Shown: piece by piece, positions 1 to 64,000 of the stretch | Layout: each line of letters opens with the position of its first letter | How positions within the stretch are numbered: the stretch's first letter is position 1 | Sequence record: SRR20825019_361 | Strand: one strand, 5' to 3' | DNA length: 64,000 nt | Notes under the pieces: model-generated | Told to the model about the DNA's origin: nothing | What the model saw: only the letters and a program-made list of their open reading frames with translations | Database searches by the model: none | Program-made: the position numbers and the translations under genes

Positions 1-1053
1 ATTTTCACTTGTTTTTGTCTTAGAATACGGTACGTGACGCGATGTAAATTTCTCTGCCTCGCGGTTCCAATTATCAATCAATGAAGATCGACGCTTGTTA
101 TTTGCTTCACTTGCAGCATTCACTTCTTTCACAGCGAGGTTCATATCATTCACAGCTCCGTTGTACTCATCAACATCTGCTTGCGTGCGGTCTTTTTGTT
201 TTTTTGCGTCAAAAATGGACTTTATTTTATTGAAATTTTCTGTTTTTTCCAGATAGTTCAAAGAGAATTTTACACCTTCGCTTGCCTCATCTTTATAGAA
301 TTCAAATAGTTTCGAAGTCGCGTCTACCATTGCAGGATCGCTGGCATATTTTTCAATCGTTGCTAATTTAGATTCACCTTCTTTAATCGTTTCCAAAAGT
401 GCATTTCGGTTTTGCTCAATAGCGCTCACATCATTTTTTGAAATCGCATCCAACAAATACAATTCTTGCTTGTAAGACTTGAAGAAAATCAAATAAACAG
501 CATTGTAGTGATCGTAGACTTGATTTGTGATTCCCATCTTCTTGTCAAGTTCTGAACTCTCGCCTTCGATAATTGTGATATTGTTAGCCTCTGCGAATGC
601 ACGATGCTCACGGTTCACCATTTTCCCTGCTTCGTTAAGCTTATCGCTTGCCATTTCACGCGCTAGCATGTACGCTTCCATTAAATCATAGGATTGCTCA
701 GCAACTTCTTCTAAGTCAACAATTTTGCCATAATCCTCACGAAGCACGATTCCTGTTAGTTCGAAGTACATCGTAACAGAATCCTTGTAACGTGTATCGT
801 TCTTAAATGCTTTGGCACGCTTCGCCTTGTTAAAGGCATTTTCTACCGTTTGAATCAATTCAGCACGACGCTTTTCCACTTTTCTTGCGCTTCTTCCGTG
901 AGAAACAGAACGCGCATAATCCCACATATCTTGTTGGATTTGAACGTATTCAACAGAGAAGTAATCCATGTATTCTCCAGCAGATTCTGTATTTTGAGCA
1001 CTTCCAAAAAGGGTAACGAAGAGTGTTAAAGTGAGAGCGATTGTCTTTTTCAT
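1..1053 (-). CDS. Secreted alpha-helical protein, probably LIC11966-like surface protein family; 3' end runs off the window
   Basis: Translated by hand: ATG at 1053, MKKTIALTLTLFVTLFGSAQNTESAGEYMDYF... (signal peptide), motif EDYGKIVDLEEVAEQSYDLMEAY, open to position 1. Absent from the ORF track because there is no stop. Confidence 0.7.
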   Translation of the reverse strand, partial: MKKTIALTLTLFVTLFGSAQNTESAGEYMDYFSVEYVQIQQDMWDYARSVSHGRSARKVEKRRAELIQTVENAFNKAKRAKAFKNDTRYKDSVTMYFELTGIVLREDYGKIVDLEEVAEQSYDLMEAYMLAREMASDKLNEAGKMVNREHRAFAEANNITIIEGESSELDKKMGITNQVYDHYNAVYLIFFKSYKQELYLLDAISKNDVSAIEQNRNALLETIKEGESKLATIEKYASDPAMVDATSKLFEFYKDEASEGVKFSLNYLEKTENFNKIKSIFDAKKQKDRTQADVDEYNGAVNDMNLAVKEVNAASEANNKRRSSLIDNWNREAEKFTSRHVPYSKTKTSEN

Positions 1054-1083
1054 CAGGTTTAATTTTCGCGGTAAAGATATGGA

Positions 1084-3138
1084 TTATTGATTCAATCCGA
1101 TAAAATTGAGCATTATTTGATACGTCTCATTCAATTCCACATCATGTAACAGTCGATCCTTAAATTGAGTGTCGTATTTTTCTAGGTACGGTGCGACTGA
1201 CAACTGAGCAGCGTTAAATTGTTTTGGAACAGGTGTAAATGATGGCTTTGCTTCTTCAATCGCGGTGTCTCGTGCGTTGTAGATTCTTCGAACGGTGCGC
1301 AATAATTGAACGGATTTCTGAAAAGAGAACGATGCATTCAACTGATCTTCTACAATTAAGATTGAATCTCTCAGAGAAGAAAGCTGCGTAGAAATAGTCG
1401 ATGGAGAATAGGTACTTTTTAACTGATCAATCGGAAGAGCAGTTTCTAGCGTAGCATAGATTTTCTTTTCCACGCTGTCTAACTGAATAAAATGCGGCAA
1501 TTCTTTTTCGTAATCGGATGGATACGCCTCAATATTCAACAACGGGATATCCGGAAGAATTCCTTTACCCTGCGCGGTTTGTTTTGTGATTCGATAAAGT
1601 CCCATTCGCGTGGTCTTGGCATATCCCCACTCTGGATTTTCTTTTTTCTGGATTTCTCGCGTAAGGTCCATGGCTGGATCTAGCGGAAAAATGTTCTGTC
1701 CAGTGGCTTTTCCAAAAGTAGTTTGACCTACTATCAGCGCGCGATTATAGTCTTGTAAGGTTCCTGCAACAACCTCAGAAGCAGAGGCCGACTGAGAATT
1801 GACAAGCACAATGAGTGGGGCAGATGTAATTGCTCCGCGATTCAAGTCTTTGTAGGAAAATAGTTCACCATTGGCTGTTTCTTCGACAATCACCGGACCA
1901 AAATTGATGAAAATACCCACTAAGTCCACGGCTTCTTTTAAGGATCCACCGCCGTTATCTCGGAGATCTAAAATGATGCCTTCGATCCCTTCTTTTTGAA
2001 GATTTAAAAGTGATTTTGCGACATCATTGGCACATCCTAAATCACCGGAGGCAGTCCAATTGGTGTAAAAATCGGGGAGAGAAATGTATCCTACTTTTTT
2101 GTCGCCAGAGAGAACAGCCGTTTTTATTACATCGCCATCGCTGTATACTTTGCTCCGAACGAGTTGTACACTTTTTAATTCTGAATCCTCCGTAGAAAGT
2201 TCTAATGTAATCGTATCTGATTTGAGATCTGTGAAGAAGTTGCGAAGTCCATCAATTCCAACAGAGTCAACATTTGCAGACCTGCCGTTTGTAGCGGAGA
2301 TAGACATGATTTGGTCACCCGCATGCACTTCGCCAGAAAACCACGCTGAACTTCCAGGAACTACACCCGAAATTTCCATTTTCCCAGAAAGTGTGCGTTG
2401 ATAGGAAATCCCAAAAATGGCGCGATCTGCAACGAGTTCGTCTTTATATTCTTCCTTAAGCGTGAGATCGAAAAAACTAGAATGAGGATCGTATGCACGT
2501 GTGATACAATTGAGATACCTTAAATCGAAGTAACGATCGCTTGTCTTCAGCGCGTCAAAATATCGTTGATAGGACTTTTTAACGTCTTCCGTCGCCTCAG
2601 ACTGCTTTTTGAGAAGTTCCGTTGCCGTTTGCGATTGTTCCTCATCGTAGAAATCCAGCAGTTTTTCGATGACGTTGTGAATCAATGTTCGTTCCCATCG
2701 TGCTCTAAATTCGGCATCAGTCGTTGCAAAGCTTTTACTCTCGTCTGATGAGAAGTTGGCGTATTTCTCCAAGTTCAACGGTCGCTCAAGGAGAGAGAAA
2801 ACGGTTTTCTCCGCAACTCCTTTTCGTTCCAAGAAGCGTTCATTAAACGCAGCTGAATAAGCAGCTGTTTTATTAGGTATTTCAGAACCAAGTGCTTTCG
2901 CAAGATCGGTTAATATGTCTTCATCCGTTGAAGTGAAAAAGAGATGCCTTCGATCAAAATCTTCAATCAATAGTGCGTTTACATCTAAGCCGAATGTACT
3001 GTCCATTTTTCGCGGACGAAGATGAGTCTCCGAAAGATAGGTTATGAGACGATCAGCTTTGTCTGCTAAGGTTACTTCGTTTTGAGAAGAGCTAAAAAGC
3101 GAACTCGCGAGAAATACAATAAGAAGAAGCTTGCGCAT
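1084..3138 (-). CDS. S41 family carboxy-terminal processing protease (Prc/Tsp-like, PDZ domain)
   Basis: Motifs DPHSS, LDLRDNGGGSL, SASASE (catalytic Ser), TFGKAT (catalytic Lys). Signal peptide from ATG 3138 (MRKLLLIVF), just after the upstream gene's stop. Confidence 0.9.
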   Translation of the reverse strand: MRKLLLIVFLASSLFSSSQNEVTLADKADRLITYLSETHLRPRKMDSTFGLDVNALLIEDFDRRHLFFTSTDEDILTDLAKALGSEIPNKTAAYSAAFNERFLERKGVAEKTVFSLLERPLNLEKYANFSSDESKSFATTDAEFRARWERTLIHNVIEKLLDFYDEEQSQTATELLKKQSEATEDVKKSYQRYFDALKTSDRYFDLRYLNCITRAYDPHSSFFDLTLKEEYKDELVADRAIFGISYQRTLSGKMEISGVVPGSSAWFSGEVHAGDQIMSISATNGRSANVDSVGIDGLRNFFTDLKSDTITLELSTEDSELKSVQLVRSKVYSDGDVIKTAVLSGDKKVGYISLPDFYTNWTASGDLGCANDVAKSLLNLQKEGIEGIILDLRDNGGGSLKEAVDLVGIFINFGPVIVEETANGELFSYKDLNRGAITSAPLIVLVNSQSASASEVVAGTLQDYNRALIVGQTTFGKATGQNIFPLDPAMDLTREIQKKENPEWGYAKTTRMGLYRITKQTAQGKGILPDIPLLNIEAYPSDYEKELPHFIQLDSVEKKIYATLETALPIDQLKSTYSPSTISTQLSSLRDSILIVEDQLNASFSFQKSVQLLRTVRRIYNARDTAIEEAKPSFTPVPKQFNAAQLSVAPYLEKYDTQFKDRLLHDVELNETYQIMLNFIGLNQ

Positions 3139-3139
3139 T

Positions 3140-4555
3140 TTAGTCAAAATCTGTTACACCTTGCTCTTTGAGAATCTTAGGGGTTCTCCATGCGTAGTAA
3201 AAGAGGTAGGCGAAACAAAGAACTCCAACCATAAAACTCCAACGAATTCCTACTTGGTTGATGTCAACGAGTGCACCTTGTAACAAGGAAATGATTCCTC
3301 CTCCCATAATCATCATGATTAAAAAACCAGAACCCTTGTTGGTGTAATCACCTAATCCACCAATGGCTAGCGTAAAGATGCACGGCCACAACGTCGAACA
3401 AAATAAACCAACGCTTACGAATGCATAGATACTAATTACTCCAGTGGTTGACATTCCGACTAAAAGTGCTGCAATTCCAAGCATTGAGAACAACTTGAGC
3501 TGTTTCGAAGGATTTCCTTTACTCATTGCTTCAGCAACAATCAAAATAAGGATTACGAACGCATAGTAGTAAATAGGAGTTAAGTCTTGATCGGTAATTG
3601 CATTTATCAAAATGAATACGCCAAATGCGCCGTAGGGTAAAACAAATCTCAGGATATTTTGAATCTTAGGGTTTGCAGAAAAAACACCAGCAGCAGAAGT
3701 CCATCTTCCAATCATAAGACTCGCCCAATATAAAGAAACATAGGGTGTAATTTCACTGGATTTCATTCCGTAGGTGCTCTTAAGATATTCTCCAAGATTT
3801 CCAGCAGTTGCCACTTCTACTCCAACATAAACAAAGATGGCAATCATTCCCAGATACAACTGAGGAAATTTACCCAGCGTTTTCTTCGTAGTACTTTCAA
3901 CGGCTTCACTTTCTAAATGATTGGGAATTTTGGAGAGCATAATTAATGTCGCAACAATTAGAAATGACAATCCAAGCATTAAATAAGGAACTTTGATACT
4001 TTCAATACTAACGTCAACAGCATCGGCGGAAGTAGAACCAAAAATAGCTAGTGCGATCAGTACAGGTCCAATGGTTGTACCTATATTATTTACTCCTCCA
4101 GTAAGGCTCAATCGTTGAGACCCTTTTTTAGGATCTCCCAAAGAGATTACAAGAGGATTAGCCGCAGTTTGCTGCAGTGAAAATCCGAGTCCAACAACAA
4201 ACAACCCGCTGATCATTAGCCCGAATGATTCCATGTTTGCCGCAGGAATAAATAACAATGTTCCAATTGCCGAGATTGCTAAACCAAGAGAAATTCCTTT
4301 TTTATAGCCAATCTTTGATAGAATGTCTCTTTTGAGTGCGTATGAAATTGCAAGATAAATCAAAGAACCAACCGTGTAGGCAACATAAAATGCAAATGAG
4401 ATCATTTGCGATTGCCATTGTTGAAGATGAAGCTCTTCTTTGAAGACAGGAATAAGAATGTCATTAGAGGCAGCAACAAATCCCCAAAAGAAGAATACGG
4501 TTGTTAACGTAGCCAATGCTCCGTAATTGGTTTTTTTTATCGTGGGCTCAGACAT
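3140..4555 (-). CDS. Sugar MFS transporter (FucP/GluP family)
   Basis: Multiple TM helices; motifs FFFWGF..NDILIP, QQTAANP, IFVYVGVEV. Confidence 0.9.
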   Translation of the reverse strand: MSEPTIKKTNYGALATLTTVFFFWGFVAASNDILIPVFKEELHLQQWQSQMISFAFYVAYTVGSLIYLAISYALKRDILSKIGYKKGISLGLAISAIGTLLFIPAANMESFGLMISGLFVVGLGFSLQQTAANPLVISLGDPKKGSQRLSLTGGVNNIGTTIGPVLIALAIFGSTSADAVDVSIESIKVPYLMLGLSFLIVATLIMLSKIPNHLESEAVESTTKKTLGKFPQLYLGMIAIFVYVGVEVATAGNLGEYLKSTYGMKSSEITPYVSLYWASLMIGRWTSAAGVFSANPKIQNILRFVLPYGAFGVFILINAITDQDLTPIYYYAFVILILIVAEAMSKGNPSKQLKLFSMLGIAALLVGMSTTGVISIYAFVSVGLFCSTLWPCIFTLAIGGLGDYTNKGSGFLIMMIMGGGIISLLQGALVDINQVGIRWSFMVGVLCFAYLFYYAWRTPKILKEQGVTDFD

Positions 4556-4650
4556 AGTGTGAATTTGAGGTCACAAAATAAGTAGAATCTTTTGAAGCCA
4601 ACACGAACGCTCAATTTTCTTTAAAGGAATACTTATGAATTTCTAAACGG

Positions 4651-6084
4651 CTAGTTTCCTGTCTTCGTAAACATCAACGATTCTCCATTTATGTTTATAA
4701 AGTAAATTCCGTTTGGAAGATGAGCGATCGTTATGGACATTTCCTTTTGTTGATGGTTTGACGTTTCAACCTGTTCTACGAGAGTGCCAGTGATAGACTG
4801 GATATAAACTTCCTGAATCTGTTCTGTCGCGCGAATGGTAATTTGGTTCTCCGCAGGATTTGGGAACAATTCAATTTCCGAACGAACGACGTGATCAAAA
4901 CTAATGGATTTCATTGGCGAAGAATTACGTTCTCCATTAAAATCATACTGATCAATCCGATAGTAGGAAACCCCAACAAGTGGATTTTTATCCGTAAAAG
5001 AATATTCATGAATCTGTGTTGAATTTCCTTTTCCAGCAAGTGAACCTATGTTTTGCCAAGTTGAACCATCTTTAGACCGCATAATTTCAAAGCGATCATT
5101 GTTGCGCTCTGAGATTGTTTTCCATGAAACATAAGCGGATTGACTTTGCTTTTCTACATCAAAATCTTCCATTTCTACAGGAAGAATGACGATTGTTCTG
5201 CAATTTGGAACAGGACACGATGCAGCATCTGGTTCTGGTCTGGTAGCAATTGCTGGCGCATTATTCAACAAAGTTGCACTTCCCCAACTTCCGCAACCAT
5301 TAAAATTGAGTGTTGCACCCGTTTGTCTCCAGATTTCAATCGAAGAATTATTGGTTACCGTTCCGCGGAGTGAAGCTGAGTTTGCATAACGTATCGTAGC
5401 CGTGTTTGTATTTGCAACACGTTGGAATCGATCGGTTGGACCACCACAGTTTTGCATGTATAAAAAGTCGTTACAAACAATTTGGCTTTTCGGTCCAAGA
5501 CAGAAAAATCCACCAGGAAGCGCAGAAAGTGTTCCTCCTACTGAAATGAAACCGTTGTTTTTTAAGAATCCAGTTTGGTTGGTGTTTTGGGCGGTGAGAA
5601 TATTCCCAGATACGAACAATCTCGAAGAATCTGATTCATTGTAAAACGAGTTTCCCGTGTTCTGAAAATTCAAATTCCCCGTAATTTGAACAGTGCCGTA
5701 GTTTATTATTGCCGCATTGTTGTTAAGAACAACGCCACTTGGAAAATAAAGCGTAGCTCCACATTCTACAACAATAGTCCCTGAGTTCCATGAACCAGAA
5801 ATGATAGCATCAGCACACACTCGGATCGTTCCTCCGTTTAGATTAATGTTCGAGAAAGTGTGTATTGTGTTATCGTATGTGCAAATTCCAAGAACTTGAC
5901 CTGTGCCTACCGAAGCATTACTTGTTAATGCTGGAAAGAGAGAACAATCTGAAGCTGGCACAGTGGCAGGAAATCCTGTGCATTGTCCAAATGAATTTTG
6001 AGGAAAAGTAACTATGGAAATAAACGCGAAAATAAGGTAACACGTAAGCGTACCAAATTGGCGCAGGGAGGGAGTTGAAATCAT
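4651..6084 (-). CDS. T9SS type A sorting domain protein with Gly/Asn/Cys-rich N-terminal region
   Basis: Signal peptide; LPVE...WKTISERNND.F.I.RS.DG Ig-like module; C-terminal FPNPA...LPNGIYFI CTD. Confidence 0.85.
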   Translation of the reverse strand: MISTPSLRQFGTLTCYLIFAFISIVTFPQNSFGQCTGFPATVPASDCSLFPALTSNASVGTGQVLGICTYDNTIHTFSNINLNGGTIRVCADAIISGSWNSGTIVVECGATLYFPSGVVLNNNAAIINYGTVQITGNLNFQNTGNSFYNESDSSRLFVSGNILTAQNTNQTGFLKNNGFISVGGTLSALPGGFFCLGPKSQIVCNDFLYMQNCGGPTDRFQRVANTNTATIRYANSASLRGTVTNNSSIEIWRQTGATLNFNGCGSWGSATLLNNAPAIATRPEPDAASCPVPNCRTIVILPVEMEDFDVEKQSQSAYVSWKTISERNNDRFEIMRSKDGSTWQNIGSLAGKGNSTQIHEYSFTDKNPLVGVSYYRIDQYDFNGERNSSPMKSISFDHVVRSEIELFPNPAENQITIRATEQIQEVYIQSITGTLVEQVETSNHQQKEMSITIAHLPNGIYFININGESLMFTKTGN

Positions 6085-6125
6085 ACGTAGGGAAAATTCT
6101 AATAAAGTGCTAACTAACTACAAAG

Positions 6126-8078
6126 TTATACATTCGCAATCACACTGTTAGTAGATCTAGAAAGATTTAATAAAGATTTAACTTTTGCTATGATTGCATT
6201 GCTATCGAAGCCACAGTCGGCCCAAAGTTCAGCCTGTGTTCCATGATGAACATATCTATCTGGAATTCCTAATCTAATTACTTGTGCCGAGTAATTTTGA
6301 TCTGCCATAAATTCAGTCACTGCCGATCCAAAGCCTCCCATTATACAGCCGTCCTCAACGGTGATGATTTTATCGAATTTTGAAAAAACTTCGTGTAAAA
6401 TGGTCTCATCAATAGGTTTGACAAAACGCATGTCGTAATGTGCAATTGAAGCGCCAGAATCTTTCAACTCATCGATCGCCTTTTGAGCAAAATTCCCAGT
6501 ATGACCGATCGTCAAAATCGCAATGTCATTTCCAGAAGTGAGTTTACGTCCTTGACCTACCTTTACGGCTTGAAGAGGTGTTTTCCATTCAGTCATAACC
6601 CCATTTCCACGAGGATATCTGATAGAAAAAGGCCCCATATCTTCTTGCTGGGCGGTGAACATCAAGTTGCGCAATTCCGCTTCGTCCATCGGTGCAGAAA
6701 CAATCATGTTTGGGATGAAACGCATATATGCAATATCATAAGCTCCGTGATGCGTAGCGCCATCAGCACCAACTAAACCACCACGGTCTAGACAGAATAC
6801 AACATTCAGGTTTTGTAAAGCGACATCATGAAGAACTTGATCGAATGCTCGTTGCATGAACGAAGAGTAAATATTACAGAACGGAACCATTCCTTGGGTT
6901 GCAAGCCCTGCAGAGAAAGTAACTGCATGTTGCTCGGCAATACCAACATCAAATGTACGCTCTGGCATAGCTTTCATCATAATGTTCAATGAACAACCTG
7001 ATGGCATAGCTGGCGTAACGCCCATTATTCTTTCGTTTTTTTCCGCTAGTTCAACAATTGTATGGCCAAAAACGTCTTGATATTTAGGTGGTTGTGGAGA
7101 TTTTGGAACTACTTTCACAATCTCACCAGTATCCTTATTGAATACACCCGGCGCATGCCATTGCGTTGGATTTCCTTCCTCAGAAAACTTGTAGCCAGCG
7201 CCCTTTCGAGTGATGCAATGTAAAATTTTTGGGCCAGGAATATCTTTTAGATCAGCCATTACTTTCGCAAGTCCAATTACATCGTGACCATCAATAGGAC
7301 CGAAGTAGCGAAAATTTAAGGACTCAAATAAATTACTTTGTTTCAAGAGAGATCCTTTCAACGCGGAAGAGATCTTAGAAGCGATTGATTGAGCATCAGG
7401 ACCGAACTTAGAAATCTTTCCAAGTAACTTCCAGATATCGTCTTTCACTTTATTGTACGTGTGAGAAGTCGTGATATCCGTTAAGTATTCCTTTAACGCA
7501 CCAACGTTTGGATCGATTGACATGCAATTGTCGTTCAGGATGACCAATAAATTCGCATCCTTCTCAAATCCAGCGTGATTTAAACCTTCGAAAGCTAAAC
7601 CAGCTGTCATTGCACCATCTCCAATTACGGCAATGTGCTGACGATCTTTTTCGCCTTTGTATTTATTTGCTGCAGCCATTCCAAGAGCAGCAGAAATCGA
7701 AGTGGACGAATGCCCAACTCCAAATGTATCGTATTCACTTTCTGAACGTTTTGGAAAACCAGAGATTCCTCCTTTGGTTCTATTCGTTGGAAAAACGTCT
7801 TTTCGTCCAGTTAGAATTTTGTGTCCGTAGGCTTGATGTCCAACGTCCCAAACAAGTTGATCGTGTGGTGTATTGAAAACATAATGCAAGGCAACAGTTA
7901 ATTCAACAACGCCGAGACTCGCACCGAAATGGCTATTCCCGATCTCTGAAATGACATCAATAATATATTGACGAACGTCTTCTGCAACGCCAGGCAAATC
8001 ATCTATCTCGAATTGATTTCTTAAATCTTCGGGGAGATTAATTTTCTCTAAAAACGGACCTGTTTGATATTTTTTCAT
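6126..8078 (-). CDS. dxs: 1-deoxy-D-xylulose-5-phosphate synthase
   Basis: WDVGHQAYGHKILTGR, GDGAMTAGLAFEGLN, DVGIAEQHAVT, DGATHHG; ATG 8078 preferred to TTG 8096. Confidence 0.97.
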   Translation of the reverse strand: MKKYQTGPFLEKINLPEDLRNQFEIDDLPGVAEDVRQYIIDVISEIGNSHFGASLGVVELTVALHYVFNTPHDQLVWDVGHQAYGHKILTGRKDVFPTNRTKGGISGFPKRSESEYDTFGVGHSSTSISAALGMAAANKYKGEKDRQHIAVIGDGAMTAGLAFEGLNHAGFEKDANLLVILNDNCMSIDPNVGALKEYLTDITTSHTYNKVKDDIWKLLGKISKFGPDAQSIASKISSALKGSLLKQSNLFESLNFRYFGPIDGHDVIGLAKVMADLKDIPGPKILHCITRKGAGYKFSEEGNPTQWHAPGVFNKDTGEIVKVVPKSPQPPKYQDVFGHTIVELAEKNERIMGVTPAMPSGCSLNIMMKAMPERTFDVGIAEQHAVTFSAGLATQGMVPFCNIYSSFMQRAFDQVLHDVALQNLNVVFCLDRGGLVGADGATHHGAYDIAYMRFIPNMIVSAPMDEAELRNLMFTAQQEDMGPFSIRYPRGNGVMTEWKTPLQAVKVGQGRKLTSGNDIAILTIGHTGNFAQKAIDELKDSGASIAHYDMRFVKPIDETILHEVFSKFDKIITVEDGCIMGGFGSAVTEFMADQNYSAQVIRLGIPDRYVHHGTQAELWADCGFDSNAIIAKVKSLLNLSRSTNSVIANV

Positions 8079-8093
8079 AAACGTTAAACAAAA

Positions 8094-8101
8094 CAAATGT
8101 A
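8094..8101 (-). promoter_or_regulatory. Bacteroidota -7 promoter element (TACATTTG) for dxs
   Basis: Exact TAnnTTTG match 15 nt upstream of the ATG. Confidence 0.6.
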
Positions 8102-8361
8102 TGTCATCACGAAGTCATAAACAAATTTGTTCTATTTGTATTGTACAAACGTACGAATATTTAACATGAATTTTCATTTTCGAGTATAAGAAAGGACGAA
8201 TTAAAGACGTAGTTTTGGTCCCATGAAGTAGCTTTAAAGGGCATAAATCCTGAGGTTTACTTCAAATGTTAATGTTTTGGCAATAGTGCAATAAATGAAA
8301 ATGCATTTCGTTTGTTGGCTTTAATTTACACCTAAACCAAATTATTGGTTAATCTATTCTA

Positions 8362-10782
8362 ATGAAACATCATTCAACTCATTTACGGAAACTCATTACG
8401 GTGTCGTTTCTGTTTTTGTTCGTCCTTGGGACAAATGCAATCTTCGCGCAGCAGAGAACAATCTCAGGATATGTCACCGACAACTCTTCTGGGGAACCAT
8501 TGTACCTAGCGAGAATCTTTGATACGATTAGTCGGAAAGGAACCGTCGCCAATGAATACGGGTTTTATAGTATTACACTTCCAAGTCAAGAGGTTGTATT
8601 ACGTGTTTCTGTTTTAGGCATGGAAACTCAATTTGTGAAGGTTCCGCTTGAACAGATTGAGTTAGATGTGAAATTGGATGCACTTTCGCAGGAGTTGGAT
8701 GAGGTTAAAGTAAATGCGGAAAGTTTAAGAAGAAGTACAGAAGAAACAAATTCAGGAACGCTCGAACTTTCATTGGATAAAGTAGAAAGGCTTCCTGTTT
8801 TCATGGGGGAAAAAGATGTTGTGAAAACCCTCCAATTGATGCCAGGAGTGGCTTCCGGAGGCGAGGGATCAAGTGGATTGTATGTGCGTGGTGGTGGACC
8901 AGATCAAAATTTGATTCTCTTGGACGATGTTCCTGTCTATAATGCAGCGCACCTTTTTGGATTTTTCTCAGTGTTCAATAATGATGCTCTTTCGAAAGTA
9001 ACGATGATTAAAGGTGGATTCCCTGCGCGTTATGGTGGAAGAACATCTTCTGTACTCGATATGCGGATGAAAGAAGGAAACATAAACAAATTTAATGTTG
9101 AAGGATCGGTCGGACTAATTGCGAGTAAGGTACTCGTTGAAGGCCCAATTAAAAAAGATAAAACAGCATTCATTGTAAGTGCAAGAAGAACGTATGCCGA
9201 TCTACTGATAAAACCATTTATGATAAACAAGGAGAATCAAGGAGGGTATTATTTCTATGATCTCAACGCAAAAATTCACCACAAGATTAATAACAAACAC
9301 CACATTTATTTAGGAGGATATTTTGGGCAGGACAAGGCTAAATTCTCAAATAAATCAAGTTACGAGTCCTATGAGGGAGATTCCAAAGGCGAGTATGAAA
9401 GTGAGAATTCTTTGGGATGGGGAAATGCCATTGCCGCACTTCGATGGAACTATCGTATTGCTCCAAAGCTCTTTTTGAACACAACTGGGACATTCTCTCA
9501 CTACAAATTCAATATCGGAGCTGAAGACAACAGCACCTATACAGATCCTTCGGGTACAAATACATCGTCATTTAGAATCAACTATTTCTCAAACATCCAA
9601 GATTGGTCGGGTAAAATGGATTTCACCTATGTACCAAATACAAAACATTATGTGAGATTCGGACTTGGAGACACTTATCACACATTTAAACCAGGCGTTT
9701 TTTCGGCTAAGGAAGAAAGCAATGGAGTTTCTGAAACGTATGCTCCGGATTCCACGAATACTCAATATGCGCACGAGGCTTTCGCATTCATCGAGGATGA
9801 TCATCGAATTCTAAGTTGGTTAAAAATCAATTATGGAGTTCATTTCTCAACATTTTTCGTGAAATCAAAAACGTACGCAGCACTGCAACCTAGAATTTCT
9901 GGAAACGCAGTACTTTCTGACAATTCAAGTTTGAAATTTTCTTATGCTCGCACTGCCCAGTTCATTCATCTTCTGTCGAATACTGGAATTGGATTGCCTA
10001 CCGACCTTTGGGTGCCTTCTACGAAGAATATTGGCCCAATGACTGCCGATCAGGTAAGCTTAGGTTACAATCGCCTTTTTGGAAAAAGTTACAACCTCAT
10101 GGTTGAAGGGTATTACAAAACCATGAAAAATCTCATTCAGTATAAAGAAGGAGTTAGTTTTATCGGAACGAGCAGTGACTGGGAAAGTAAAGTAGAAGTT
10201 GGACAAGGGTGGTCGTATGGTGCTGAAGTATTTTTCGAAAAGAAGCAAGGAGATTTAACGGGTTGGATTGGTTATACACTGAGTTGGACCGAAAGACAAT
10301 TCGAAAATATTAATGGCGGAGAGAAATTCCCGTATACGTATGATAGACGTCACGACGTGAGTGTTGCACTGACATATCAATTGAACAAGAAATGGGATTT
10401 TGGCTTCGTGTTCGTAGCAAGCACAGGTCGCGCGGTTTCGTTGCCTACACAACAATACAATGTAGCGCCAAATACAGTGTTGGGTAATACATTCAATGGA
10501 TCTTACCAGCAGATTAATTATTTGTCCTCTGTAAACGGTTATCGAATGCCAGCCTATCATCGATTGGATGTAGGAGTGAATAGAACTAGAGTTAAAACAT
10601 GGGGAGAGACAGTACTTTCTTTCTCGATTTACAATGTTTATAGTCGACAAAACGCATTCTTCATATACGTAGGAACGGATTATGAAACAGGAGAAAAACA
10701 ATTGAAACAAGTCGCGCTGTTCCCAATCATTCCTTCGGTAAGCTGGAAATTTAAATTAACGCATTTAGGAGAAAAGAAATGA
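8362..10782 (+). CDS. TonB-dependent receptor (CarboxypepD_reg-like N-domain, plug, beta-barrel)
   Basis: GEKDVVKTLQLMPGV, YVRGGGPDQNLILLD, KGGFPARYGGRTSS, YHRLD, NVYSRQN. Confidence 0.92.
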   Translation: MKHHSTHLRKLITVSFLFLFVLGTNAIFAQQRTISGYVTDNSSGEPLYLARIFDTISRKGTVANEYGFYSITLPSQEVVLRVSVLGMETQFVKVPLEQIELDVKLDALSQELDEVKVNAESLRRSTEETNSGTLELSLDKVERLPVFMGEKDVVKTLQLMPGVASGGEGSSGLYVRGGGPDQNLILLDDVPVYNAAHLFGFFSVFNNDALSKVTMIKGGFPARYGGRTSSVLDMRMKEGNINKFNVEGSVGLIASKVLVEGPIKKDKTAFIVSARRTYADLLIKPFMINKENQGGYYFYDLNAKIHHKINNKHHIYLGGYFGQDKAKFSNKSSYESYEGDSKGEYESENSLGWGNAIAALRWNYRIAPKLFLNTTGTFSHYKFNIGAEDNSTYTDPSGTNTSSFRINYFSNIQDWSGKMDFTYVPNTKHYVRFGLGDTYHTFKPGVFSAKEESNGVSETYAPDSTNTQYAHEAFAFIEDDHRILSWLKINYGVHFSTFFVKSKTYAALQPRISGNAVLSDNSSLKFSYARTAQFIHLLSNTGIGLPTDLWVPSTKNIGPMTADQVSLGYNRLFGKSYNLMVEGYYKTMKNLIQYKEGVSFIGTSSDWESKVEVGQGWSYGAEVFFEKKQGDLTGWIGYTLSWTERQFENINGGEKFPYTYDRRHDVSVALTYQLNKKWDFGFVFVASTGRAVSLPTQQYNVAPNTVLGNTFNGSYQQINYLSSVNGYRMPAYHRLDVGVNRTRVKTWGETVLSFSIYNVYSRQNAFFIYVGTDYETGEKQLKQVALFPIIPSVSWKFKLTHLGEKK

Positions 10783-11663
10783 AAAAGCAACTCAGTTTAT
10801 TAATCGCAATAGTTAGCCTTGGTGTTATTACATCATGTGAGAAAGAGATTCCATATAAAGGAGAGAATAAAGATAGTTTGTTGGTAGTCAATCAGATTAT
10901 CGAACGAGATTCTACGTTTTCGGTGCAAGTACAAAGAAGTATTTTCTTCCTTGAAAGTAGCACTTCGGATGTTTCGATTAGCGATGCGCAGGTAACCATT
11001 ACGAATTTGTCGAATGGTACTTCGGAAACACATAGTTTCGGACTCTACGGAAAATATGACTTTTTAATGGTGGCGCAAGAAGGAAATAGTTACAGAATTG
11101 ATGTAAGTCATCCGAGCTATCCATCGGTGTATTCCGAAACTACCATTCCTTATGTAATTTCACTCAGTTCTGTGGACACCTCGTCTATTGAAAACGCGAA
11201 CTCCATGAATGGTCGAAGAATGGATGCCACATTGAGATGGAACGACCCTGTCGGGAAGAATAGATACATTGTTGTCGTAAAGTGGGATGGAGATTTTTCC
11301 CTTGAACCAACGAATTTTCAGTTAGTTTCCAATGATTTGGCCATTTCAAGCGGAGGAGGAAATGAATTTGGGGAGAATTTGTATGCAAATTTTTTCGCGC
11401 TTGATGATGCGTCCTTCGATGGTAAACAAAAGGAGTTTAAGATCTCCTTCGACAGTCCATGGGCAATGGAAACAGGCGAATACCACTTTGAATTGTATCA
11501 TTGTACAGAAGAAGCGTACCGTTATCTGATCTCGTCAGATATTGCGCAGTATTCAGGAGGCGGAGATCCATTTACCGAACCAGTGAAGGTGTTCGCTAAC
11601 ATAACAGGTGGCTACGGGATTTTTGCTGGAATGAGTAAATCAAGGATTGTTATGTATCAGTAG
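10779..11663 (+). CDS. DUF4249-like lipoprotein partner of the TonB-dependent receptor
   Basis: Lipobox ITSC; C-terminal FTEPVKVFANITGGYGIFAG; 4-nt overlap with the receptor gene. Confidence 0.8.
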   Translation: MKKQLSLLIAIVSLGVITSCEKEIPYKGENKDSLLVVNQIIERDSTFSVQVQRSIFFLESSTSDVSISDAQVTITNLSNGTSETHSFGLYGKYDFLMVAQEGNSYRIDVSHPSYPSVYSETTIPYVISLSSVDTSSIENANSMNGRRMDATLRWNDPVGKNRYIVVVKWDGDFSLEPTNFQLVSNDLAISSGGGNEFGENLYANFFALDDASFDGKQKEFKISFDSPWAMETGEYHFELYHCTEEAYRYLISSDIAQYSGGGDPFTEPVKVFANITGGYGIFAGMSKSRIVMYQ

Positions 11664-11670
11664 AATGGGG

Positions 11671-11825
11671 GGCTGAGCGAAGTATAAATTGCTTGGCTGT
11701 ATTTGTAATCTAAGCACGGCTATGTTGGAGTTGCACTCTGGCGCTTCTTATTAGACCCACGTTGCAGAACATTTTTTACGCAGCAGCACAGCTACAGTAC
11801 AGCAATTTTACTCCTACGCCAGTTA
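11671..11825. repeat. Long imperfect inverted repeat in the intergenic region
   Basis: Left arm ggctgagcgaagtataaattgcttggctgt pairs with right arm acagtacagcaattttactcctacgccagtt (core aaattgct/agcaattt, agta/tact). Confidence 0.45.
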
Positions 11826-11931
11826 ACATTTAGAACAATTGCTAAAAAGCGTTACATCCGACCACCGTTTTTCTTCTTACCAGTCGCGAGTCTTCGTAGC
11901 AACCAATAGCGCTAGTTCCTGACGAATTTCC

Positions 11932-11939
11932 TATCTTTG
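11932..11939 (+). promoter_or_regulatory. -7 promoter element (TATCTTTG) for ileS
   Basis: Exact TAnnTTTG match 24 nt before ATG 11964; it overlaps the ORF-track TTG start, which supports the later ATG. Confidence 0.7.
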
Positions 11940-11963
11940 CCCCTTCAATTTAAGCGAATTAGA

Positions 11964-14900
11964 ATGAGTCAAACCACCAAAGGTAGCAGCGAAGTTAAAT
12001 ATCCAACGTACGAAGGGTTGAATCTTCCAAATGTAGCAACACGAGTGCTAGCGAAATGGGAACAAGATCAAGTGTTTGAAAAATCGATTTCTACGCGTGA
12101 AGGCAAGGAGTCGTTTATTTTCTTCGAAGGTCCACCTTCAGCAAACGGTCTTCCTGGAATTCACCATGCCATGGGACGTTCGATTAAGGATATTTTCTGT
12201 CGTTATAAAACCCTAAAAGGTTTCCAAGTGAAGCGAAAAGCGGGCTGGGATACACACGGTTTGCCTGTTGAATTAGGAGTTGAAAAAGAACTCGGAATCA
12301 CGAAAGAGGATATCGGGAAGAAAATTACTGTTGAAGAATACAATCAAGCGTGCAAACAAGCAGTAATGCGCTACACGGATATTTGGAACGACCTTACCCG
12401 AAAAATGGGGTATTGGGTAGACATGTCCGATCCGTATGTTACCTACGATTCAAAATACATGGAATCCGTTTGGTGGTTGTTGGGTCAGATGTATGAGAAA
12501 AACTTGATCTACAAAGGATATACAATTCAACCGTATTCCCCTAAAGCGGGAACAGGATTGTCTTCGCACGAAATTAACCAACCAGGATGTTACCAAGATG
12601 TTACTGACACAACGGTCGTAGCTCAATTCAAAATGGTTGCCGGTCAAGAAACGCCTTTCAAAAAGGAAAATGGTGCACTGAGCAATTCCGAGAATACGAG
12701 TGGTTCTGAGAATGGTGAGCTGAACGGTTCTGAGAATGGTGCACTGAGCGGAGTCGAAGTGCATTTCCTAGCTTGGACAACAACACCATGGACTTTACCT
12801 TCTAACACAGCACTTACAGTTGGACCGAAAATCGAGTACGTACTCGTTAAAACATACAATCAATACACTTTTGAACCAATCAACGTGGTACTTGCCAAGA
12901 ATTTGGTGGGATATCAGTTCGCGAAAGGTTTTGCCAAAGTGGAAGAAGAAAGTGAGTTAGCAAACTACACACAAGGAGATAAACAAATCCCGTTTTTCGT
13001 TGCTGGACAATGTTTAGGAGCGGAGTTAAGCGGATTGAAATACGAGCAATTATTGCCGTACGCATTGCCATACGAGAATCCTGAAAAAGCATTTCAGATA
13101 ATTACAGGTGATTTCGTAACGACAGAAGACGGAACGGGAATCGTGCACACTGCGCCTACATTTGGTGCGGACGATGCGAAAGTAGCTGCTGATGCTGGCG
13201 TTCCTGGATTATTGGTATTGGATGAAAACAATAATCCCGTGCCGTTGGTTGATTTACAAGGGAAATTCAGACCTGAAATGGGCGAATTTGCAGGAATGTA
13301 CGTCAAAAACGAATATTATAACGACGGTGAAGCTCCAGATAAATCGGCTGATGTTCAATTGGCGATTAAATTAAAGACGGAGAATAAAGCATTCAAAGTA
13401 GAAAAATACGTGCACAGTTACCCACATTGCTGGAGGACTGACAAGCCTATATTGTACTATCCATTGGATTCTTGGTTTATTCGTGTGACTTCAGCGCGAG
13501 AGCGAATGATGGAGTTGAATGATACCATTCAATGGAAACCAGAATCAACTGGGACAAAACGTTTCGGAAATTGGCTAGAAAACGCTAATGACTGGAACTT
13601 ATCCCGTTCGCGCTATTGGGGAATTCCAATTCCAATTTGGTCAACGGAAGACGGTGAGGAAAGAATTTGTATTTCTTCGGCGGAGCAATTGAAGGCAGAA
13701 TGCCAAAAAGCAGTCGCTGCTGGAGTAATGACGGCAAATCCATTGGCTGATTTCCAAGTGGGCGATATGTCCAAAGAGAATTACGCAAAAGTAGATTTCC
13801 ATAAGAATTACATGGATGAGATCACACTCGTTTCGGCTTCTGGTAGAGAAATGAAACGTGAGTCTGACCTAATCGATGTTTGGTTCGATTCTGGCTCAAT
13901 GCCTTATGCTCAGTGGCATTACCCGTTTGAGAACAAAGAATTAATCGACGATAGAAAAGCATATCCAGCTGATTTTATTGCGGAAGGAGTGGATCAAACT
14001 CGCGGATGGTTCTATACCTTGCATGCAATTGCAACAATGGCGTTCGATTCTGTGGCATACAAAACAGTTGTTTCTAACGGATTGGTGTTGGATAAGAACG
14101 GACAGAAAATGTCGAAACGTCTGGGGAATGCAGTGGATCCATTTACCACACTTGATAAGTACGGAGCAGATGCAACCCGTTGGTACATGATCACGAATGC
14201 GCAACCGTGGGACAATCTCAAATTTGATTTAGACGGAATTACCGAAGTTCAACGTAAATTCTTCGGAACACTTTACAATACGTATTCATTCTTCGCGCTG
14301 TATGCGAACATTGATAATTACGATAGAACAACGCATCAAACAGACTACAAAACGGAAATCGATCGATGGGTTTTATCGAAATTGAACTCGTTAATCCAAG
14401 AGGTTGACAAGGCATTTGCTGACTTCGAACCAACGAAAGCAGGGCGTTTAATCCAAGAATTCGTGGGAGATCATCTCTCGAATTGGTACGTGCGATTGTG
14501 TCGTAAACGTTTTTGGGTTGGAGATTTGTCGGAAGATAAAAAAGCAGCATACCAAACCTTGCACACATGCTTGAAAACCGTTGCATTGCTTGGTTCTCCG
14601 ATAGCACCGTTCTATTTGGATCAACTCTATCAAGATTTAGAAGGAAATGATTCTTCGGTGCATTTAGCCGATTTTCCAACGGTAGATGCAACCCAAATCG
14701 ATCCGAAATTGGAAGCTCAAATGGATATTGCGCAAAGAACGTCTTCGTTAGTGTTAGGACTTCGTAAGAAAACAAAGATTCGCGTTCGTCAGCCGCTTCA
14801 AAAGATCATGGTTCCTGCGTTGAACTCAACATTTGCAGCAAATATTGATCATGTGAAAGAGCTCATTCTTAGCGAAGTAAACGTGAAGGAATTGGAGTTG

Positions 14901-15449
14901 CTCGAAGAAGGAAACGATATTTTAGTGAAAAGCATCAAACCGAATTTCAAAACAATTGGGCCGAAATACGGAAAGCAAATGAAAGCGATTGCTGCCATGG
15001 TAGCACAACTTTCTGCGGATGATATTTCTTCCATCGAAGCAAACAATGGTTGGTCTGGAGAATTAGATGGTGAAGCAATTGAACTTGATTTAGCAGATTT
15101 CGAAATTGTTGCGAAAGACATTCCAGGTTGGACGGTGAGTTCAGACGGTGGATTGACAGTAGCGCTAGATGTTACTATTTCAGAAGAACTTAAAGCAGAA
15201 GGAATTGCTCGTGAGCTGATTAACCGCGTTCAAAACTTGCGGAAAGATTCAGGCTTGGAAGTAACGGACAGAATTATTTTGAAAGTGGAAACCAACGAGG
15301 CAATTCGTGCATCTATTCAGGCAAATCTGAATTATGTGTGCAACGAAGTGTTGGCAAATGAAATCTTGTTTGAAACGCTTGGAACGGATGCTTTGGAGAC
15401 CGATTTAGTGGAAACCGGAGATGCTAGAATTGCGTTGAGCAAAGGATAG
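11964..15449 (+). CDS. ileS: Isoleucine--tRNA ligase (IleRS type 2)
   Basis: FEGPPSANGLPGIHH, GWDTHGLPVE, WTTTPWTLPSN, DWNLSRSRYWG, EGVDQTRGWFY, KMSKR. Confidence 0.97.
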   Translation: MSQTTKGSSEVKYPTYEGLNLPNVATRVLAKWEQDQVFEKSISTREGKESFIFFEGPPSANGLPGIHHAMGRSIKDIFCRYKTLKGFQVKRKAGWDTHGLPVELGVEKELGITKEDIGKKITVEEYNQACKQAVMRYTDIWNDLTRKMGYWVDMSDPYVTYDSKYMESVWWLLGQMYEKNLIYKGYTIQPYSPKAGTGLSSHEINQPGCYQDVTDTTVVAQFKMVAGQETPFKKENGALSNSENTSGSENGELNGSENGALSGVEVHFLAWTTTPWTLPSNTALTVGPKIEYVLVKTYNQYTFEPINVVLAKNLVGYQFAKGFAKVEEESELANYTQGDKQIPFFVAGQCLGAELSGLKYEQLLPYALPYENPEKAFQIITGDFVTTEDGTGIVHTAPTFGADDAKVAADAGVPGLLVLDENNNPVPLVDLQGKFRPEMGEFAGMYVKNEYYNDGEAPDKSADVQLAIKLKTENKAFKVEKYVHSYPHCWRTDKPILYYPLDSWFIRVTSARERMMELNDTIQWKPESTGTKRFGNWLENANDWNLSRSRYWGIPIPIWSTEDGEERICISSAEQLKAECQKAVAAGVMTANPLADFQVGDMSKENYAKVDFHKNYMDEITLVSASGREMKRESDLIDVWFDSGSMPYAQWHYPFENKELIDDRKAYPADFIAEGVDQTRGWFYTLHAIATMAFDSVAYKTVVSNGLVLDKNGQKMSKRLGNAVDPFTTLDKYGADATRWYMITNAQPWDNLKFDLDGITEVQRKFFGTLYNTYSFFALYANIDNYDRTTHQTDYKTEIDRWVLSKLNSLIQEVDKAFADFEPTKAGRLIQEFVGDHLSNWYVRLCRKRFWVGDLSEDKKAAYQTLHTCLKTVALLGSPIAPFYLDQLYQDLEGNDSSVHLADFPTVDATQIDPKLEAQMDIAQRTSSLVLGLRKKTKIRVRQPLQKIMVPALNSTFAANIDHVKELILSEVNVKELELLEEGNDILVKSIKPNFKTIGPKYGKQMKAIAAMVAQLSADDISSIEANNGWSGELDGEAIELDLADFEIVAKDIPGWTVSSDGGLTVALDVTISEELKAEGIARELINRVQNLRKDSGLEVTDRIILKVETNEAIRASIQANLNYVCNEVLANEILFETLGTDALETDLVETGDARIALSKG
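12666..12763 (+). repeat. In-frame tandem repeat ending in a REP-like palindrome inside ileS
   Basis: Units of 24/18/24 bp (gagaatggtgcactgagc-type) followed by tgcact-gagcggagtcga-agtgca; 17-bp core actgagcggagtcgaag identical to 37866-37882. Confidence 0.8.
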
Positions 15450-15474
15450 TTTTTGATATTATTTTTTAATAAAA

Positions 15475-15508
15475 AAGAAGCCCGAATAAATCAATATTCG
15501 GGCTTCTT
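15475..15508. terminator. Bidirectional intrinsic terminator between convergent genes
   Basis: Perfect 14-bp stem aagaagcccgaata/tattcgggcttctt, 6-nt loop, A-tract before and T-rich tract after. Confidence 0.9.
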
Positions 15509-15525
15509 CATTTTATTTTTTTGGA

Positions 15526-18500
15526 TTACTTGGATCCAGTAATCAAGAATTTAACGATTCCTGATTTTCCGTTCGCCGTAGCATGCATGTAATACATTCC
15601 TGTTTCTGCTTGAAGCATTCGTATTTCTTGCGCTGCTTTTTCAACTGTGCCAGATTCAATAAGTCTTCCTTTGTCGTCGTAAATGTTAAACGTCGATCCT
15701 ATTTCTAATCCTGTAACAACAAAAACACCGTCATTTGGATTCGGAGAAAGTACAACGCCATCTAACAAATCTTCATCTATTCCGATGTTGCAGTCTTCGA
15801 CTAAAACGCCAACCACCGTTGTTGCGCCACATCCATTCGCGTCTGTATAGGAATAAATAATGGTGTGTGTTCCTAATCCCGCCACGGTTGGGTCAAATGA
15901 ATTCCCACTCACTCCTGGACCGCTGAACGTTCCGCCTGCTGGTGTACCAACCATGGAAATTATTCCTGACGTAGCGATGCAAACAGTTCCCAAAGAATCA
16001 GGTGCAACCGAGACAATCGGAAGTGGATTGACAGTTAAGTTTGTGGTAACAGTACTATCACATCCGTTTGTTCCTGTGAGAACATCAGTATAAGTTCCTG
16101 CAATTGAGTAGGTACTTCCACCAACCGTAAATGTCGACCCTTCACAGATGGATTCACTTTGAGTCGATGAAGTTGTTGGCAATACTGTAACGGTAACTTG
16201 ACTTGTGTTTGAACATCCAGCAGTAGTTCCTGTTACCGTATACGTTGTGGTTGTTGTTGGAGAAACGATTTGTGTCGCTCCCGCACCAAGACCGTTGTCC
16301 CATGAATAAGTTGTTGCTCCTGAGGCCGAAATGGTCGCTGATTCTCCAGTACAAATCGTTGTTGTCCCCGAAGAAGTTACATTCGGCGCGTTTGGATCTG
16401 TCAATGTTTGTGAAATCATATTCGAAGTACATCCATTTCCATTCACAAATGTAATCGAATAGGATCCTGAAGCTAAGCCTGTAATTGAATACGGAAGGGA
16501 AACTCCTGTTGCACTTCCAGATGTTGTTCCTGTCCATGTAAGATCGCCAGTCCCATTTCCGCCAATGTTGATTGAACCAGTTGCAGTAGAACATGCCGTT
16601 GGATCGCTGAATGAACCAATGGAAATAACAGGGTTTGGATTTACAGTAACCGTAACTTGTGCGGTATTTGAACATCCAGAAGTGGTTCCTGTAACCGTGT
16701 ACGTAGTTGTTGTAGTTGGGGACACTGATTGCGTCGCTCCTGCTCCTAATCCGTTATCCCAAGAATAAGTTGTAGCTCCAGAACTAGAAATGCTAACGGT
16801 ACTTCCAACACAAATAGTTGCTGAACCTGAAGCTAAGACAGTTGGTAAAGGAGTTACAGTAATGGTAACTTGAGCGGTATTTGAACAACCAGCTGTTGTG
16901 CCAGTTACGGTGTACGTTGTTGTTGAAGTAGGAGAAACGGATTGTGTTGCGCCAGCTCCTAATCCATTGTCCCAAGAATAAGTAGTTGCTCCCGATCCTG
17001 TAATTGACGCCGAAGTTCCAGCACAAATAGTTGCAGCTCCAGATGCCGAAACGGTTGGAATTGCATTCACAGTGATGTAGTTGTTTAATGTAATTGGATC
17101 AGATCCACTTCCATTCGATGCGGTTAAAGTCACCGAGTATGTTCCGGGCGTAGCATATACATGTGTTGGATTCTGCAAAGTAGAAGTGTTTGCGTCTCCA
17201 AAGTCCCAGCTCCACCCAGTTGGTGCGTTTGTAGATAAATCGGTGAAGCTAACAGAACTTCCAGCACAAATGGTGGTTGGCGTAGCAGAGAAATTCGCCA
17301 CGGGAGGTGTTCCAACAGCTGGATTGTATATTCCAACTCCAAATCCTGAGAACCCAGTGCTGAATGATGAGGTAAATGTAGCGTCACTCCCGAATGCTCC
17401 AAGTGTGGAACTCGAACTTGAAATAGTATATGTCGCAGCATTTCCTGGAGTTACATCGCTAATCGCATTGGAACCGTCAACTTTTACAATTTCTGCGTTG
17501 TTTCTGCTGTTTCCTGTTGCTGTTTCCCAACCTGCGACTTCTGCTTCTTCGTAATAAAGAGTAACGTCGTACGTCCCAGAAGGATTCGTGTTTGTTGGAA
17601 CAACGGTGTAGGTTTTTGACGCCAAATAATCGGCTGGAGTAGCTGTGTTGAACTGTGCGGCTGTTGTGCCTGATCGATCAACTTCAACGGTAACGCATCC
17701 GTAATCAAATGCCGAGGTATTTTCTAAGGTCATCATTACGTTGCCTGATGTAGGATCGTAAAAGTGCACAGTTTTGTTCGGGCCTAAATTTGCCGTTTGT
17801 CCAGTTCCTGTATTCACAGCGGTTTGTACACCTATTGAACTTGTACCTGAAACATTTACGTCATCAATTGCACAACCGTATAACCAGCCCGTTGCATCGC
17901 TGTAACGAACTTTTAAAACAACATTCGCGTTTCCAACGTAAGGCGTAATGTCAAAATTTTGTGTAGTCCATGAAACATCAATCGGTGAAGCAACTAAAGC
18001 GCCAACAAGCACATCCGGAGCTCCGTTAACTGAAACAAAAACATCTGCATTTTCATTGTTTCCTTGGTACGTATTATCTTCAAAATAGGACAAGAAGGAG
18101 AAGTTAGCCGTTGTATAACCTGTTAAATCCAAGCTAGGAAGAATAAGGTCGACTTGATTTTGATTACAATTACATGCGTCGTCATTTACCCATGCAAATT
18201 GTCCAGTATTAGAATTGGGAATTGCATAAGCTGCTGAACTCGCTGCGGCTAAGTTTCCTACCTGAAAAGCCGTTGCACCAGACGGATTCAGCGTTGCGAA
18301 AGGCGCTAATGTTCCATCTTGGAAATCGTCTTGGAAAATTACTGTCGCTGTAAGAACACTCGCAGGAGCTAAATCGTCATCGTTTATGGTAATCGTTACC
18401 GTTTGATTGGTACCTCCAACAACTGCATCACCTCCGTTTGCATTTAGCGAATAGTTCAGCGTAATTGTTTCATTTCCTTCAACGTAGTTATCATCATAGA

Positions 18501-20331
18501 CCCAAATTTCAACAGTTCCAGTAAGTGTGGCACCGTCAAGGGTAAATGTGTTGGTTTGCACCGAATAATCTTCTCCTTGAGTTGCTGTTCCTCCAGAAAC
18601 GTTAACAACGATTCCAGCGGGTTGCGATGGATCTGATGCAATTGAAATCGGAACATTTAAAATCGTGTATGGTAAACAGTTGTTTGCTTGGTTTGCATCC
18701 AATTCATTCACCGAATAAGTTGATTGCGCGAAGGAAACGGCCGGACTACAATTTCCTAAATTGAACGCGGCAACTCTTGTCGACCACTGTGATGCAGTGT
18801 TATATGCTCCTGTAAAAAAGAATGTTTCTCCATCTGCAGGATCAAGTCCCATGGCGAAGTAATCTCCCCAGCGATTAGAAGCATTAGAAGCTGTTCCCGT
18901 CGCGCCAATGATCGCCGTTTCAGGTTCTGTCATGGTATTTAAAGGATCACACGATTTTCTTCCTGTATAGCGAAGAGATGGATAGGTGCTTGAACTTGAA
19001 ACGCTGTATGCTAACCCAATGTTTCCAGAAGCGGAAATTCCAATGGTTGGCATAAACCTTCCATTTGCATCTGGAGAATAAGTACTTTGCTGAAAAATGG
19101 TCCAACTTCCCGCTGTTCCACCTGTACGGCGAAGTTCATACCAGCGAATACCAGCGCGATCCGATCCATTTACATCGGTAACGTGGCAACAAACAATGGA
19201 TTCATGTGTCCCAAAATTGCGATAGTGAATGCGGTTCATTAATAATTCTCGCAGTGGATCCAGTTGAGTTCCTGTTCCCGGTTGAGGGATGCAAGAAAAT
19301 GAAGTATATCCACATAACTCAGATTCGTGTGGAGCAATTCCTATTGTTTGGACTTGCGTAAGAGTGCTGTTCGCCGAACTTACCCAGTCAATGTTTAATT
19401 CCCACATTTCGAGGGCATCGGTTGCCGCGCCTGACCAAGCATCGTCTCTCATTCTCATAAGGAGTGCGGGTGTATTTCCAGGAGGAACAACTGTTCCATT
19501 CATGCTCACTGGTGTGGCAGCCTGAAATCCAATCGTACCGAAATTTGTCATGGTAAATCGCTGAGCTGGCGTAGCTGTCCCAGCCAAAAGGTTCGTTCTA
19601 TTCAGCGCGTAAATCGTCGACTGCGTTTCGTTGGTTGTAATCACATATTCATTTTCCCAAATGGAATACTTTGGATAATCTGGGAAAGATGGAGCATTAA
19701 AAGAGTACGTGTAGTATGTTCCTCCAGGATCTGGAGTTGTGGAAATGGCTACGTGCATATTATTTCCGCTAGCTGAAAATTCAGAAAGCAACCAGCGATT
19801 TGCTCGCTCATCGTAAAGAACGATTGGGTCTCCTGCTCCTCCAGGCATGCCCATAAAGTTGTCGAAATAGGTCTGCGAAACCAATACTGTTCCTGTTTTA
19901 TTAAAAATTCGAATGTAGGCTCCCGATGATCCATTGATCATTTGAACTACATGATTTGGTCCAACATCTACGGAAGGATCTGCTGGGTTCACGTTTGTAT
20001 AGCCAATTCCTGCCCAATCTTGACTCGCGGCTTTTGTTGGCGAAGCTGGTGGTGCATAATCTTGTTGTAGTGCTGGATCTGGACCTTGAGGAAGTGCGTT
20101 TGGATTAACCGTTGGGTTCAAAATCCAGTCGTTTTTTGGATGGTATCCAATTTTTTCTTCTTTGGTAATTTCGTTGATCGTTCCCAATGCTTCTTGGAAC
20201 TGATCTAATCGCCCTGTTTCTCCGTTAAAAGTGATAGGAATCGACTGCGAATAAACGGTTTCATCTTTTTGTTGAGTAAATCCGATGGTGGTAGATAGCA
20301 ACGTCAGTAGAAGCAGACTTTGTCTTTTCAT
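15526..20331 (-). CDS. Large T9SS-secreted multidomain protein (uncharacterised N-domain, Calx-beta-like, PKD, Ig-like repeats, type A CTD)
   Basis: Signal peptide from ATG 20331 (MKRQSLLLL); Calx-beta-like DDNYVEGNETITL..TITINDDD; PKD WSWDFGD...NPTHVYATPGTYSVTL; CTD SPNPNDG...GMYYM. Confidence 0.88.
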   Translation of the reverse strand: MKRQSLLLLTLLSTTIGFTQQKDETVYSQSIPITFNGETGRLDQFQEALGTINEITKEEKIGYHPKNDWILNPTVNPNALPQGPDPALQQDYAPPASPTKAASQDWAGIGYTNVNPADPSVDVGPNHVVQMINGSSGAYIRIFNKTGTVLVSQTYFDNFMGMPGGAGDPIVLYDERANRWLLSEFSASGNNMHVAISTTPDPGGTYYTYSFNAPSFPDYPKYSIWENEYVITTNETQSTIYALNRTNLLAGTATPAQRFTMTNFGTIGFQAATPVSMNGTVVPPGNTPALLMRMRDDAWSGAATDALEMWELNIDWVSSANSTLTQVQTIGIAPHESELCGYTSFSCIPQPGTGTQLDPLRELLMNRIHYRNFGTHESIVCCHVTDVNGSDRAGIRWYELRRTGGTAGSWTIFQQSTYSPDANGRFMPTIGISASGNIGLAYSVSSSSTYPSLRYTGRKSCDPLNTMTEPETAIIGATGTASNASNRWGDYFAMGLDPADGETFFFTGAYNTASQWSTRVAAFNLGNCSPAVSFAQSTYSVNELDANQANNCLPYTILNVPISIASDPSQPAGIVVNVSGGTATQGEDYSVQTNTFTLDGATLTGTVEIWVYDDNYVEGNETITLNYSLNANGGDAVVGGTNQTVTITINDDDLAPASVLTATVIFQDDFQDGTLAPFATLNPSGATAFQVGNLAAASSAAYAIPNSNTGQFAWVNDDACNCNQNQVDLILPSLDLTGYTTANFSFLSYFEDNTYQGNNENADVFVSVNGAPDVLVGALVASPIDVSWTTQNFDITPYVGNANVVLKVRYSDATGWLYGCAIDDVNVSGTSSIGVQTAVNTGTGQTANLGPNKTVHFYDPTSGNVMMTLENTSAFDYGCVTVEVDRSGTTAAQFNTATPADYLASKTYTVVPTNTNPSGTYDVTLYYEEAEVAGWETATGNSRNNAEIVKVDGSNAISDVTPGNAATYTISSSSSTLGAFGSDATFTSSFSTGFSGFGVGIYNPAVGTPPVANFSATPTTICAGSSVSFTDLSTNAPTGWSWDFGDANTSTLQNPTHVYATPGTYSVTLTASNGSGSDPITLNNYITVNAIPTVSASGAATICAGTSASITGSGATTYSWDNGLGAGATQSVSPTSTTTYTVTGTTAGCSNTAQVTITVTPLPTVLASGSATICVGSTVSISSSGATTYSWDNGLGAGATQSVSPTTTTTYTVTGTTSGCSNTAQVTVTVNPNPVISIGSFSDPTACSTATGSINIGGNGTGDLTWTGTTSGSATGVSLPYSITGLASGSYSITFVNGNGCTSNMISQTLTDPNAPNVTSSGTTTICTGESATISASGATTYSWDNGLGAGATQIVSPTTTTTYTVTGTTAGCSNTSQVTVTVLPTTSSTQSESICEGSTFTVGGSTYSIAGTYTDVLTGTNGCDSTVTTNLTVNPLPIVSVAPDSLGTVCIATSGIISMVGTPAGGTFSGPGVSGNSFDPTVAGLGTHTIIYSYTDANGCGATTVVGVLVEDCNIGIDEDLLDGVVLSPNPNDGVFVVTGLEIGSTFNIYDDKGRLIESGTVEKAAQEIRMLQAETGMYYMHATANGKSGIVKFLITGSK
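16180..17060 (-). repeat. Three ~70-aa intragenic repeats (GATTYSWDNGLGAGATQ.VSPT.TTTYTVTGTT.GCSNT); bounds approximate
   Basis: Two adjacent copies plus a third after a spacer domain, visible in both protein and DNA. Confidence 0.85.
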
Positions 20332-20447
20332 AATGAGTTCATTAAATAGTTTAGCAAGGTCAAAATACAAAATATCAGACAATTAGGAGAATTTTGTACA
20401 GTACGAGCTTGTCAAACAATACAAAATGGCGCGTGAAATGGGATGGA

Positions 20448-21086
20448 CTAACGGTTGTTTACAATCAACTCTTCACGGTCTTCTTTGGTGAGATTATACC
20501 CTTTGTATTCAGGGTTATACGTTCTGAAAATACGATCCCAAAGGGCAATGGTGTTTCCAAAATTCTGATACCAATTTTGATGATGGTGGAAAAGGTGAAA
20601 TTTCTGAACGAACTGCATGTAACCAGATTTCCATTCCTTGTAGTGAATGTAATAATGAACGAATTCGTAGAAAACATAGTAACAGGTCATCCCAATTCCA
20701 AAGGAAGCAGTGTATGAAAAATCTTGGGTAATCAGATAAACTAACGTAAGCATAAACGCACTTACTGGATAGACAATGAAGAATCCTGCATTGAGCACTC
20801 GGTAGTCGGTGAGGTTATTGTGATGGTGTGAGTGAAAAGCGTCAATCAACCATCTTACTTTTTTGTTTTTAATGCGTACGTGGTATACCCAGCGATGCAC
20901 AACGTATTCAAAGAGGCTCCAGAGTATGATTCCACAGACAAAACTAAGAAGATTCCAACCAATTTCACTTGGGTTAAGCCAGAGTACCCAACAATAGACG
21001 ATTATGAGGGGCAATACCTTCAATAACGAGAAATAGGGATTCTTTGATGCAAAAAAGCGGAGCAATTTCACATGGGTTTGAGCCAT
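20448..21086 (-). CDS. Fatty acid hydroxylase / sterol desaturase superfamily membrane protein
   Basis: His boxes EYVVHRWVYH, HSHHH, EFVHYYIH, HLFHH; ATG 21086 lies just after the upstream gene's stop. Confidence 0.9.
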   Translation of the reverse strand: MAQTHVKLLRFFASKNPYFSLLKVLPLIIVYCWVLWLNPSEIGWNLLSFVCGIILWSLFEYVVHRWVYHVRIKNKKVRWLIDAFHSHHHNNLTDYRVLNAGFFIVYPVSAFMLTLVYLITQDFSYTASFGIGMTCYYVFYEFVHYYIHYKEWKSGYMQFVQKFHLFHHHQNWYQNFGNTIALWDRIFRTYNPEYKGYNLTKEDREELIVNNR

Positions 21087-21093
21087 ATTTAGA

Positions 21094-21888
21094 TTATTCG
21101 AGCTCATACGGATGGGAAAAGTAATGCCTAAGAACTTGAATAAACTCGGAAAAATGAATTCCTTCCATAATTCGATGATCGAAAGTAAAACCGAGAGTGG
21201 CCATGTCTCGTTGAACGATTTCATCATTTTCTGAAACAACGCGCTTTTCGATCTTTCCAACGGCAATTACCATTGGAATTCTCGTGTACGGAGCAATCGG
21301 TGTGCATGCTTTTGTGAGTCCAAAACTCCCGATATGTGTAACCATTACACTTCCAAAAGGATCTTTTGGTGCAGGAATAAAAAAGGGTTTCAAATTCAAC
21401 GAATACATGATAAAACTCAATGAATTTAACATCGGTCGAGCGAAAATTCCTGGGAATCGGGAGAATGTTTTTTTGGAGGAATTCATAGGATCCTCTCCCT
21501 TTCGAATGCGTTTTATTTGTTGACGCAAATCGGATTCAATTTCCGAAATGGGCCTTGAATGCGGCGCATCAATCAACGCTCCCGATAAATCATCTGTATT
21601 TTTTGAAGGTAACACATGATAGAAAACGCGAATGTCCGCCCTTTGGTATACTTTTCCGAAACGAATCACCCTGTTGATCGTGTCTTTTTCCGAAATGGTT
21701 TTACCAACAACTTTCACAACGAAGGCATTGAATGTGACGTTCTTTTCTACACACCATTTTTGAGCAGGTTCAACATTAAATTCTTCGAAGGCGTGAATGG
21801 AAGAATCACCTGTTGGTTTCCAAGATCCTATGGAAATTTTTCTCCAAGGACTCGATTTAACTCTGTGCGTGTATTTTAGGTGACTCAT
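21094..21888 (-). CDS. Stand-alone 2-oxo-acid dehydrogenase E2-like acyltransferase catalytic domain
   Basis: GSVMVTHIGSFG and LGFTFDHRIMEG motifs; no lipoyl or E3-binding domain. Confidence 0.85.
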   Translation of the reverse strand: MSHLKYTHRVKSSPWRKISIGSWKPTGDSSIHAFEEFNVEPAQKWCVEKNVTFNAFVVKVVGKTISEKDTINRVIRFGKVYQRADIRVFYHVLPSKNTDDLSGALIDAPHSRPISEIESDLRQQIKRIRKGEDPMNSSKKTFSRFPGIFARPMLNSLSFIMYSLNLKPFFIPAPKDPFGSVMVTHIGSFGLTKACTPIAPYTRIPMVIAVGKIEKRVVSENDEIVQRDMATLGFTFDHRIMEGIHFSEFIQVLRHYFSHPYELE

Positions 21889-22541
21889 TCTAGCTTACTC
21901 TTGGCGAATGAATTTTGACTTTTAAAGTAAAGTGCGCTATTTAATTGCTGAAATTCTTCCGCAGTAGGTGAGAGAATTACTAATTGTTGATTCGCGATTT
22001 TCAATTTACTCTGCTCCGCAATAAATGGAAATGTAGATGAACTTGGATCATATTCAAATTCTTTAATCGTCAAACTACCCGAGCTAAAATCGAGCATTGT
22101 GGGAACGTAATTTCCATTTTCGGAGTAATTGATCACGTAGTGTGAGTTGTCAATTTTCGTGAGGATATGTTTTGAGCTTGCTCCAATCACGGATTCTTTA
22201 TTTTTTATCCCAAAATAGTAACGTCCTTTTTCGTAAATGCACGGCAATGAATCGTTGGCTACAACTCCGAAAATAAACCCATCTTTTACATCATACGTTA
22301 CACTTTCGCGAATAAACTCTTTGCTCACAGAAGAAATTTGCACGGAGATAACAGAAATTCCTTCCGCTGAAATTTCGTAGGAGTAACCCGATCCCTCATT
22401 GGCATAACTTCCGAACCATTTTTCGTCCACTTGTGTCACTTTATTTGTTGCAGAGGGAAGTACTTCCGAGAAATAATAGGAACTTTGAGCAGATAGGTTG
22501 GAAACGAAAAAAAGAAGTGCAATCAGATGAAAAATTTTCAT
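21885..22541 (-). CDS. Hypothetical secreted protein
   Basis: Signal peptide MKIFHLIALLFFVSNLSAQ; ATGA overlap with the next gene. Confidence 0.75.
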   Translation of the reverse strand: MKIFHLIALLFFVSNLSAQSSYYFSEVLPSATNKVTQVDEKWFGSYANEGSGYSYEISAEGISVISVQISSVSKEFIRESVTYDVKDGFIFGVVANDSLPCIYEKGRYYFGIKNKESVIGASSKHILTKIDNSHYVINYSENGNYVPTMLDFSSGSLTIKEFEYDPSSSTFPFIAEQSKLKIANQQLVILSPTAEEFQQLNSALYFKSQNSFAKSKLE

Positions 22542-22545
22542 AACT

Positions 22546-22553
22546 TAAATATA
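22546..22553 (-). promoter_or_regulatory. Variant -7 element TATATTTA, 4 nt before the ATG
   Basis: TATATTTA-AGTT-ATG; one mismatch to TAnnTTTG. Confidence 0.45.
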
Positions 22554-22612
22554 ATAGCGCAAATGCTGCTGATTAAAAATAGTAATAACCTACCTACTTA
22601 AACTCACAAGAA

Positions 22613-24334
22613 ATGCAAAAAAGATGGTTTGTCAAAACTCCATTGGAACGTACAACTGTAGATTCGTTTCGTTCAATCCTTAAAGTCGACCCAGTGGTGT
22701 CGGAAATTTTACTCCAACGCGGAATTGATTCGTTTCATAAAGCGGAATCGTTTTTCCGACCGCAACTTAGCGATTTACACGATCCTTTTCTGATGAAAGA
22801 TTTGGAATTGGCTGCTAAGCGACTGTCTAAAGCACTGAAAAATGGAGAAAGAATTCTACTTTATGGCGATTATGATGTAGATGGAACTACGGCAGTTGCG
22901 CTCATGTATACATTTCTCAAAGAGCACACAGATCAATTGGATTTTTACATTCCTGATCGGTACACAGAGGGTTATGGAGTAAGTCGAAAAGGAATGGAAT
23001 ACGCGGTGAGTGAGAAGATTAACTTGCTGATTACACTCGATTGCGGAATCAAGGCGAATGACGAAATTGCGTTTGCACGTGAGAACGGAATTGATGTGAT
23101 TGTGTGCGATCACCATACTCCTGGGGAGATTCTTCCAGATGCGTTGGTATTGGATCCAAAGCGAATTGATGATGAGTATCCGTATAAAGAACTTTCTGGT
23201 TGTGGAGTAGGATTTAAGTTGCTTCAAGGACTCTGCGCGTTGGAGCAATGGAACTTGGACAAACTATTTGAACTGCTCGATTTATTAGCGATTAGCATTG
23301 GAGCGGATATTGTTGAAATTACGGGAGAGAATAGAATTTTGTGCTTTCATGGTTTACGTTTGTTGAATGAGCAGCCTAGAACAGCATTTAAAGAAATGTT
23401 GATTCTCGCCAAAAGATCCTTTCCTGTGAGTTTGACCGACGTTGTATTTACGATAGCTCCGCGAATCAATGCCGCTGGAAGGTTGCGATCAGGGAAGTAT
23501 GCCGTGGAATTAATGATTTCCAACAACGTAGATGAAATTAGACAACTCGCGGCGGATATCGATGCAGATAATACAGAGCGACGTTTGCTCGATCAAGAGA
23601 TTACCGAGGAAGCACTCGAAATGATCGAAGGGTTTAGTGATGATCGCAGTACGAATGTTGTTTTCAACCCAGATTGGCACAAAGGAGTGGTGGGAATTGT
23701 GGCTTCACGGATCATTGAAAAGCATTACAAACCAACGATTGTATTGACGGAGTCGAATGGAATGATCGTTGGCTCTGCGCGCTCTGTGCGAGGATTTGAT
23801 GTTCATCAGGCGATTGATAGTTGCAGTGAGTTATTGGAACAGTTCGGGGGACACATGTACGCCGCTGGTTTGACTTTAAAACCCGAGAATTTGGCCGCTT
23901 TTTCTGCGAAATTTGAGGAAGTTGTGCGATTAAGTATGGAAAAAGAATTTAGAACAGAAGAGCAAATTGTTGACATTGAACTCACGTTTGATCAACTGTT
24001 TCAACCTGAAGAAAATCGAATGAAACTACCAAAGTTGAAGCGGATTTTGAAACAATTGGAGCCGCATGGACCGGGAAACATGAAACCTGTATTCGTGAGC
24101 AGAAATGTATTCGCTACAGACATTCGAATTTTGAAAGAAGCACACCTGAAACTCAATGTTGTTCAACCTCCGCACGATGTTGTAATTGAAGCAATAGGAT
24201 TTAAGATGGCAGATAAAGTTGATGAAGTAGCTGCGGGAATTCCTTTTGAAATTGTGTACACATTAGAAGGAAATCGCTGGAATGGCAAAGAAACACTTCA
24301 GATGAATATTAAAGATTTACGCGCGATGGTATAG
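22613..24334 (+). CDS. recJ: Single-stranded-DNA-specific exonuclease RecJ
   Basis: YGDYDVDG, ITLDCGI, DHH, APRINAAGR, GSARS, FGGHMYAAG. Confidence 0.97.
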   Translation: MQKRWFVKTPLERTTVDSFRSILKVDPVVSEILLQRGIDSFHKAESFFRPQLSDLHDPFLMKDLELAAKRLSKALKNGERILLYGDYDVDGTTAVALMYTFLKEHTDQLDFYIPDRYTEGYGVSRKGMEYAVSEKINLLITLDCGIKANDEIAFARENGIDVIVCDHHTPGEILPDALVLDPKRIDDEYPYKELSGCGVGFKLLQGLCALEQWNLDKLFELLDLLAISIGADIVEITGENRILCFHGLRLLNEQPRTAFKEMLILAKRSFPVSLTDVVFTIAPRINAAGRLRSGKYAVELMISNNVDEIRQLAADIDADNTERRLLDQEITEEALEMIEGFSDDRSTNVVFNPDWHKGVVGIVASRIIEKHYKPTIVLTESNGMIVGSARSVRGFDVHQAIDSCSELLEQFGGHMYAAGLTLKPENLAAFSAKFEEVVRLSMEKEFRTEEQIVDIELTFDQLFQPEENRMKLPKLKRILKQLEPHGPGNMKPVFVSRNVFATDIRILKEAHLKLNVVQPPHDVVIEAIGFKMADKVDEVAAGIPFEIVYTLEGNRWNGKETLQMNIKDLRAMV

Positions 24335-24347
24335 AAGACATAGTAAA

Positions 24348-24371
24348 AGCGACGAGAGCAATCTCGTCGCT
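24348..24371. terminator. Intrinsic terminator between convergent genes
   Basis: Perfect 10-bp stem agcgacgaga/tctcgtcgct with GCAA tetraloop; flanking A- and T-rich runs. Confidence 0.85.
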
Positions 24372-24380
24372 CATTTGTTT

Positions 24381-24854
24381 TTAATAGTAACCTCCATCAG
24401 GGGTTTCGTATTGGAGCACCTTCTTCTTTTCCACAGTTACTGCTCCCATGCATCCTTGACCTTTTCCAGAGTCTCCGCAAGGCGAGCAATAGTAATGAGT
24501 AACTTTTCCTCTGGTTGTTGTACCGGCTTTACAGCCATTTGAACAACCGTCGCAATGAACTGTTACTCCTCCAGGGAACTTTTTCTTGTCGAAATAACTT
24601 GAGATTTCTTTTTCTGTCGACTTAAAAACAACTTGCTGTGATTTTTTGAAATACAGTATTTCATACCCTTTTTCCACTCTAACAAAGCCTTTCTCATCAA
24701 TTTTTAAGAAATCCATGTCGATTCCTTTGAACATTTCCATTGTTTCATTGTCAAACTGAATTGCGACTACTTTAATTGACTCGCCTTCTTGAGCGATTAA
24801 TTGCTGATTCCAAAACATTCCTAATACAAGGAGTAATCCTACTTTAATTCTCAT
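24381..24854 (-). CDS. Hypothetical secreted protein with a six-cysteine C-terminal domain
   Basis: Signal peptide; HCDGCSNGC...YYCSPCGDSGKGQGC. Confidence 0.75.
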   Translation of the reverse strand: MRIKVGLLLVLGMFWNQQLIAQEGESIKVVAIQFDNETMEMFKGIDMDFLKIDEKGFVRVEKGYEILYFKKSQQVVFKSTEKEISSYFDKKKFPGGVTVHCDGCSNGCKAGTTTRGKVTHYYCSPCGDSGKGQGCMGAVTVEKKKVLQYETPDGGYY

Positions 24855-24910
24855 AATTATATTGTTAAATGGTTAATGAGACCAAAGTAGACTCGATGAA
24901 GTGATTACTC

Positions 24911-24951
24911 TTCACCCAGTTGGATGATAGTGCTTCACCTATTCGGGTGAA
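24911..24951. promoter_or_regulatory. Tandem imperfect palindromic boxes, putative regulator binding sites
   Basis: TTCACCCAGTTGGATGA (24911) and TTCACCTATTCGGGTGAA (24934), 23-bp period, upstream of 24381..24854. Confidence 0.5.
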
Positions 24952-24980
24952 ATCGGTTAAAAGAGCACGATTTTTAGGTT

Positions 24981-25214
24981 TTAAATCAATTCATCCACAC
25001 GTTTTATCCAGTTTTCATCTCGTTCGGTAATCCCGCCAACGTCGTGCGAAGAGATTCGTAACGTAAGTACGCTACATTTTTCAATGGACATATCTGCATG
25101 ATGATTCAAAGCGTCTGAAAGAATCGCTATGCGCATCAAGCACTCAGCGAGATCAGTTTGTGTATCAAATTTTATGGTTCTCTCGTAGGTGTTATTTTTC
25201 AGTTGCCAGTTCAT
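24981..25214 (-). CDS. phhB: Pterin-4-alpha-carbinolamine dehydratase
   Basis: 77 aa; W....YERTIKF, LNHHADM, SSHDVGGITERD; overlaps the 3' end of phhA. Confidence 0.88.
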   Translation of the reverse strand: MNWQLKNNTYERTIKFDTQTDLAECLMRIAILSDALNHHADMSIEKCSVLTLRISSHDVGGITERDENWIKRVDELI

Positions 25215-25923
25215 AATGGTTCCAGTTTTTGTTTAGCTGCACAATCGATTCGAACAGTTGCTCAAAGGTATCGATCACAAAGTACTTTGTTTGAATTTCA
25301 TCGTTTTTAAATGCCATTTCTATCACGTTTTCAAGATCAAAGGGAAGGTGCTCAACCGAAGATTGGATGGATGAGATGGACTCTCCGAATGAGGAAGCGA
25401 TTCCTGCCCCGTATATTTTTAAGCCGTTTTGACGAATAAGACCGAACTCAATGGTGAACCAGTACAAACGCTGAAGTTCAATCAATTTTTGTTCGTCATG
25501 AAGAAATTGAACCCCCAATTTTCCAAATTCATGCATGAAAGAGGAGAAAATCGGTTGCGAAAGTAATGGGACATGACCGAAAATGTCGTGAAACATGTCG
25601 GGTTCTTCCAAATAATCAAGCTGATCCATTCTTCTCAACCAAGTAGAGGAACAGAACTTTTTCTCGGAAAGAAGTTGGAAGAATTCGCGCACGGGAATCA
25701 GCCCTGGAACACATTCCATTTGCCAGCCCGTAGAAGTTTTAAACCATTCGTTAAGAGCTGAAAAGTTCGGAATTTCATCTGCGTTAAGCACATCACCCAT
25801 TTGTGAGAGCGAATCTAAATATTCCTCACATGCCTTGTCTTTAAGGTTTTCTACTTGACGTTCAAACAACGTCTTCCATACTTTTGTGTCTTCGCTTGTG
25901 TAGCGCGCATATTCTTGCTTCAT
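25192..25923 (-). CDS. phhA: Phenylalanine 4-monooxygenase
   Basis: YLEEPDMFHDIFGHVP (Fe ligands), RLYWFTIEFGL, YGAGIASS.GE. Confidence 0.95.
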   Translation of the reverse strand: MKQEYARYTSEDTKVWKTLFERQVENLKDKACEEYLDSLSQMGDVLNADEIPNFSALNEWFKTSTGWQMECVPGLIPVREFFQLLSEKKFCSSTWLRRMDQLDYLEEPDMFHDIFGHVPLLSQPIFSSFMHEFGKLGVQFLHDEQKLIELQRLYWFTIEFGLIRQNGLKIYGAGIASSFGESISSIQSSVEHLPFDLENVIEMAFKNDEIQTKYFVIDTFEQLFESIVQLNKNWNHYELATEK

Positions 25924-25933
25924 TGTGTAAAAT

Positions 25934-25967
25934 AAAAAAAGCCCGATTCAGTTAAGAATCGAGCTTT
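25934..25967 (-). terminator. Intrinsic terminator (attenuator 3:4 hairpin) in the phhA leader
   Basis: AAAGCTCGATTC-TTAACT-GAATCGGGC-TTTTTTT on the minus strand, ending 10 nt before the phhA ATG. Confidence 0.88.
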
Positions 25968-25991
25968 GCGTTTAATTAAAAATTCTATTTT

Positions 25992-26060
25992 TTAGCGCAT
26001 ATCAGTTTCGATCCCATTGTGTTGGATTCGATAATAGTTATATGCGTTTGTTGTCATCAT
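25992..26060 (-). CDS. Putative Tyr-rich leader peptide MMTTNAYNYYRIQHNGIETDMR
   Basis: Translated by hand; TAT AAC TAT TAT cluster; lies between a -7 promoter box and a terminator upstream of phhA. Confidence 0.8.
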   Translation of the reverse strand: MMTTNAYNYYRIQHNGIETDMR

Positions 26061-26068
26061 TTATTTTC

Positions 26069-26076
26069 CAAATATA
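26069..26076 (-). promoter_or_regulatory. -7 promoter element (TATATTTG) for the leader peptide-phhAB transcript
   Basis: Exact TAnnTTTG match 8 nt before the leader ATG. Confidence 0.7.
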
Positions 26077-26077
26077 C

Positions 26078-29000
26078 TTATTCTTTAATCACTTTTACTT
26101 GTGTGCGTTTAGTGTGATCTGAAATAGTAAAGAGATAAATGCCATTTGAAAGACCTTCTAGGGAAAATTCTCCAACAAAATCTCCGCCAATTGTATGAAC
26201 AGTTCGCTTTTCAATTGACTGACCCATTGCGTTATGAAGAATAATTTCTACTTCACTATCGAATCCGCGGAGTTCGAGATTCACTTTGTCATTCGTTGGG
26301 TTTGGATATACGTTCACAGTGTTTGCATCGCCCAGTTCTTCTACTTCGAGTTGAGAATCGATGGTGAAATTAAAGTTGATTCCGTCTCCGTAGTTTGAGT
26401 TAAAGTCTTGGACGATTCCAGCGCCTACTTTCGTAAATCGCGTGTATCCACTTCCATCGTTATTGGCAAAGAAAGAAAGTCCGTCATCACCAGAATCTTT
26501 TACACGATACGTGTAGCATCCCATTGGAAGAAGCATTGTGTCTTTGTAAAGTGTATTTGCTGCCATTCCACTTTTTGAGAAAAGAACAGTACCCGTTTCG
26601 TCCAGTACTTCATACGAACTTTCTCCTGGTACATTGTTCGTTTTGAACCAGATAATGAAGTTTCCAGGAATCACTTTTGGAATATTAAATTCCGAACGAT
26701 AACGATTGTTATAGGCGTATTCATCTGTCCCACCATTTGGATTGCTTACTTCAGCGTTGAACATATTGTCTGTTGAATTCAAGCTATTCCACATACTCCA
26801 AGGAGCGGGTAGTGTAACATCTTCACTTTCCATAAATCCTAAGCTTCCAGTCCACTGATAAGTCACCGTGTTCGCTGGATTATTCACCCAATACGAGATT
26901 GTGAGTGAAGTCAATGTTGTGCTTCCTGTATTTTGAATGGTGATTACAGGTGCATGACAAATAGGATTAGATCTAGCGAACTCAACTCTATTGGAAGGGT
27001 GACTGATTTGAATCACCGATGCATCCAAGCTGTGGTTTGCTGCTCCATAAGTCACCAATTGATTGTTTACATAATAGTTGGAAGATCCAGTAGCCGTTTG
27101 AATTCCATAATCGAAATTTGCAACTTGACCAGGAGTAACATAACTTGTGATGTCCATGTGTTTAACATCGGTTGCCATTCCAGGACACCATCCAGCACGG
27201 TCGTAAATCCATGTTCCACCTTGAGGGTAAACAGGGTTTTCCGCACACTCTTTCCAAGCTTGCCATGTAAATTCATCAGCTCCACCATCAATATCTAAAT
27301 AATGATTTCGAGGAATGAATTCTCCTTCTTGTCCGTGACCTGTAATTGCAGAGCGAACTTTAAAAGAAACACCGTTTGGATTCAATGTAATATCTCTTGG
27401 TTCAAAGAATAAGTCGCTCAAAATATTTTGATAACCGGGAGCGTCTACTTTCCAAATTTGTTTGATATCGATCACGTCTCTTGGAGGTGTCCCAACGATA
27501 AAAAGAAAATCGATGTTCATTTCTTCTTGCCACTGACCTCCACCGCTCATTGTAAGTCGTTTTGGACCTTTGAAAATAGGTGAGTAATCGGTCATTTCGA
27601 ATGTCCAAGTTTTACCATTTGCACCAAGGTTAAGACCAATTCCATAAGGAGTTACAAACGACATGATTTCGTATTTGGATGGCGAACGCTTGAAGTAGTT
27701 GAGTTCCGTTGGAGTTAATGTTCCGGTAGATGAAACAGTGATTGTTCCAAGTAGCGCGCCCGTTTCTCCATCGTAAATAGATTGCGGAATGGCTTGCCAA
27801 ACTTGCGTTGTAGAAACAACGGTAATATCATCATTTATCAAGGTTCCAGGATTCGAAACAACTGCATATTGGGTAATTACATTCGGAATTACAAGAACAG
27901 AATCCATCACAATTGTGTTCGTAACGGTTGTGTTGTAAACACCTTCAAAGAGTGTGATACTCGGACGATTTGGTGCTGTTTGGAAGAATTTTGTAAGCTT
28001 AATTCCTCGTTCAAATGCCCAAGCTGCAGAAGCATTAGAATTGGCAATTAATCCATTTACGGATGCATCGTTCAGTTGAGTTCCAGTTCCTTCGTTTAAT
28101 GGGTAATAGGCTACTAATCGAGCGTATTCTGGGTGAGCAGGTGTAACCGGAATAGACATCCAGTCTTGGATATCAGTGCCAGAAAGCGCTTTGTCCCAAA
28201 TTCTTAGTTCGTCAATTCTACCTTTGTAATTTCCTGAGTAAGTTGCGCTTTTCCCAACAACCATTGAAACGATGTCTATTGGACGTGTTTTACCTGTCCC
28301 TGAATGCCAGAGTGTTCCATTCAAATAGATTTGCATGATTCCAGTTGCTGCATTTTTCACAAATGCCCAATGATTCCACTGTCCTTCGAACTCGGCTGTT
28401 GCAGCGAGCTTATTGATTCGATCGTAGTTTCCGTCTCCACCACAGTCCCAGTATATTTCACTGTTACTCCATGGAAGATGCACGTTAACATCTCGCTCAC
28501 CGTTTGCTCCAAGGGCTTCAATAATGTAGGTGTTCGCTGGAAGTTGATTTGCATCACCAAAAGCCCAAAAAGAAACAGTTATTTCATTGGAAATCCCTGA
28601 CATCGAAGAAGCAGGAACATCGAAATGTCCTTCTGCTGAAAGATCTATATTGTATTCGTTATTGGCATAAATCGCCATGTCGGATGAAGCTGTTCCTTCT
28701 AGCTGAACATCTACACCAGGAACCGAATTCGTAAAAGAAAACTCTATGATAATATTGTCTGTTCCATTCCAAACGAACGGCGTGCTGAATTGAAGTCGAT
28801 TTGACCCTGTGATAAAGTTGAAATCACTAAAGAATACTTGAGTGAATCCTGTCGTTTCAGGTGAAGTAGGATCCAAGACTGACGCGGTAGTTTCTTTTAC
28901 ATTGATTCGTAGGAAATTTACACTTCCACCGTTCAATGCTTGTACAAGGAATCCGTTGATGTTTCCTCCTAAGAATCCAGCGGCAGTTAGTTCCGCTGCT

Positions 29001-29542
29001 GTATAAAGATACTGTGCTTTTCCAGATTTATTAGATCCATTCAATGCTTCGGAAGTTGGACTCGTTCCGGCCAATACGGGAAATTGAGTTTCGCTCGTAA
29101 TACTATTCAACGTTACTTGAGGTTGAGTATATTGATAGAATGTGTGGGAAGGAATCGTTGTATAGGTAAATGTCGTCCCTAAAAAACCAGAAATAGTGTG
29201 AGAAGGGTGAACTGCCTTTACAGAATCGATGGAAAGCGAATCGTGAACATAGGTGTTGCAACTATAATCCCATTCTCCACATGCGTTGGAGCCATTTGGA
29301 CCATTATTATTTCCTCCAGAAGAGTTTACCGCACCACCATGGCACCGCATATTGTATTCCATGAGTACTTTTTCGAAAGTAATTCCAGGAAGGTTCGGAA
29401 ATTCAACTACTGTGTCTCTTGTAAGACTGTTGTAATTCAGCGCATTGATCCGAATAGTATCTCCGACATTTTGCGCGAATACTGAAGATTGTATCAGGCA
29501 AAAGAGGAGAAATGTTGTAAAAAGAGTGAAGATTTTTTTCAT
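26078..29542 (-). CDS. T9SS-secreted peptide-N-glycosidase F-related protein with a LamG-like domain
   Basis: CGEWDY, YEIMSFVTPY, ITGHG.EGEF, NPVYPQGGTWIYDRAGWCPG; LamG WNHWAFV...IYLNG...GRIDELRIWDKAL; CTD YPNPT...GIYL. Confidence 0.85.
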   Translation of the reverse strand: MKKIFTLFTTFLLFCLIQSSVFAQNVGDTIRINALNYNSLTRDTVVEFPNLPGITFEKVLMEYNMRCHGGAVNSSGGNNNGPNGSNACGEWDYSCNTYVHDSLSIDSVKAVHPSHTISGFLGTTFTYTTIPSHTFYQYTQPQVTLNSITSETQFPVLAGTSPTSEALNGSNKSGKAQYLYTAAELTAAGFLGGNINGFLVQALNGGSVNFLRINVKETTASVLDPTSPETTGFTQVFFSDFNFITGSNRLQFSTPFVWNGTDNIIIEFSFTNSVPGVDVQLEGTASSDMAIYANNEYNIDLSAEGHFDVPASSMSGISNEITVSFWAFGDANQLPANTYIIEALGANGERDVNVHLPWSNSEIYWDCGGDGNYDRINKLAATAEFEGQWNHWAFVKNAATGIMQIYLNGTLWHSGTGKTRPIDIVSMVVGKSATYSGNYKGRIDELRIWDKALSGTDIQDWMSIPVTPAHPEYARLVAYYPLNEGTGTQLNDASVNGLIANSNASAAWAFERGIKLTKFFQTAPNRPSITLFEGVYNTTVTNTIVMDSVLVIPNVITQYAVVSNPGTLINDDITVVSTTQVWQAIPQSIYDGETGALLGTITVSSTGTLTPTELNYFKRSPSKYEIMSFVTPYGIGLNLGANGKTWTFEMTDYSPIFKGPKRLTMSGGGQWQEEMNIDFLFIVGTPPRDVIDIKQIWKVDAPGYQNILSDLFFEPRDITLNPNGVSFKVRSAITGHGQEGEFIPRNHYLDIDGGADEFTWQAWKECAENPVYPQGGTWIYDRAGWCPGMATDVKHMDITSYVTPGQVANFDYGIQTATGSSNYYVNNQLVTYGAANHSLDASVIQISHPSNRVEFARSNPICHAPVITIQNTGSTTLTSLTISYWVNNPANTVTYQWTGSLGFMESEDVTLPAPWSMWNSLNSTDNMFNAEVSNPNGGTDEYAYNNRYRSEFNIPKVIPGNFIIWFKTNNVPGESSYEVLDETGTVLFSKSGMAANTLYKDTMLLPMGCYTYRVKDSGDDGLSFFANNDGSGYTRFTKVGAGIVQDFNSNYGDGINFNFTIDSQLEVEELGDANTVNVYPNPTNDKVNLELRGFDSEVEIILHNAMGQSIEKRTVHTIGGDFVGEFSLEGLSNGIYLFTISDHTKRTQVKVIKE

Positions 29543-29615
29543 TTTGAATTAGTTTGAAGCGCAAAAGATACGACTCTTGGTTCAAAAGAAAGCAAAATGA
29601 GACTATAAAATCGGT

Positions 29616-31058
29616 TTAGTATTTTACAAAGACGTTCTTCGCCTCTGTAAAGAAGCGCAATGCATCCCAACCTCCTTCACGTCCAACACCAGATGCTTTT
29701 ACTCCGCCAAACGGCGTTCTGAGATCTCTTACGAGCCAAGAATTGATCCAAACGATCCCAGCATCTAACTCATTTGCCATACGGTGCGCTCTTTTCAAAT
29801 TTGAGGTCCACAGTGTTGCACTTAGTCCGTATACCGTTGAATTCGCCATTTTTAAGACATTCTCTTCAGTGTCGAAAGGAGTGATCGTAACCACAGGCCC
29901 GAAAATCTCTTCTTGGTTTGTTCTGCAATCATAAGCTAGACCTTCAATAACTGTTGGTCGCATGTAATAACCATCAGTATATGGTGCGTCTAGAATCACA
30001 CGTTCTCCACCTGTGAGAACAGTTCCTCCTTCTTGTTTGGCCAATTCAACATACGAAAGCACTTTTTCGAGATGAGGTAATGAGACAACAGCTCCTAAAT
30101 GTGCTTTGGGATCACTTGGATTGGAAACAACGGATTTCGCCACTTTCGCAACGAATGCCTCTTTGAATTTCTCATAAATCGAGCGTTCCACGAAAATACG
30201 TGAGCCGCAAAGACAAATTTGACCTTGGTTTGCAAAAGAAGAGCGCACAGTTGTACTCAGCATATCTTCGAAATCACAATCCGCGAAAATGATATTTGGA
30301 TTTTTACCACCAAGTTCAAGCGATAACTTTTTAAACATCGGAGCAGCTGTTCGAGCGATGTATTCTCCCGTTTTAGTTCCTCCAGTAAATGAAATCGCTT
30401 TTATTTTTGTGTGTTTCACGATGGCGTCTCCAACACTTCCTCCTTCACCGTGAAGAATATTCAGAACTCCAGGAGGCATCCCAGCTTCTTGTGCTACTTT
30501 TCCTAGTAAGTATGCCGTATAAGGTGTAATTTCTGATGGCTTGGCAATCACACAATTTCCTGCAGCGAGTGCCGGTGCAATTTTCCATGAAAAAAGGTAG
30601 AGTGGAAGGTTCCAAGGAGAAATACAACCTACAATTCCTATTGGCTTTCGAAGTGTATAATTCACACCGACGCCTTCCATTTGGTGCGATTCAGAAGCGT
30701 AATGAATAATCGCCGTGGCAAAAAAGTGAAAATTAGAAACGGCTCTTGGGATATCTACGTGTGCCGCAAGACTCAGTGGTTTCCCGTTATCTCTTGATTC
30801 AGCAACTACAAATTCGTCCATGCGTGCTTGGATTCCTTCTGAGAGACGAACCAAAATTGCACTGCGTTCTTCGTTACTCATTCCAGACCAAACAGGAAAT
30901 GCTTTTTCTGCTGCAGTTACTGCTAATTCAACATCTTGTGCGTCAGAATTAGGAATCAGACTGTAGACTTTACCTGTCGCAGGCTCGAAATTATCTATAT
31001 AGTTTCCTGCAATTGGTTCGCAATATTTTCCGTCGATAAAATTTTGTAGCTTTTCCAT
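29616..31058 (-). CDS. Aldehyde dehydrogenase, 2-aminomuconate/2-hydroxymuconate semialdehyde dehydrogenase-like (ALDH8A1-type)
   Basis: ISPWNLPLYL, AISFTGGT, LSLELGGKNP, NQGQICLCGSR, RDLRTPFGG.K.SG.GREGG. Confidence 0.88.
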   Translation of the reverse strand: MEKLQNFIDGKYCEPIAGNYIDNFEPATGKVYSLIPNSDAQDVELAVTAAEKAFPVWSGMSNEERSAILVRLSEGIQARMDEFVVAESRDNGKPLSLAAHVDIPRAVSNFHFFATAIIHYASESHQMEGVGVNYTLRKPIGIVGCISPWNLPLYLFSWKIAPALAAGNCVIAKPSEITPYTAYLLGKVAQEAGMPPGVLNILHGEGGSVGDAIVKHTKIKAISFTGGTKTGEYIARTAAPMFKKLSLELGGKNPNIIFADCDFEDMLSTTVRSSFANQGQICLCGSRIFVERSIYEKFKEAFVAKVAKSVVSNPSDPKAHLGAVVSLPHLEKVLSYVELAKQEGGTVLTGGERVILDAPYTDGYYMRPTVIEGLAYDCRTNQEEIFGPVVTITPFDTEENVLKMANSTVYGLSATLWTSNLKRAHRMANELDAGIVWINSWLVRDLRTPFGGVKASGVGREGGWDALRFFTEAKNVFVKY

Positions 31059-31062
31059 GGTG

Positions 31063-31070
31063 TAAAATTA
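31063..31070 (-). promoter_or_regulatory. Variant -7 element TAATTTTA, 4 nt before the ATG
   Basis: TAATTTTA-CACC-ATG. Confidence 0.45.
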
Positions 31071-31078
31071 GGTAAAGA

Positions 31079-33316
31079 TCAGTTGAGAACAGTCACTAAC
31101 TCATCAGAGAATCGGAGCATTTCCTTAACATCCTCTGTTTTAGCAATTCGGAGTGTTTTAAAAATGATCAACGCTTTACCGTTGCATTCGATATGATACA
31201 CTTGCTCACGTTCGAAGAAACGAATTATTTGTGGAGTAAAAAGTGCTCGAATTTCATCCAAATTTTCTCCTCTAAGTCGAATTTTACTCGAGAATTCAGG
31301 AAAATCGACAAAATCGATGTCTTTCTGCCCTGAAAATGCTAGAACGCGGTCAAAAATCCGATCAAAAATGTCTTCTTGATCCATAACGAAGCTCGGAAGT
31401 GTTTTAGGTAAATGGAGCAATTGAACAGTTGTTTTGTACACTTCCTTGGAGAGCATAGCACCTTCATCAAAGATAATGTCGCTTAATTCCCAGTCTACTT
31501 TTGATTGAGTAAACTCGCCAGAAACGATGTTTAGTTTGCGTTCAAGCGGTCGCGATCGGAAGAAGTTAAATTCTAATAATTCGCTAGAATCTACTTGTTC
31601 TTCCCGTGCATAGTGCCAATTATGATTTACGGCCAATTGCTTGAGGCGTTGTTCACGCTGTGAAAGTTTTTGGTAATTCGGACGAATGAGTGTTTTTAGG
31701 GCGAGACGATGGTTAGTGGAAGCAATGTGCTCATCTAATCCCGAGATTTGAACGCGTCCTCCCGTCAATCGATGTGACGCTCTAAATTCCATTAGCTTTT
31801 CTTGGAAGGTCAGGTCAACCAAACGCGTTTTTGATAGGTCAATTTTAACATCAACGCCCGCAGGGATGGTATCAAGAATGTTGATCAACTTTAAAAGAGT
31901 AAGAAAGTTTGCAACGCCTTTTACACGAAGAAAATAGCTTCCGTCCTTGTTTTCTTTCAGATGAGTTCCAGATTTAAAAACCATCTGAACAAACTGTGGA
32001 ATGGAAAGTCTTGAAATGAGTAGATGTGCGATCAAGGTGATTGCGATTCCTCCAAGGATTCCAAAAAGTGGATTTTTGTAGAGCGTAATAATAATTGTTG
32101 CGAGAAAGAAGACCATTTGCTCGAGTCCGTGATCATAAACTTCTTTAAAAACTCGCGGAGAAGCTAATTTCACTCCGGTGACAACTAAGACTGCTGCGAG
32201 TGCTGCAACTGGAAACAGCTGAATTACAGGAGTCAATAAGAGAATGAACAGTAGAATGAAAATACCATGATAAAAATTCGCCCATTTTGTTTTCGCTCCG
32301 TTGTGAACATTTACGGTACTTCTTACGATTACATTTAGAACAGGAAGCCCCCCGACAAAACCAGAAATCATGCTCGCAATTCCTACGGCGGTGAGATCTT
32401 TATTCAAGTTTGTTTTACGCTTGTACGGGTCGAGTTTATCAATTGCCTTGGCTGCGGCGAGGGTAATCACCGTCGAAATCAAATTAATTGAAATCACAGC
32501 AATCCAGAACGGACCAGTGGTAATTTTTGAAAAGTCAGGTAAAACGAGGTGATCCATCCAATCACTTGGAACATCTATCAAATAGTCGTTTGGTGCTTTA
32601 AATTGTTTTCCAAAAACGGCAATTTCGTTCGTTTCCAAGTATCCATAAAGTAAAACAATAGGAACGGCAATGGCAAGAACCCACACAGGCGCAGGAATAA
32701 AGTGAAATGCCTTGTAGCTTATTTTTGCATGAAAGATGAGCAGCAAGATTCCAATTCCAGAAATCAGTGCGATAAATGGGTCAATCTCTGGGATTTTTGC
32801 GAAAATATCTTGAATGATTTCAATGGTATTGGTACCGTCTGATGTGGTTCCCATCGCCACATGCGTCTGTTTAGCAAATATGATGATTCCAATCGATGCT
32901 AGTACTCCCTGAATAACCGAAGTAGGGAAGATCTCGGCAATTCGACCAAAGCGAAGAAGCCCAATAGCCGTCTGAATCGCCCCTGCAACCACAATTGCTC
33001 CTAGGACGTATTGGAATGCTTTCAATGGGCCACTTCCGTCGTCAAGAGCAACCACCGATGCGGCAATTATGGCAATTAAGCCCGCCGCTGGACCATTAAT
33101 AGTTAAATATCCGCTTCGAAAAAAAGTGGTGAAAATACCTGCAATAACAGCGGTGATTAACCCAGAAATAGGAGGTACTCCCATCCCTTTTGCAATTGCC
33201 AAAGAGAGGGGTAAAGTAACGAGCGAAACACTTACCGCAGCTACTATGTCGTTTTTCCAATGTTTCTTAAATCCTTTCCAGCCAGTTAAGGGTATTTCCT
33301 CTTGGGATGAAGCCAT
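31079..33316 (-). CDS. SulP family anion transporter with a STAS-like domain and C-terminal extension
   Basis: LVTLPLSLAIA..GVPP.SGL, INGPAAGL, GGLP...VIVRSTVN. Confidence 0.88.
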   Translation of the reverse strand: MASSQEEIPLTGWKGFKKHWKNDIVAAVSVSLVTLPLSLAIAKGMGVPPISGLITAVIAGIFTTFFRSGYLTINGPAAGLIAIIAASVVALDDGSGPLKAFQYVLGAIVVAGAIQTAIGLLRFGRIAEIFPTSVIQGVLASIGIIIFAKQTHVAMGTTSDGTNTIEIIQDIFAKIPEIDPFIALISGIGILLLIFHAKISYKAFHFIPAPVWVLAIAVPIVLLYGYLETNEIAVFGKQFKAPNDYLIDVPSDWMDHLVLPDFSKITTGPFWIAVISINLISTVITLAAAKAIDKLDPYKRKTNLNKDLTAVGIASMISGFVGGLPVLNVIVRSTVNVHNGAKTKWANFYHGIFILLFILLLTPVIQLFPVAALAAVLVVTGVKLASPRVFKEVYDHGLEQMVFFLATIIITLYKNPLFGILGGIAITLIAHLLISRLSIPQFVQMVFKSGTHLKENKDGSYFLRVKGVANFLTLLKLINILDTIPAGVDVKIDLSKTRLVDLTFQEKLMEFRASHRLTGGRVQISGLDEHIASTNHRLALKTLIRPNYQKLSQREQRLKQLAVNHNWHYAREEQVDSSELLEFNFFRSRPLERKLNIVSGEFTQSKVDWELSDIIFDEGAMLSKEVYKTTVQLLHLPKTLPSFVMDQEDIFDRIFDRVLAFSGQKDIDFVDFPEFSSKIRLRGENLDEIRALFTPQIIRFFEREQVYHIECNGKALIIFKTLRIAKTEDVKEMLRFSDELVTVLN

Positions 33317-33335
33317 GTAGTTTTTTTAGTGAGCC

Positions 33336-36143
33336 TTAATATCGCAATTCTTTTCCTTTTACCGTTGCTGGAATTCCTTCAATCAGCCATTGGGGTGCTT
33401 CTTTCCCCAGTAGATAATGGTCGAAAAATTGACGCATTCGGATGCTGAGATCCATGCGATTTGCATTTTGCATTAAGTTGTGTTCTTCGCCGTTATAGTT
33501 GAGTAACCAAGCTTCTTTCCCGAGTCGTTTTAGCCCAGTAAATAACTCTATTCCTTGATACCATGGAACAGCTCCATCGTTATCGTTGTGCATGATGAGC
33601 AAAGGTGTTTCAACTTTAGGTAAATGAAATTGAGGTGAGTTTTCAACGTATAAATCAGGTCGTTCCCAAATGGTATAACCAATTCTACTTTGTGTTTTTT
33701 CGTATTGGAATTGACGGTTCAAACCACTTCCCCAACGAATTCCGCCATAAGCAGAGAACATATTAGTTACTGGAGCACCTGCCATAGCAGCTTTGTAACG
33801 ATTTGTCATCGTAACTAACTGTGCGGTTTGATATCCTCCCCAAGATTGACCTTGCAACGCCATTCGGGTAGAATCGATGTTCGGATATAGCTCAAGAACT
33901 TTGTCAGTTCCGCTTAAAATACAATCATACGCCGATTGTGCAGGGTGTCCTGGTCTGTAACGAATGTCTGGAATGAAGATAACGTATCCAGCGGAAGCAT
34001 ATTCTGTCGGGTAAACAATTGATGCCGTTGGTTTCGGAATGTAATGTTGGTGAAAACGATCTGAATAGAGTTCATAAAAATAAACCATGAGAGGATACTG
34101 TTTTGTAGCGTCGAAACTCGTTGGTTTATAAAGTAATCCTTCAAGATCGATTCCGTCGTAGCTCGTCCATTTGACTAATTCAACAGTTCCCCATTCGTAT
34201 TCGCTTTGTTGAGGATTTGTAGTAGAAATGCGTTTTGTTAATGTAAAATCGAAATTCGCTAGGTAAACCTCTGGATAATCGATAAACGTCATTTTCCGAC
34301 CGATGATTTGCGATTTGTCTTTTGATCGCGTCATTCCGTAAACTTCTGCGTTGTATGAGGTTCCTTCTAATAGATCAGAATGACTTCCATGATCTTTTAT
34401 TGAGTAAAAGTGCGTGCCTTTCGTAATTCTGTTGAATCCTTGAATGTAGTAGTTGTCAAAATCGACGTATACGCTATCGTAGGACCAAGCGCGTGGTCTT
34501 AATTCGATCTTTTCTTTACTTCCTTCTTCGGCAGTAACTGAAGCTACTTTTCCTGTAGAAAACTCATATTCCCAAATGTCAAATTCACTTTGGAGGTAGA
34601 CTTTGTCTTCGCCTTTTTTCCAGCCAACAACTCCCAAAGGATAAGCTTTCATTGGCATCCCGTTTATATCTCCCACCCAAGAAACATTATCGATAGTACA
34701 TGAAATACATTTTTCTTTCATGGTTTTCACATCGATCGAGTAGTAATTATCCAATTCCGAGTTGAAATAAACGATGTGGTTGTTTGCGGGAGAAAGACTC
34801 ACTCCGAATTCAGCTGCACGTTTTACCAATGTTGGTTCGCCTGTAGTTCCAGAAACGAGATAGTAATCTTCTAAATTTGGAGTGTCCCAATTGTAAGTAT
34901 GCGCATATTTTTCTGTGCTCATTCCAAGGTAGAAATGATCTGTGCCTTGATTTTCATCCCATTCAATTGTATTGGTTGTGTAGATTGAGAGAGTATCATC
35001 TCCAAGCTGTACAATTTTGTCCTCCGAAATTCGGTAGACGAATAAATCCGTTTTTCGTTCATCGCGCTTTAGCTCCAATAATTGTTGCGGTTGAAGTCGT
35101 TGATCAGCATGGTGCCAAAGATCGAGTTTCACTTTCTCGGATTCAATGAGCGTATCTTTTGGCTCTTCCTTTTGTCGCTCGGATACTCCAAAATAGATTA
35201 CTTCACCTCCTTTTGTGAAACGCGGGGAGTAGTTTTCAGAAACGCCATCAGTTTTAGGAAATGAAGCACTGGTTGTATCGGCAATCACACGAAGTTTATT
35301 CGTGCTCAGGTCATATAGTTGGAGGGAATAGTGTTTCACTTTTGAAGTGTCGCCAGAAGAAAGAAATGCGAGCATAGATTCTCCTTCGTTTAACGTGTAT
35401 TTTGGAAGTGAGTGATATGCGCTTCCTATAGATGTTGTTGTTTTGTTCGGTATAGAATAGAGATTCAGTTGAATAGAATCGACTTTATTGAAGATCCGTT
35501 GTGTTGTAAAAGCAACGTGATTGGCATTTTTCGAAAGCTCGCTAGATTGAACATTTTCGAATTGTACTTTTTCGTTTGAGATGGGGTTGTAAATACTCAA
35601 AACGTGCCCTTTGGAGGTAAAAGCAGGCTGCTCTTCCTTTTTGCATTTGAACCATTTTTTCTTCTTTTTCCCTTCTTTTTGATCCATTTTGTTTTCACCA
35701 CTCATGAAGGTCATCCAGTTCGATTCGTCGTTTAGTGAAAATCCAGTGACGTTGCTAAACTTTAGGATCGAATCAGTATCCAAAAGGTAAATTCCAAGGG
35801 AATCCTTTGGCCATAATTTTTTGTCGACCTTATTTAATTCGCAGGTACGAAGTGTATCATAACCTGGAGTAATTTTAAATGCCAAGTATCCATTATTTCC
35901 TGAAAATGTAGCGTTAACAGCACGTGGAATGGAGTCTAGTTTGTCTTTTTTGACCGAATAGAGGTACAAATATCCATCTCCTTGATGCGGTTTGATTTCA
36001 TAGGAAATGAAATTCCCGTCATTGGAGACGTGATGATTTTCGATGTGCTTCCAGTCGTTGTAAACAGAAGGATTTAGCTCTTTTAGTTGTGCACTTGCTT
36101 GATAAGAAAAAAGGAATGCAAGAAGGAATAGAAATAACTTCAT
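33336..36143 (-). CDS. S9 family (prolyl oligopeptidase-like) serine peptidase
   Basis: Signal peptide; GQSWGGY nucleophile elbow, HNDNDGAVP (Asp), GEEH (His). Confidence 0.93.
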   Translation of the reverse strand: MKLFLFLLAFLFSYQASAQLKELNPSVYNDWKHIENHHVSNDGNFISYEIKPHQGDGYLYLYSVKKDKLDSIPRAVNATFSGNNGYLAFKITPGYDTLRTCELNKVDKKLWPKDSLGIYLLDTDSILKFSNVTGFSLNDESNWMTFMSGENKMDQKEGKKKKKWFKCKKEEQPAFTSKGHVLSIYNPISNEKVQFENVQSSELSKNANHVAFTTQRIFNKVDSIQLNLYSIPNKTTTSIGSAYHSLPKYTLNEGESMLAFLSSGDTSKVKHYSLQLYDLSTNKLRVIADTTSASFPKTDGVSENYSPRFTKGGEVIYFGVSERQKEEPKDTLIESEKVKLDLWHHADQRLQPQQLLELKRDERKTDLFVYRISEDKIVQLGDDTLSIYTTNTIEWDENQGTDHFYLGMSTEKYAHTYNWDTPNLEDYYLVSGTTGEPTLVKRAAEFGVSLSPANNHIVYFNSELDNYYSIDVKTMKEKCISCTIDNVSWVGDINGMPMKAYPLGVVGWKKGEDKVYLQSEFDIWEYEFSTGKVASVTAEEGSKEKIELRPRAWSYDSVYVDFDNYYIQGFNRITKGTHFYSIKDHGSHSDLLEGTSYNAEVYGMTRSKDKSQIIGRKMTFIDYPEVYLANFDFTLTKRISTTNPQQSEYEWGTVELVKWTSYDGIDLEGLLYKPTSFDATKQYPLMVYFYELYSDRFHQHYIPKPTASIVYPTEYASAGYVIFIPDIRYRPGHPAQSAYDCILSGTDKVLELYPNIDSTRMALQGQSWGGYQTAQLVTMTNRYKAAMAGAPVTNMFSAYGGIRWGSGLNRQFQYEKTQSRIGYTIWERPDLYVENSPQFHLPKVETPLLIMHNDNDGAVPWYQGIELFTGLKRLGKEAWLLNYNGEEHNLMQNANRMDLSIRMRQFFDHYLLGKEAPQWLIEGIPATVKGKELRY

Positions 36144-36228
36144 TTAGAAATGGTTTAAGTTGTAAAGTTAATAACCTTGGAGGGAAAATGGGGTTTTAGC
36201 GACTGCTAATCGCTGATTTCTTGTGTCT

Positions 36229-37356
36229 TCAGTCCAAAAATAACTCGGAAGCAATGTAGTCTGCGCGGAGTTTTCCCTGCTTGGTTAGCACCCATTTATC
36301 ACCTGTTTCTACTACCATCCAACCTTGTTCAATAAATGATTGTGCGCGGGCAAGAGTTTCTTGAGGAATAGGTTGTAAATGGTTTAATTCCGATGTCGAA
36401 ACACCATAAATTGTTCTCAAACCCGTTAAAATTCGTTCGTTGAATTGATCTTTTAACGAGAGAACTTCTATTTCAAAATTGGGATCGTTGGATGAAATCG
36501 CCTGAATATATTTTCGATTATGTGCTACATTCCAGCTTCGAGATACGGTATTAAAAGAATGTGCTGATGGCCCAATTCCGAGGTATTTTTCCCCTTTCCA
36601 ATAATTAGAGTTATGCTGAGATTCGTGGCCTGCTCGTGCAAAATTCGAAATTTCGTATTGATCGAATCCATTTTTTTCAAGGGTTTCCAAGAGAATCATA
36701 AACTGTCGACTTTGCTGATCTTCATTGGCTGGAATCATTTTCCCTTTTTTTATCCAAGCGTGAAGTGGAGTCTTTTCTTCAATGGTCAAACAATACGCCG
36801 AAATATGATTCACCCCCATATCTACGACCTTTTGAATATGATTTTTCCATTCTTCATCCGTTAAGTTTGGAAGACCATACATTAAATCCACTGTTAAGTG
36901 TTCGAACCCAGCTTCTTTAGCAAGAGACACGCATTGTTCAGATTCTTCAGCGGTATGCGCTCGATTCATCCATTCTAGGTCGGCCGATTTGAACGACTGT
37001 AGACCAATACTGAGGCGATTAATCTTCGCGGATTCCCACATTTTTAAGGAAGTCGGAGAAATATCATCAGGATTTGCTTCTAAAGTGATTTCTAGTTCTT
37101 TTTCGAGCTGAAAATGAGTCGAAATTGTAGTGAGAATGGACGTAATTTCATCTTCATTCAAGATACTCGGAGTTCCACCGCCAAAATAAATTGTTCTAAT
37201 TTTCTCTCCTTCGAGGTATGCTTTGCGAAGCGCAATTTCGTTGTTCAAGCAGTCGAGGAGTTCTGCACGATAGGCTTCGAAAGTGGTGCTAAAGTGAAAA
37301 TCACAATAACTGCACTGCTTTTTGCAAAAGGGTATATGAATGTAGATTCCTGCCAC
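36229..37356 (-). CDS. hemW: Radical SAM heme chaperone HemW
   Basis: YIHIPFCKKQCSYCDF, TIYFGGGTPS, YEISNFA, HNSNYW; GTG start. Confidence 0.93.
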   Translation of the reverse strand: MAGIYIHIPFCKKQCSYCDFHFSTTFEAYRAELLDCLNNEIALRKAYLEGEKIRTIYFGGGTPSILNEDEITSILTTISTHFQLEKELEITLEANPDDISPTSLKMWESAKINRLSIGLQSFKSADLEWMNRAHTAEESEQCVSLAKEAGFEHLTVDLMYGLPNLTDEEWKNHIQKVVDMGVNHISAYCLTIEEKTPLHAWIKKGKMIPANEDQQSRQFMILLETLEKNGFDQYEISNFARAGHESQHNSNYWKGEKYLGIGPSAHSFNTVSRSWNVAHNRKYIQAISSNDPNFEIEVLSLKDQFNERILTGLRTIYGVSTSELNHLQPIPQETLARAQSFIEQGWMVVETGDKWVLTKQGKLRADYIASELFLD

Positions 37357-37360
37357 TGCT

Positions 37361-37368
37361 CAAAATTA
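37361..37368 (-). promoter_or_regulatory. -7 element TAATTTTG, 4 nt before the hemW GTG
   Basis: TAATTTTG-AGCA-GTG, exact consensus. Confidence 0.65.
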
Positions 37369-37451
37369 CAGAATACTTTCTGCCAAATCATTGTTAATTC
37401 CTATCAATTGAATTTGTTTGATATAGTTTTTTTACTACATTGGATGAAGTT

Positions 37452-37802
37452 ATGAGTTTCGACAGACATAAACAGCTTTTGAATAAAGAATTGGATCAAT
37501 TCAATTCTTTGCTCAGCGAGATATTGCCTCGTTACGTCTACCTTACACAAAAAAAGGAATCGACAACTGAAGAAACAAAGGAGCTCGGGGATATTGAGCA
37601 TTTCTTAATAGAGGTAAACGCTAAAATCGCCGAAATTAAAAACAAACTTGATCAGGATTTGTTTGGTGAAACAATGGATTTCTATTACAAAGTGAAAGCT
37701 GAGGCAGCCCAGGGTGACGAACAAGCACAAGAGCGATTAATTCGGCTTAAAAAATCATTGAAAGAATCCATTCAGGGAGATACATTCTTCAACTGGAATT
37801 AA
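37452..37802 (+). CDS. Hypothetical alpha-helical protein
   Basis: Clean ORF filling the gap divergent from hemW; ATG 37452. Confidence 0.75.
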   Translation: MSFDRHKQLLNKELDQFNSLLSEILPRYVYLTQKKESTTEETKELGDIEHFLIEVNAKIAEIKNKLDQDLFGETMDFYYKVKAEAAQGDEQAQERLIRLKKSLKESIQGDTFFNWN

Positions 37803-37829
37803 TTTGACTTTCTTATGGCCTAGACGTTT

Positions 37830-37886
37830 GTAGCTTAGCTTTTTTGTAGCTTAGCTTTTTTGTGGACTGAGCGGAGTCGAAGCCCA
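37830..37886. repeat. Two 16-bp tandem repeats followed by a REP-like palindrome
   Basis: (gtagcttagctttttt)x2 then gtggact-gagcggagtcga-agccca; 17-bp core identical to the ileS copy. Confidence 0.75.
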
Positions 37887-37913
37887 AAAAAAAGGACACC
37901 TCTCGATGTCCTT
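37886..37913 (-). terminator. Intrinsic terminator of the ALDH7 gene
   Basis: AAGGACATC-GAGA-GGTGTCCTT followed by a T run on the minus strand. Confidence 0.85.
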
Positions 37914-37935
37914 CTTAAAATTTATATGCAGTTTC

Positions 37936-39492
37936 CTACAGTTCGAATTTAATTCCCTGCGCAAGTGGCAATGAATCAGTATAGTTTATTGTGTTTGTTT
38001 GACGACGCATATATACTTTCCAAGCATCTGATCCAGACTCACGTCCACCACCAGTTTCCTTTTCTCCTCCAAAAGCACCACCAATTTCAGCACCAGAAGT
38101 TCCGATGTTTACGTTGGCAATTCCGCAATCAGATCCTGCTACAGACAAGAATTTCTCTGATTCTTGGATCAATCCTGTCATAATCGAAGAAGAAAGTCCT
38201 TGTGGAACATCGTTTTGCATTTTAATTGCATTTTCAACACTTCCGCTGTATTTCATGATATATAAAATAGGCGCGAACGTTTCGTGTTGTACAATTTGCA
38301 TTTCGTTTTTCGCTTCAACGATTGCAGGTTTAACGTAGCATCCAGATTCGTATCCTTCACCTGTTAACACACCACCTTCTACGATGATATTGGCACCTTC
38401 AGCTTTTGCTTGTTCCAATGCTTTCAAGTACATATCAACTGCATCCTTATCGATAAGCGGACCAACGTGGTTTTTCTCATCTAATGGATTTCCAATTTTC
38501 AATTGTGGGTAAGCATTTACGATTGCGTTTTTCACTTTATCATAAACTTCCTCGTGAATCAACAAACGACGTGTTGATGTACAACGTTGTCCACATGTTC
38601 CAACTGCTCCGAAAACCGCTCCTGGTACAACGATGTTTAAATCAGCTGTTGGAGTGATGATGATTGCATTGTTTCCACCTAACTCAAGAAGTGATTTCCC
38701 AAGTCTTGCACCAACTGCAGCGCTCACAGATTTCCCCATGCGCGTAGAACCAGTTGCTGATACTAAAGGAACGCGTTTATCTTCAGCCATTAATTTTCCA
38801 ATCTCAGCACCACCGATGATAAGTCCAGAAACTCCTTCAGGAACTCCATTTGCTTCAAATACTTGTTTTGTAATTTGTTGACAAGCGATCGCAGTAATTG
38901 GTGCTTTTTCAGATGGTTTCCAAACACAAACGTCACCACAAACCCATGCAAGGGCTGTATTCCAATTCCAAACCGCTACTGGAAAGTTAAACGCCGAAAT
39001 AATTCCAACGATTCCAAGTGGATGGTATTGCTCGTACATTCTGTGTCCTGGACGCTCAGAGTGCATTGTTAAACCGTGTAGTTGACGAGAAAGTCCAACT
39101 GCGAAATCACAAATGTCAATCATTTCTTGAACCTCACCCAAACCTTCTTGAAGCGATTTCCCCATTTCATACGAAACGAGTTTTCCAAGCTGCATTTTAT
39201 ATTCTCTTAATTTCTCTGCAAGTTGACGAACTACTTCACCTCTTCTTGGTGCTGGCCACATTTTCCAATCATTGAAAGCCAATTGCGCTTGTTTAATAAC
39301 TGCATCATAATCGCTAGCCGTTGCCGAGTTAACCGTAGCAATAACGTTTCCGTCTACAGGAGAAATAGATTCAATTTTCTCTCCAGTTGTGTTCATCCAA
39401 TGCGAACCAGTAGATGCTCCTCCATTCACAGAATCAACACCAAGTTGATTCAAAATCTCTTTAATTCCTAGATCTGTTAATACTTCAGCCAT
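37936..39492 (-). CDS. ALDH7/antiquitin-family dehydrogenase (alpha-aminoadipic semialdehyde / piperideine-6-carboxylate dehydrogenase-like)
   Basis: GEVQEMIDICDFAVGLSRQL, SAFNFPVAVW, GQRCTSTRRL, SGAEIGGAFGGEKETGGGRESGSD. Confidence 0.92.
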   Translation of the reverse strand: MAEVLTDLGIKEILNQLGVDSVNGGASTGSHWMNTTGEKIESISPVDGNVIATVNSATASDYDAVIKQAQLAFNDWKMWPAPRRGEVVRQLAEKLREYKMQLGKLVSYEMGKSLQEGLGEVQEMIDICDFAVGLSRQLHGLTMHSERPGHRMYEQYHPLGIVGIISAFNFPVAVWNWNTALAWVCGDVCVWKPSEKAPITAIACQQITKQVFEANGVPEGVSGLIIGGAEIGKLMAEDKRVPLVSATGSTRMGKSVSAAVGARLGKSLLELGGNNAIIITPTADLNIVVPGAVFGAVGTCGQRCTSTRRLLIHEEVYDKVKNAIVNAYPQLKIGNPLDEKNHVGPLIDKDAVDMYLKALEQAKAEGANIIVEGGVLTGEGYESGCYVKPAIVEAKNEMQIVQHETFAPILYIMKYSGSVENAIKMQNDVPQGLSSSIMTGLIQESEKFLSVAGSDCGIANVNIGTSGAEIGGAFGGEKETGGGRESGSDAWKVYMRRQTNTINYTDSLPLAQGIKFEL

Positions 39493-39524
39493 TCTATATC
39501 TATGTTAAATTATTATTCGTGGCA

Positions 39525-39532
39525 CAAAATTA
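39525..39532 (-). promoter_or_regulatory. -7 element TAATTTTG for the ALDH7 gene
   Basis: Exact consensus 32 nt upstream of the ATG. Confidence 0.6.
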
Positions 39533-39658
39533 CGTTAAAAATATTGGACTTTTGGAGATAGATGCTCCCGATCGTCAATTCTAAGTGCTTCGATTACCGT
39601 TTGTCAAAATAAATGTTGCTTGAATCAATATCATTTTTACCTTTTCACAAAAAAGGAA

Positions 39659-40118
39659 ATGAAAACACAACGTCTCATAGGTTTATTCATTCTTCTGGCG
39701 TCTTTTAATGTTTTCTCGCAAGGGAGCGATTCAACAGAAGTTCGGAAAATTGAAAAAGTGGTCGATGACTTCTTTATCGGACTGGAATCTGGCGATTCAG
39801 CGTTGATTTCATAAAGAAATGAGATTGATAACAACATCGTTGGATGGAAATAAAGAAAATCGAATTAATGTAATGAGCGCATCGGAATTTCTGATAGCAA
39901 TAGGAACTCCAAGAGATGGTACATGGGAGGAAAAGGTAGCTAATTTGAGGATTTCAATAGATCAAGGACTCGCAAATGTTTGGATGGACTACACATTTTA
40001 CTACAATGGAAAACTAAGTCACTGCGGGGTGAATTCCTTCGAAATTATGAAGGAAAAAGGCAAATGGTTGATTCTGGGAGTTTCAGATACTCGGAGAACT
40101 AAAAATTGTGATCAATAA
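39659..40118 (+). pseudogene. Frameshifted secreted NTF2-like (SnoaL/lumazine-binding type) protein
   Basis: Signal peptide plus ...FFIGLESGDSALIS stops at 39814; another frame continues HKEMRLITT...WEEKV...ANVWMDYTFY.NGKLSHCGVNSF...DTRR. Confidence 0.75.
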
Positions 40119-40143
40119 AAAAGGGAGACCTTTCGACCTCCCT
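40117..40143 (-). terminator. Intrinsic terminator of gcdH
   Basis: AGGGAGGTC-GAAA-GGTCTCCCT followed by a T run on the minus strand. Confidence 0.8.
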
Positions 40144-40165
40144 GATTCATTTAATATGTTTCGAA

Positions 40166-41371
40166 TTACATTTTCGATAAATCTGGCATCTCACGTGTAA
40201 ATGCTGAAATACCTGTAACGTCCATTCCTGTAATCAATAAGTGAATATCGTGCGTTCCTTCGTAAGTAACAACCGACTCAAGATTCGCCATGTGACGCAT
40301 AATAGAGTACTCACTCGTGATTCCCATTCCTCCGTGAATTTGACGAGCTTCTCTAGCGATATTCAATGCGATTTCAACGTTGTTGCGTTTCGCCATTGAG
40401 ATTTGTCCTGAAGTTGCCTTTCCAGCATTGCGCAACTGTCCCAAACGGAACGTCAACAATTGAGCCTTTGTGATTTCAGTGATCATCTCAGCCAATTTCT
40501 TTTGGATAAGCTGGAATGATCCGATTGGAACACCAAATTGAGTTCTTTCTTTCGAGTAACGCAAAGCTTGATCGTAGCAATCCATTGCAGCACCTAAGGC
40601 ACCCCAAGCAATTCCAAAGCGCGCTGAATCTAAACAGCTCAATGGAGCGCCCAATCCACTTCTTCCTGGAAGAATGTTCGATTTTGGTACTTTAACGTTA
40701 TCGAAGATAAGTTCTCCCGTTGCCGACGCACGAAGCGAAAGTTTTCCGTGCATTTCAGGAGTTGAAAATCCTTCCATACCTCTTTCAACAACTACTCCAT
40801 GAATTCTTCCTGTTTCGTCTTTTGCCCAAACAACGGCAATATCTGCGAAAGGCGCATTTGAAATCCACATTTTTGCTCCGTTAAGGATAATGTGATCTCC
40901 AGCATCTTTAAAGTTAGTCGTCATCCCACCTGGGTTAGATCCGTGATCAGGTTCTGTAAGACCAAAACAACCAATCATTTCACCAGTTCCCAATTTAGGA
41001 AGGTATTTTTGTTTTTGCTCCTCTGAACCATATTTCCAAATAGGGTACATAACAAGCGAGCTTTGAACTGACGCGGTAGAACGAAGTCCAGAATCGCATC
41101 TTTCTAATTCCTGCATGATCAATCCATAAGAGATTTGATCAAGTCCAGGACCACCGTACTCTTCAGGAATATATGGACCAAATGCTCCAATTTCTCCTAA
41201 ACCAGCAAGTAGGTGCTTAGGAAAAGTACAGTTCTCGTAATTCTCATCGATTATCGGAGAAACTTCCTTTTTAACCCAAGCGCGAGCTGCGTCACGGACT
41301 AATTTGTGCTCATCAGAGAGTAAATCATCCATGTTGTAATAATCTGGATGCGCGTATAAATCAGTTCTCAT
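40166..41371 (-). CDS. gcdH: Glutaryl-CoA dehydrogenase
   Basis: ELERCDSGLRS..SVQSSLVMYPI, GCFGLTEPDHGSNP, KLSLRASATG, NLESVVTYEGTHDIH. Confidence 0.88.
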   Translation of the reverse strand: MRTDLYAHPDYYNMDDLLSDEHKLVRDAARAWVKKEVSPIIDENYENCTFPKHLLAGLGEIGAFGPYIPEEYGGPGLDQISYGLIMQELERCDSGLRSTASVQSSLVMYPIWKYGSEEQKQKYLPKLGTGEMIGCFGLTEPDHGSNPGGMTTNFKDAGDHIILNGAKMWISNAPFADIAVVWAKDETGRIHGVVVERGMEGFSTPEMHGKLSLRASATGELIFDNVKVPKSNILPGRSGLGAPLSCLDSARFGIAWGALGAAMDCYDQALRYSKERTQFGVPIGSFQLIQKKLAEMITEITKAQLLTFRLGQLRNAGKATSGQISMAKRNNVEIALNIAREARQIHGGMGITSEYSIMRHMANLESVVTYEGTHDIHLLITGMDVTGISAFTREMPDLSKM

Positions 41372-41396
41372 TGCTTCTAATTTTTAGATAGTGGTG

Positions 41397-41404
41397 CAAA
41401 TTTA
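41397..41404 (-). promoter_or_regulatory. -7 element TAAATTTG for gcdH
   Basis: Exact consensus 25 nt upstream of the ATG. Confidence 0.6.
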
Positions 41405-41493
41405 ACGATATTTTCTGGCGATGTTAAAAATTTTCGGAAGTCTCAAAATATCTTTGTGTTAACTTTGGGGATTATCTTGAGATAATAGGCATT

Positions 41494-42183
41494 ATGAAGC
41501 AAGTGTTAATTTTACTAACAAATATCCCTGAGGAATTAACTCCTCGCATACTTACTGCGGATGTAGCAATAGGGGTTATGCTTTTTGTATCTTTTGTTGC
41601 CGTTGCTCTCGCGAATTTTTCTCGACCAAACGTGTATGGTACTGTGCTACTTGCAAATTTAAAACTGCAAGGACTCGGAACTTATTTGAGAGAAACCCTA
41701 CCGATTGATAAGTTAAGCTCAGTAATGCTAACGATCAATTATCTATTGACAAGTTCTGCTATTATTTACTTGCTTTTTAGAATGTTTCCCATGTCCACAG
41801 GGTTTGAAGCGATCGTAATAATATTTTCGCCAATTGTTTTGCTTCTTTGGAGCACAGGATCGCTCTTTATTACTGGGTGGATAACGGGAGAAGGACAAGT
41901 TGTGAGGGAACCAATATTGATGAAGCTAGTAGGGGCTCAAATGTCTGGTTTGATCTATTTTCTTTGCGCATTAATCTGGACATTGAACGTTCAATACTCG
42001 AATATTGTGCTTCCTGTGGTGGTTGGATTTTTTATTGTCGAAACTGCACTTCGTTGGGGTAAAAGCATTCTTTCTGTTTTAAAGAGAGGAGTGGCATGGT
42101 ATTATATAATTTTGTACTTTTGCACCCTCGAAATCCTGCCTTTCTATGTGGTTTACCAATTATTAGGGGAGAATTTGGGGTAG
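41494..42183 (+). CDS. DUF4271-like membrane protein
   Basis: Multiple TM segments, C-terminal YIILYFCTLEILP; usual position upstream of hemD in Bacteroidota. Confidence 0.8.
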   Translation: MKQVLILLTNIPEELTPRILTADVAIGVMLFVSFVAVALANFSRPNVYGTVLLANLKLQGLGTYLRETLPIDKLSSVMLTINYLLTSSAIIYLLFRMFPMSTGFEAIVIIFSPIVLLLWSTGSLFITGWITGEGQVVREPILMKLVGAQMSGLIYFLCALIWTLNVQYSNIVLPVVVGFFIVETALRWGKSILSVLKRGVAWYYIILYFCTLEILPFYVVYQLLGENLG

Positions 42184-42206
42184 TGTTGAATTAATAACTA
42201 ATACCA

Positions 42207-42965
42207 TTGGCAATCAAGACAATTTTGGTTTCGCAACCTAAGCCTGAAGGGCAAAAATCGCCTTATTTTGATTTGGCGGAGAAATATAAGTTAAAGATTG
42301 ATTTTAGATCTTTCATTCAAGTAGAAGGGGTTGGAGCGCAAGAGTTCAGGACTCAGAAGATTGATTTAGCAAGTCACACGGCTGTTATTTTGACGTCAAA
42401 GAATGCTGTAGATCATTTCTTTCGAATAGCTCAAGAAGTGCGTTTTGAGGTGCCCGACAGCATGAAATATTTTTGTATTTCCGAAGCTGTAGCTTACTAC
42501 CTTCAAAAGTATGTTGCTTACAGAAAAAGAAAGATATTTTTTGGGAAACAGACAATCGAAGATATGGCCGATGTTCTTAAAAAGAACAAAAAGGAAACAT
42601 TCTTACTTCCTTGTGCTGATAGATTACGCGACAAAATTCCTCAAACGCTTGAAGAGTACAAACTCAATTTTACAAGAGCGACGCTCTACAGAACGGTAGC
42701 TTCGGATTTGTCTGACTTAGAGGATGTATTTTATGACATGTTGGTGTTTTATAGTCCTGGTGGAGTAGAATCACTGTTGAAGAATTTCCCTGGATATAAG
42801 CAAAATGATACAGTTATAGCCGCGTTCGGACCAACAACTGCAAATGCTATTGTACAGAATAAATTACGTCTTGATCTTCATGCGCCTCAACCAAATGCTC
42901 CGTCTATGACGGGGGCTATTGAGAACTTTGTGAAAGGTCAAATCAAGAGCGACAAGAAGAAATAA
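42207..42965 (+). CDS. hemD: Uroporphyrinogen-III synthase
   Basis: IKTILVSQPKP...SPYFDL, TSKNAVDHFF, YDMLVFYSP.G, IAAFGPTT; TTG start. Confidence 0.9.
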   Translation: MAIKTILVSQPKPEGQKSPYFDLAEKYKLKIDFRSFIQVEGVGAQEFRTQKIDLASHTAVILTSKNAVDHFFRIAQEVRFEVPDSMKYFCISEAVAYYLQKYVAYRKRKIFFGKQTIEDMADVLKKNKKETFLLPCADRLRDKIPQTLEEYKLNFTRATLYRTVASDLSDLEDVFYDMLVFYSPGGVESLLKNFPGYKQNDTVIAAFGPTTANAIVQNKLRLDLHAPQPNAPSMTGAIENFVKGQIKSDKKK

Positions 42966-42992
42966 GAAATAAAAAAGTTATACGGGAAGGTG

Positions 42993-43715
42993 TTATTCGT
43001 TGGATAACACCTTTTTTATTTCATTAACGATTGTTTCCATTCCTTCTACAGCGCCTACCGAGAGACAAGTAAAATTCTTAGGCACCGATAGCTGATGTGC
43101 ATTTGGATCAATCACGACACTCCATTCCGAATTTTTAGCGTAATCGATTAGTCCAGCGGCCGGATATACCTGCAAAGAAGTTCCGATCACAATGAAAATA
43201 TCAGCCGCTTCGAGCAATGGGATTGCATCGTTGTATGCTGGAACCGCTTCGCCAAACCATACAACATGCGGTCTCAGTGGATATCCGTCAGGACAAAAAT
43301 CAGTGGAAGTCAATTCCCAACCTTCAATTGGATAGTATTGCTTTTCTTGATTCGGACCAGAACTTTTGGCATAGCGAATGTTTCCATGAAGGTGAAGCAC
43401 CTGTTTACTGCCTGCACGCTCATGTAAATCGTCGATATTTTGGGTGATTACTTGAACATTGGCCAAATTCTGTAGTTCAGTAATCAGTTCATGTGCGCGG
43501 TTTGGTTTTACAGAAAGTACATTTTTCCGTCGCTCATTATAGAACTTAGTTACTAGTTCAGCATTCTTTCTCCATGCCTCTGGAGTTGCTACATCTTCTA
43601 CCTTATGTTGCTCCCATAAACCGTCGGAATCCCGAAAAGTTTGAATGCCACTTTCGGCACTCATTCCAGCGCCAGAAAAGATTACAATATTTGATTTTAA
43701 AGAGATTTTTCTCAC
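42993..43715 (-). CDS. cobB: Sir2-family NAD-dependent deacylase
   Basis: GAGMSAESGIQTFR, ITQNIDDLHERAG, HLHG, LRPHVVWFGE, GTSLQVYPAA. Confidence 0.92.
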   Translation of the reverse strand: MRKISLKSNIVIFSGAGMSAESGIQTFRDSDGLWEQHKVEDVATPEAWRKNAELVTKFYNERRKNVLSVKPNRAHELITELQNLANVQVITQNIDDLHERAGSKQVLHLHGNIRYAKSSGPNQEKQYYPIEGWELTSTDFCPDGYPLRPHVVWFGEAVPAYNDAIPLLEAADIFIVIGTSLQVYPAAGLIDYAKNSEWSVVIDPNAHQLSVPKNFTCLSVGAVEGMETIVNEIKKVLSNE

Positions 43716-43825
43716 AAGTTAGCTTTTCAATAGTAAGATAATTAACAAAGTCTAAATATACTAAACCGTTTGTTTCGTAATTGTTAAGTCAATACTTTAG
43801 AGTCTGAATCAAACTTTAAATTATT

Positions 43826-45289
43826 ATGAAAAAATTATTACTTAGCGCGGCAATAGTAGCTTCTTCGGTTGCTGCAAATGCTCAGATTGCAGATGGTAGT
43901 GTCGCTCCAAACTTTACTGCTACTGACTTGAATGGAAATTCACACACACTTTATGATTATTTAGCTGCTGGAAAAACAGTTATTATCGATGTGTCTGCTA
44001 CATGGTGTGGACCATGTTGGAGTTACCACAACACTCACGCATTGAAAAATTTGTACAATGCATACGGACCAAACGGATCTGATGAGGTGATGGTATTCTT
44101 TGTAGAAGGTGACGGTCAAACAAATTTGGCAGATTTGAACGGAACGGGTTCAAATACAACTGGTGATTGGGTGACTGGCACGCCTTATCCAATTCTTGAC
44201 AATGCAGGGATTGCGAGTTCATACCAAATTGCATATTTTCCAACAGTATACAGAATCTGCCCAGATGGTGCAGGTGGAGGTACTGTTTATGAAGAAGGAC
44301 AATCAACTTTTTCAGCATTAGTTGCAAGTATTGGATCTAACTGCGGTCAACCGTTGTCTGGAATTGCTAACCACGTTCAAATGGAAGGTGGAGAAGTTGT
44401 TTCTTGTTCTACAACTGGAGCTCCAGAGGTTAAATTCAAAAACTTTGGAAACAACGCAATTACTTCTGCAACTGTAGTTCTTTATGAAAATGGATCTCAA
44501 GTAGCTACACAAAGCTTCTCAGGAAGTGTTGCTCCTCTTGCTGAAGGTACAGTTACTTTTGCTTCACTTACATTGAATTCAGGTTCTACTTACACAGCTG
44601 GATTAACATTGGTGAATACGGTTACTCCTGCAAACCCAGCGTTAGCTGTTGCAGGTGTTGATGTGAATATTTCAAGTATTATTTCTGGAACGTTGGCAGC
44701 TACAGTAAATATCGTTACTGACCGTTACGGTTCTGAAACAACTTGGACATTGAAGAATAGCGCTGGAACAACAGTTGCTAGTGGTGGACCATACGCTAAT
44801 TTATCTGCGAACGGAACAGCAGTTCAAACACCAGTAAGCGTAACTTTAGTTCAAGATGAGTGCTACACAATGACAGTTAACGATTCATACGGTGACGGAA
44901 TGAACTCTGGATACGGTGCAGGATCTTTTGCAGTTAAAAATGCAGCAGGTGTATCATTTATCACAGGAGGTACATTTACTTCAGTTGCGAAAGAAAGCGC
45001 AAAAGGAACAAATAGCCAAGCGTCTATTAATGAAAACACAATTGCTGGAGTAAACATTTACCCAAATCCTGCTACGGATATGTTGAATGTTACTTTCGAT
45101 GCAAATGATGCAAACTATTCTATCACAATGACTGACCTTTCAGGAAGAGTTGTTGCGAAAAACGCTGTATCAGGAGCTTCTGGAACACATAACGTTTCTT
45201 TTGATGTTACTAACATCGCTAAAGGAAGTTACATCGTAACTATTTCTTCATCTACAGGTGTTTACACAGACAACGTAGTTATCAAATAG
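43826..45289 (+). CDS. T9SS-secreted thioredoxin-fold (redoxin) protein
   Basis: Signal peptide; APNFTATD, SATWCGPCW; CTD IYPNPA...AKGSYIV. Confidence 0.88.
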   Translation: MKKLLLSAAIVASSVAANAQIADGSVAPNFTATDLNGNSHTLYDYLAAGKTVIIDVSATWCGPCWSYHNTHALKNLYNAYGPNGSDEVMVFFVEGDGQTNLADLNGTGSNTTGDWVTGTPYPILDNAGIASSYQIAYFPTVYRICPDGAGGGTVYEEGQSTFSALVASIGSNCGQPLSGIANHVQMEGGEVVSCSTTGAPEVKFKNFGNNAITSATVVLYENGSQVATQSFSGSVAPLAEGTVTFASLTLNSGSTYTAGLTLVNTVTPANPALAVAGVDVNISSIISGTLAATVNIVTDRYGSETTWTLKNSAGTTVASGGPYANLSANGTAVQTPVSVTLVQDECYTMTVNDSYGDGMNSGYGAGSFAVKNAAGVSFITGGTFTSVAKESAKGTNSQASINENTIAGVNIYPNPATDMLNVTFDANDANYSITMTDLSGRVVAKNAVSGASGTHNVSFDVTNIAKGSYIVTISSSTGVYTDNVVIK

Positions 45290-45309
45290 ATTATACAAAA
45301 TTCTTAAGG

Positions 45310-45338
45310 AAGCCGTCTCAACTTGAGACGGCTTTTTT
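45310..45338 (+). terminator. Intrinsic terminator
   Basis: aagccgtctca-act-tgagacggctt followed by tttt. Confidence 0.9.
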
Positions 45339-45397
45339 GTTTCCAAAACTCCGTATTCCTTGCATTTTAGTATCTTTATCGGCTTCAAACAATTCGT

Positions 45398-47662
45398 ATG
45401 CCGAAAATAAAAAAACAAGACGCGTTAGACTATCATTCCTCAGGAAAACCTGGGAAAATCGAAGTAATACCTACAAAGCCGTATTCTTCTCAACGCGACC
45501 TGTCTCTTGCATACTCTCCAGGGGTTGCAGAGCCATGTCTGAAAATTGCTGAGAATAAGGAAGACGTTTACAAATACACAAGCAAAGGAAACTTAGTGGC
45601 AGTTATTTCAAACGGTACTGCTGTTCTTGGTTTAGGAGATATAGGTCCTGAAGCGTCGAAGCCTGTAATGGAAGGAAAGGGATTGCTCTTTAAAATATTT
45701 GCAGATATAGACGTTTTTGATATTGAGGTCGACGCAAAAGACCCTGAGTTGTTCATTCAAACAGTAAAAGCAATTGCTCCAACGTTTGGAGGGATTAACC
45801 TTGAAGATATTAAAGCTCCTGAAGCGTTTGAAATCGAACGAAGATTGAAAGAAGAGCTTGATATTCCTGTAATGCATGACGATCAGCACGGAACGGCAAT
45901 TATTTCATCGGCTGCTTTGTTAAATGCACTTGAATTAGCCAAAAAGAAAATCGGAAGGGTGAAAATCGTAGTTTCCGGAGCCGGAGCTTCAGCACTTTCT
46001 TGCGCAAAGTTATACCACGTGTTGGGTGCTAAATTGGAGAACATTCTTATGTTCGACTCTAAGGGACTAATTCACGCAGGTAGAACAGATATTGACGAAA
46101 ACAAACGCTATTTTGCCGTTCATAAAAAGGATGTTTCTTTTGAAGAGGCATTCAAAAAAGCGGATGTTTTTCTTGGATTGTCACGCGCTGGATTGGTTTC
46201 TAAAGAAATGATCAAGGTGATGGCGAAAGATCCAATCGTATTTGCGCTTGCGAATCCAGAACCAGAAATTCCATACAAAGAGGCAACTTCAGTAAGAAAA
46301 GATATCATCATGGCAACAGGTCGTTCAGATCATCCTAATCAGGTGAACAACGTACTTGGATTCCCTTTTATTTTTAGAGGAGCACTTGATGTTCGTGCGA
46401 AAACAATTAATGAGGAAATGAAACTTGCTGCTGTTCACGCAATTGCTGGACTTGCCAAGGAGAGTATTCCAGAGGAAGTAATTGAGGCCTATGGAGAAAA
46501 GAATATCTCGTTCGGTAGAGAACAGATAATCCCAAAGCCACTTGATCCACGATTGATTTATTATGTTGCTCCAGCAGTTGCACGTGCTGCAATGGAATCT
46601 GGCGTAGCAAGACTTCCAATCGAAGATTGGGATGAGTATGAGCAAACGCTTAAGAATAGATTAGGACTGGATACAAAGCTTCTTCGAAACATTACCGAGA
46701 AGGCTCAACGTTCTCCAAAACGAGTGGTTTTTGCCGAAGCAGACAACATTAAAATCTTGAAAGCGGCTCAAACGGCACAGGAAGAAGGCGTGGCAATTCC
46801 TATTCTACTTGGAAATAGAACAACGATTAATGAGCTGATCGTAGAATATCATATTGAGTTTAATGATGTTGAAATAATAGATCCAAAAGCAGACGAAGAA
46901 AAATCGCGCAGACAAGAATACGGATTGAATTATTTCGAAAAGCGAAAGCGTAAAGGAATTACCGAGTTTGAAGCTATTCAGACGATGCGTGAAAGAAATC
47001 ACTTCGGTGCGATGATGGTGGAAATGGGTGATGCAGACGCAATGATTTCAGGAATCACACGGAATTATCGCGACGTTGTAGCGCCAGTCATTAAGGTTAT
47101 TGGACTTCAAAAAGGAATGACGAAGGTTGCAGGAATGTACATCTTAGACACCAAACGTGGACCAATGTTTTTAGCAGACACAACGGTGAACAAGAACCCA
47201 ACTGCTGAAGACATTGCCGAAATCACTTCAAACGTTGCCAAAACCATTCGTAAATTCAAGGTAATCCCAAGAGTTGCTTTATTGAGCTACTCGAATTTTG
47301 GATCTTCTCCAGGCGAAGACCCAGAAAAAATGGCGAAGGCAGTCAAAATTATTCATGAGAACGACCCTAACTTAATTGTCGATGGAGAAGTTCAAGCAAA
47401 TTTCGCGTTGAATAATGACTTGATGAATGAGAAATTTTCTTTTTCCACGCTTTCTAATAAAAAGGTAAACACACTCATTTTCCCCAACCTATCTGCTGGA
47501 AACATTGCCTACAAATTATTGCAGGAAATGACAGAAGGAGATGCAATTGGACCTGTATTGGTTGGACTTAGAAAATCAGTTCACGTTCTCCAAATGGGAT
47601 CTTCGGTGAGAGAAATAATTAATATGGTTAAAGTGGCGGTAGTAGACGCCCAAAACAAATAA
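45398..47662 (+). CDS. maeB: NADP-dependent malic enzyme with PTA-like C-terminal domain
   Basis: LSLAYSPGVA, NGTAVLGLG, GGINLEDI, HDDQHGTA, NQVNNVLGFP; C-terminal ALLSYSNFGS, DGEVQ. Confidence 0.96.
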   Translation: MPKIKKQDALDYHSSGKPGKIEVIPTKPYSSQRDLSLAYSPGVAEPCLKIAENKEDVYKYTSKGNLVAVISNGTAVLGLGDIGPEASKPVMEGKGLLFKIFADIDVFDIEVDAKDPELFIQTVKAIAPTFGGINLEDIKAPEAFEIERRLKEELDIPVMHDDQHGTAIISSAALLNALELAKKKIGRVKIVVSGAGASALSCAKLYHVLGAKLENILMFDSKGLIHAGRTDIDENKRYFAVHKKDVSFEEAFKKADVFLGLSRAGLVSKEMIKVMAKDPIVFALANPEPEIPYKEATSVRKDIIMATGRSDHPNQVNNVLGFPFIFRGALDVRAKTINEEMKLAAVHAIAGLAKESIPEEVIEAYGEKNISFGREQIIPKPLDPRLIYYVAPAVARAAMESGVARLPIEDWDEYEQTLKNRLGLDTKLLRNITEKAQRSPKRVVFAEADNIKILKAAQTAQEEGVAIPILLGNRTTINELIVEYHIEFNDVEIIDPKADEEKSRRQEYGLNYFEKRKRKGITEFEAIQTMRERNHFGAMMVEMGDADAMISGITRNYRDVVAPVIKVIGLQKGMTKVAGMYILDTKRGPMFLADTTVNKNPTAEDIAEITSNVAKTIRKFKVIPRVALLSYSNFGSSPGEDPEKMAKAVKIIHENDPNLIVDGEVQANFALNNDLMNEKFSFSTLSNKKVNTLIFPNLSAGNIAYKLLQEMTEGDAIGPVLVGLRKSVHVLQMGSSVREIINMVKVAVVDAQNK

Positions 47663-47663
47663 G

Positions 47664-48239
47664 ATGATAGCACAGCTAAACGGACGCCTAATCGAGAAAA
47701 ACCCAACAGAACTCATCGTTGAATGTGGTGGAGTTGGCTACGAAGTGAAAATCTCTCTGAATACGTTTAGCGGAATTGGATCAGATGAAAACGTCAAAAT
47801 TTTTACTCGATTCATTGTACGAGAGGATGCCCAAATTTTATACGGATTTGGAGAAAAAACGGAAAGAGAAATGTTTAATCATTTAATCTCTGTTTCTGGG
47901 ATAGGACCAAACACTGCAATGATCATGCTTTCGTCATTAATTCCTGAAGAAATTGCGTCCGCAATTCAAACGGAAGACGTGAAAACAATTCAAGGAATTA
48001 AAGGAATTGGAGCCAAAACCGCTCAGCGAGTGATCATTGATTTGAAGGATAAAATGTTAAAAATGGAGTTTTCTGGCGAAAATCTGTTCGTAACAAACAA
48101 TACAAATAGATTTGATGCGTTAACAGCATTGGTTTCTTTAGGTTTTGACCGAAAGTCTGCGGAGAAAGCGATCGATAAGATCGGCACTGGAGAAGAGTCT
48201 GTTGAACAGCTAATTAAGGAAGCTCTGAAAATATTATAA
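47664..48239 (+). CDS. ruvA: Holliday junction branch migration protein RuvA
   Basis: GGVGYEV, VRED..LYGF, SGIGP, KGIGAKTAQR. Confidence 0.96.
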   Translation: MIAQLNGRLIEKNPTELIVECGGVGYEVKISLNTFSGIGSDENVKIFTRFIVREDAQILYGFGEKTEREMFNHLISVSGIGPNTAMIMLSSLIPEEIASAIQTEDVKTIQGIKGIGAKTAQRVIIDLKDKMLKMEFSGENLFVTNNTNRFDALTALVSLGFDRKSAEKAIDKIGTGEESVEQLIKEALKIL

Positions 48240-48240
48240 G

Positions 48241-51200
48241 TTGACTAGGACTAAATTACTACGTATGAAAATAGCAGTAACATTGCTGCTTGCAAGTTTG
48301 ACTTCATTTGGGCTTTACGCGCAAGAAGACACTACTTTGATCTACCCTATTGATAACAATATTGACCCAACTCAATCAACTCCGCACAGTTTTGATTTGG
48401 GAGATCCATCTGGTGTAAAGCAGACAATCGTCTATGACCCAAAAACGGGCACCTATGTTTTCAAAGAAACCATTGGGAAATCTGAATTGAATTTTAGAAA
48501 TCCTTCCATGATGACGCTTGAAGAATACCTTGAGTATGAGCGCAAAAAAACCATGGCGGACAATTGGAAGGAGAAAATTGACGAGCAAACAGAAGAAAAT
48601 CAACCGTTTGAATTTCCAATTACAATTGGAAGTAAGGTGTTCGAAAATTTCTTTGGATCCGATCAGATCGTAATTCGACCAGCCGGAAGTGTGGAAATTG
48701 CTCTTGGGGTCAATCACTCAAGATACGATAACCCAATCTTGCCTGTGAAGCAACGAAGAATCACGCGTTTTGATTTCCAACAGCAAATTAACCTCAATTT
48801 AGTTGGACAAATAGGAACGAAACTAAAAATTGGAACAAGCTACAATACACAGGCAGCTTTTGATTTTGACAATATTTCAAAACTAGAATACACTGGAAAT
48901 GAAGACCAAATAATGCAGAAAATTGAATTAGGGAATGTGGCGATGCAACTGCCAACATCTTTAATTCAAGGTTCTCAAACGCTTTTTGGTGCTAGAACTC
49001 AATTGAAATTCGGAAGAACAACTGTTGACCTTATTGCGGCTTCGTCTAAGGGAAGAAGACAGGAAATCAATATTACTGGAAAAGCTCAAATTCAAAAGTT
49101 TGAACTCAGCGCAGATAATTACGAGGCAAACCGTCACTATTTCACCAACTTGTATTTCCATAATCACTACGATGAAGGAATGTCAACGCTGCCAATTCCG
49201 AATACCACAATTAATCTTACAAGAATTGAGGTGTGGGTAATGAACCGCACAAACGAAACGCAAAATACACGAAACATCATTGCATTCTCCGATTTGGGTG
49301 AAGCGAAGCTTGAAAACTGTGAGGGGAATCCTGGAGCATTTGGACCTTCGGAATTACCAGATAACGATGCAAATGGTTTGTATGCTTGGGCTTCAACACA
49401 ACCGTTGATCCGTGGATTTAACAATGCCGTTGCCGCACTTAATTCTCAAGTAGCTGCACCAGGGCCATTTACTCAAGCACGTCACTTTGAAAAAGTGGAA
49501 AACGCTCGAAAACTATCTCCTAGCGAATTCACATATAGCGCGCAATTAGGGTTCGTTTCGCTAAATCAACCGTTGAACAATGATGAAGTTCTCGCGGTGG
49601 CTTATGAGTACACTTACCGAGGAGAAAATTATCAAGTTGGAGAATTTTCAACAGATGGAATTTCTGGTCAAGAAGCACTCATCGTGAAATTATTGAAGCC
49701 AACAATCACCAATCCGAACAATAAAACGTGGGATTTGATGATGAAAAACGTTTATTCTATCGGTGCATATCAAGTAGATCAGCAAGGATTTAGAATGGAT
49801 GTGTTGTACAATAACCCTGAGACATCCTTATTGGTACCGTTTTTCCCATTGCCAGGAGTTGATGATAAACAAATCGTTACGTTGATTGACATGGATAAAC
49901 TCAATCAGAACAATCAACCATTCTCGGATGGTGTATTCGATTTTGTTCCAATTGAATTTAACGGAAACAGAGCAGAGAACGGAGGTACAGTAAACGTAAG
50001 AAATGGACGTGTATACTTTTCTACCATCGAACCATTTGGTAAAACGCTTGGCGCTAAGTTATCTTCTGCTGGAATTCCAGATGTAACGATCGATCGAGTA
50101 GCATATACTGAGCTATATGATTCTACAAAAACAGCAGCTCAGCAAATTCCAAGTAAGAATAGATTCTCGTTTAGAGGGGAATACCAATCATCAATTTCTT
50201 CAGATATTCCGTTGAATGCGCTTAATGTTCCAGAAGGTGCTGTCACGGTAACAGCTGGAGGTATTAAGTTGACAGAAGGAGCGGACTTTACAGTGGATTA
50301 CAACTTGGGTCGTGTAAAAATCTTGAACGAAGCTTACTTGAATTCTAATACTCCAATTAAAATTTCGATTGAAAGTAATTCGGTTTTTGGATTCCAGGCC
50401 AAATCGCTGCTCGGGACCAGGATTGCGCATAGGTTTAGTGATGACTTAAATGTTGGAGCAACTTGGATGCGAATGATGGAGCGACCGATCACTCAAAAAG
50501 TGGATATCGGAAGTGAACCATATAAGAATAATGTTCTAGGTCTTGATGTTCAGTATAGAACAGACGTGCCGTTCTTAACCAAACTAGTCGATTTTCTGCC
50601 AGTCATTTCAACAAAAGAGAAATCAAGCCTATCCTTCACAGGAGAGTTTGCCCACTTAATTCCAGGAACACCGCGTGCTATTGCCAAAGGAGGAACTTCG
50701 TATGTTGATGATTTTGAAGGAGCACAAAGTTCTATTGACTTAAGGTCGTTTACAGCATGGCACCTTGCATCGGTTCCAAAAGGACAACCTGATTTATTTC
50801 CAGAGGCAACGAATACAGATTTATCGGCTGGTTTTAAACGATCAAAAACATCGTGGTACGTTGTTGATCCTTTATTCTTCCAGGCGAATAATTTGACTCC
50901 ACAACACATGAAGGATAATCCTGAACAGTTGTCGGATAGTAGAATTAGAATCGTAAATCAAAATGATATTTTCCCGAATTTGGAATTGCAGTATGGGTCT
51001 ATTCCAAATATTCCTGTCCTCGATCTTGCTTATTATCCTAAAGAGCGCGGGATGTATAATTACGATACAACCAATACGGTAAATCCTGACGGAACATTCA
51101 TTGATCCTGAAAATCGTTGGGGAGGAATTATGCGTGCGCTTACTACGAATGATTTCGAGCAAACAAATATCGAGTTCATTCAGTTTTGGATTCTTGATCC

Positions 51201-54200
51201 GTTCAACGACGACGCAGAAAATCAGAACCCGAATACTTTACACAGTGGAGGAGATTTGTATTTTAACCTTGGTAATTTATCCGAAGATGTACTGCCTGAT
51301 TCACGACGTAGTTTCGAAAACGGTCTTCCACCAACAGGGGTTTCTATAAATGATAACTTGGATACAACGGCTTGGGCGAGGGTGTCTACCTTCCAACAAA
51401 CAGTAAATGCATTTGATAACGATCCAAACGCTAGAGTAAATCAAGATGTTGGTTTAGATGGTTGGAACAATGCCGATGAGCGTGCATTTTATACTTCGTA
51501 TGTAAATTGGATTCAATCAAATCCTACACTTGATGCCACGGCAAAAGGAAGAATGTTAGAGGATCCATCGAATGACGACTACAACTATTACCGAGATGAT
51601 GAATACGATAAGGCTGCCTTATCTATTCTCGAGCGATATAAAAAGTACAACGGAATGGAAGGAAACTCTCCGACCATAGAAATGTCCGATACGGCCAATG
51701 CAGATGGATACCCAACTCAGGCAACGAATAGTCCAGACATTGAGGAATTCAATAACAATAATACCTTAGACGAAACGGAGAGTTATTTCCAATACAAGGT
51801 AAGTTTGAGAAGAAATGACCTTGTTGAAGGACAGAACTATGTAACAAATGTTCAAGAGTTTCAGAATGGAACTAAAACAGAGCGTTGGTTGCAATTTAAA
51901 ATTCCAGTAAAGGAATTCGAAAAACGAGTTAACGGAATTCAAGATTTTAGAACAATTCGATTTATGCGAATGTTCTTGAAAGGATTTGATGAAGAAGTGG
52001 TTGTTAGATTTGCGCGATTGGAATTAATCCGTGGAGAATGGAGAAGATACGTTGACGATTTAACTGAACCCGGAGATGGAGTTACAGTGGATCCTAATTT
52101 GACATCATTTAATATTGGAGCACTTAACTTGCAGGAAAACGATCAACGTGATCCAATCAATTATGTTATTCCACCGGGAATAACTCAAGAAGTAGATCCA
52201 TCACAAACGTATCAACGTCAATTGAATGAGCAAGCACTTACACTAGAAGTGTGTAACCTTCAAGATGGTGACGCACGTGCTGGATACAAGAACGTTCAAT
52301 TCGACGTAAGAACATACAAGAAATTGAAAATGTTCGTACATGCTGAAGAAGTGACTAAACTGAAACCGTTGAATAATGATGATGTAACAGTTTTCGTGCG
52401 TTTAGGAACGGATTTCACGGAAAACTATTACGAGTATGAGCTTCCAGTGAAAGTAACACCTTGGGGAGCCACAATCGATACGGATGTTTGGCCTGAAGCG
52501 AATAATATAGAAATCGTATTCGAAGACTTATTGAACCTCAAGAAGGATAGAAATGCCTTGATAGAATCGGGTAATTCGGGAATCTCGTATACAATAGAAT
52601 ACAGTAAAACGGATCCTGAAAATGACCAGAGATTAATAAAAGTAAAGGGAAGTCCGAACCTTCAAGGGATCAGAACAATAATGATCGGAATCAGAAACCC
52701 AAAACAATCTTCACCAAACCCTTGGTCGGACGATGGATTAGCAAAATGTGCTAATATTTGGGTGAACGAACTTCGATTAACAGACTTTATTAGTGAAGGC
52801 GGATCTGCCGCAGTAGCTCAAATGCAAGTGCAATTAGCAGATTTTGCAAACGTGAATGTTTCTGGTAACTACTCCGGAATCAATTGGGGATCGGTTGACG
52901 CTAGAATCCAAGAGCGCCAAAGAAATGAGCAAATTGGCTTCGATATGAATGCAAATGTTCAATTAGGTCAATTCTTAGGTAAACGCGCTAGAGTTTCACT
53001 TCCGTTCTTCTACGGATACTCGCTTGGAATCATTAATCCAGAGTACGACCCATTCAACCCAGATGTTCGTTTGAAAGATTACGAAGATATTGAAACGCGA
53101 AGAGAGCGTGCTCGTTTGGGACAGGATTTCACAGAAAGAAAATCATACAACTTCACGAATGTTCGTAAAGAACTTAAGGCTGGAGCCGATAACCATATTT
53201 GGAGAATTTCAAACTGGTCAGCTAACTACGCTTATTCTGAGAATTTGAGACGTGACTTCAACACGAATTATGATCGTACAAAGACTTGGAATTCCTCGTT
53301 GAACTATAACTATTCATTTGCAGCGAAACCTTTCGCGCCGTTTGAAGATGTTAAATTCATGAAAAAGTCTAAGTGGTGGGGAATTGTAAAAGATTTCAAT
53401 TTATACTATTTACCAAAGAACATTTCTTTCTCAAACTCAGTACTTAGAACATACAATGAGCGACAAGTAAGAAATAACATCGTTCCTGATTACGAATTCG
53501 CACCAGTTTATATCAAGCGTTTTGATTGGAATCGAACGTATAAAATGGATTATGACATCACTAAGAAATTGAAGTTCGCCTTTAATTCAACAAATAGATC
53601 GATGTTTAAGGAAGGAAACGAGCGTGTAGATCGTCGCTTAGATCCAGAAGCTTATCAGCAATTTAAAGATACTGTTCGTTCGCAGTTGGGAACCTTCGGA
53701 ACAACAATGGATTATGGACATGACTTTAGCTTCAAGTACACACTTCCTTTGGAGAAAATTCCTGCAACAGATTGGATGACGGCAAATGTTGGGTGGAAAG
53801 GTTCTTACAACTGGCAACGTGCTCCACTTGGTCAAGCTGATTTTGGAAATACGATTCAAAATAGTCGTGATATTAATATGACGACTCAGTTGAACTTCAC
53901 TTCTCTTTACAATAAAGTTCCGTTGTTCAAGAAGGTAAATAATGGTGGTAGACCAACCAGAGGAAGAGTTGGTGAGACCGTGAATTCTGGAAGCCCGCAA
54001 AAATCTCCATCACCACTTGAGGGTGAAGATCCTGAAAACATGACAGAAAAGGAGAAGAGAAAAAAGGAGCGCAAAGAAGAACGAGAGAAGAAAAAGGCTG
54101 AGAGAGAGAAGAAACGTGATGGTGCAGTTCATCCAGTAGTTGGAATGGCTTCTCGACTTGTAATGAGTGTTCGAAATGTTTCCGGAACGTATTCGATCAC

Positions 54201-55530
54201 GGATGGAACGTTGTTACCTGGGTATAATCAAGAAGTTGGAGTGTTAGGATATAACCCTAGTTTCAATACGGGAATGTCTGGGTTTATCTTTGGAAATCAA
54301 CGTTACGATATCTGGGGTAAAGAAAATGGATATAACATTGCCACTCGGGCAGAGGAAAATGGATGGTTAGTCGCTAATGAAAACCTGAACAGACAATTCA
54401 CAAATACCCATACGACGAACTTAAATCTAAGAGCGAATTTAGAGCCGTTTAAAGATGTTTCGATTGAATTAACAGCAAACAGAACTTACGGAAGTAATTC
54501 TAGTGAATTCTACCGTTGGAATGATGTGACAAGTCAGTTTGAGAGCCAAAGTAAAGTGGAAATCGGAACGCTGACGTATTCAAATGTTTCAATTGGTTCC
54601 GCTTTTGCATTGATCGGTAAGGAATTCGAATCGAGTGTATTTGATCAACTTCTGGAAAACAGAAAAGAAGTATCTAGTATTCTTGGTGGTAGCAATGGCA
54701 ATTCATCACAACTGTCTTCTGGTTTCTACGATGGTTATGGAGGAACACAGCAAGAAGTAATTACAGGAGCATTCCTTTCATCATACACGAACCGTGGAGT
54801 GAAGGAAAAAACAATCAACCCTGTTCAGAACTTACCATTACCGAACTGGTCAGTGAACTACAATGGATTGAGCAAAATGAAGTTTGCTAAGAAATTCGTT
54901 AAGAACTTTGTGATTCGTCACGGGTATAGTTCTTCGGTTTCAGTAGCTGGAATTCAAACGAACTTAAATGCTGCCTTCGATGCAAACGGAGGTGCAACAG
55001 CGCGAGATTTGAACAATAATTTCCTCGCAGGAAGTCAAATTCAGAACGTGGTAGTTACGGAGCGCTTTAATCCATTAATTGGTTTCGATGCAACATGGAC
55101 GATTAAAGGCCAAGGCTTGATCACGAAGTTTGAGTATAAGAAGGACAGAAGTGCAACGCTCTCATTGAACAATAATCAAGTGACGGAAGTGTTAGGTAAA
55201 GAATGGGTGATTGGTACAGGATATCGATTCGCAAAAGTGAAATTACCTTTCGAAAAAGTTCCTGAAAGTCCTGTGAATATTAGAGTCGACTTCTCATTTA
55301 GAGATAACTTAACGGTAATTCGAAAAGTAGTTGAAAACAGCAATCAAGCAACGGCTGGTCAGCAAGTGATCTCAATTAAATCATCTGTAGATTACAACTT
55401 GTCGAAAAACTTAACAATGCAGTTCTATTACGATCAAACGTTGAATACTCCAAAAATTCAAACATCTTATCCAACTGGAAACTTAAGTACTGGTCTAAGA
55501 TTGAGATTTAATCTAGCCGGCGTTCAGTAG
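48241..55530 (+). CDS. sprA: T9SS outer-membrane translocon SprA/Sov (start could be ATG 48265)
   Basis: 2429 aa; FDFQQQI, YEANRHYF, WDLMMKNVY, SYVDDFEG, RWGGIMR, WVNELRL; ruvA-sprA adjacency. Confidence 0.95.
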   Translation: MTRTKLLRMKIAVTLLLASLTSFGLYAQEDTTLIYPIDNNIDPTQSTPHSFDLGDPSGVKQTIVYDPKTGTYVFKETIGKSELNFRNPSMMTLEEYLEYERKKTMADNWKEKIDEQTEENQPFEFPITIGSKVFENFFGSDQIVIRPAGSVEIALGVNHSRYDNPILPVKQRRITRFDFQQQINLNLVGQIGTKLKIGTSYNTQAAFDFDNISKLEYTGNEDQIMQKIELGNVAMQLPTSLIQGSQTLFGARTQLKFGRTTVDLIAASSKGRRQEINITGKAQIQKFELSADNYEANRHYFTNLYFHNHYDEGMSTLPIPNTTINLTRIEVWVMNRTNETQNTRNIIAFSDLGEAKLENCEGNPGAFGPSELPDNDANGLYAWASTQPLIRGFNNAVAALNSQVAAPGPFTQARHFEKVENARKLSPSEFTYSAQLGFVSLNQPLNNDEVLAVAYEYTYRGENYQVGEFSTDGISGQEALIVKLLKPTITNPNNKTWDLMMKNVYSIGAYQVDQQGFRMDVLYNNPETSLLVPFFPLPGVDDKQIVTLIDMDKLNQNNQPFSDGVFDFVPIEFNGNRAENGGTVNVRNGRVYFSTIEPFGKTLGAKLSSAGIPDVTIDRVAYTELYDSTKTAAQQIPSKNRFSFRGEYQSSISSDIPLNALNVPEGAVTVTAGGIKLTEGADFTVDYNLGRVKILNEAYLNSNTPIKISIESNSVFGFQAKSLLGTRIAHRFSDDLNVGATWMRMMERPITQKVDIGSEPYKNNVLGLDVQYRTDVPFLTKLVDFLPVISTKEKSSLSFTGEFAHLIPGTPRAIAKGGTSYVDDFEGAQSSIDLRSFTAWHLASVPKGQPDLFPEATNTDLSAGFKRSKTSWYVVDPLFFQANNLTPQHMKDNPEQLSDSRIRIVNQNDIFPNLELQYGSIPNIPVLDLAYYPKERGMYNYDTTNTVNPDGTFIDPENRWGGIMRALTTNDFEQTNIEFIQFWILDPFNDDAENQNPNTLHSGGDLYFNLGNLSEDVLPDSRRSFENGLPPTGVSINDNLDTTAWARVSTFQQTVNAFDNDPNARVNQDVGLDGWNNADERAFYTSYVNWIQSNPTLDATAKGRMLEDPSNDDYNYYRDDEYDKAALSILERYKKYNGMEGNSPTIEMSDTANADGYPTQATNSPDIEEFNNNNTLDETESYFQYKVSLRRNDLVEGQNYVTNVQEFQNGTKTERWLQFKIPVKEFEKRVNGIQDFRTIRFMRMFLKGFDEEVVVRFARLELIRGEWRRYVDDLTEPGDGVTVDPNLTSFNIGALNLQENDQRDPINYVIPPGITQEVDPSQTYQRQLNEQALTLEVCNLQDGDARAGYKNVQFDVRTYKKLKMFVHAEEVTKLKPLNNDDVTVFVRLGTDFTENYYEYELPVKVTPWGATIDTDVWPEANNIEIVFEDLLNLKKDRNALIESGNSGISYTIEYSKTDPENDQRLIKVKGSPNLQGIRTIMIGIRNPKQSSPNPWSDDGLAKCANIWVNELRLTDFISEGGSAAVAQMQVQLADFANVNVSGNYSGINWGSVDARIQERQRNEQIGFDMNANVQLGQFLGKRARVSLPFFYGYSLGIINPEYDPFNPDVRLKDYEDIETRRERARLGQDFTERKSYNFTNVRKELKAGADNHIWRISNWSANYAYSENLRRDFNTNYDRTKTWNSSLNYNYSFAAKPFAPFEDVKFMKKSKWWGIVKDFNLYYLPKNISFSNSVLRTYNERQVRNNIVPDYEFAPVYIKRFDWNRTYKMDYDITKKLKFAFNSTNRSMFKEGNERVDRRLDPEAYQQFKDTVRSQLGTFGTTMDYGHDFSFKYTLPLEKIPATDWMTANVGWKGSYNWQRAPLGQADFGNTIQNSRDINMTTQLNFTSLYNKVPLFKKVNNGGRPTRGRVGETVNSGSPQKSPSPLEGEDPENMTEKEKRKKERKEEREKKKAEREKKRDGAVHPVVGMASRLVMSVRNVSGTYSITDGTLLPGYNQEVGVLGYNPSFNTGMSGFIFGNQRYDIWGKENGYNIATRAEENGWLVANENLNRQFTNTHTTNLNLRANLEPFKDVSIELTANRTYGSNSSEFYRWNDVTSQFESQSKVEIGTLTYSNVSIGSAFALIGKEFESSVFDQLLENRKEVSSILGGSNGNSSQLSSGFYDGYGGTQQEVITGAFLSSYTNRGVKEKTINPVQNLPLPNWSVNYNGLSKMKFAKKFVKNFVIRHGYSSSVSVAGIQTNLNAAFDANGGATARDLNNNFLAGSQIQNVVVTERFNPLIGFDATWTIKGQGLITKFEYKKDRSATLSLNNNQVTEVLGKEWVIGTGYRFAKVKLPFEKVPESPVNIRVDFSFRDNLTVIRKVVENSNQATAGQQVISIKSSVDYNLSKNLTMQFYYDQTLNTPKIQTSYPTGNLSTGLRLRFNLAGVQ

Positions 55531-55970
55531 TGAAAGTTCGAAAAGCAGAAAGAGGTGACGAGAACGCAATCCTAGAATTAGTGCTAGGGTTGGCGAAGTA
55601 TGAAAACGCAGAGGACGCAGTAGAAATTACTGCGGACAAGCTCGGCGCGGATTTGTTCGATCACAATTACTGTGATGCACTTGTTGCGGAGGAAGATTCA
55701 ACCATTATTGGATTTGCACTCTTTTATACATCGTATTCGACGTGGAAAGGGCCTTGCGTTTACCTAGAAGATCTTTTCGTTCACGAATCTATGAGAACAA
55801 TAGGTGCAGGTGGAGCTTTATTCGATGGTGTTGTAGCAATCGCAAAAGAAAGAAATTGCCGCAGGATGGATTGGCAAGTGCTGAACTGGAATGAGTTGGC
55901 AATAGATTTTTACAAGAAGCGCAACGCTATTCTCGATGAAGAATGGATCAATGGCAGATTATTTTTTTAA
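55530..55970 (+). CDS. GNAT family N-acetyltransferase (SSAT-like)
   Basis: LAKYE, YSTWKG..VYLEDLFV, WQVLNWN..AIDFY. Confidence 0.9.
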   Translation: MKVRKAERGDENAILELVLGLAKYENAEDAVEITADKLGADLFDHNYCDALVAEEDSTIIGFALFYTSYSTWKGPCVYLEDLFVHESMRTIGAGGALFDGVVAIAKERNCRRMDWQVLNWNELAIDFYKKRNAILDEEWINGRLFF

Positions 55971-56012
55971 CCTAGTTGGGTACAAATAACCATTTCTTTA
56001 CGTCTCATTTAT

Positions 56013-56900
56013 ATGCAAAGAATTCTAATAGCAGGAGGAACGGGACTTATTGGACGCGCACTTGAAAACAAGTTGATTCTTGCGGGCTACGAAGTGTTTG
56101 TGTTAAGTAGAACGCCTCAAGGAGCAAATCAGGTCTTTTGGAATCCGCAGGAGAACAAAATTGACTTGGAAAAGATTCGTTCAACGAATGTAATCATAAA
56201 CCTTTGCGGTGCTGGAATTGCGGACAAACCTTGGTCTAAGAAACGTAAAAAGGAACTGCACGATTCACGAATTATACCCGCAAATTTCCTGTTCTCTCAG
56301 AATAATGAGTTCCCAAATCTGAAACAGTATATTTCGGCATCTGGAGTTACTTGCTACGGGTACAATAACACTGAAGCAGCTTACAACGAAAACGACAATT
56401 TCGGGAGCGATTATTTATCACAGCTTGTAAAAGAATGGGAAGCTGCGGCAGATCAATTTTCTCCAACAATGAAGGTGGCGAAATTGAGAATTTCGATGGT
56501 GCTATCAGACAGCGGTGGAGCACTCGATAAACTCTCGAAGGCGATTAAGATTGGTTTTGGGTCACCAATCGCTAGTGGTAAACAATGGATGACATGGATT
56601 CACATCGATGATCTTGTTTCCGCCATTGAACACACATTGGTAAAAGAACTCGAAGGCTCATTCAATACGCTTGGAGGTTACGCAACGAATGCCGAATTCA
56701 TGAAAGCATTGGCGCGTAAGCTCAAAAGACGCATGTGGATGCCAAACGTCCCAGCGTTTTTAATGAAATTGATTCTCGGAGAAATGTCCGAAATGCTCGT
56801 AAATGGAGTCAAAGTATCTAACGAGAAGTTACTTAACACCCAGTTTCAACTAGAATATGCAGATTTAGACGAGGCTTTTGATGCTCTCGAACTAAAGTAA
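56013..56900 (+). CDS. TIGR01777-family NAD(P)-dependent epimerase/oxidoreductase
   Basis: GGTGLIG, INLCGAGIADKPW, SGKQWMTWIHIDD. Confidence 0.9.
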   Translation: MQRILIAGGTGLIGRALENKLILAGYEVFVLSRTPQGANQVFWNPQENKIDLEKIRSTNVIINLCGAGIADKPWSKKRKKELHDSRIIPANFLFSQNNEFPNLKQYISASGVTCYGYNNTEAAYNENDNFGSDYLSQLVKEWEAAADQFSPTMKVAKLRISMVLSDSGGALDKLSKAIKIGFGSPIASGKQWMTWIHIDDLVSAIEHTLVKELEGSFNTLGGYATNAEFMKALARKLKRRMWMPNVPAFLMKLILGEMSEMLVNGVKVSNEKLLNTQFQLEYADLDEAFDALELK

Positions 56901-58217
56901 TTCGTTCGCTAAATTCGCCAATTCGGAGCGTTCTCCTTTTTCGAGTTGTACGTGCGCAAACAGTTCTTGTCCTTTCAAACGATCTACCATATATGCCAGG
57001 CCATTACTATTTTCATCCAAGTATGGCGTGTCAATTTGGTTCACATCACCTGTGAATACAATTTTCGTGTTTTCACCGGCACGGGTAATGATTGTTTTTA
57101 CCTCGTGAGGTGTTAGATTTTGTGCCTCATCAACGATGAACATAATATTAGACAAGCTGCGACCACGAATAAAGGCAAGCGGGGAAATGACAATCTTCCC
57201 TCCCTCTTGCATCTCTATAATTGCTTTGTGTTTGCGCTCATTTTCTCCAAATTGGGATTTAATGAATTTCAAGTTGTCCCATAACGGCTCCATGTATGGT
57301 CCAATCTTATCGTTCGCATCTCCTGGTAAAAAGCCAATTTCTTTATTGGAAAGCGGAACAATTGGTCGTGCAAGTATTATTTGATGGTATTTCTTGTGCT
57401 GTTCGAGGGCAGAAGCAAGCGCTAAGAGCGTTTTTCCTGTCCCAGCTACACCTTGGAGTGCAACGAGTTTTACATTGTCGTTAAGAAGTGCGTTAAATGC
57501 AAAAGCTTGTTCGGCGTTTTTTGGCTTGATTCCATACACGAACTCTTTTTCTATTCTCTCGAGTTGATCCATCAGTGGATTGTACACCGCGAGTGAGGAA
57601 GACTTTCCATTTTTAAGAATGTAATAACCATTTGCAATTTTATCATTTCCAAGAATTCCCTCTTCATCTATTTTTCCCTTTGTAAAGATTTGTCTGATTT
57701 GCTCTGAATCTACGTTTTCAATAATCTTTATTGAAGATCGCATCGTTTCTTCAGCGGCGACTTTTCCTGTTTGATAATCTTCCGCAATAATTCCCAAGGC
57801 TTTTGCTTTAATGCGAAGATTAATGTCTTTTGTAACGAGGATGACATCTTTTTGCGACTCGTTTTGCTTCAGCCACAATGCAGAGTTAATGATTTTATGG
57901 TCGTTCTTCCCTTTGGAATAAATGATTTCGGCATCTAAACCTTTGGGAGTGGTTTCAAGGATAACTTTAAATTTTCCTTTTTTCACCCCTAGGCTAATCC
58001 AATCCTGAAGACCATTTTCGGCAGAAAGTTTGTCGATGGATCGAATCACTTCTCGCGCTGAAAAATTTTTGGTATCGTTTCCGATCTTAAACTTATCTAG
58101 CTCTTCCAAAACGGTAATTGGAATCGCAACGTCATTGTTCTCAAAAGATGTGATTGATTGGTGATCATGCAGTAAAACAGAGGTGTCTAAAACGAAAATC
58201 TTTTTCTTTTTGGCCAT
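56892..58217 (-). CDS. PIN-PhoH (PhoH2) family ATPase
   Basis: PIN FVLDTSVLLHD, VTKDINLR; Walker A GVAGTGKT; RGRS, DEAQN, GDVNQID. Confidence 0.93.
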   Translation of the reverse strand: MAKKKKIFVLDTSVLLHDHQSITSFENNDVAIPITVLEELDKFKIGNDTKNFSAREVIRSIDKLSAENGLQDWISLGVKKGKFKVILETTPKGLDAEIIYSKGKNDHKIINSALWLKQNESQKDVILVTKDINLRIKAKALGIIAEDYQTGKVAAEETMRSSIKIIENVDSEQIRQIFTKGKIDEEGILGNDKIANGYYILKNGKSSSLAVYNPLMDQLERIEKEFVYGIKPKNAEQAFAFNALLNDNVKLVALQGVAGTGKTLLALASALEQHKKYHQIILARPIVPLSNKEIGFLPGDANDKIGPYMEPLWDNLKFIKSQFGENERKHKAIIEMQEGGKIVISPLAFIRGRSLSNIMFIVDEAQNLTPHEVKTIITRAGENTKIVFTGDVNQIDTPYLDENSNGLAYMVDRLKGQELFAHVQLEKGERSELANLANELL

Positions 58218-58350
58218 AGGGTGATTTTTCCTATTAAGTTAGGTTGTTCTCGGAGTGCCACGAATTCTATTTTCGGGAGTTATTTACAAGAGATTGTTAA
58301 TGCACGCGTTTTATCAATCTATGAGGATAGATTTCTCCTGCTCGAAATTT

Positions 58351-58695
58351 CTAATGGGTTTTATCAAAGGCAATCGCAGCGTCGAGAATCGTCAGAATTT
58401 CTGCAATTGTTTGGTCGTTTATCTCTTCGAAATAATAGTGTCCAACCAATACGCGTTCGCCAAAATGAAGTAAAGGGTGAATTTCCGGTATGTGAATGCC
58501 GTAATAGACCGCAATTAGTGACTTACCTTTTTGGACATCGAGAAACACCAAGTTTTTACGGAGGGCATAGAATGGAAGTCCATATTTAAAGCTATGAACG
58601 ATCCCAGGATGTGCATTTACGAGAATTTGGTGAGTCTGCTGAACTAGATCCGCCTTCTCTTTTGCTTTGCGTTCAAGAAATAGTTCTAGACTCAA
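58351..58695 (-). CDS. DUF1801-like small protein
   Basis: KYGLPFY motif; ATGA overlap with the upstream gene. Confidence 0.65.
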   Translation of the reverse strand: MSLELFLERKAKEKADLVQQTHQILVNAHPGIVHSFKYGLPFYALRKNLVFLDVQKGKSLIAVYYGIHIPEIHPLLHFGERVLVGHYYFEEINDQTIAEILTILDAAIAFDKTH

Positions 58696-60032
58696 TTAAT
58701 GCTAAGTGTTTCTGGAATAAAGTTTTGAATGGGGAACGTAATCCTACCATGCAACGATTTGTCTAAGGTGGAATCTAAATAGAAGTGCACAGGAACTTGG
58801 TTGATTGTCACCATACCGCTATTTGCGCCGTTATTTAACATTCTTGGTGCGGATTTACTCGTGTAGAAAGACATTGAAACGTCATTCTTTGAAAAGTAAA
58901 CGGGAGGTGAGAATAGCAAGCGAAATTTCTTGGAATCTTTTGTAATAATTCCTTTAATAAATAGCTTATTGATCAACTCGTCTCGTTGTTCATTCATGGA
59001 TAAATAAAGTGCAAATCCGGAAATTTTAACGTCTTTATACTTGGTTACCTCCGTAATGTTAAAGTTTTCGTCAAATTCAGATTCTATATATTTCTCTTGA
59101 ATCGTTTGAATTCCTCCTTGGCGGAAGGCTAAATCACCATTCCAAGCATTCAGAAAATCTTGAAGGGGAAAACTAACTTTCTTTCCTAGTTTTTGGAGAT
59201 ACATATAGATGGGATCATTCGGACGTTGACGCAATTTCTCAATGTCTAAATGAATGTTTACGAGACTTTTTGTAAAATCTTCTGATTTGAGTGAAGGGCC
59301 AGAATTCCTTAGTTCAAATGAGAGCGAATCAAACTGTGTTACACACGTGTGTAAGGTAATGTTAGAAGAATCACTTGTAGCACCCACCAGAATTGATTGC
59401 AAACCACTTTTTTGTAATGGTTCATTGATCACCTGAAAACTAAGATGCTTATCGTTGTACAACGTAAGGTTGAGGAAATTTCTCCATCTCGGGGAAATGC
59501 CGTTCAGCTTTGCGCTCATCACCGTATTCAAATAAACGTGGTTTGGTTTATCTTTGCAAATAAGGAGCCAATCCTTACCGTAAGCGAGTGTAATATCTTG
59601 TCTAAAATTGTAATACACGCGTTGACCTGAAAAAACAGAATCGCTCATCGGAAGGATCTTTCGAATGCGATCGATTCCATCACGAACTTTACTGCTATCC
59701 TTAACGGAAATCATAATTCCCCACGTCGAGATGTCCTTGCCTTTTTCATTGGCGAAGAAGTAAACGGGACTTTGCAGATCGAGACCGTAGCCTTTTCCTT
59801 GGCTAAGAATAAACTCGGGAGAAACGAAGTCTCTAAAGGCAGCTTTACTTTTGAAAATCGCGGGCTGGAGGATTTTGGATAATTCCAACACGTTCGATTT
59901 TCCAACGATACTTGCTTCTGGCAAACGGTCAAAGAAACGAGGAGGAATGTCTTTATTTCGCCATGGTTTCAAATAAAGCAATCCTGCAAAAATAACAGCT
60001 AAAATCGCAATGATTACAAGATTTCTTGCCAT
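58692..60032 (-). CDS. Hypothetical membrane-anchored protein, DUF4836-like
   Basis: N-terminal TM anchor; GLDLQSPVYFF and ESEFDENFNITEV motifs. Confidence 0.7.
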   Translation of the reverse strand: MARNLVIIAILAVIFAGLLYLKPWRNKDIPPRFFDRLPEASIVGKSNVLELSKILQPAIFKSKAAFRDFVSPEFILSQGKGYGLDLQSPVYFFANEKGKDISTWGIMISVKDSSKVRDGIDRIRKILPMSDSVFSGQRVYYNFRQDITLAYGKDWLLICKDKPNHVYLNTVMSAKLNGISPRWRNFLNLTLYNDKHLSFQVINEPLQKSGLQSILVGATSDSSNITLHTCVTQFDSLSFELRNSGPSLKSEDFTKSLVNIHLDIEKLRQRPNDPIYMYLQKLGKKVSFPLQDFLNAWNGDLAFRQGGIQTIQEKYIESEFDENFNITEVTKYKDVKISGFALYLSMNEQRDELINKLFIKGIITKDSKKFRLLFSPPVYFSKNDVSMSFYTSKSAPRMLNNGANSGMVTINQVPVHFYLDSTLDKSLHGRITFPIQNFIPETLSIN

Positions 60033-60037
60033 TCAAT

Positions 60038-61930
60038 TTATTTTGAAATAACGTATAAACTATTGATTAGATCAAGAATGTATGTTCCAGCGGTATCCGA
60101 TTTTTGGTCAAACGTGTATGTCATGTGCATGTCCGTTTTCGCTTTGGTTGTTGCCGAACTTGTTATTTCTAGTGCTCCAGATTTTCCTCTGATCACATCT
60201 AAAATTTGATTTTCTTGATCGTTGAACAACCCACGTGGAATATTCTCAATTGCTTTTCCAAGGTCAGCGTATCCGTACATTATTCCGCTTTTACGTGCTT
60301 TTTTCCCTTGCTTTTTAGACAACGCATTTGATCCGTAACCAGAATTGTGATTTTGTGCTAAATCAGCATCATTTGTCACAATGAAAAGATCATTTTTAAC
60401 GATAAGATACATTGGTGCAGCATCTAGAATTGCATTGTCAATTTGCCAGTAGTTTCCTTCGTCGTGCAATTCTGGAATAAGTGAACTCAATCGTTTAAGC
60501 ACTTTTTGAGGGATATCGCTACGCTCAGTAGTAAATCCCATTACAAAAATCGGCATGTCTTCTTCAGCCTCTTCTTCACGCTCAACATAATCGAAAGTGT
60601 CTTCGTTGTATTCAAAAACAATTTTCTTCGTCTTGATTTTCTGGATTCCGTTGTACGTTCCAAACATACTTCCTTGATACACACCAAAAATCGCATCCTT
60701 GTTCAGTAATTCGTCCAAGAGTTCAATTGCGAGAAGATTTCCAGCGAGTGGAGCACCAGCTTCGGTCAACATTGGAACAACGATGTCATACGCTTGCTCG
60801 TAAGCCTTGCGCATATTAATGTTGTACGTGAAGTAAGAATTGTTGTTTTTATGAATGTATTTGAGAACATTCTTGTCGAACTTCGTATTGGTCATTTCTT
60901 GATAAATGGAACCGAGCTTCTCACCGTAGTTCATTGTCAATTTTAGATCAATCTTATTTTCATCGAGTACTAAATCTCCCAGAATTACATTTCCTTCATA
61001 CAATTCTTCTAAGTCTTCGATGAGTCCAGAATACATGGAAGTCATTGTCCAGAACGTACTCGTTTTTCTAAAGTTTCTTGAGTTATCTAGGTAAAATACT
61101 CCTTCCGACTTATGCGTTAGCTGTTGTGCAAAGGCTTTATCGGAATTAATTAGTGTTTTATTTTCAATAAACAGTTCATCACATAATCTTTTCAAGTATT
61201 CAGTTTGCAATACAGCTTCGACAGAATCTCGAAGCTCATAATATGTTTTTTGGGTTGGATCGGCATCTGCAATTGGAAATTCTTCCATATTGATCGGCGT
61301 AGAAGTATGTTCTTCCAACTCCATGTCTTCAAAAAATTCAATTTGATCGTCGAAATCGTCATCCAAAGGTTCTTCCACCCCTTCTTCATCCATCATATCG
61401 TAATACTGATCGTCGTAGTACCAAGGATAATCGTTTCCGCGAGCATACCAGATTGAGTCTGTAATTTCATTCACCAACTCGATGTGTGGGTTTACTCTGA
61501 ATAAAATAGCACTGTTTCCTCTAATCGCAACACGGTTGAAGTAAGAGCTAAACATATCAACTCCTGGATAATCGCTCTTTTCGGGTTGGTAATCATCAAA
61601 AACATCAAACAATTGAAGTCGATTGCTTACGCCAAATGTGAACCCAGTAATTGTGAAGTTTTTATTCTTTCCTTGAAAAATATTCATTCGTTGATCAAAA
61701 TCAATGCCCGAATCCTTCAATGTTCTCCCATTTGTAGAGCCGTCAAAGAGTTCTTGCTGCAACTCCTCCATGAACTCATATTTCACTAAATCGTCAATGG
61801 AGATTTTTTGTAAAAGACTCACATTATTAATGCTAAACACAGAAACTGCGTCTTTTGGAACAAGGTTTTCGGACTGCGAGAAACATCCAATTGAAAATAG
61901 GAGGAATGCGACTGTTAAATTTCGTTTCAT
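60038..61930 (-). CDS. Hypothetical exported protein, DUF4836-like, with an acidic insert
   Basis: Signal peptide; GIDFDQRMNIF and FEYNEDTFDYVE motifs; TAACTTTG box at 61972-61979. Confidence 0.72.
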   Translation of the reverse strand: MKRNLTVAFLLFSIGCFSQSENLVPKDAVSVFSINNVSLLQKISIDDLVKYEFMEELQQELFDGSTNGRTLKDSGIDFDQRMNIFQGKNKNFTITGFTFGVSNRLQLFDVFDDYQPEKSDYPGVDMFSSYFNRVAIRGNSAILFRVNPHIELVNEITDSIWYARGNDYPWYYDDQYYDMMDEEGVEEPLDDDFDDQIEFFEDMELEEHTSTPINMEEFPIADADPTQKTYYELRDSVEAVLQTEYLKRLCDELFIENKTLINSDKAFAQQLTHKSEGVFYLDNSRNFRKTSTFWTMTSMYSGLIEDLEELYEGNVILGDLVLDENKIDLKLTMNYGEKLGSIYQEMTNTKFDKNVLKYIHKNNNSYFTYNINMRKAYEQAYDIVVPMLTEAGAPLAGNLLAIELLDELLNKDAIFGVYQGSMFGTYNGIQKIKTKKIVFEYNEDTFDYVEREEEAEEDMPIFVMGFTTERSDIPQKVLKRLSSLIPELHDEGNYWQIDNAILDAAPMYLIVKNDLFIVTNDADLAQNHNSGYGSNALSKKQGKKARKSGIMYGYADLGKAIENIPRGLFNDQENQILDVIRGKSGALEITSSATTKAKTDMHMTYTFDQKSDTAGTYILDLINSLYVISK

Positions 61931-62000
61931 GAATGAAAATTGGACCCTAGTTTTAGGGTTAAAATGTAGATCAAAGTTACAAATAATCTATTTGTAGTTA

Positions 62001-62672
62001 TTAATCCGCCAGATAAATAGTATTATCGAGAATACTGGTATTTTGAATCACTGAATAGATGTCTTTTCGAATCATAACAGCCTTTTTATTCTTGGCTATC
62101 GTAGCGGTTGAATTTTCGCAAGATCGAATTTCATCATTGAAGCGAGTAATAGAAGTATAAAACGCATTTTTTAACTCACTGACTTCCTCAGCTTTCAGTT
62201 GCGACGCACGTTCTATTTTTATTTTAGGAATCGAACGGTTAAAGGCATCATCCGAAATTGAAACCCATGAAGCATCTAATTCTTTGATGACTTTCTCTTT
62301 GCTTTCTTTTCTAACAACTTCTTTTATCGCCTTTTGTAAACTTTCGATGGATTTAAAATCAAAAGACAATTTGAAAACGTAGTCTGTATAGTTCGGATCA
62401 AAAGTTAACTCACTAATTCCTTCTTGAAGCCCCAAAGAACTTACGACTGTATTGATCCGCGCAATAATTTCATCTTTCGACGGAACTCGCTTGCCATCAA
62501 GACTGTCCAAAGCTAGGTAGGAGTTGATTTTTACTTTGCTAGAACTAAAGTTCACGGTGTATTTAAATGTACCCGACCCATCCGAATTTATCGTAAGGTC
62601 ATCAATGATTTCTATGCAACTCGTAAGAAGCAAGACCATTGCAACAAAGGAAAAGGAAAGCCAACGTTTCAT
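62001..62672 (-). CDS. Hypothetical lipoprotein
   Basis: Lipobox LTSC; IEIIDDLTINSDGSG. Confidence 0.8.
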   Translation of the reverse strand: MKRWLSFSFVAMVLLLTSCIEIIDDLTINSDGSGTFKYTVNFSSSKVKINSYLALDSLDGKRVPSKDEIIARINTVVSSLGLQEGISELTFDPNYTDYVFKLSFDFKSIESLQKAIKEVVRKESKEKVIKELDASWVSISDDAFNRSIPKIKIERASQLKAEEVSELKNAFYTSITRFNDEIRSCENSTATIAKNKKAVMIRKDIYSVIQNTSILDNTIYLAD

Positions 62673-62676
62673 GATG

Positions 62677-62684
62677 TAAAATTA
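62677..62684 (-). promoter_or_regulatory. Variant -7 element TAATTTTA, 4 nt before the ATG
   Basis: TAATTTTA-CATC-ATG. Confidence 0.45.
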
Positions 62685-62761
62685 GTTATTTCTTGATAGT
62701 CAAAAACAGTGCCGCTTAATGAATGTTTTACCAGAAGAAAGCGAACGGAGCAGTCACTACT

Positions 62762-62793
62762 TTTGTGTCACGTGCGAAATCTGATTATCTTTG
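62762..62793 (+). promoter_or_regulatory. Complete Bacteroidota housekeeping promoter TTTG-N20-TATCTTTG
   Basis: -33 TTTG at 62762-62765 and -7 box at 62786-62793, upstream of the RidA-family gene. Confidence 0.8.
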
Positions 62794-62808
62794 CACAAAA
62801 TAGTAATT

Positions 62809-63243
62809 ATGGCAAGCGAACAACGTATTTCAACAGATCGAGCTCCTAAGCCAGTGGGATTATATCCTCATGCACGAAAGGTAGGTAATTTATTGTTTCT
62901 TTCAGGTGTTGGTCCACGCGTAGCGGGTTCTGATGCTACGGATTCCGCGGTTCCAGGGTTAGAACTCGATAAAAACGGAAACTTTCTAAAGTTTGATTTT
63001 GAGGCGCAATGTCGAAGTGTTTTTGACAATGTTCGCATTATTTTGGAAGAATCGGGGTCAAGTTGGGATCAACTAGTGGATGTAACAGTGTTTTTGGTAG
63101 ATATGAAACGCGATTTTCAAGCATATAATCGCATTTATGCTGAATATTTCAAAGATAACCTTCCATGCCGAACAACGGTTGAGATAAATTCATTGCCTAC
63201 ACCGATTGCTATTGAGTTAAAATGTATTGCAACAATTGATTAA
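62809..63243 (+). CDS. RidA/YjgF family protein (possibly 2-aminomuconate deaminase type)
   Basis: APKPVGLYPHA, LFLSGVGPR, PCRTTV, IELK; ATG 62809. Confidence 0.9.
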   Translation: MASEQRISTDRAPKPVGLYPHARKVGNLLFLSGVGPRVAGSDATDSAVPGLELDKNGNFLKFDFEAQCRSVFDNVRIILEESGSSWDQLVDVTVFLVDMKRDFQAYNRIYAEYFKDNLPCRTTVEINSLPTPIAIELKCIATID

Positions 63244-63246
63244 ATT

Positions 63247-63825
63247 ATGATTGGATTTATTATTCGCTGTGTATTAGCAGCGGCTTCTTTGGTTTTTACT
63301 GGACTTTTATTCTATAACGGATATTGGGGTTGGGGAATTGTAATGATTTTGGTAACTGCTATTGTCGGCTTTTCGTTCTTTAGAAATGAAAACATGATCC
63401 TTGCGCTGAATCAAATGCGTTTAGGAAATACGGATAAAGCGAAACATTACATCAATAAAATTACCTACCCACAACTGCTTCCTAAAAAGCAACATGCATA
63501 CGTTGAGTTTTTGCAGGCTGTTCTTGGTACACAAGAATTGGGATTTGCCAGAAGTGAACAAAAATTGCGTAAGGCAATTTCAATGGGATTGAGAACAGGA
63601 CAAGATAATGCCGTTGCTAGAATGCACTTGGCAGGAATTTGTGCTCAAACTGGACGTGGAAAAGAAGCTCTTTCGTTATTGGCTGAAGCGAAAAAATTGG
63701 ATTCATCAGGAATGATGAAGGATCAAATTTCGCAAATGCAAAAGCAGTTAAAGGTGGCCCCTTCAAAGAATCAAATGCGGATGGCTCAAATGATGGGCGG
63801 ACGTAAGAAGATGCCAAGAAGATAG
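63247..63825 (+). CDS. Membrane protein with two N-terminal TM helices and a TPR-like helical domain
   Basis: Hydrophobic N-terminus; A.MHLAGI......KEALSLLAEAKKLD. Confidence 0.75.
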   Translation: MIGFIIRCVLAAASLVFTGLLFYNGYWGWGIVMILVTAIVGFSFFRNENMILALNQMRLGNTDKAKHYINKITYPQLLPKKQHAYVEFLQAVLGTQELGFARSEQKLRKAISMGLRTGQDNAVARMHLAGICAQTGRGKEALSLLAEAKKLDSSGMMKDQISQMQKQLKVAPSKNQMRMAQMMGGRKKMPRR

Positions 63826-64000
63826 ATGTTGGAAGATCGCTTGTATACCACGGGGTGGGAAGATTACGAACTCATCGACGCTGGTGGAGGCAAGAAATTG
63901 GAACGCTGGGGGAAGATTATTACGATTCGCCCAGAACTACAAGCGTATTTTAAGTCAGAAAAACCCTTTACGGAATGGAATAAGCTCGCGCATTGGGAGT
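63826..64000 (+). CDS. Class I SAM-dependent methyltransferase (RlmI-like), 5' part only
   Basis: Translated by hand: MLEDRLYTTGWEDYELIDAGGGKKLERWGKIITIRPELQAYF..., open to the window end. Confidence 0.75.
   Translation, partial: MLEDRLYTTGWEDYELIDAGGGKKLERWGKIITIRPELQAYFKSEKPFTEWNKLAHWE

What the first reader, a model, noticed from the sequence alone, without database searches (positions are those of the whole stretch)
25934..26076. Candidate tyrosine-sensing leader-peptide attenuator controlling phenylalanine hydroxylase (phhA-phhB)
Seen on the minus strand, in order: a -7 promoter box TATATTTG (26069-26076); a 22-codon ORF MMTTNAYNYYRIQHNGIETDMR (26060-25992) with three Tyr codons in four positions; a U-tailed terminator (25967-25934); then the phhA ATG. 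The RNA offers mutually exclusive pairings. The 1:2 hairpin is CGCATAT..TCGAATCCA with TGGGATCGA..ATATGCG, and its 5' side carries the Tyr codons. The 2:3 antiterminator is GGATCGA with TCGATTC of the terminator's left arm, plus TGCG/CGCA. The 3:4 pairing is the terminator. Established: this is the trp/his/pheA attenuator architecture, and PhhA converts Phe to Tyr. Inference: stalling on Tyr codons frees segment 2 and allows read-through, so PhhA is induced by lack of its product. That would make it an anabolic Tyr source rather than a Phe-induced catabolic enzyme as in the Pseudomonas PhhR system. I know of no characterised Tyr attenuator on phhA, but could not search the literature.
Basis: partly seen in the sequence, partly recalled or inferred. 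Interest (0 to 1): 0.88.

Follow-up and report, generated by a model that had tools for sequence, protein, structure and literature searches.

The report
Tyrosine-sensing leader peptide switch before phhA
A short tyrosine-rich mini-gene and a stop-or-go RNA hairpin in front of the phenylalanine hydroxylase gene form a conserved switch that most likely turns the enzyme on when tyrosine runs short, which marks the enzyme as a tyrosine maker in many Bacteroidota.

Summary
The same unit recurs directly upstream of phhA: a sigma-A -7 box, a very short or absent 5' UTR, a roughly 19-codon ORF with 3-5 clustered Tyr codons, a 1:2 hairpin, a 2:3 antiterminator, and a U-tailed terminator. It is present in 63 of 80 upstream regions of PhhA genes examined (window plus relatives). 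It is also present in 9 of 17 PhhA loci from an even sample of the class. The neighbouring genes differ from locus to locus and are often divergent, so the hairpin is not the upstream gene's terminator. The terminator and the 1:2 helix covary. The antiterminator arm tracks each locus's own terminator arm (0 of 5000 partner permutations reach the observed value). Masked folding reproduces the trp-type logic: the antiterminator forms in 61 of 62 loci with a ribosome stalled at Tyr, and in 2 of 62 with a ribosome at the stop codon. Of 38 element-bearing genomes, 29 have no TyrA hit above cut-off. His, Trp and Ile/Val leaders of the same build precede hisG, DAHP synthase and ilvE in these genomes. 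There is no Rfam match, and nine literature searches found no description. Verdict: a real Tyr-specific leader-peptide attenuator and a new member of a known kind. It has not been tested experimentally.

The parts
26069..26076 (-). Bacteroidota sigma-A -7 promoter box TATATTTG (consensus TAnnTTTG).
   Evidence: Read in the sequence. An exact TAnnTTTG lies within 45 nt upstream of the leader ATG in 39 of 53 leader loci, and 12 more have one mismatch. Background is 0.037 per window.
26061..26064 (-). Predicted transcription start (about 26064) and a 4-nt 5' UTR (AUAA). This is inferred, not measured.
   Evidence: The box sits at -12..-5 in F. psychrophilum (PMC9723704, passage read). The gap from the end of the box to the ATG is 8 nt here. 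Across loci it is mostly 4-9 nt, with a mode of 4, which means leaderless.
25992..26060 (-). Leader ORF of 22 codons plus stop: MMTTNAYNYYRIQHNGIETDMR.
   Evidence: Orthologous leader ORFs occur in relatives. The Tyr run lies in an ATG-started ORF in the Tyr frame in 58 of 62 loci, against 0 and 7 in the other two frames.
26031..26042 (-). Regulatory codon cluster TAT AAC TAT TAT (Y N Y Y).
   Evidence: In relatives the clusters hold 3-5 Tyr in 56 of 62 loci. Codons used: TAT 180, TAC 36, other 18.
26023..26031 (-). Segment 1 (UCGAAUCCA), the 5' arm of the inner 1:2 hairpin. It starts at the last base of the last Tyr codon. The outer 5' arm, CGCAUAU, is at 26040..26046.
   Evidence: MFE fold. 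Across loci the partner of segment 2 spans -1..+7 nt (median) from the end of the last Tyr codon in 61 of 62 loci.
26008..26016 (-). Segment 2 (UGGGAUCGA). It pairs either with segment 1 or with segment 3. The outer 3' arm, AUAUGCG, is at 25996..26002, directly before the stop codon.
25956..25967 (-). Segment 3, the terminator's 5' arm (AAAGCUCGAUUC). The antiterminator also takes in 25955 and CGCA at 25967..25970.
25938..25949 (-). Segment 4, the terminator's 3' arm (GAAUCGGGCUUU).
   Evidence: The terminator helix is 90.1% paired across 55 sequences, and 10 of its 13 pairs show changes on both sides.
25929..25937 (-). U-run (UUUUAUUUU) following the stem.
   Evidence: Four T columns are invariant in alignments A1 and A2.
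25192..25923 (-). phhA, phenylalanine 4-monooxygenase (243 aa). This is the regulated gene.
   Evidence: PF00351 at E 2.7e-46. It passes the NCBIfam equivalog cut-offs: TIGR01267 at 265.2 bits against 264.75, and NF008877 at 264.5 against 247. The best solved relative is 1ltu, E 3.1e-61.
24981..25214 (-). phhB, pterin-4a-carbinolamine dehydratase (77 aa). It overlaps the end of phhA by 23 nt and is presumably co-transcribed.
   Evidence: PF01329 at E 6.7e-12. NCBIfam matches fall below cut-off.

Best explanation
This is a ribosome-mediated (leader-peptide) transcription attenuator specific for tyrosine. It controls phhA-phhB.

Proposed mechanism:
- Transcription starts a few bases before the leader AUG, from a sigma-A -7 box, and a ribosome translates the 22-codon leader.
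- When charged tRNA-Tyr is plentiful, the ribosome runs to the stop codon and covers segment 2. Segments 3 and 4 then form the terminator, and transcription ends about 15 nt before phhA.
- When charged tRNA-Tyr is scarce, the ribosome stalls on the Tyr codons and covers segment 1. Segment 2 lies just outside the ribosome footprint and pairs with segment 3 as it emerges. The terminator cannot form, and RNA polymerase reads into phhA-phhB.
- Without translation, 1:2 and 3:4 both form and transcription terminates.

PhhA, with PhhB recycling the pterin, then converts phenylalanine to tyrosine. The enzyme is therefore induced by lack of its product and acts as a biosynthetic source of Tyr.

Shown here: the anatomy, its conservation, covariation and frame, and the gene content of relatives. 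Inferred: the transcription start, the stalling, and the Tyr-dependent read-through.
For: 1. Recurrence with phhA.
- A PhhA search returned 80 loci. Of 80 upstream regions evaluated (window plus 79 loci; L011 has no upstream DNA), 54 have an ATG ORF with at least 3 Tyr in 5 codons plus a terminator, and 63 have a terminator.
- L036's ORF is 208 nt from phhA, so it was dropped as doubtful.
- L025 carries the element 240 nt further upstream.
- In an even sample of the class, 9 of 17 further PhhA loci carry it.

2. Reading frame and codons.
- The run sits in an ATG-started ORF in the Tyr frame in 58 of 62 loci, against 0 and 7 in the other two frames.
- Codon counts in the clusters are TAT 180, TAC 36 and other 18.

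3. Not the neighbour's terminator.
- The nearest upstream ORF is on the opposite strand in 26 of 59 element loci.
- Upstream genes differ: GldM, aldehyde dehydrogenase, DUF4836, a T9SS protein.
- Downstream genes are unrelated or convergent.

4. Structure.
- Terminator: 9 of 9 RNAalifold pairs show compensatory changes.
- The terminated fold (1:2 plus 3:4) on an unfitted MAFFT alignment of 55 sequences is 81.1% paired against 72.1% shuffled. It has 145 double-change cells against 49.5. None of 500 shuffles reaches the observed value, and the slid controls give 27-54%.
- Segment 2 pairs with a partner that starts at the end of the last Tyr codon in 61 of 62 loci; mean z is -3.08.

5. Antiterminator.
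- Each locus's terminator 5' arm binds its own post-Tyr region at a mean of -10.03 kcal/mol. Dissimilar arms from other loci give -7.72, and shuffled upstream sequence gives -5.31.
- Reassigning partners reaches the observed mean in 0 of 5000 permutations.
- Segment 2 mostly starts 13-16 nt after the last Tyr codon.

6. Logic. In transcripts cut before segment 4, segment 3 is sequestered in 61 of 62 loci with a ribosome stalled at Tyr, in 2 of 62 with a ribosome at the stop codon, and in 26 of 62 with free RNA.

7. Promoter. A TAnnTTTG box lies 4-9 nt before the leader ATG in most loci.

8. Same build on biosynthetic operons. Secondary hits of the model in these genomes are His leaders (HHHH) before hisG, a WWW leader before DAHP synthase, and an Ile/Val leader before a class IV aminotransferase.

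9. Physiology by gene content.
- Of the 38 element-bearing genomes among 45 searched, 29 have no PF02153 (TyrA) hit above cut-off, while 36 have chorismate synthase.
- Ten have PDT (PheA) but no TyrA.
- G005, a complete chromosome, lacks both TyrA and PheA.
- No catabolic genes flank phhA.
- Fitness data show PAH as a Tyr route in Dyella and in the Bacteroidota member Echinicola (PMC7311316, passages read).
Against: - There is no expression data of any kind. No RNA run holds this sequence.
- The window's own copy is among the weaker ones. The run is interrupted (YNYY), the 2:3 duplex is -7.5 kcal/mol with shuffle p 0.08, and its model score of 70.9 bits ranks 35th.
- On the MAFFT alignment the antiterminator is only modestly better than shuffles (69.7% against 65.7% paired), and a one-column slide does about as well (65.2%, covariation 0.251 against 0.236). 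The case for 2:3 therefore rests mainly on the per-locus duplex test.
- With free RNA, 26 of 62 truncated transcripts already prefer 2:3 thermodynamically. Termination without translation would then depend on folding kinetics.
- Lack of TyrA is not specific to PhhA holders. In the class sample, 2 of 19 PhhA holders have a strong TyrA against 30 of 132 others, which is not a significant depletion. Nine of the 38 element-bearing genomes do have TyrA.
- Most genomes are MAGs, so absences are soft.
- A 0-5 nt 5' UTR is unusual. Leaderless mRNAs make up 5.5% in F. psychrophilum (PMC9723704, passage read), and the start site is only predicted.
Confidence: 0.88

Rival explanations
1. The hairpin is simply the intrinsic terminator of the upstream T9SS-tailed gene, and the Tyr-rich ORF is a chance product of AT-rich sequence.
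For: - In the window the upstream gene is co-directional and has no other terminator before the hairpin.
- Three of 800 small ORFs in the window reach 3 Tyr in 5 codons by chance.
- The window's 2:3 duplex is not significant on its own.
Against: - The ORF plus terminator travels with phhA whatever lies upstream.
- It is present in 63 of 80 regions.
- 26 of 59 loci have a divergent nearest upstream ORF.
- The frame test gives 58 of 62 in the Tyr frame.
- The background rate of such ORFs is 26 of 6035.
- The hairpin may additionally stop read-through from the upstream gene in this window, but that is not its conserved role.
Confidence: 0.02
2. The element is a real attenuator, but the signal is read by something other than a translating ribosome, such as a protein, a tRNA or a small molecule binding the leader RNA. 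The ORF would then be incidental.
For: - No translation data exist.
- The UAUUAU repeats could in principle be an RNA-level binding motif.
- The 5' UTR is predicted to be nearly absent, which in some bacteria impairs initiation.
Against: - The run is always in frame with a start codon placed right after the promoter, and a stop codon follows right after segment 2.
- Third-position T/C changes are tolerated (36 TAC), while all other changes in the run total 18.
- Sister elements in the same genomes swap the run for His, Trp or Ile/Val codons in step with the downstream pathway. That is the hallmark of codon reading.
- There is no Rfam riboswitch or T-box match.
Confidence: 0.04
3. The leader peptide senses Tyr, but the output is not mainly transcription termination. 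Ribosome stalling might alter mRNA stability, or translation of phhA 15 nt downstream. Alternatively the element might respond to aromatic amino acids in general.
For: - A few leaders mix aromatic codons: FFYYFF in L074, YWY in L061, FYY in L065.
- phhA starts 9-45 nt after the stem in most loci, close enough for coupling effects.
- The C. glutamicum AroR leader contains Phe-Tyr-Phe yet responds to Phe and not to Tyr (review PMC11802643, passage read).
Against: - GC-rich stems of 9-13 bp followed by at least 5 U are canonical intrinsic terminators and are invariant features.
- 56 of 62 clusters hold 3-5 Tyr, and the non-Tyr codons within them are few and varied.
Confidence: 0.05
4. The small ORF encodes a functional Tyr-rich peptide in its own right, for example a modified-peptide precursor, rather than a sensor.
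For: The ORF is conserved in position and length, with a median of 19 codons.
Against: - Outside the Tyr run the peptide sequence is poorly conserved, and what does recur follows the RNA pairing requirements.
- No modification or export genes are linked to it.
- A terminator always follows, with a phhA gene after that.
Confidence: 0.01

Closest known systems
Classical leader-peptide attenuators of enterobacterial amino-acid operons (trpL-trpEDCBA, pheL-pheA, hisL, thrL, leuL). Described from recall and from the review PMC11802643 (passage read).
   Same: Both have a short ORF with clustered codons for the pathway's end product, four RNA segments with mutually exclusive 1:2, 2:3 and 3:4 pairings, and an intrinsic terminator directly before the structural gene. 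In both, starvation for the cognate amino acid gives read-through.
   Different: - The sensed amino acid is tyrosine. I found no characterised Tyr-specific leader peptide.
- The target is a hydroxylase that makes Tyr from Phe, not a chorismate-branch operon.
- The whole 1:2 hairpin lies inside the ORF, and the stop codon comes directly after segment 2.
- There is no Shine-Dalgarno sequence, and the 5' UTR is predicted to be only 0-5 nt.
Bacteroid-trp motif (Rfam RF01692; listed as a cis-regulatory motif of Bacteroidetes in Weinberg 2010, PMC2864571, table read), together with the His, Trp and Ile/Val leaders seen here in the relatives' genomes.
   Same: They share the phylum, the promoter type and the overall build: a -7 box, a short ORF with a run of regulatory codons, a hairpin and a U-tailed terminator. 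The His leaders are similar enough to be picked up as weak hits of the Tyr-leader model at 43-49 bits.
   Different: The regulatory codons and the downstream gene differ. The window region does not match RF01692 or any other Rfam family at E up to 1, apart from a chance-level PyrG-leader hit (28.1 bits against a gathering score of 65).
AroR leader peptide upstream of aroF in Corynebacterium glutamicum (Neshat et al. 2014, as summarised in review PMC11802643, passage read).
   Same: It is a ribosome-mediated attenuator in aromatic amino-acid metabolism whose leader contains a Tyr codon.
   Different: AroR has Phe-Tyr-Phe. [quoted passage not shown] The element here has runs of 3-5 Tyr codons and precedes phhA.
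Pseudomonas phhABC operon under the sigma-54 activator PhhR (Song et al. 2005, PMC1173090, passages read).
   Same: It has the same enzyme pair, PhhA and PhhB.
   Different: That system is catabolic and is induced through a divergently transcribed activator. It also includes an aminotransferase gene, phhC. Here no regulator or phhC flanks the genes, and control is by a product-sensing attenuator, which is the signature of a biosynthetic gene.
[quoted passage not shown]
   Same: It assigns the same physiological role to the enzyme. Echinicola belongs to Bacteroidota.
   Different: The passages I read in that paper infer the role from mutant fitness and say nothing about regulation. The attenuator supplies independent regulatory evidence and extends the role to many uncultured Flavobacteriales.

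Membership tests
Ribosome-mediated (leader-peptide) transcription attenuators, trp/his/pheA class | A short translatable ORF in the 5' leader with clustered codons for the end product of the regulated pathway. | tested here: met
   The window has a 22-codon ORF with Y-N-Y-Y. 3-5 Tyr occur within 5 codons in 56 of 62 loci. The run is in the Tyr frame in 58 of 62. PhhA's product is Tyr (equivalog match).
Ribosome-mediated (leader-peptide) transcription attenuators, trp/his/pheA class | An intrinsic terminator (GC-rich stem plus U-run) between the leader ORF and the structural gene. | tested here: met
   Covariation is found in 9 of 9 pairs and in 10 of 13 pairs.
Ribosome-mediated (leader-peptide) transcription attenuators, trp/his/pheA class | An antiterminator (2:3) that shares bases with the terminator's 5' arm and excludes the terminator. 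| tested here: met
   In the per-locus duplex test, 0 of 5000 permutations reach the observed mean, and 43 of 62 loci have p of 0.05 or less. Masked folds give the antiterminator in 61 of 62 loci. The alignment-based count is only modest and is ambiguous in register.
Ribosome-mediated (leader-peptide) transcription attenuators, trp/his/pheA class | A 1:2 hairpin whose 5' arm lies within the footprint of a ribosome stalled on the regulatory codons. The leader stop codon is placed so that a finishing ribosome blocks segment 2. | tested here: met
   Segment 1 spans -1..+7 nt from the last Tyr codon in 61 of 62 loci. The stop codon lies typically 24-27 nt after the last Tyr codon. A ribosome at the stop codon abolishes 2:3 in 60 of 62 loci. 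The footprint sizes are assumed, not measured.
Ribosome-mediated (leader-peptide) transcription attenuators, trp/his/pheA class | Read-through rises on starvation for the cognate amino acid and depends on translation of the leader. | not testable with these tools
   No RNA run holds the sequence. Isolates with the element exist for testing: L010 Flavobacterium gelidilacus DSM 15343, several Psychroflexus species and Planktosalinus lacus.
Any curated Rfam leader family (including Bacteroid-trp RF01692 and the enterobacterial leader families) | A match to the family covariance model at its gathering score. | tested here: not met
   The Rfam 15 scan of 24000..28000 at E up to 1 gave only PyrG_leader, at 28.1 bits against a gathering score of 65 and E 0.84.
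Monomeric bacterial phenylalanine 4-monooxygenase (PhhA) | A score above the curated equivalog cut-off. | tested here: met
   TIGR01267 scores 265.2 against 264.75, and NF008877 scores 264.5 against 247. PF00351 has E 2.7e-46. 1ltu has E 3.1e-61. Substrate specificity was not assayed.
PhhR-type catabolic phh operon (Pseudomonas) | A divergent sigma-54 activator gene (phhR) and an aminotransferase gene (phhC) in the operon. | tested here: not met
   The window neighbours are a T9SS-tailed protein, phhB, a 157-aa ORF with no family match, and a convergent recJ. Only the immediate neighbourhood was examined.

The most novel reading that the evidence does not exclude
This is the first tyrosine-specific ribosome-mediated attenuator. 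It is widespread in Bacteroidota: about half of PhhA-bearing genomes, across Flavobacteriales, Saprospiraceae and other lineages. It operates on transcripts that are leaderless or nearly so, so the sensing ribosome loads at the very 5' end. Its presence marks phenylalanine hydroxylase as the regulated, and often the only, route to tyrosine in lineages that have lost TyrA. In roughly half of these lineages PheA is also missing, so tyrosine is made from scavenged phenylalanine.
Probability: 0.5. Interest if true: 0.68.

Novelty: new member of a known kind. Interest (0 to 1): 0.62.

Why it matters
1. It adds a missing amino acid to the set of classical leader-peptide attenuators. Nine searches of the paper library and Rfam 15 turned up no Tyr-specific leader and no attenuator on phhA. 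Older subscription-journal surveys of attenuators could not be searched. Neither could the supplementary table of structured 5' regions in PMC9723704. Either might mention it.

2. Product-sensing control is strong regulatory evidence that bacterial PAH is a biosynthetic enzyme in these organisms. PAH is usually annotated as catabolic. This changes how Tyr and Phe auxotrophy should be called in marine and freshwater Flavobacteriales genomes.

3. The promoter-to-AUG spacing predicts leaderless or near-leaderless leader peptides. That offers a simple natural system for studying how translation starts and couples to transcription in a phylum without Shine-Dalgarno sequences.

4. The covariance model and the alignment of 55 leaders give a ready seed for a new RNA family.

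Tried and rejected
- Whole-genome checks of the window's own organism were impossible because no genome is held. The closest relative's genome and others were used instead.
- RNA evidence: the look-up of sequencing runs listed no RNA holder, only contig-level runs. Read laying was therefore not used, since contigs cannot show transcript ends.
- RNAalifold on the first rough MAFFT alignment recovered only the terminator. The 1:2 and 2:3 helices needed per-locus folding plus a trimmed alignment.
- The covariance model with strict filters found only 2 of 151 genomes in the class sample. With filters off on the PhhA loci of that sample it found 8, plus one weak hit. The genome-wide tally therefore undercounts and was not used for prevalence.
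- I tested whether PhhA holders are depleted of TyrA relative to their class. The result was 2 of 19 against 30 of 132, which is not significant. I do not claim replacement as a statistical association.
- Secondary model hit in the window at 15470..15568 is an ordinary terminator after a gene. The hit at 37885..38000 was not examined (E 0.74).
- Loci without the element were checked for a common alternative context. Three have aromatic-pathway genes directly upstream: DAHP synthase in L026 and L120, and a TrpB-like gene in L070. The rest are unrelated.
Full report
**What is in the window**

All positions here are on the minus strand. A 1154-aa gene with a T9SS C-terminal sorting domain ends with TAA at 26080..26078. 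Next comes TATATTTG at 26076..26069, then eight bases, then a 22-codon ORF at 26060..25992. The ORF encodes MMTTNAYNYYRIQHNGIETDMR. An extended hairpin lies inside the ORF. After it comes a 12-bp stem, 25967..25956 with 25949..25938, followed by a U-run. The phhA ATG is at 25923.

phhA is 243 aa. It matches PF00351 at E 2.7e-46 and passes two NCBIfam equivalog cut-offs for phenylalanine 4-monooxygenase. Its closest solved relative is 1ltu, E 3.1e-61. phhB (77 aa, PF01329) overlaps the end of phhA.

The 171-nt leader region folds at -35.6 kcal/mol, with z -4.56 and 0 of 200 shuffles as good. The terminator scan reports the same stem. Every coordinate in the finding is therefore correct.

Taken alone, this copy would not be convincing. 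Three of 800 small ORFs in the window have at least 3 Tyr in 5 codons. Its 2:3 duplex is only -7.5 kcal/mol, with shuffle p 0.08.

**Recurrence**

A search of one genome per species with the PhhA protein found 582 relatives, and the best 80 loci were kept. By their record titles they are mostly Flavobacteriales: Crocinitomicaceae, Fluviicola, Vicingaceae, Psychroflexus and Flavobacterium. Saprospiraceae/Lewinella and a few others are also present.

I evaluated 80 upstream regions: the window plus 79 loci (L011 has no upstream DNA).
- 54 have an ATG-started ORF with at least 3 Tyr in 5 codons and a terminator just before phhA.
- 63 have a terminator.

Typical peptides are MQKQNTYYYYRFHLGESEM, MMNNKKYYYYYIPKTGL and MKIANTYYYYYSILFKELR. 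L036's ORF lies 208 nt away, so I dropped it as doubtful. That left 62 regions for all later counts. The 9 terminator-bearing regions without such an ATG ORF use GTG or TTG starts, or have two Tyr beside Phe or Trp. L025 has the element 240 nt further upstream, with about 230 nt inserted before phhA.

Elsewhere in the same loci, 26 of 6035 small ORFs reach 3 Tyr in 5 codons.

To avoid the bias of taking only the best 80 hits, I also drew an even sample of 151 genomes from the class of G005.
- 19 have a short PhhA-type gene. One of these is in an unpublished genome that I did not read.
- Of the 17 new loci examined, 9 carry a Tyr leader plus terminator and 8 do not.

**It is read as codons**

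The Tyr run lies in an ATG-started ORF in the Tyr frame in 58 of 62 loci. In the other two frames the counts are 0 and 7. Within the clusters there are 180 TAT, 36 TAC and 18 other codons. The synonymous third-position change is therefore the tolerated one.

**It belongs to phhA, not to the neighbour**

By mechanical ORF calls, the nearest upstream ORF is on the opposite strand in 26 of 59 element-bearing loci. Three loci could not be scored. Upstream genes include GldM, an aldehyde dehydrogenase, DUF4836, DAHP synthase and the T9SS protein of the window.

Downstream, 19 of the 59 have a 75-92-aa same-strand ORF in the phhB position. Only the window's was tested by Pfam. Otherwise the next gene is convergent or unrelated: carbon-nitrogen hydrolase, Dus, DEAD helicase and others. 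The only constant partner of the element is phhA.

**Structure**

RNAalifold on a rough alignment of the 62 regions recovers the terminator. All 9 pairs show compensatory changes.

I then used a trimmed MAFFT alignment of 55 leaders that was not fitted to any structure. Seven outliers were left out: L006, L014, L023, L055, L066, L073 and L074. On this alignment the terminated conformation (1:2 plus 3:4) behaves as follows:

| Measure | Observed | Shuffled |
|---|---|---|
| Cells paired | 81.1% | 72.1% |
| Double-change cells | 145 | 49.5 |
| Covariation score | 0.384 | 0.220 |

- None of 500 shuffles reaches the observed values.
- Slid controls give 27-54% paired.
- Helix 1:2 is 71.5% paired, with 7 of 12 pairs changed on both sides.
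- The terminator is 90.1% paired, with 10 of 13 pairs changed on both sides.

Per locus, segment 2 pairs in the leader MFE with a partner that runs from the last base of the last Tyr codon to about +7. This holds in 61 of 62 loci, with mean z -3.08 and z of -2 or lower in 52 of 62.

**Antiterminator**

For each locus I measured how well the loop-proximal 10 nt of the terminator's 5' arm binds the region between the last Tyr codon and the terminator.
- Mean for each locus's own arm: -10.03 kcal/mol.
- Mean for dissimilar arms from other loci: -7.72 kcal/mol.
- Mean for shuffled upstream sequence: -5.31 kcal/mol.
- 43 of 62 loci have p of 0.05 or less.
- Reassigning partners reaches the observed mean in 0 of 5000 permutations.

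The binding site mostly starts 13-16 nt after the last Tyr codon. It changes together with the terminator arm. For example, CGGGAACUG goes with CGUUCCCG, GGAAGCCG with CGGUUUCC, and GGAUCGG with CCGGUCC.

The alignment-based count is weaker: 69.7% paired against 65.7% shuffled, 29 double-change cells against 17.1, and 0 of 500 shuffles reaching the observed values. A one-column slide does about as well, which I attribute to register shifts in the MAFFT alignment.

**Logic**

I cut each transcript before segment 4 and masked a ribosome footprint. Segment 3 is sequestered (at least 5 of its core nucleotides paired upstream) as follows:
- in 61 of 62 loci when the ribosome sits on the Tyr codons;
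- in 2 of 62 when it sits on the stop codon;
- in 26 of 62 with naked RNA.

The stop codon is typically 24-27 nt after the last Tyr codon, directly after segment 2, and 20-33 nt before the terminator arm. This is the trp-type decision. One difference is that the whole 1:2 hairpin is inside the ORF.

**Promoter**

An exact TAnnTTTG lies within 45 nt upstream of the leader ATG in 39 of 53 leader loci. Twelve more have one mismatch and 2 have none. Background is 0.037 per window.

The gap between the end of the box and the ATG is mostly 4-9 nt, with a mode of 4 in 11 of 39. In F. psychrophilum the box occupies -12..-5, and leaderless mRNAs make up 5.5% (PMC9723704, passages read). The leader ORF is therefore predicted to start 0-5 nt from the 5' end. 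In the window the predicted start is near 26064, which gives a 4-nt UTR. This is inference, not measurement.

**Family context**

A covariance model of the 55 leaders scores the window copy at 70.9 bits, E 3.2e-8. It finds one strong hit per genome, the phhA leader, in 37 of 38 relatives' genomes.

Of the 24 weaker secondary hits I fetched 20.
- Seven are His leaders, for example MNFIQLHHHHFHTGPQASRR. The ORF downstream of one of them (L086) was scanned and matches HisG, and the other six begin with near-identical N-terminal sequence.
- One is an Ile/Val-rich leader before a class IV aminotransferase.
- One is a TTG-started WWW leader before a DAHP synthase.
- The rest are ordinary terminators.

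The phhA element is therefore one member of a set of like-built attenuators that these bacteria place on biosynthetic genes.

**Physiology by gene content**

I searched the 45 genomes behind L001-L046 for three Pfam families.

| Family | Genomes with a hit above cut-off |
|---|---|
| Chorismate synthase | 42 of 45 |
| PDT (PheA) | 22 of 45 |
| PDH_N (TyrA) | 13 of 45 (9 strong) |

Among the 38 genomes that carry the element:
- 29 have no TyrA hit above cut-off;
- 10 of those do have PDT;
- 20 lack PDT.

G005 is a complete 3.03-Mb chromosome and lacks both. G001, the window's closest relative (PhhA 83% identical), also lacks both.

No homogentisate-pathway or regulator genes flank phhA in the loci examined. 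In three loci without the leader, phhA sits directly behind DAHP synthase or a TrpB-like gene. Mutant fitness data already show PAH as a Tyr route in Dyella and in the Bacteroidota member Echinicola (PMC7311316, passages read).

Caveats:
- In the class sample, strong TyrA is found in only 32 of 151 genomes overall. It is in 2 of 19 PhhA holders against 30 of 132 others. Lack of TyrA is therefore common in this sample and is not significantly tied to PhhA.
- Most genomes are MAGs.

**Comparison with what is known**

The mechanism is that of the classical leader-peptide attenuators. All the sequence-level defining features were tested and met. The defining physiological feature could not be tested.

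The element matches no Rfam 15 family. That includes the phylum's known Bacteroid-trp motif (listed in PMC2864571).

Nine full-text searches found no paper describing a Tyr leader peptide or an attenuator on phhA. Three papers came closest:
- Song et al. 2005 list attenuators only before tyrA operons and treat phhA as catabolic (PMC1173090, passages read).
- A review states that the C. glutamicum AroR leader (Phe-Tyr-Phe) responds to Phe and not to Tyr (PMC11802643, passage read).

Subscription-journal surveys of attenuation, which I recall but could not read, might contain it.

**Verdict**

This is a real, widely conserved tyrosine-sensing leader-peptide attenuator on phhA-phhB. It is a new member of a known kind, and experimental confirmation is outstanding.

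Noticed in passing
L085, L086, L087, L089, L092, L094, L100 (relatives' genomes; e.g. L086:34-190): His leader peptides such as MNFIQLHHHHFHTGPQASRR, each followed by a hairpin and a U-tailed terminator. They lie upstream of hisG and have the same -7 box and short UTR as the Tyr leader.
   Followed up: partly
L084:45-170 and L081 (minus strand): A TTG-started leader, MKTNKAILFWWWDNLN, lies before a DAHP synthase gene. An Ile/Val-rich leader, MKQVQNILIQIISVVIIGHERV, lies before a class IV (IlvE-type) aminotransferase. A Trp leader on a DAHP synthase is itself unusual.
   Followed up: partly
L020:405-535: A second attenuator-like unit lies 800 nt upstream of the phhA leader. It has a TATATTTG box, the ORF MKTIKHITKRTLILLNKN, a hairpin and a terminator, and it sits before a 193-aa hotdog-fold thioesterase-like gene. 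It has no obvious run of regulatory codons, and its function is unknown.
   Followed up: partly
L025:2760-2990: About 230 nt of GC-richer sequence is inserted between the Tyr attenuator's terminator and phhA. It may be a small mobile or repeat element. The attenuator is still intact upstream of it.
   Followed up: no
window 24381..24854 (-): A 157-aa ORF lies on the same strand, 126 nt after phhB. It has no Pfam or NCBIfam match. It is followed by the convergent recJ and recJ's terminator (24348..24371, + strand). Whether it belongs to the phhAB transcript is unknown.
   Followed up: partly
L122-L132 (class sample): 19 of 151 sampled genomes carry a protein of about 580-630 aa with two partial Biopterin_H matches (around 50 bits each). 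This is a different, longer aromatic amino-acid hydroxylase-like family, and it was not examined further.
   Followed up: no
L046 and L029 (record titles): L046 is titled Glaciecola amylolytica, a gammaproteobacterial name. L029 is titled as an Actinomyces viscosus MAG. Yet their PhhA loci, leaders and promoter boxes are of the Flavobacteriales type, and L046 is nearly identical in its leader to the Fluviicola locus L033. The labels look doubtful.
   Followed up: no
window 26076..26080: The -7 box of the leader promoter begins one base after the stop codon of the upstream T9SS-tailed gene, and that gene has no terminator of its own. In this window the attenuator's terminator probably also ends transcripts coming from the upstream gene.
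   Followed up: no
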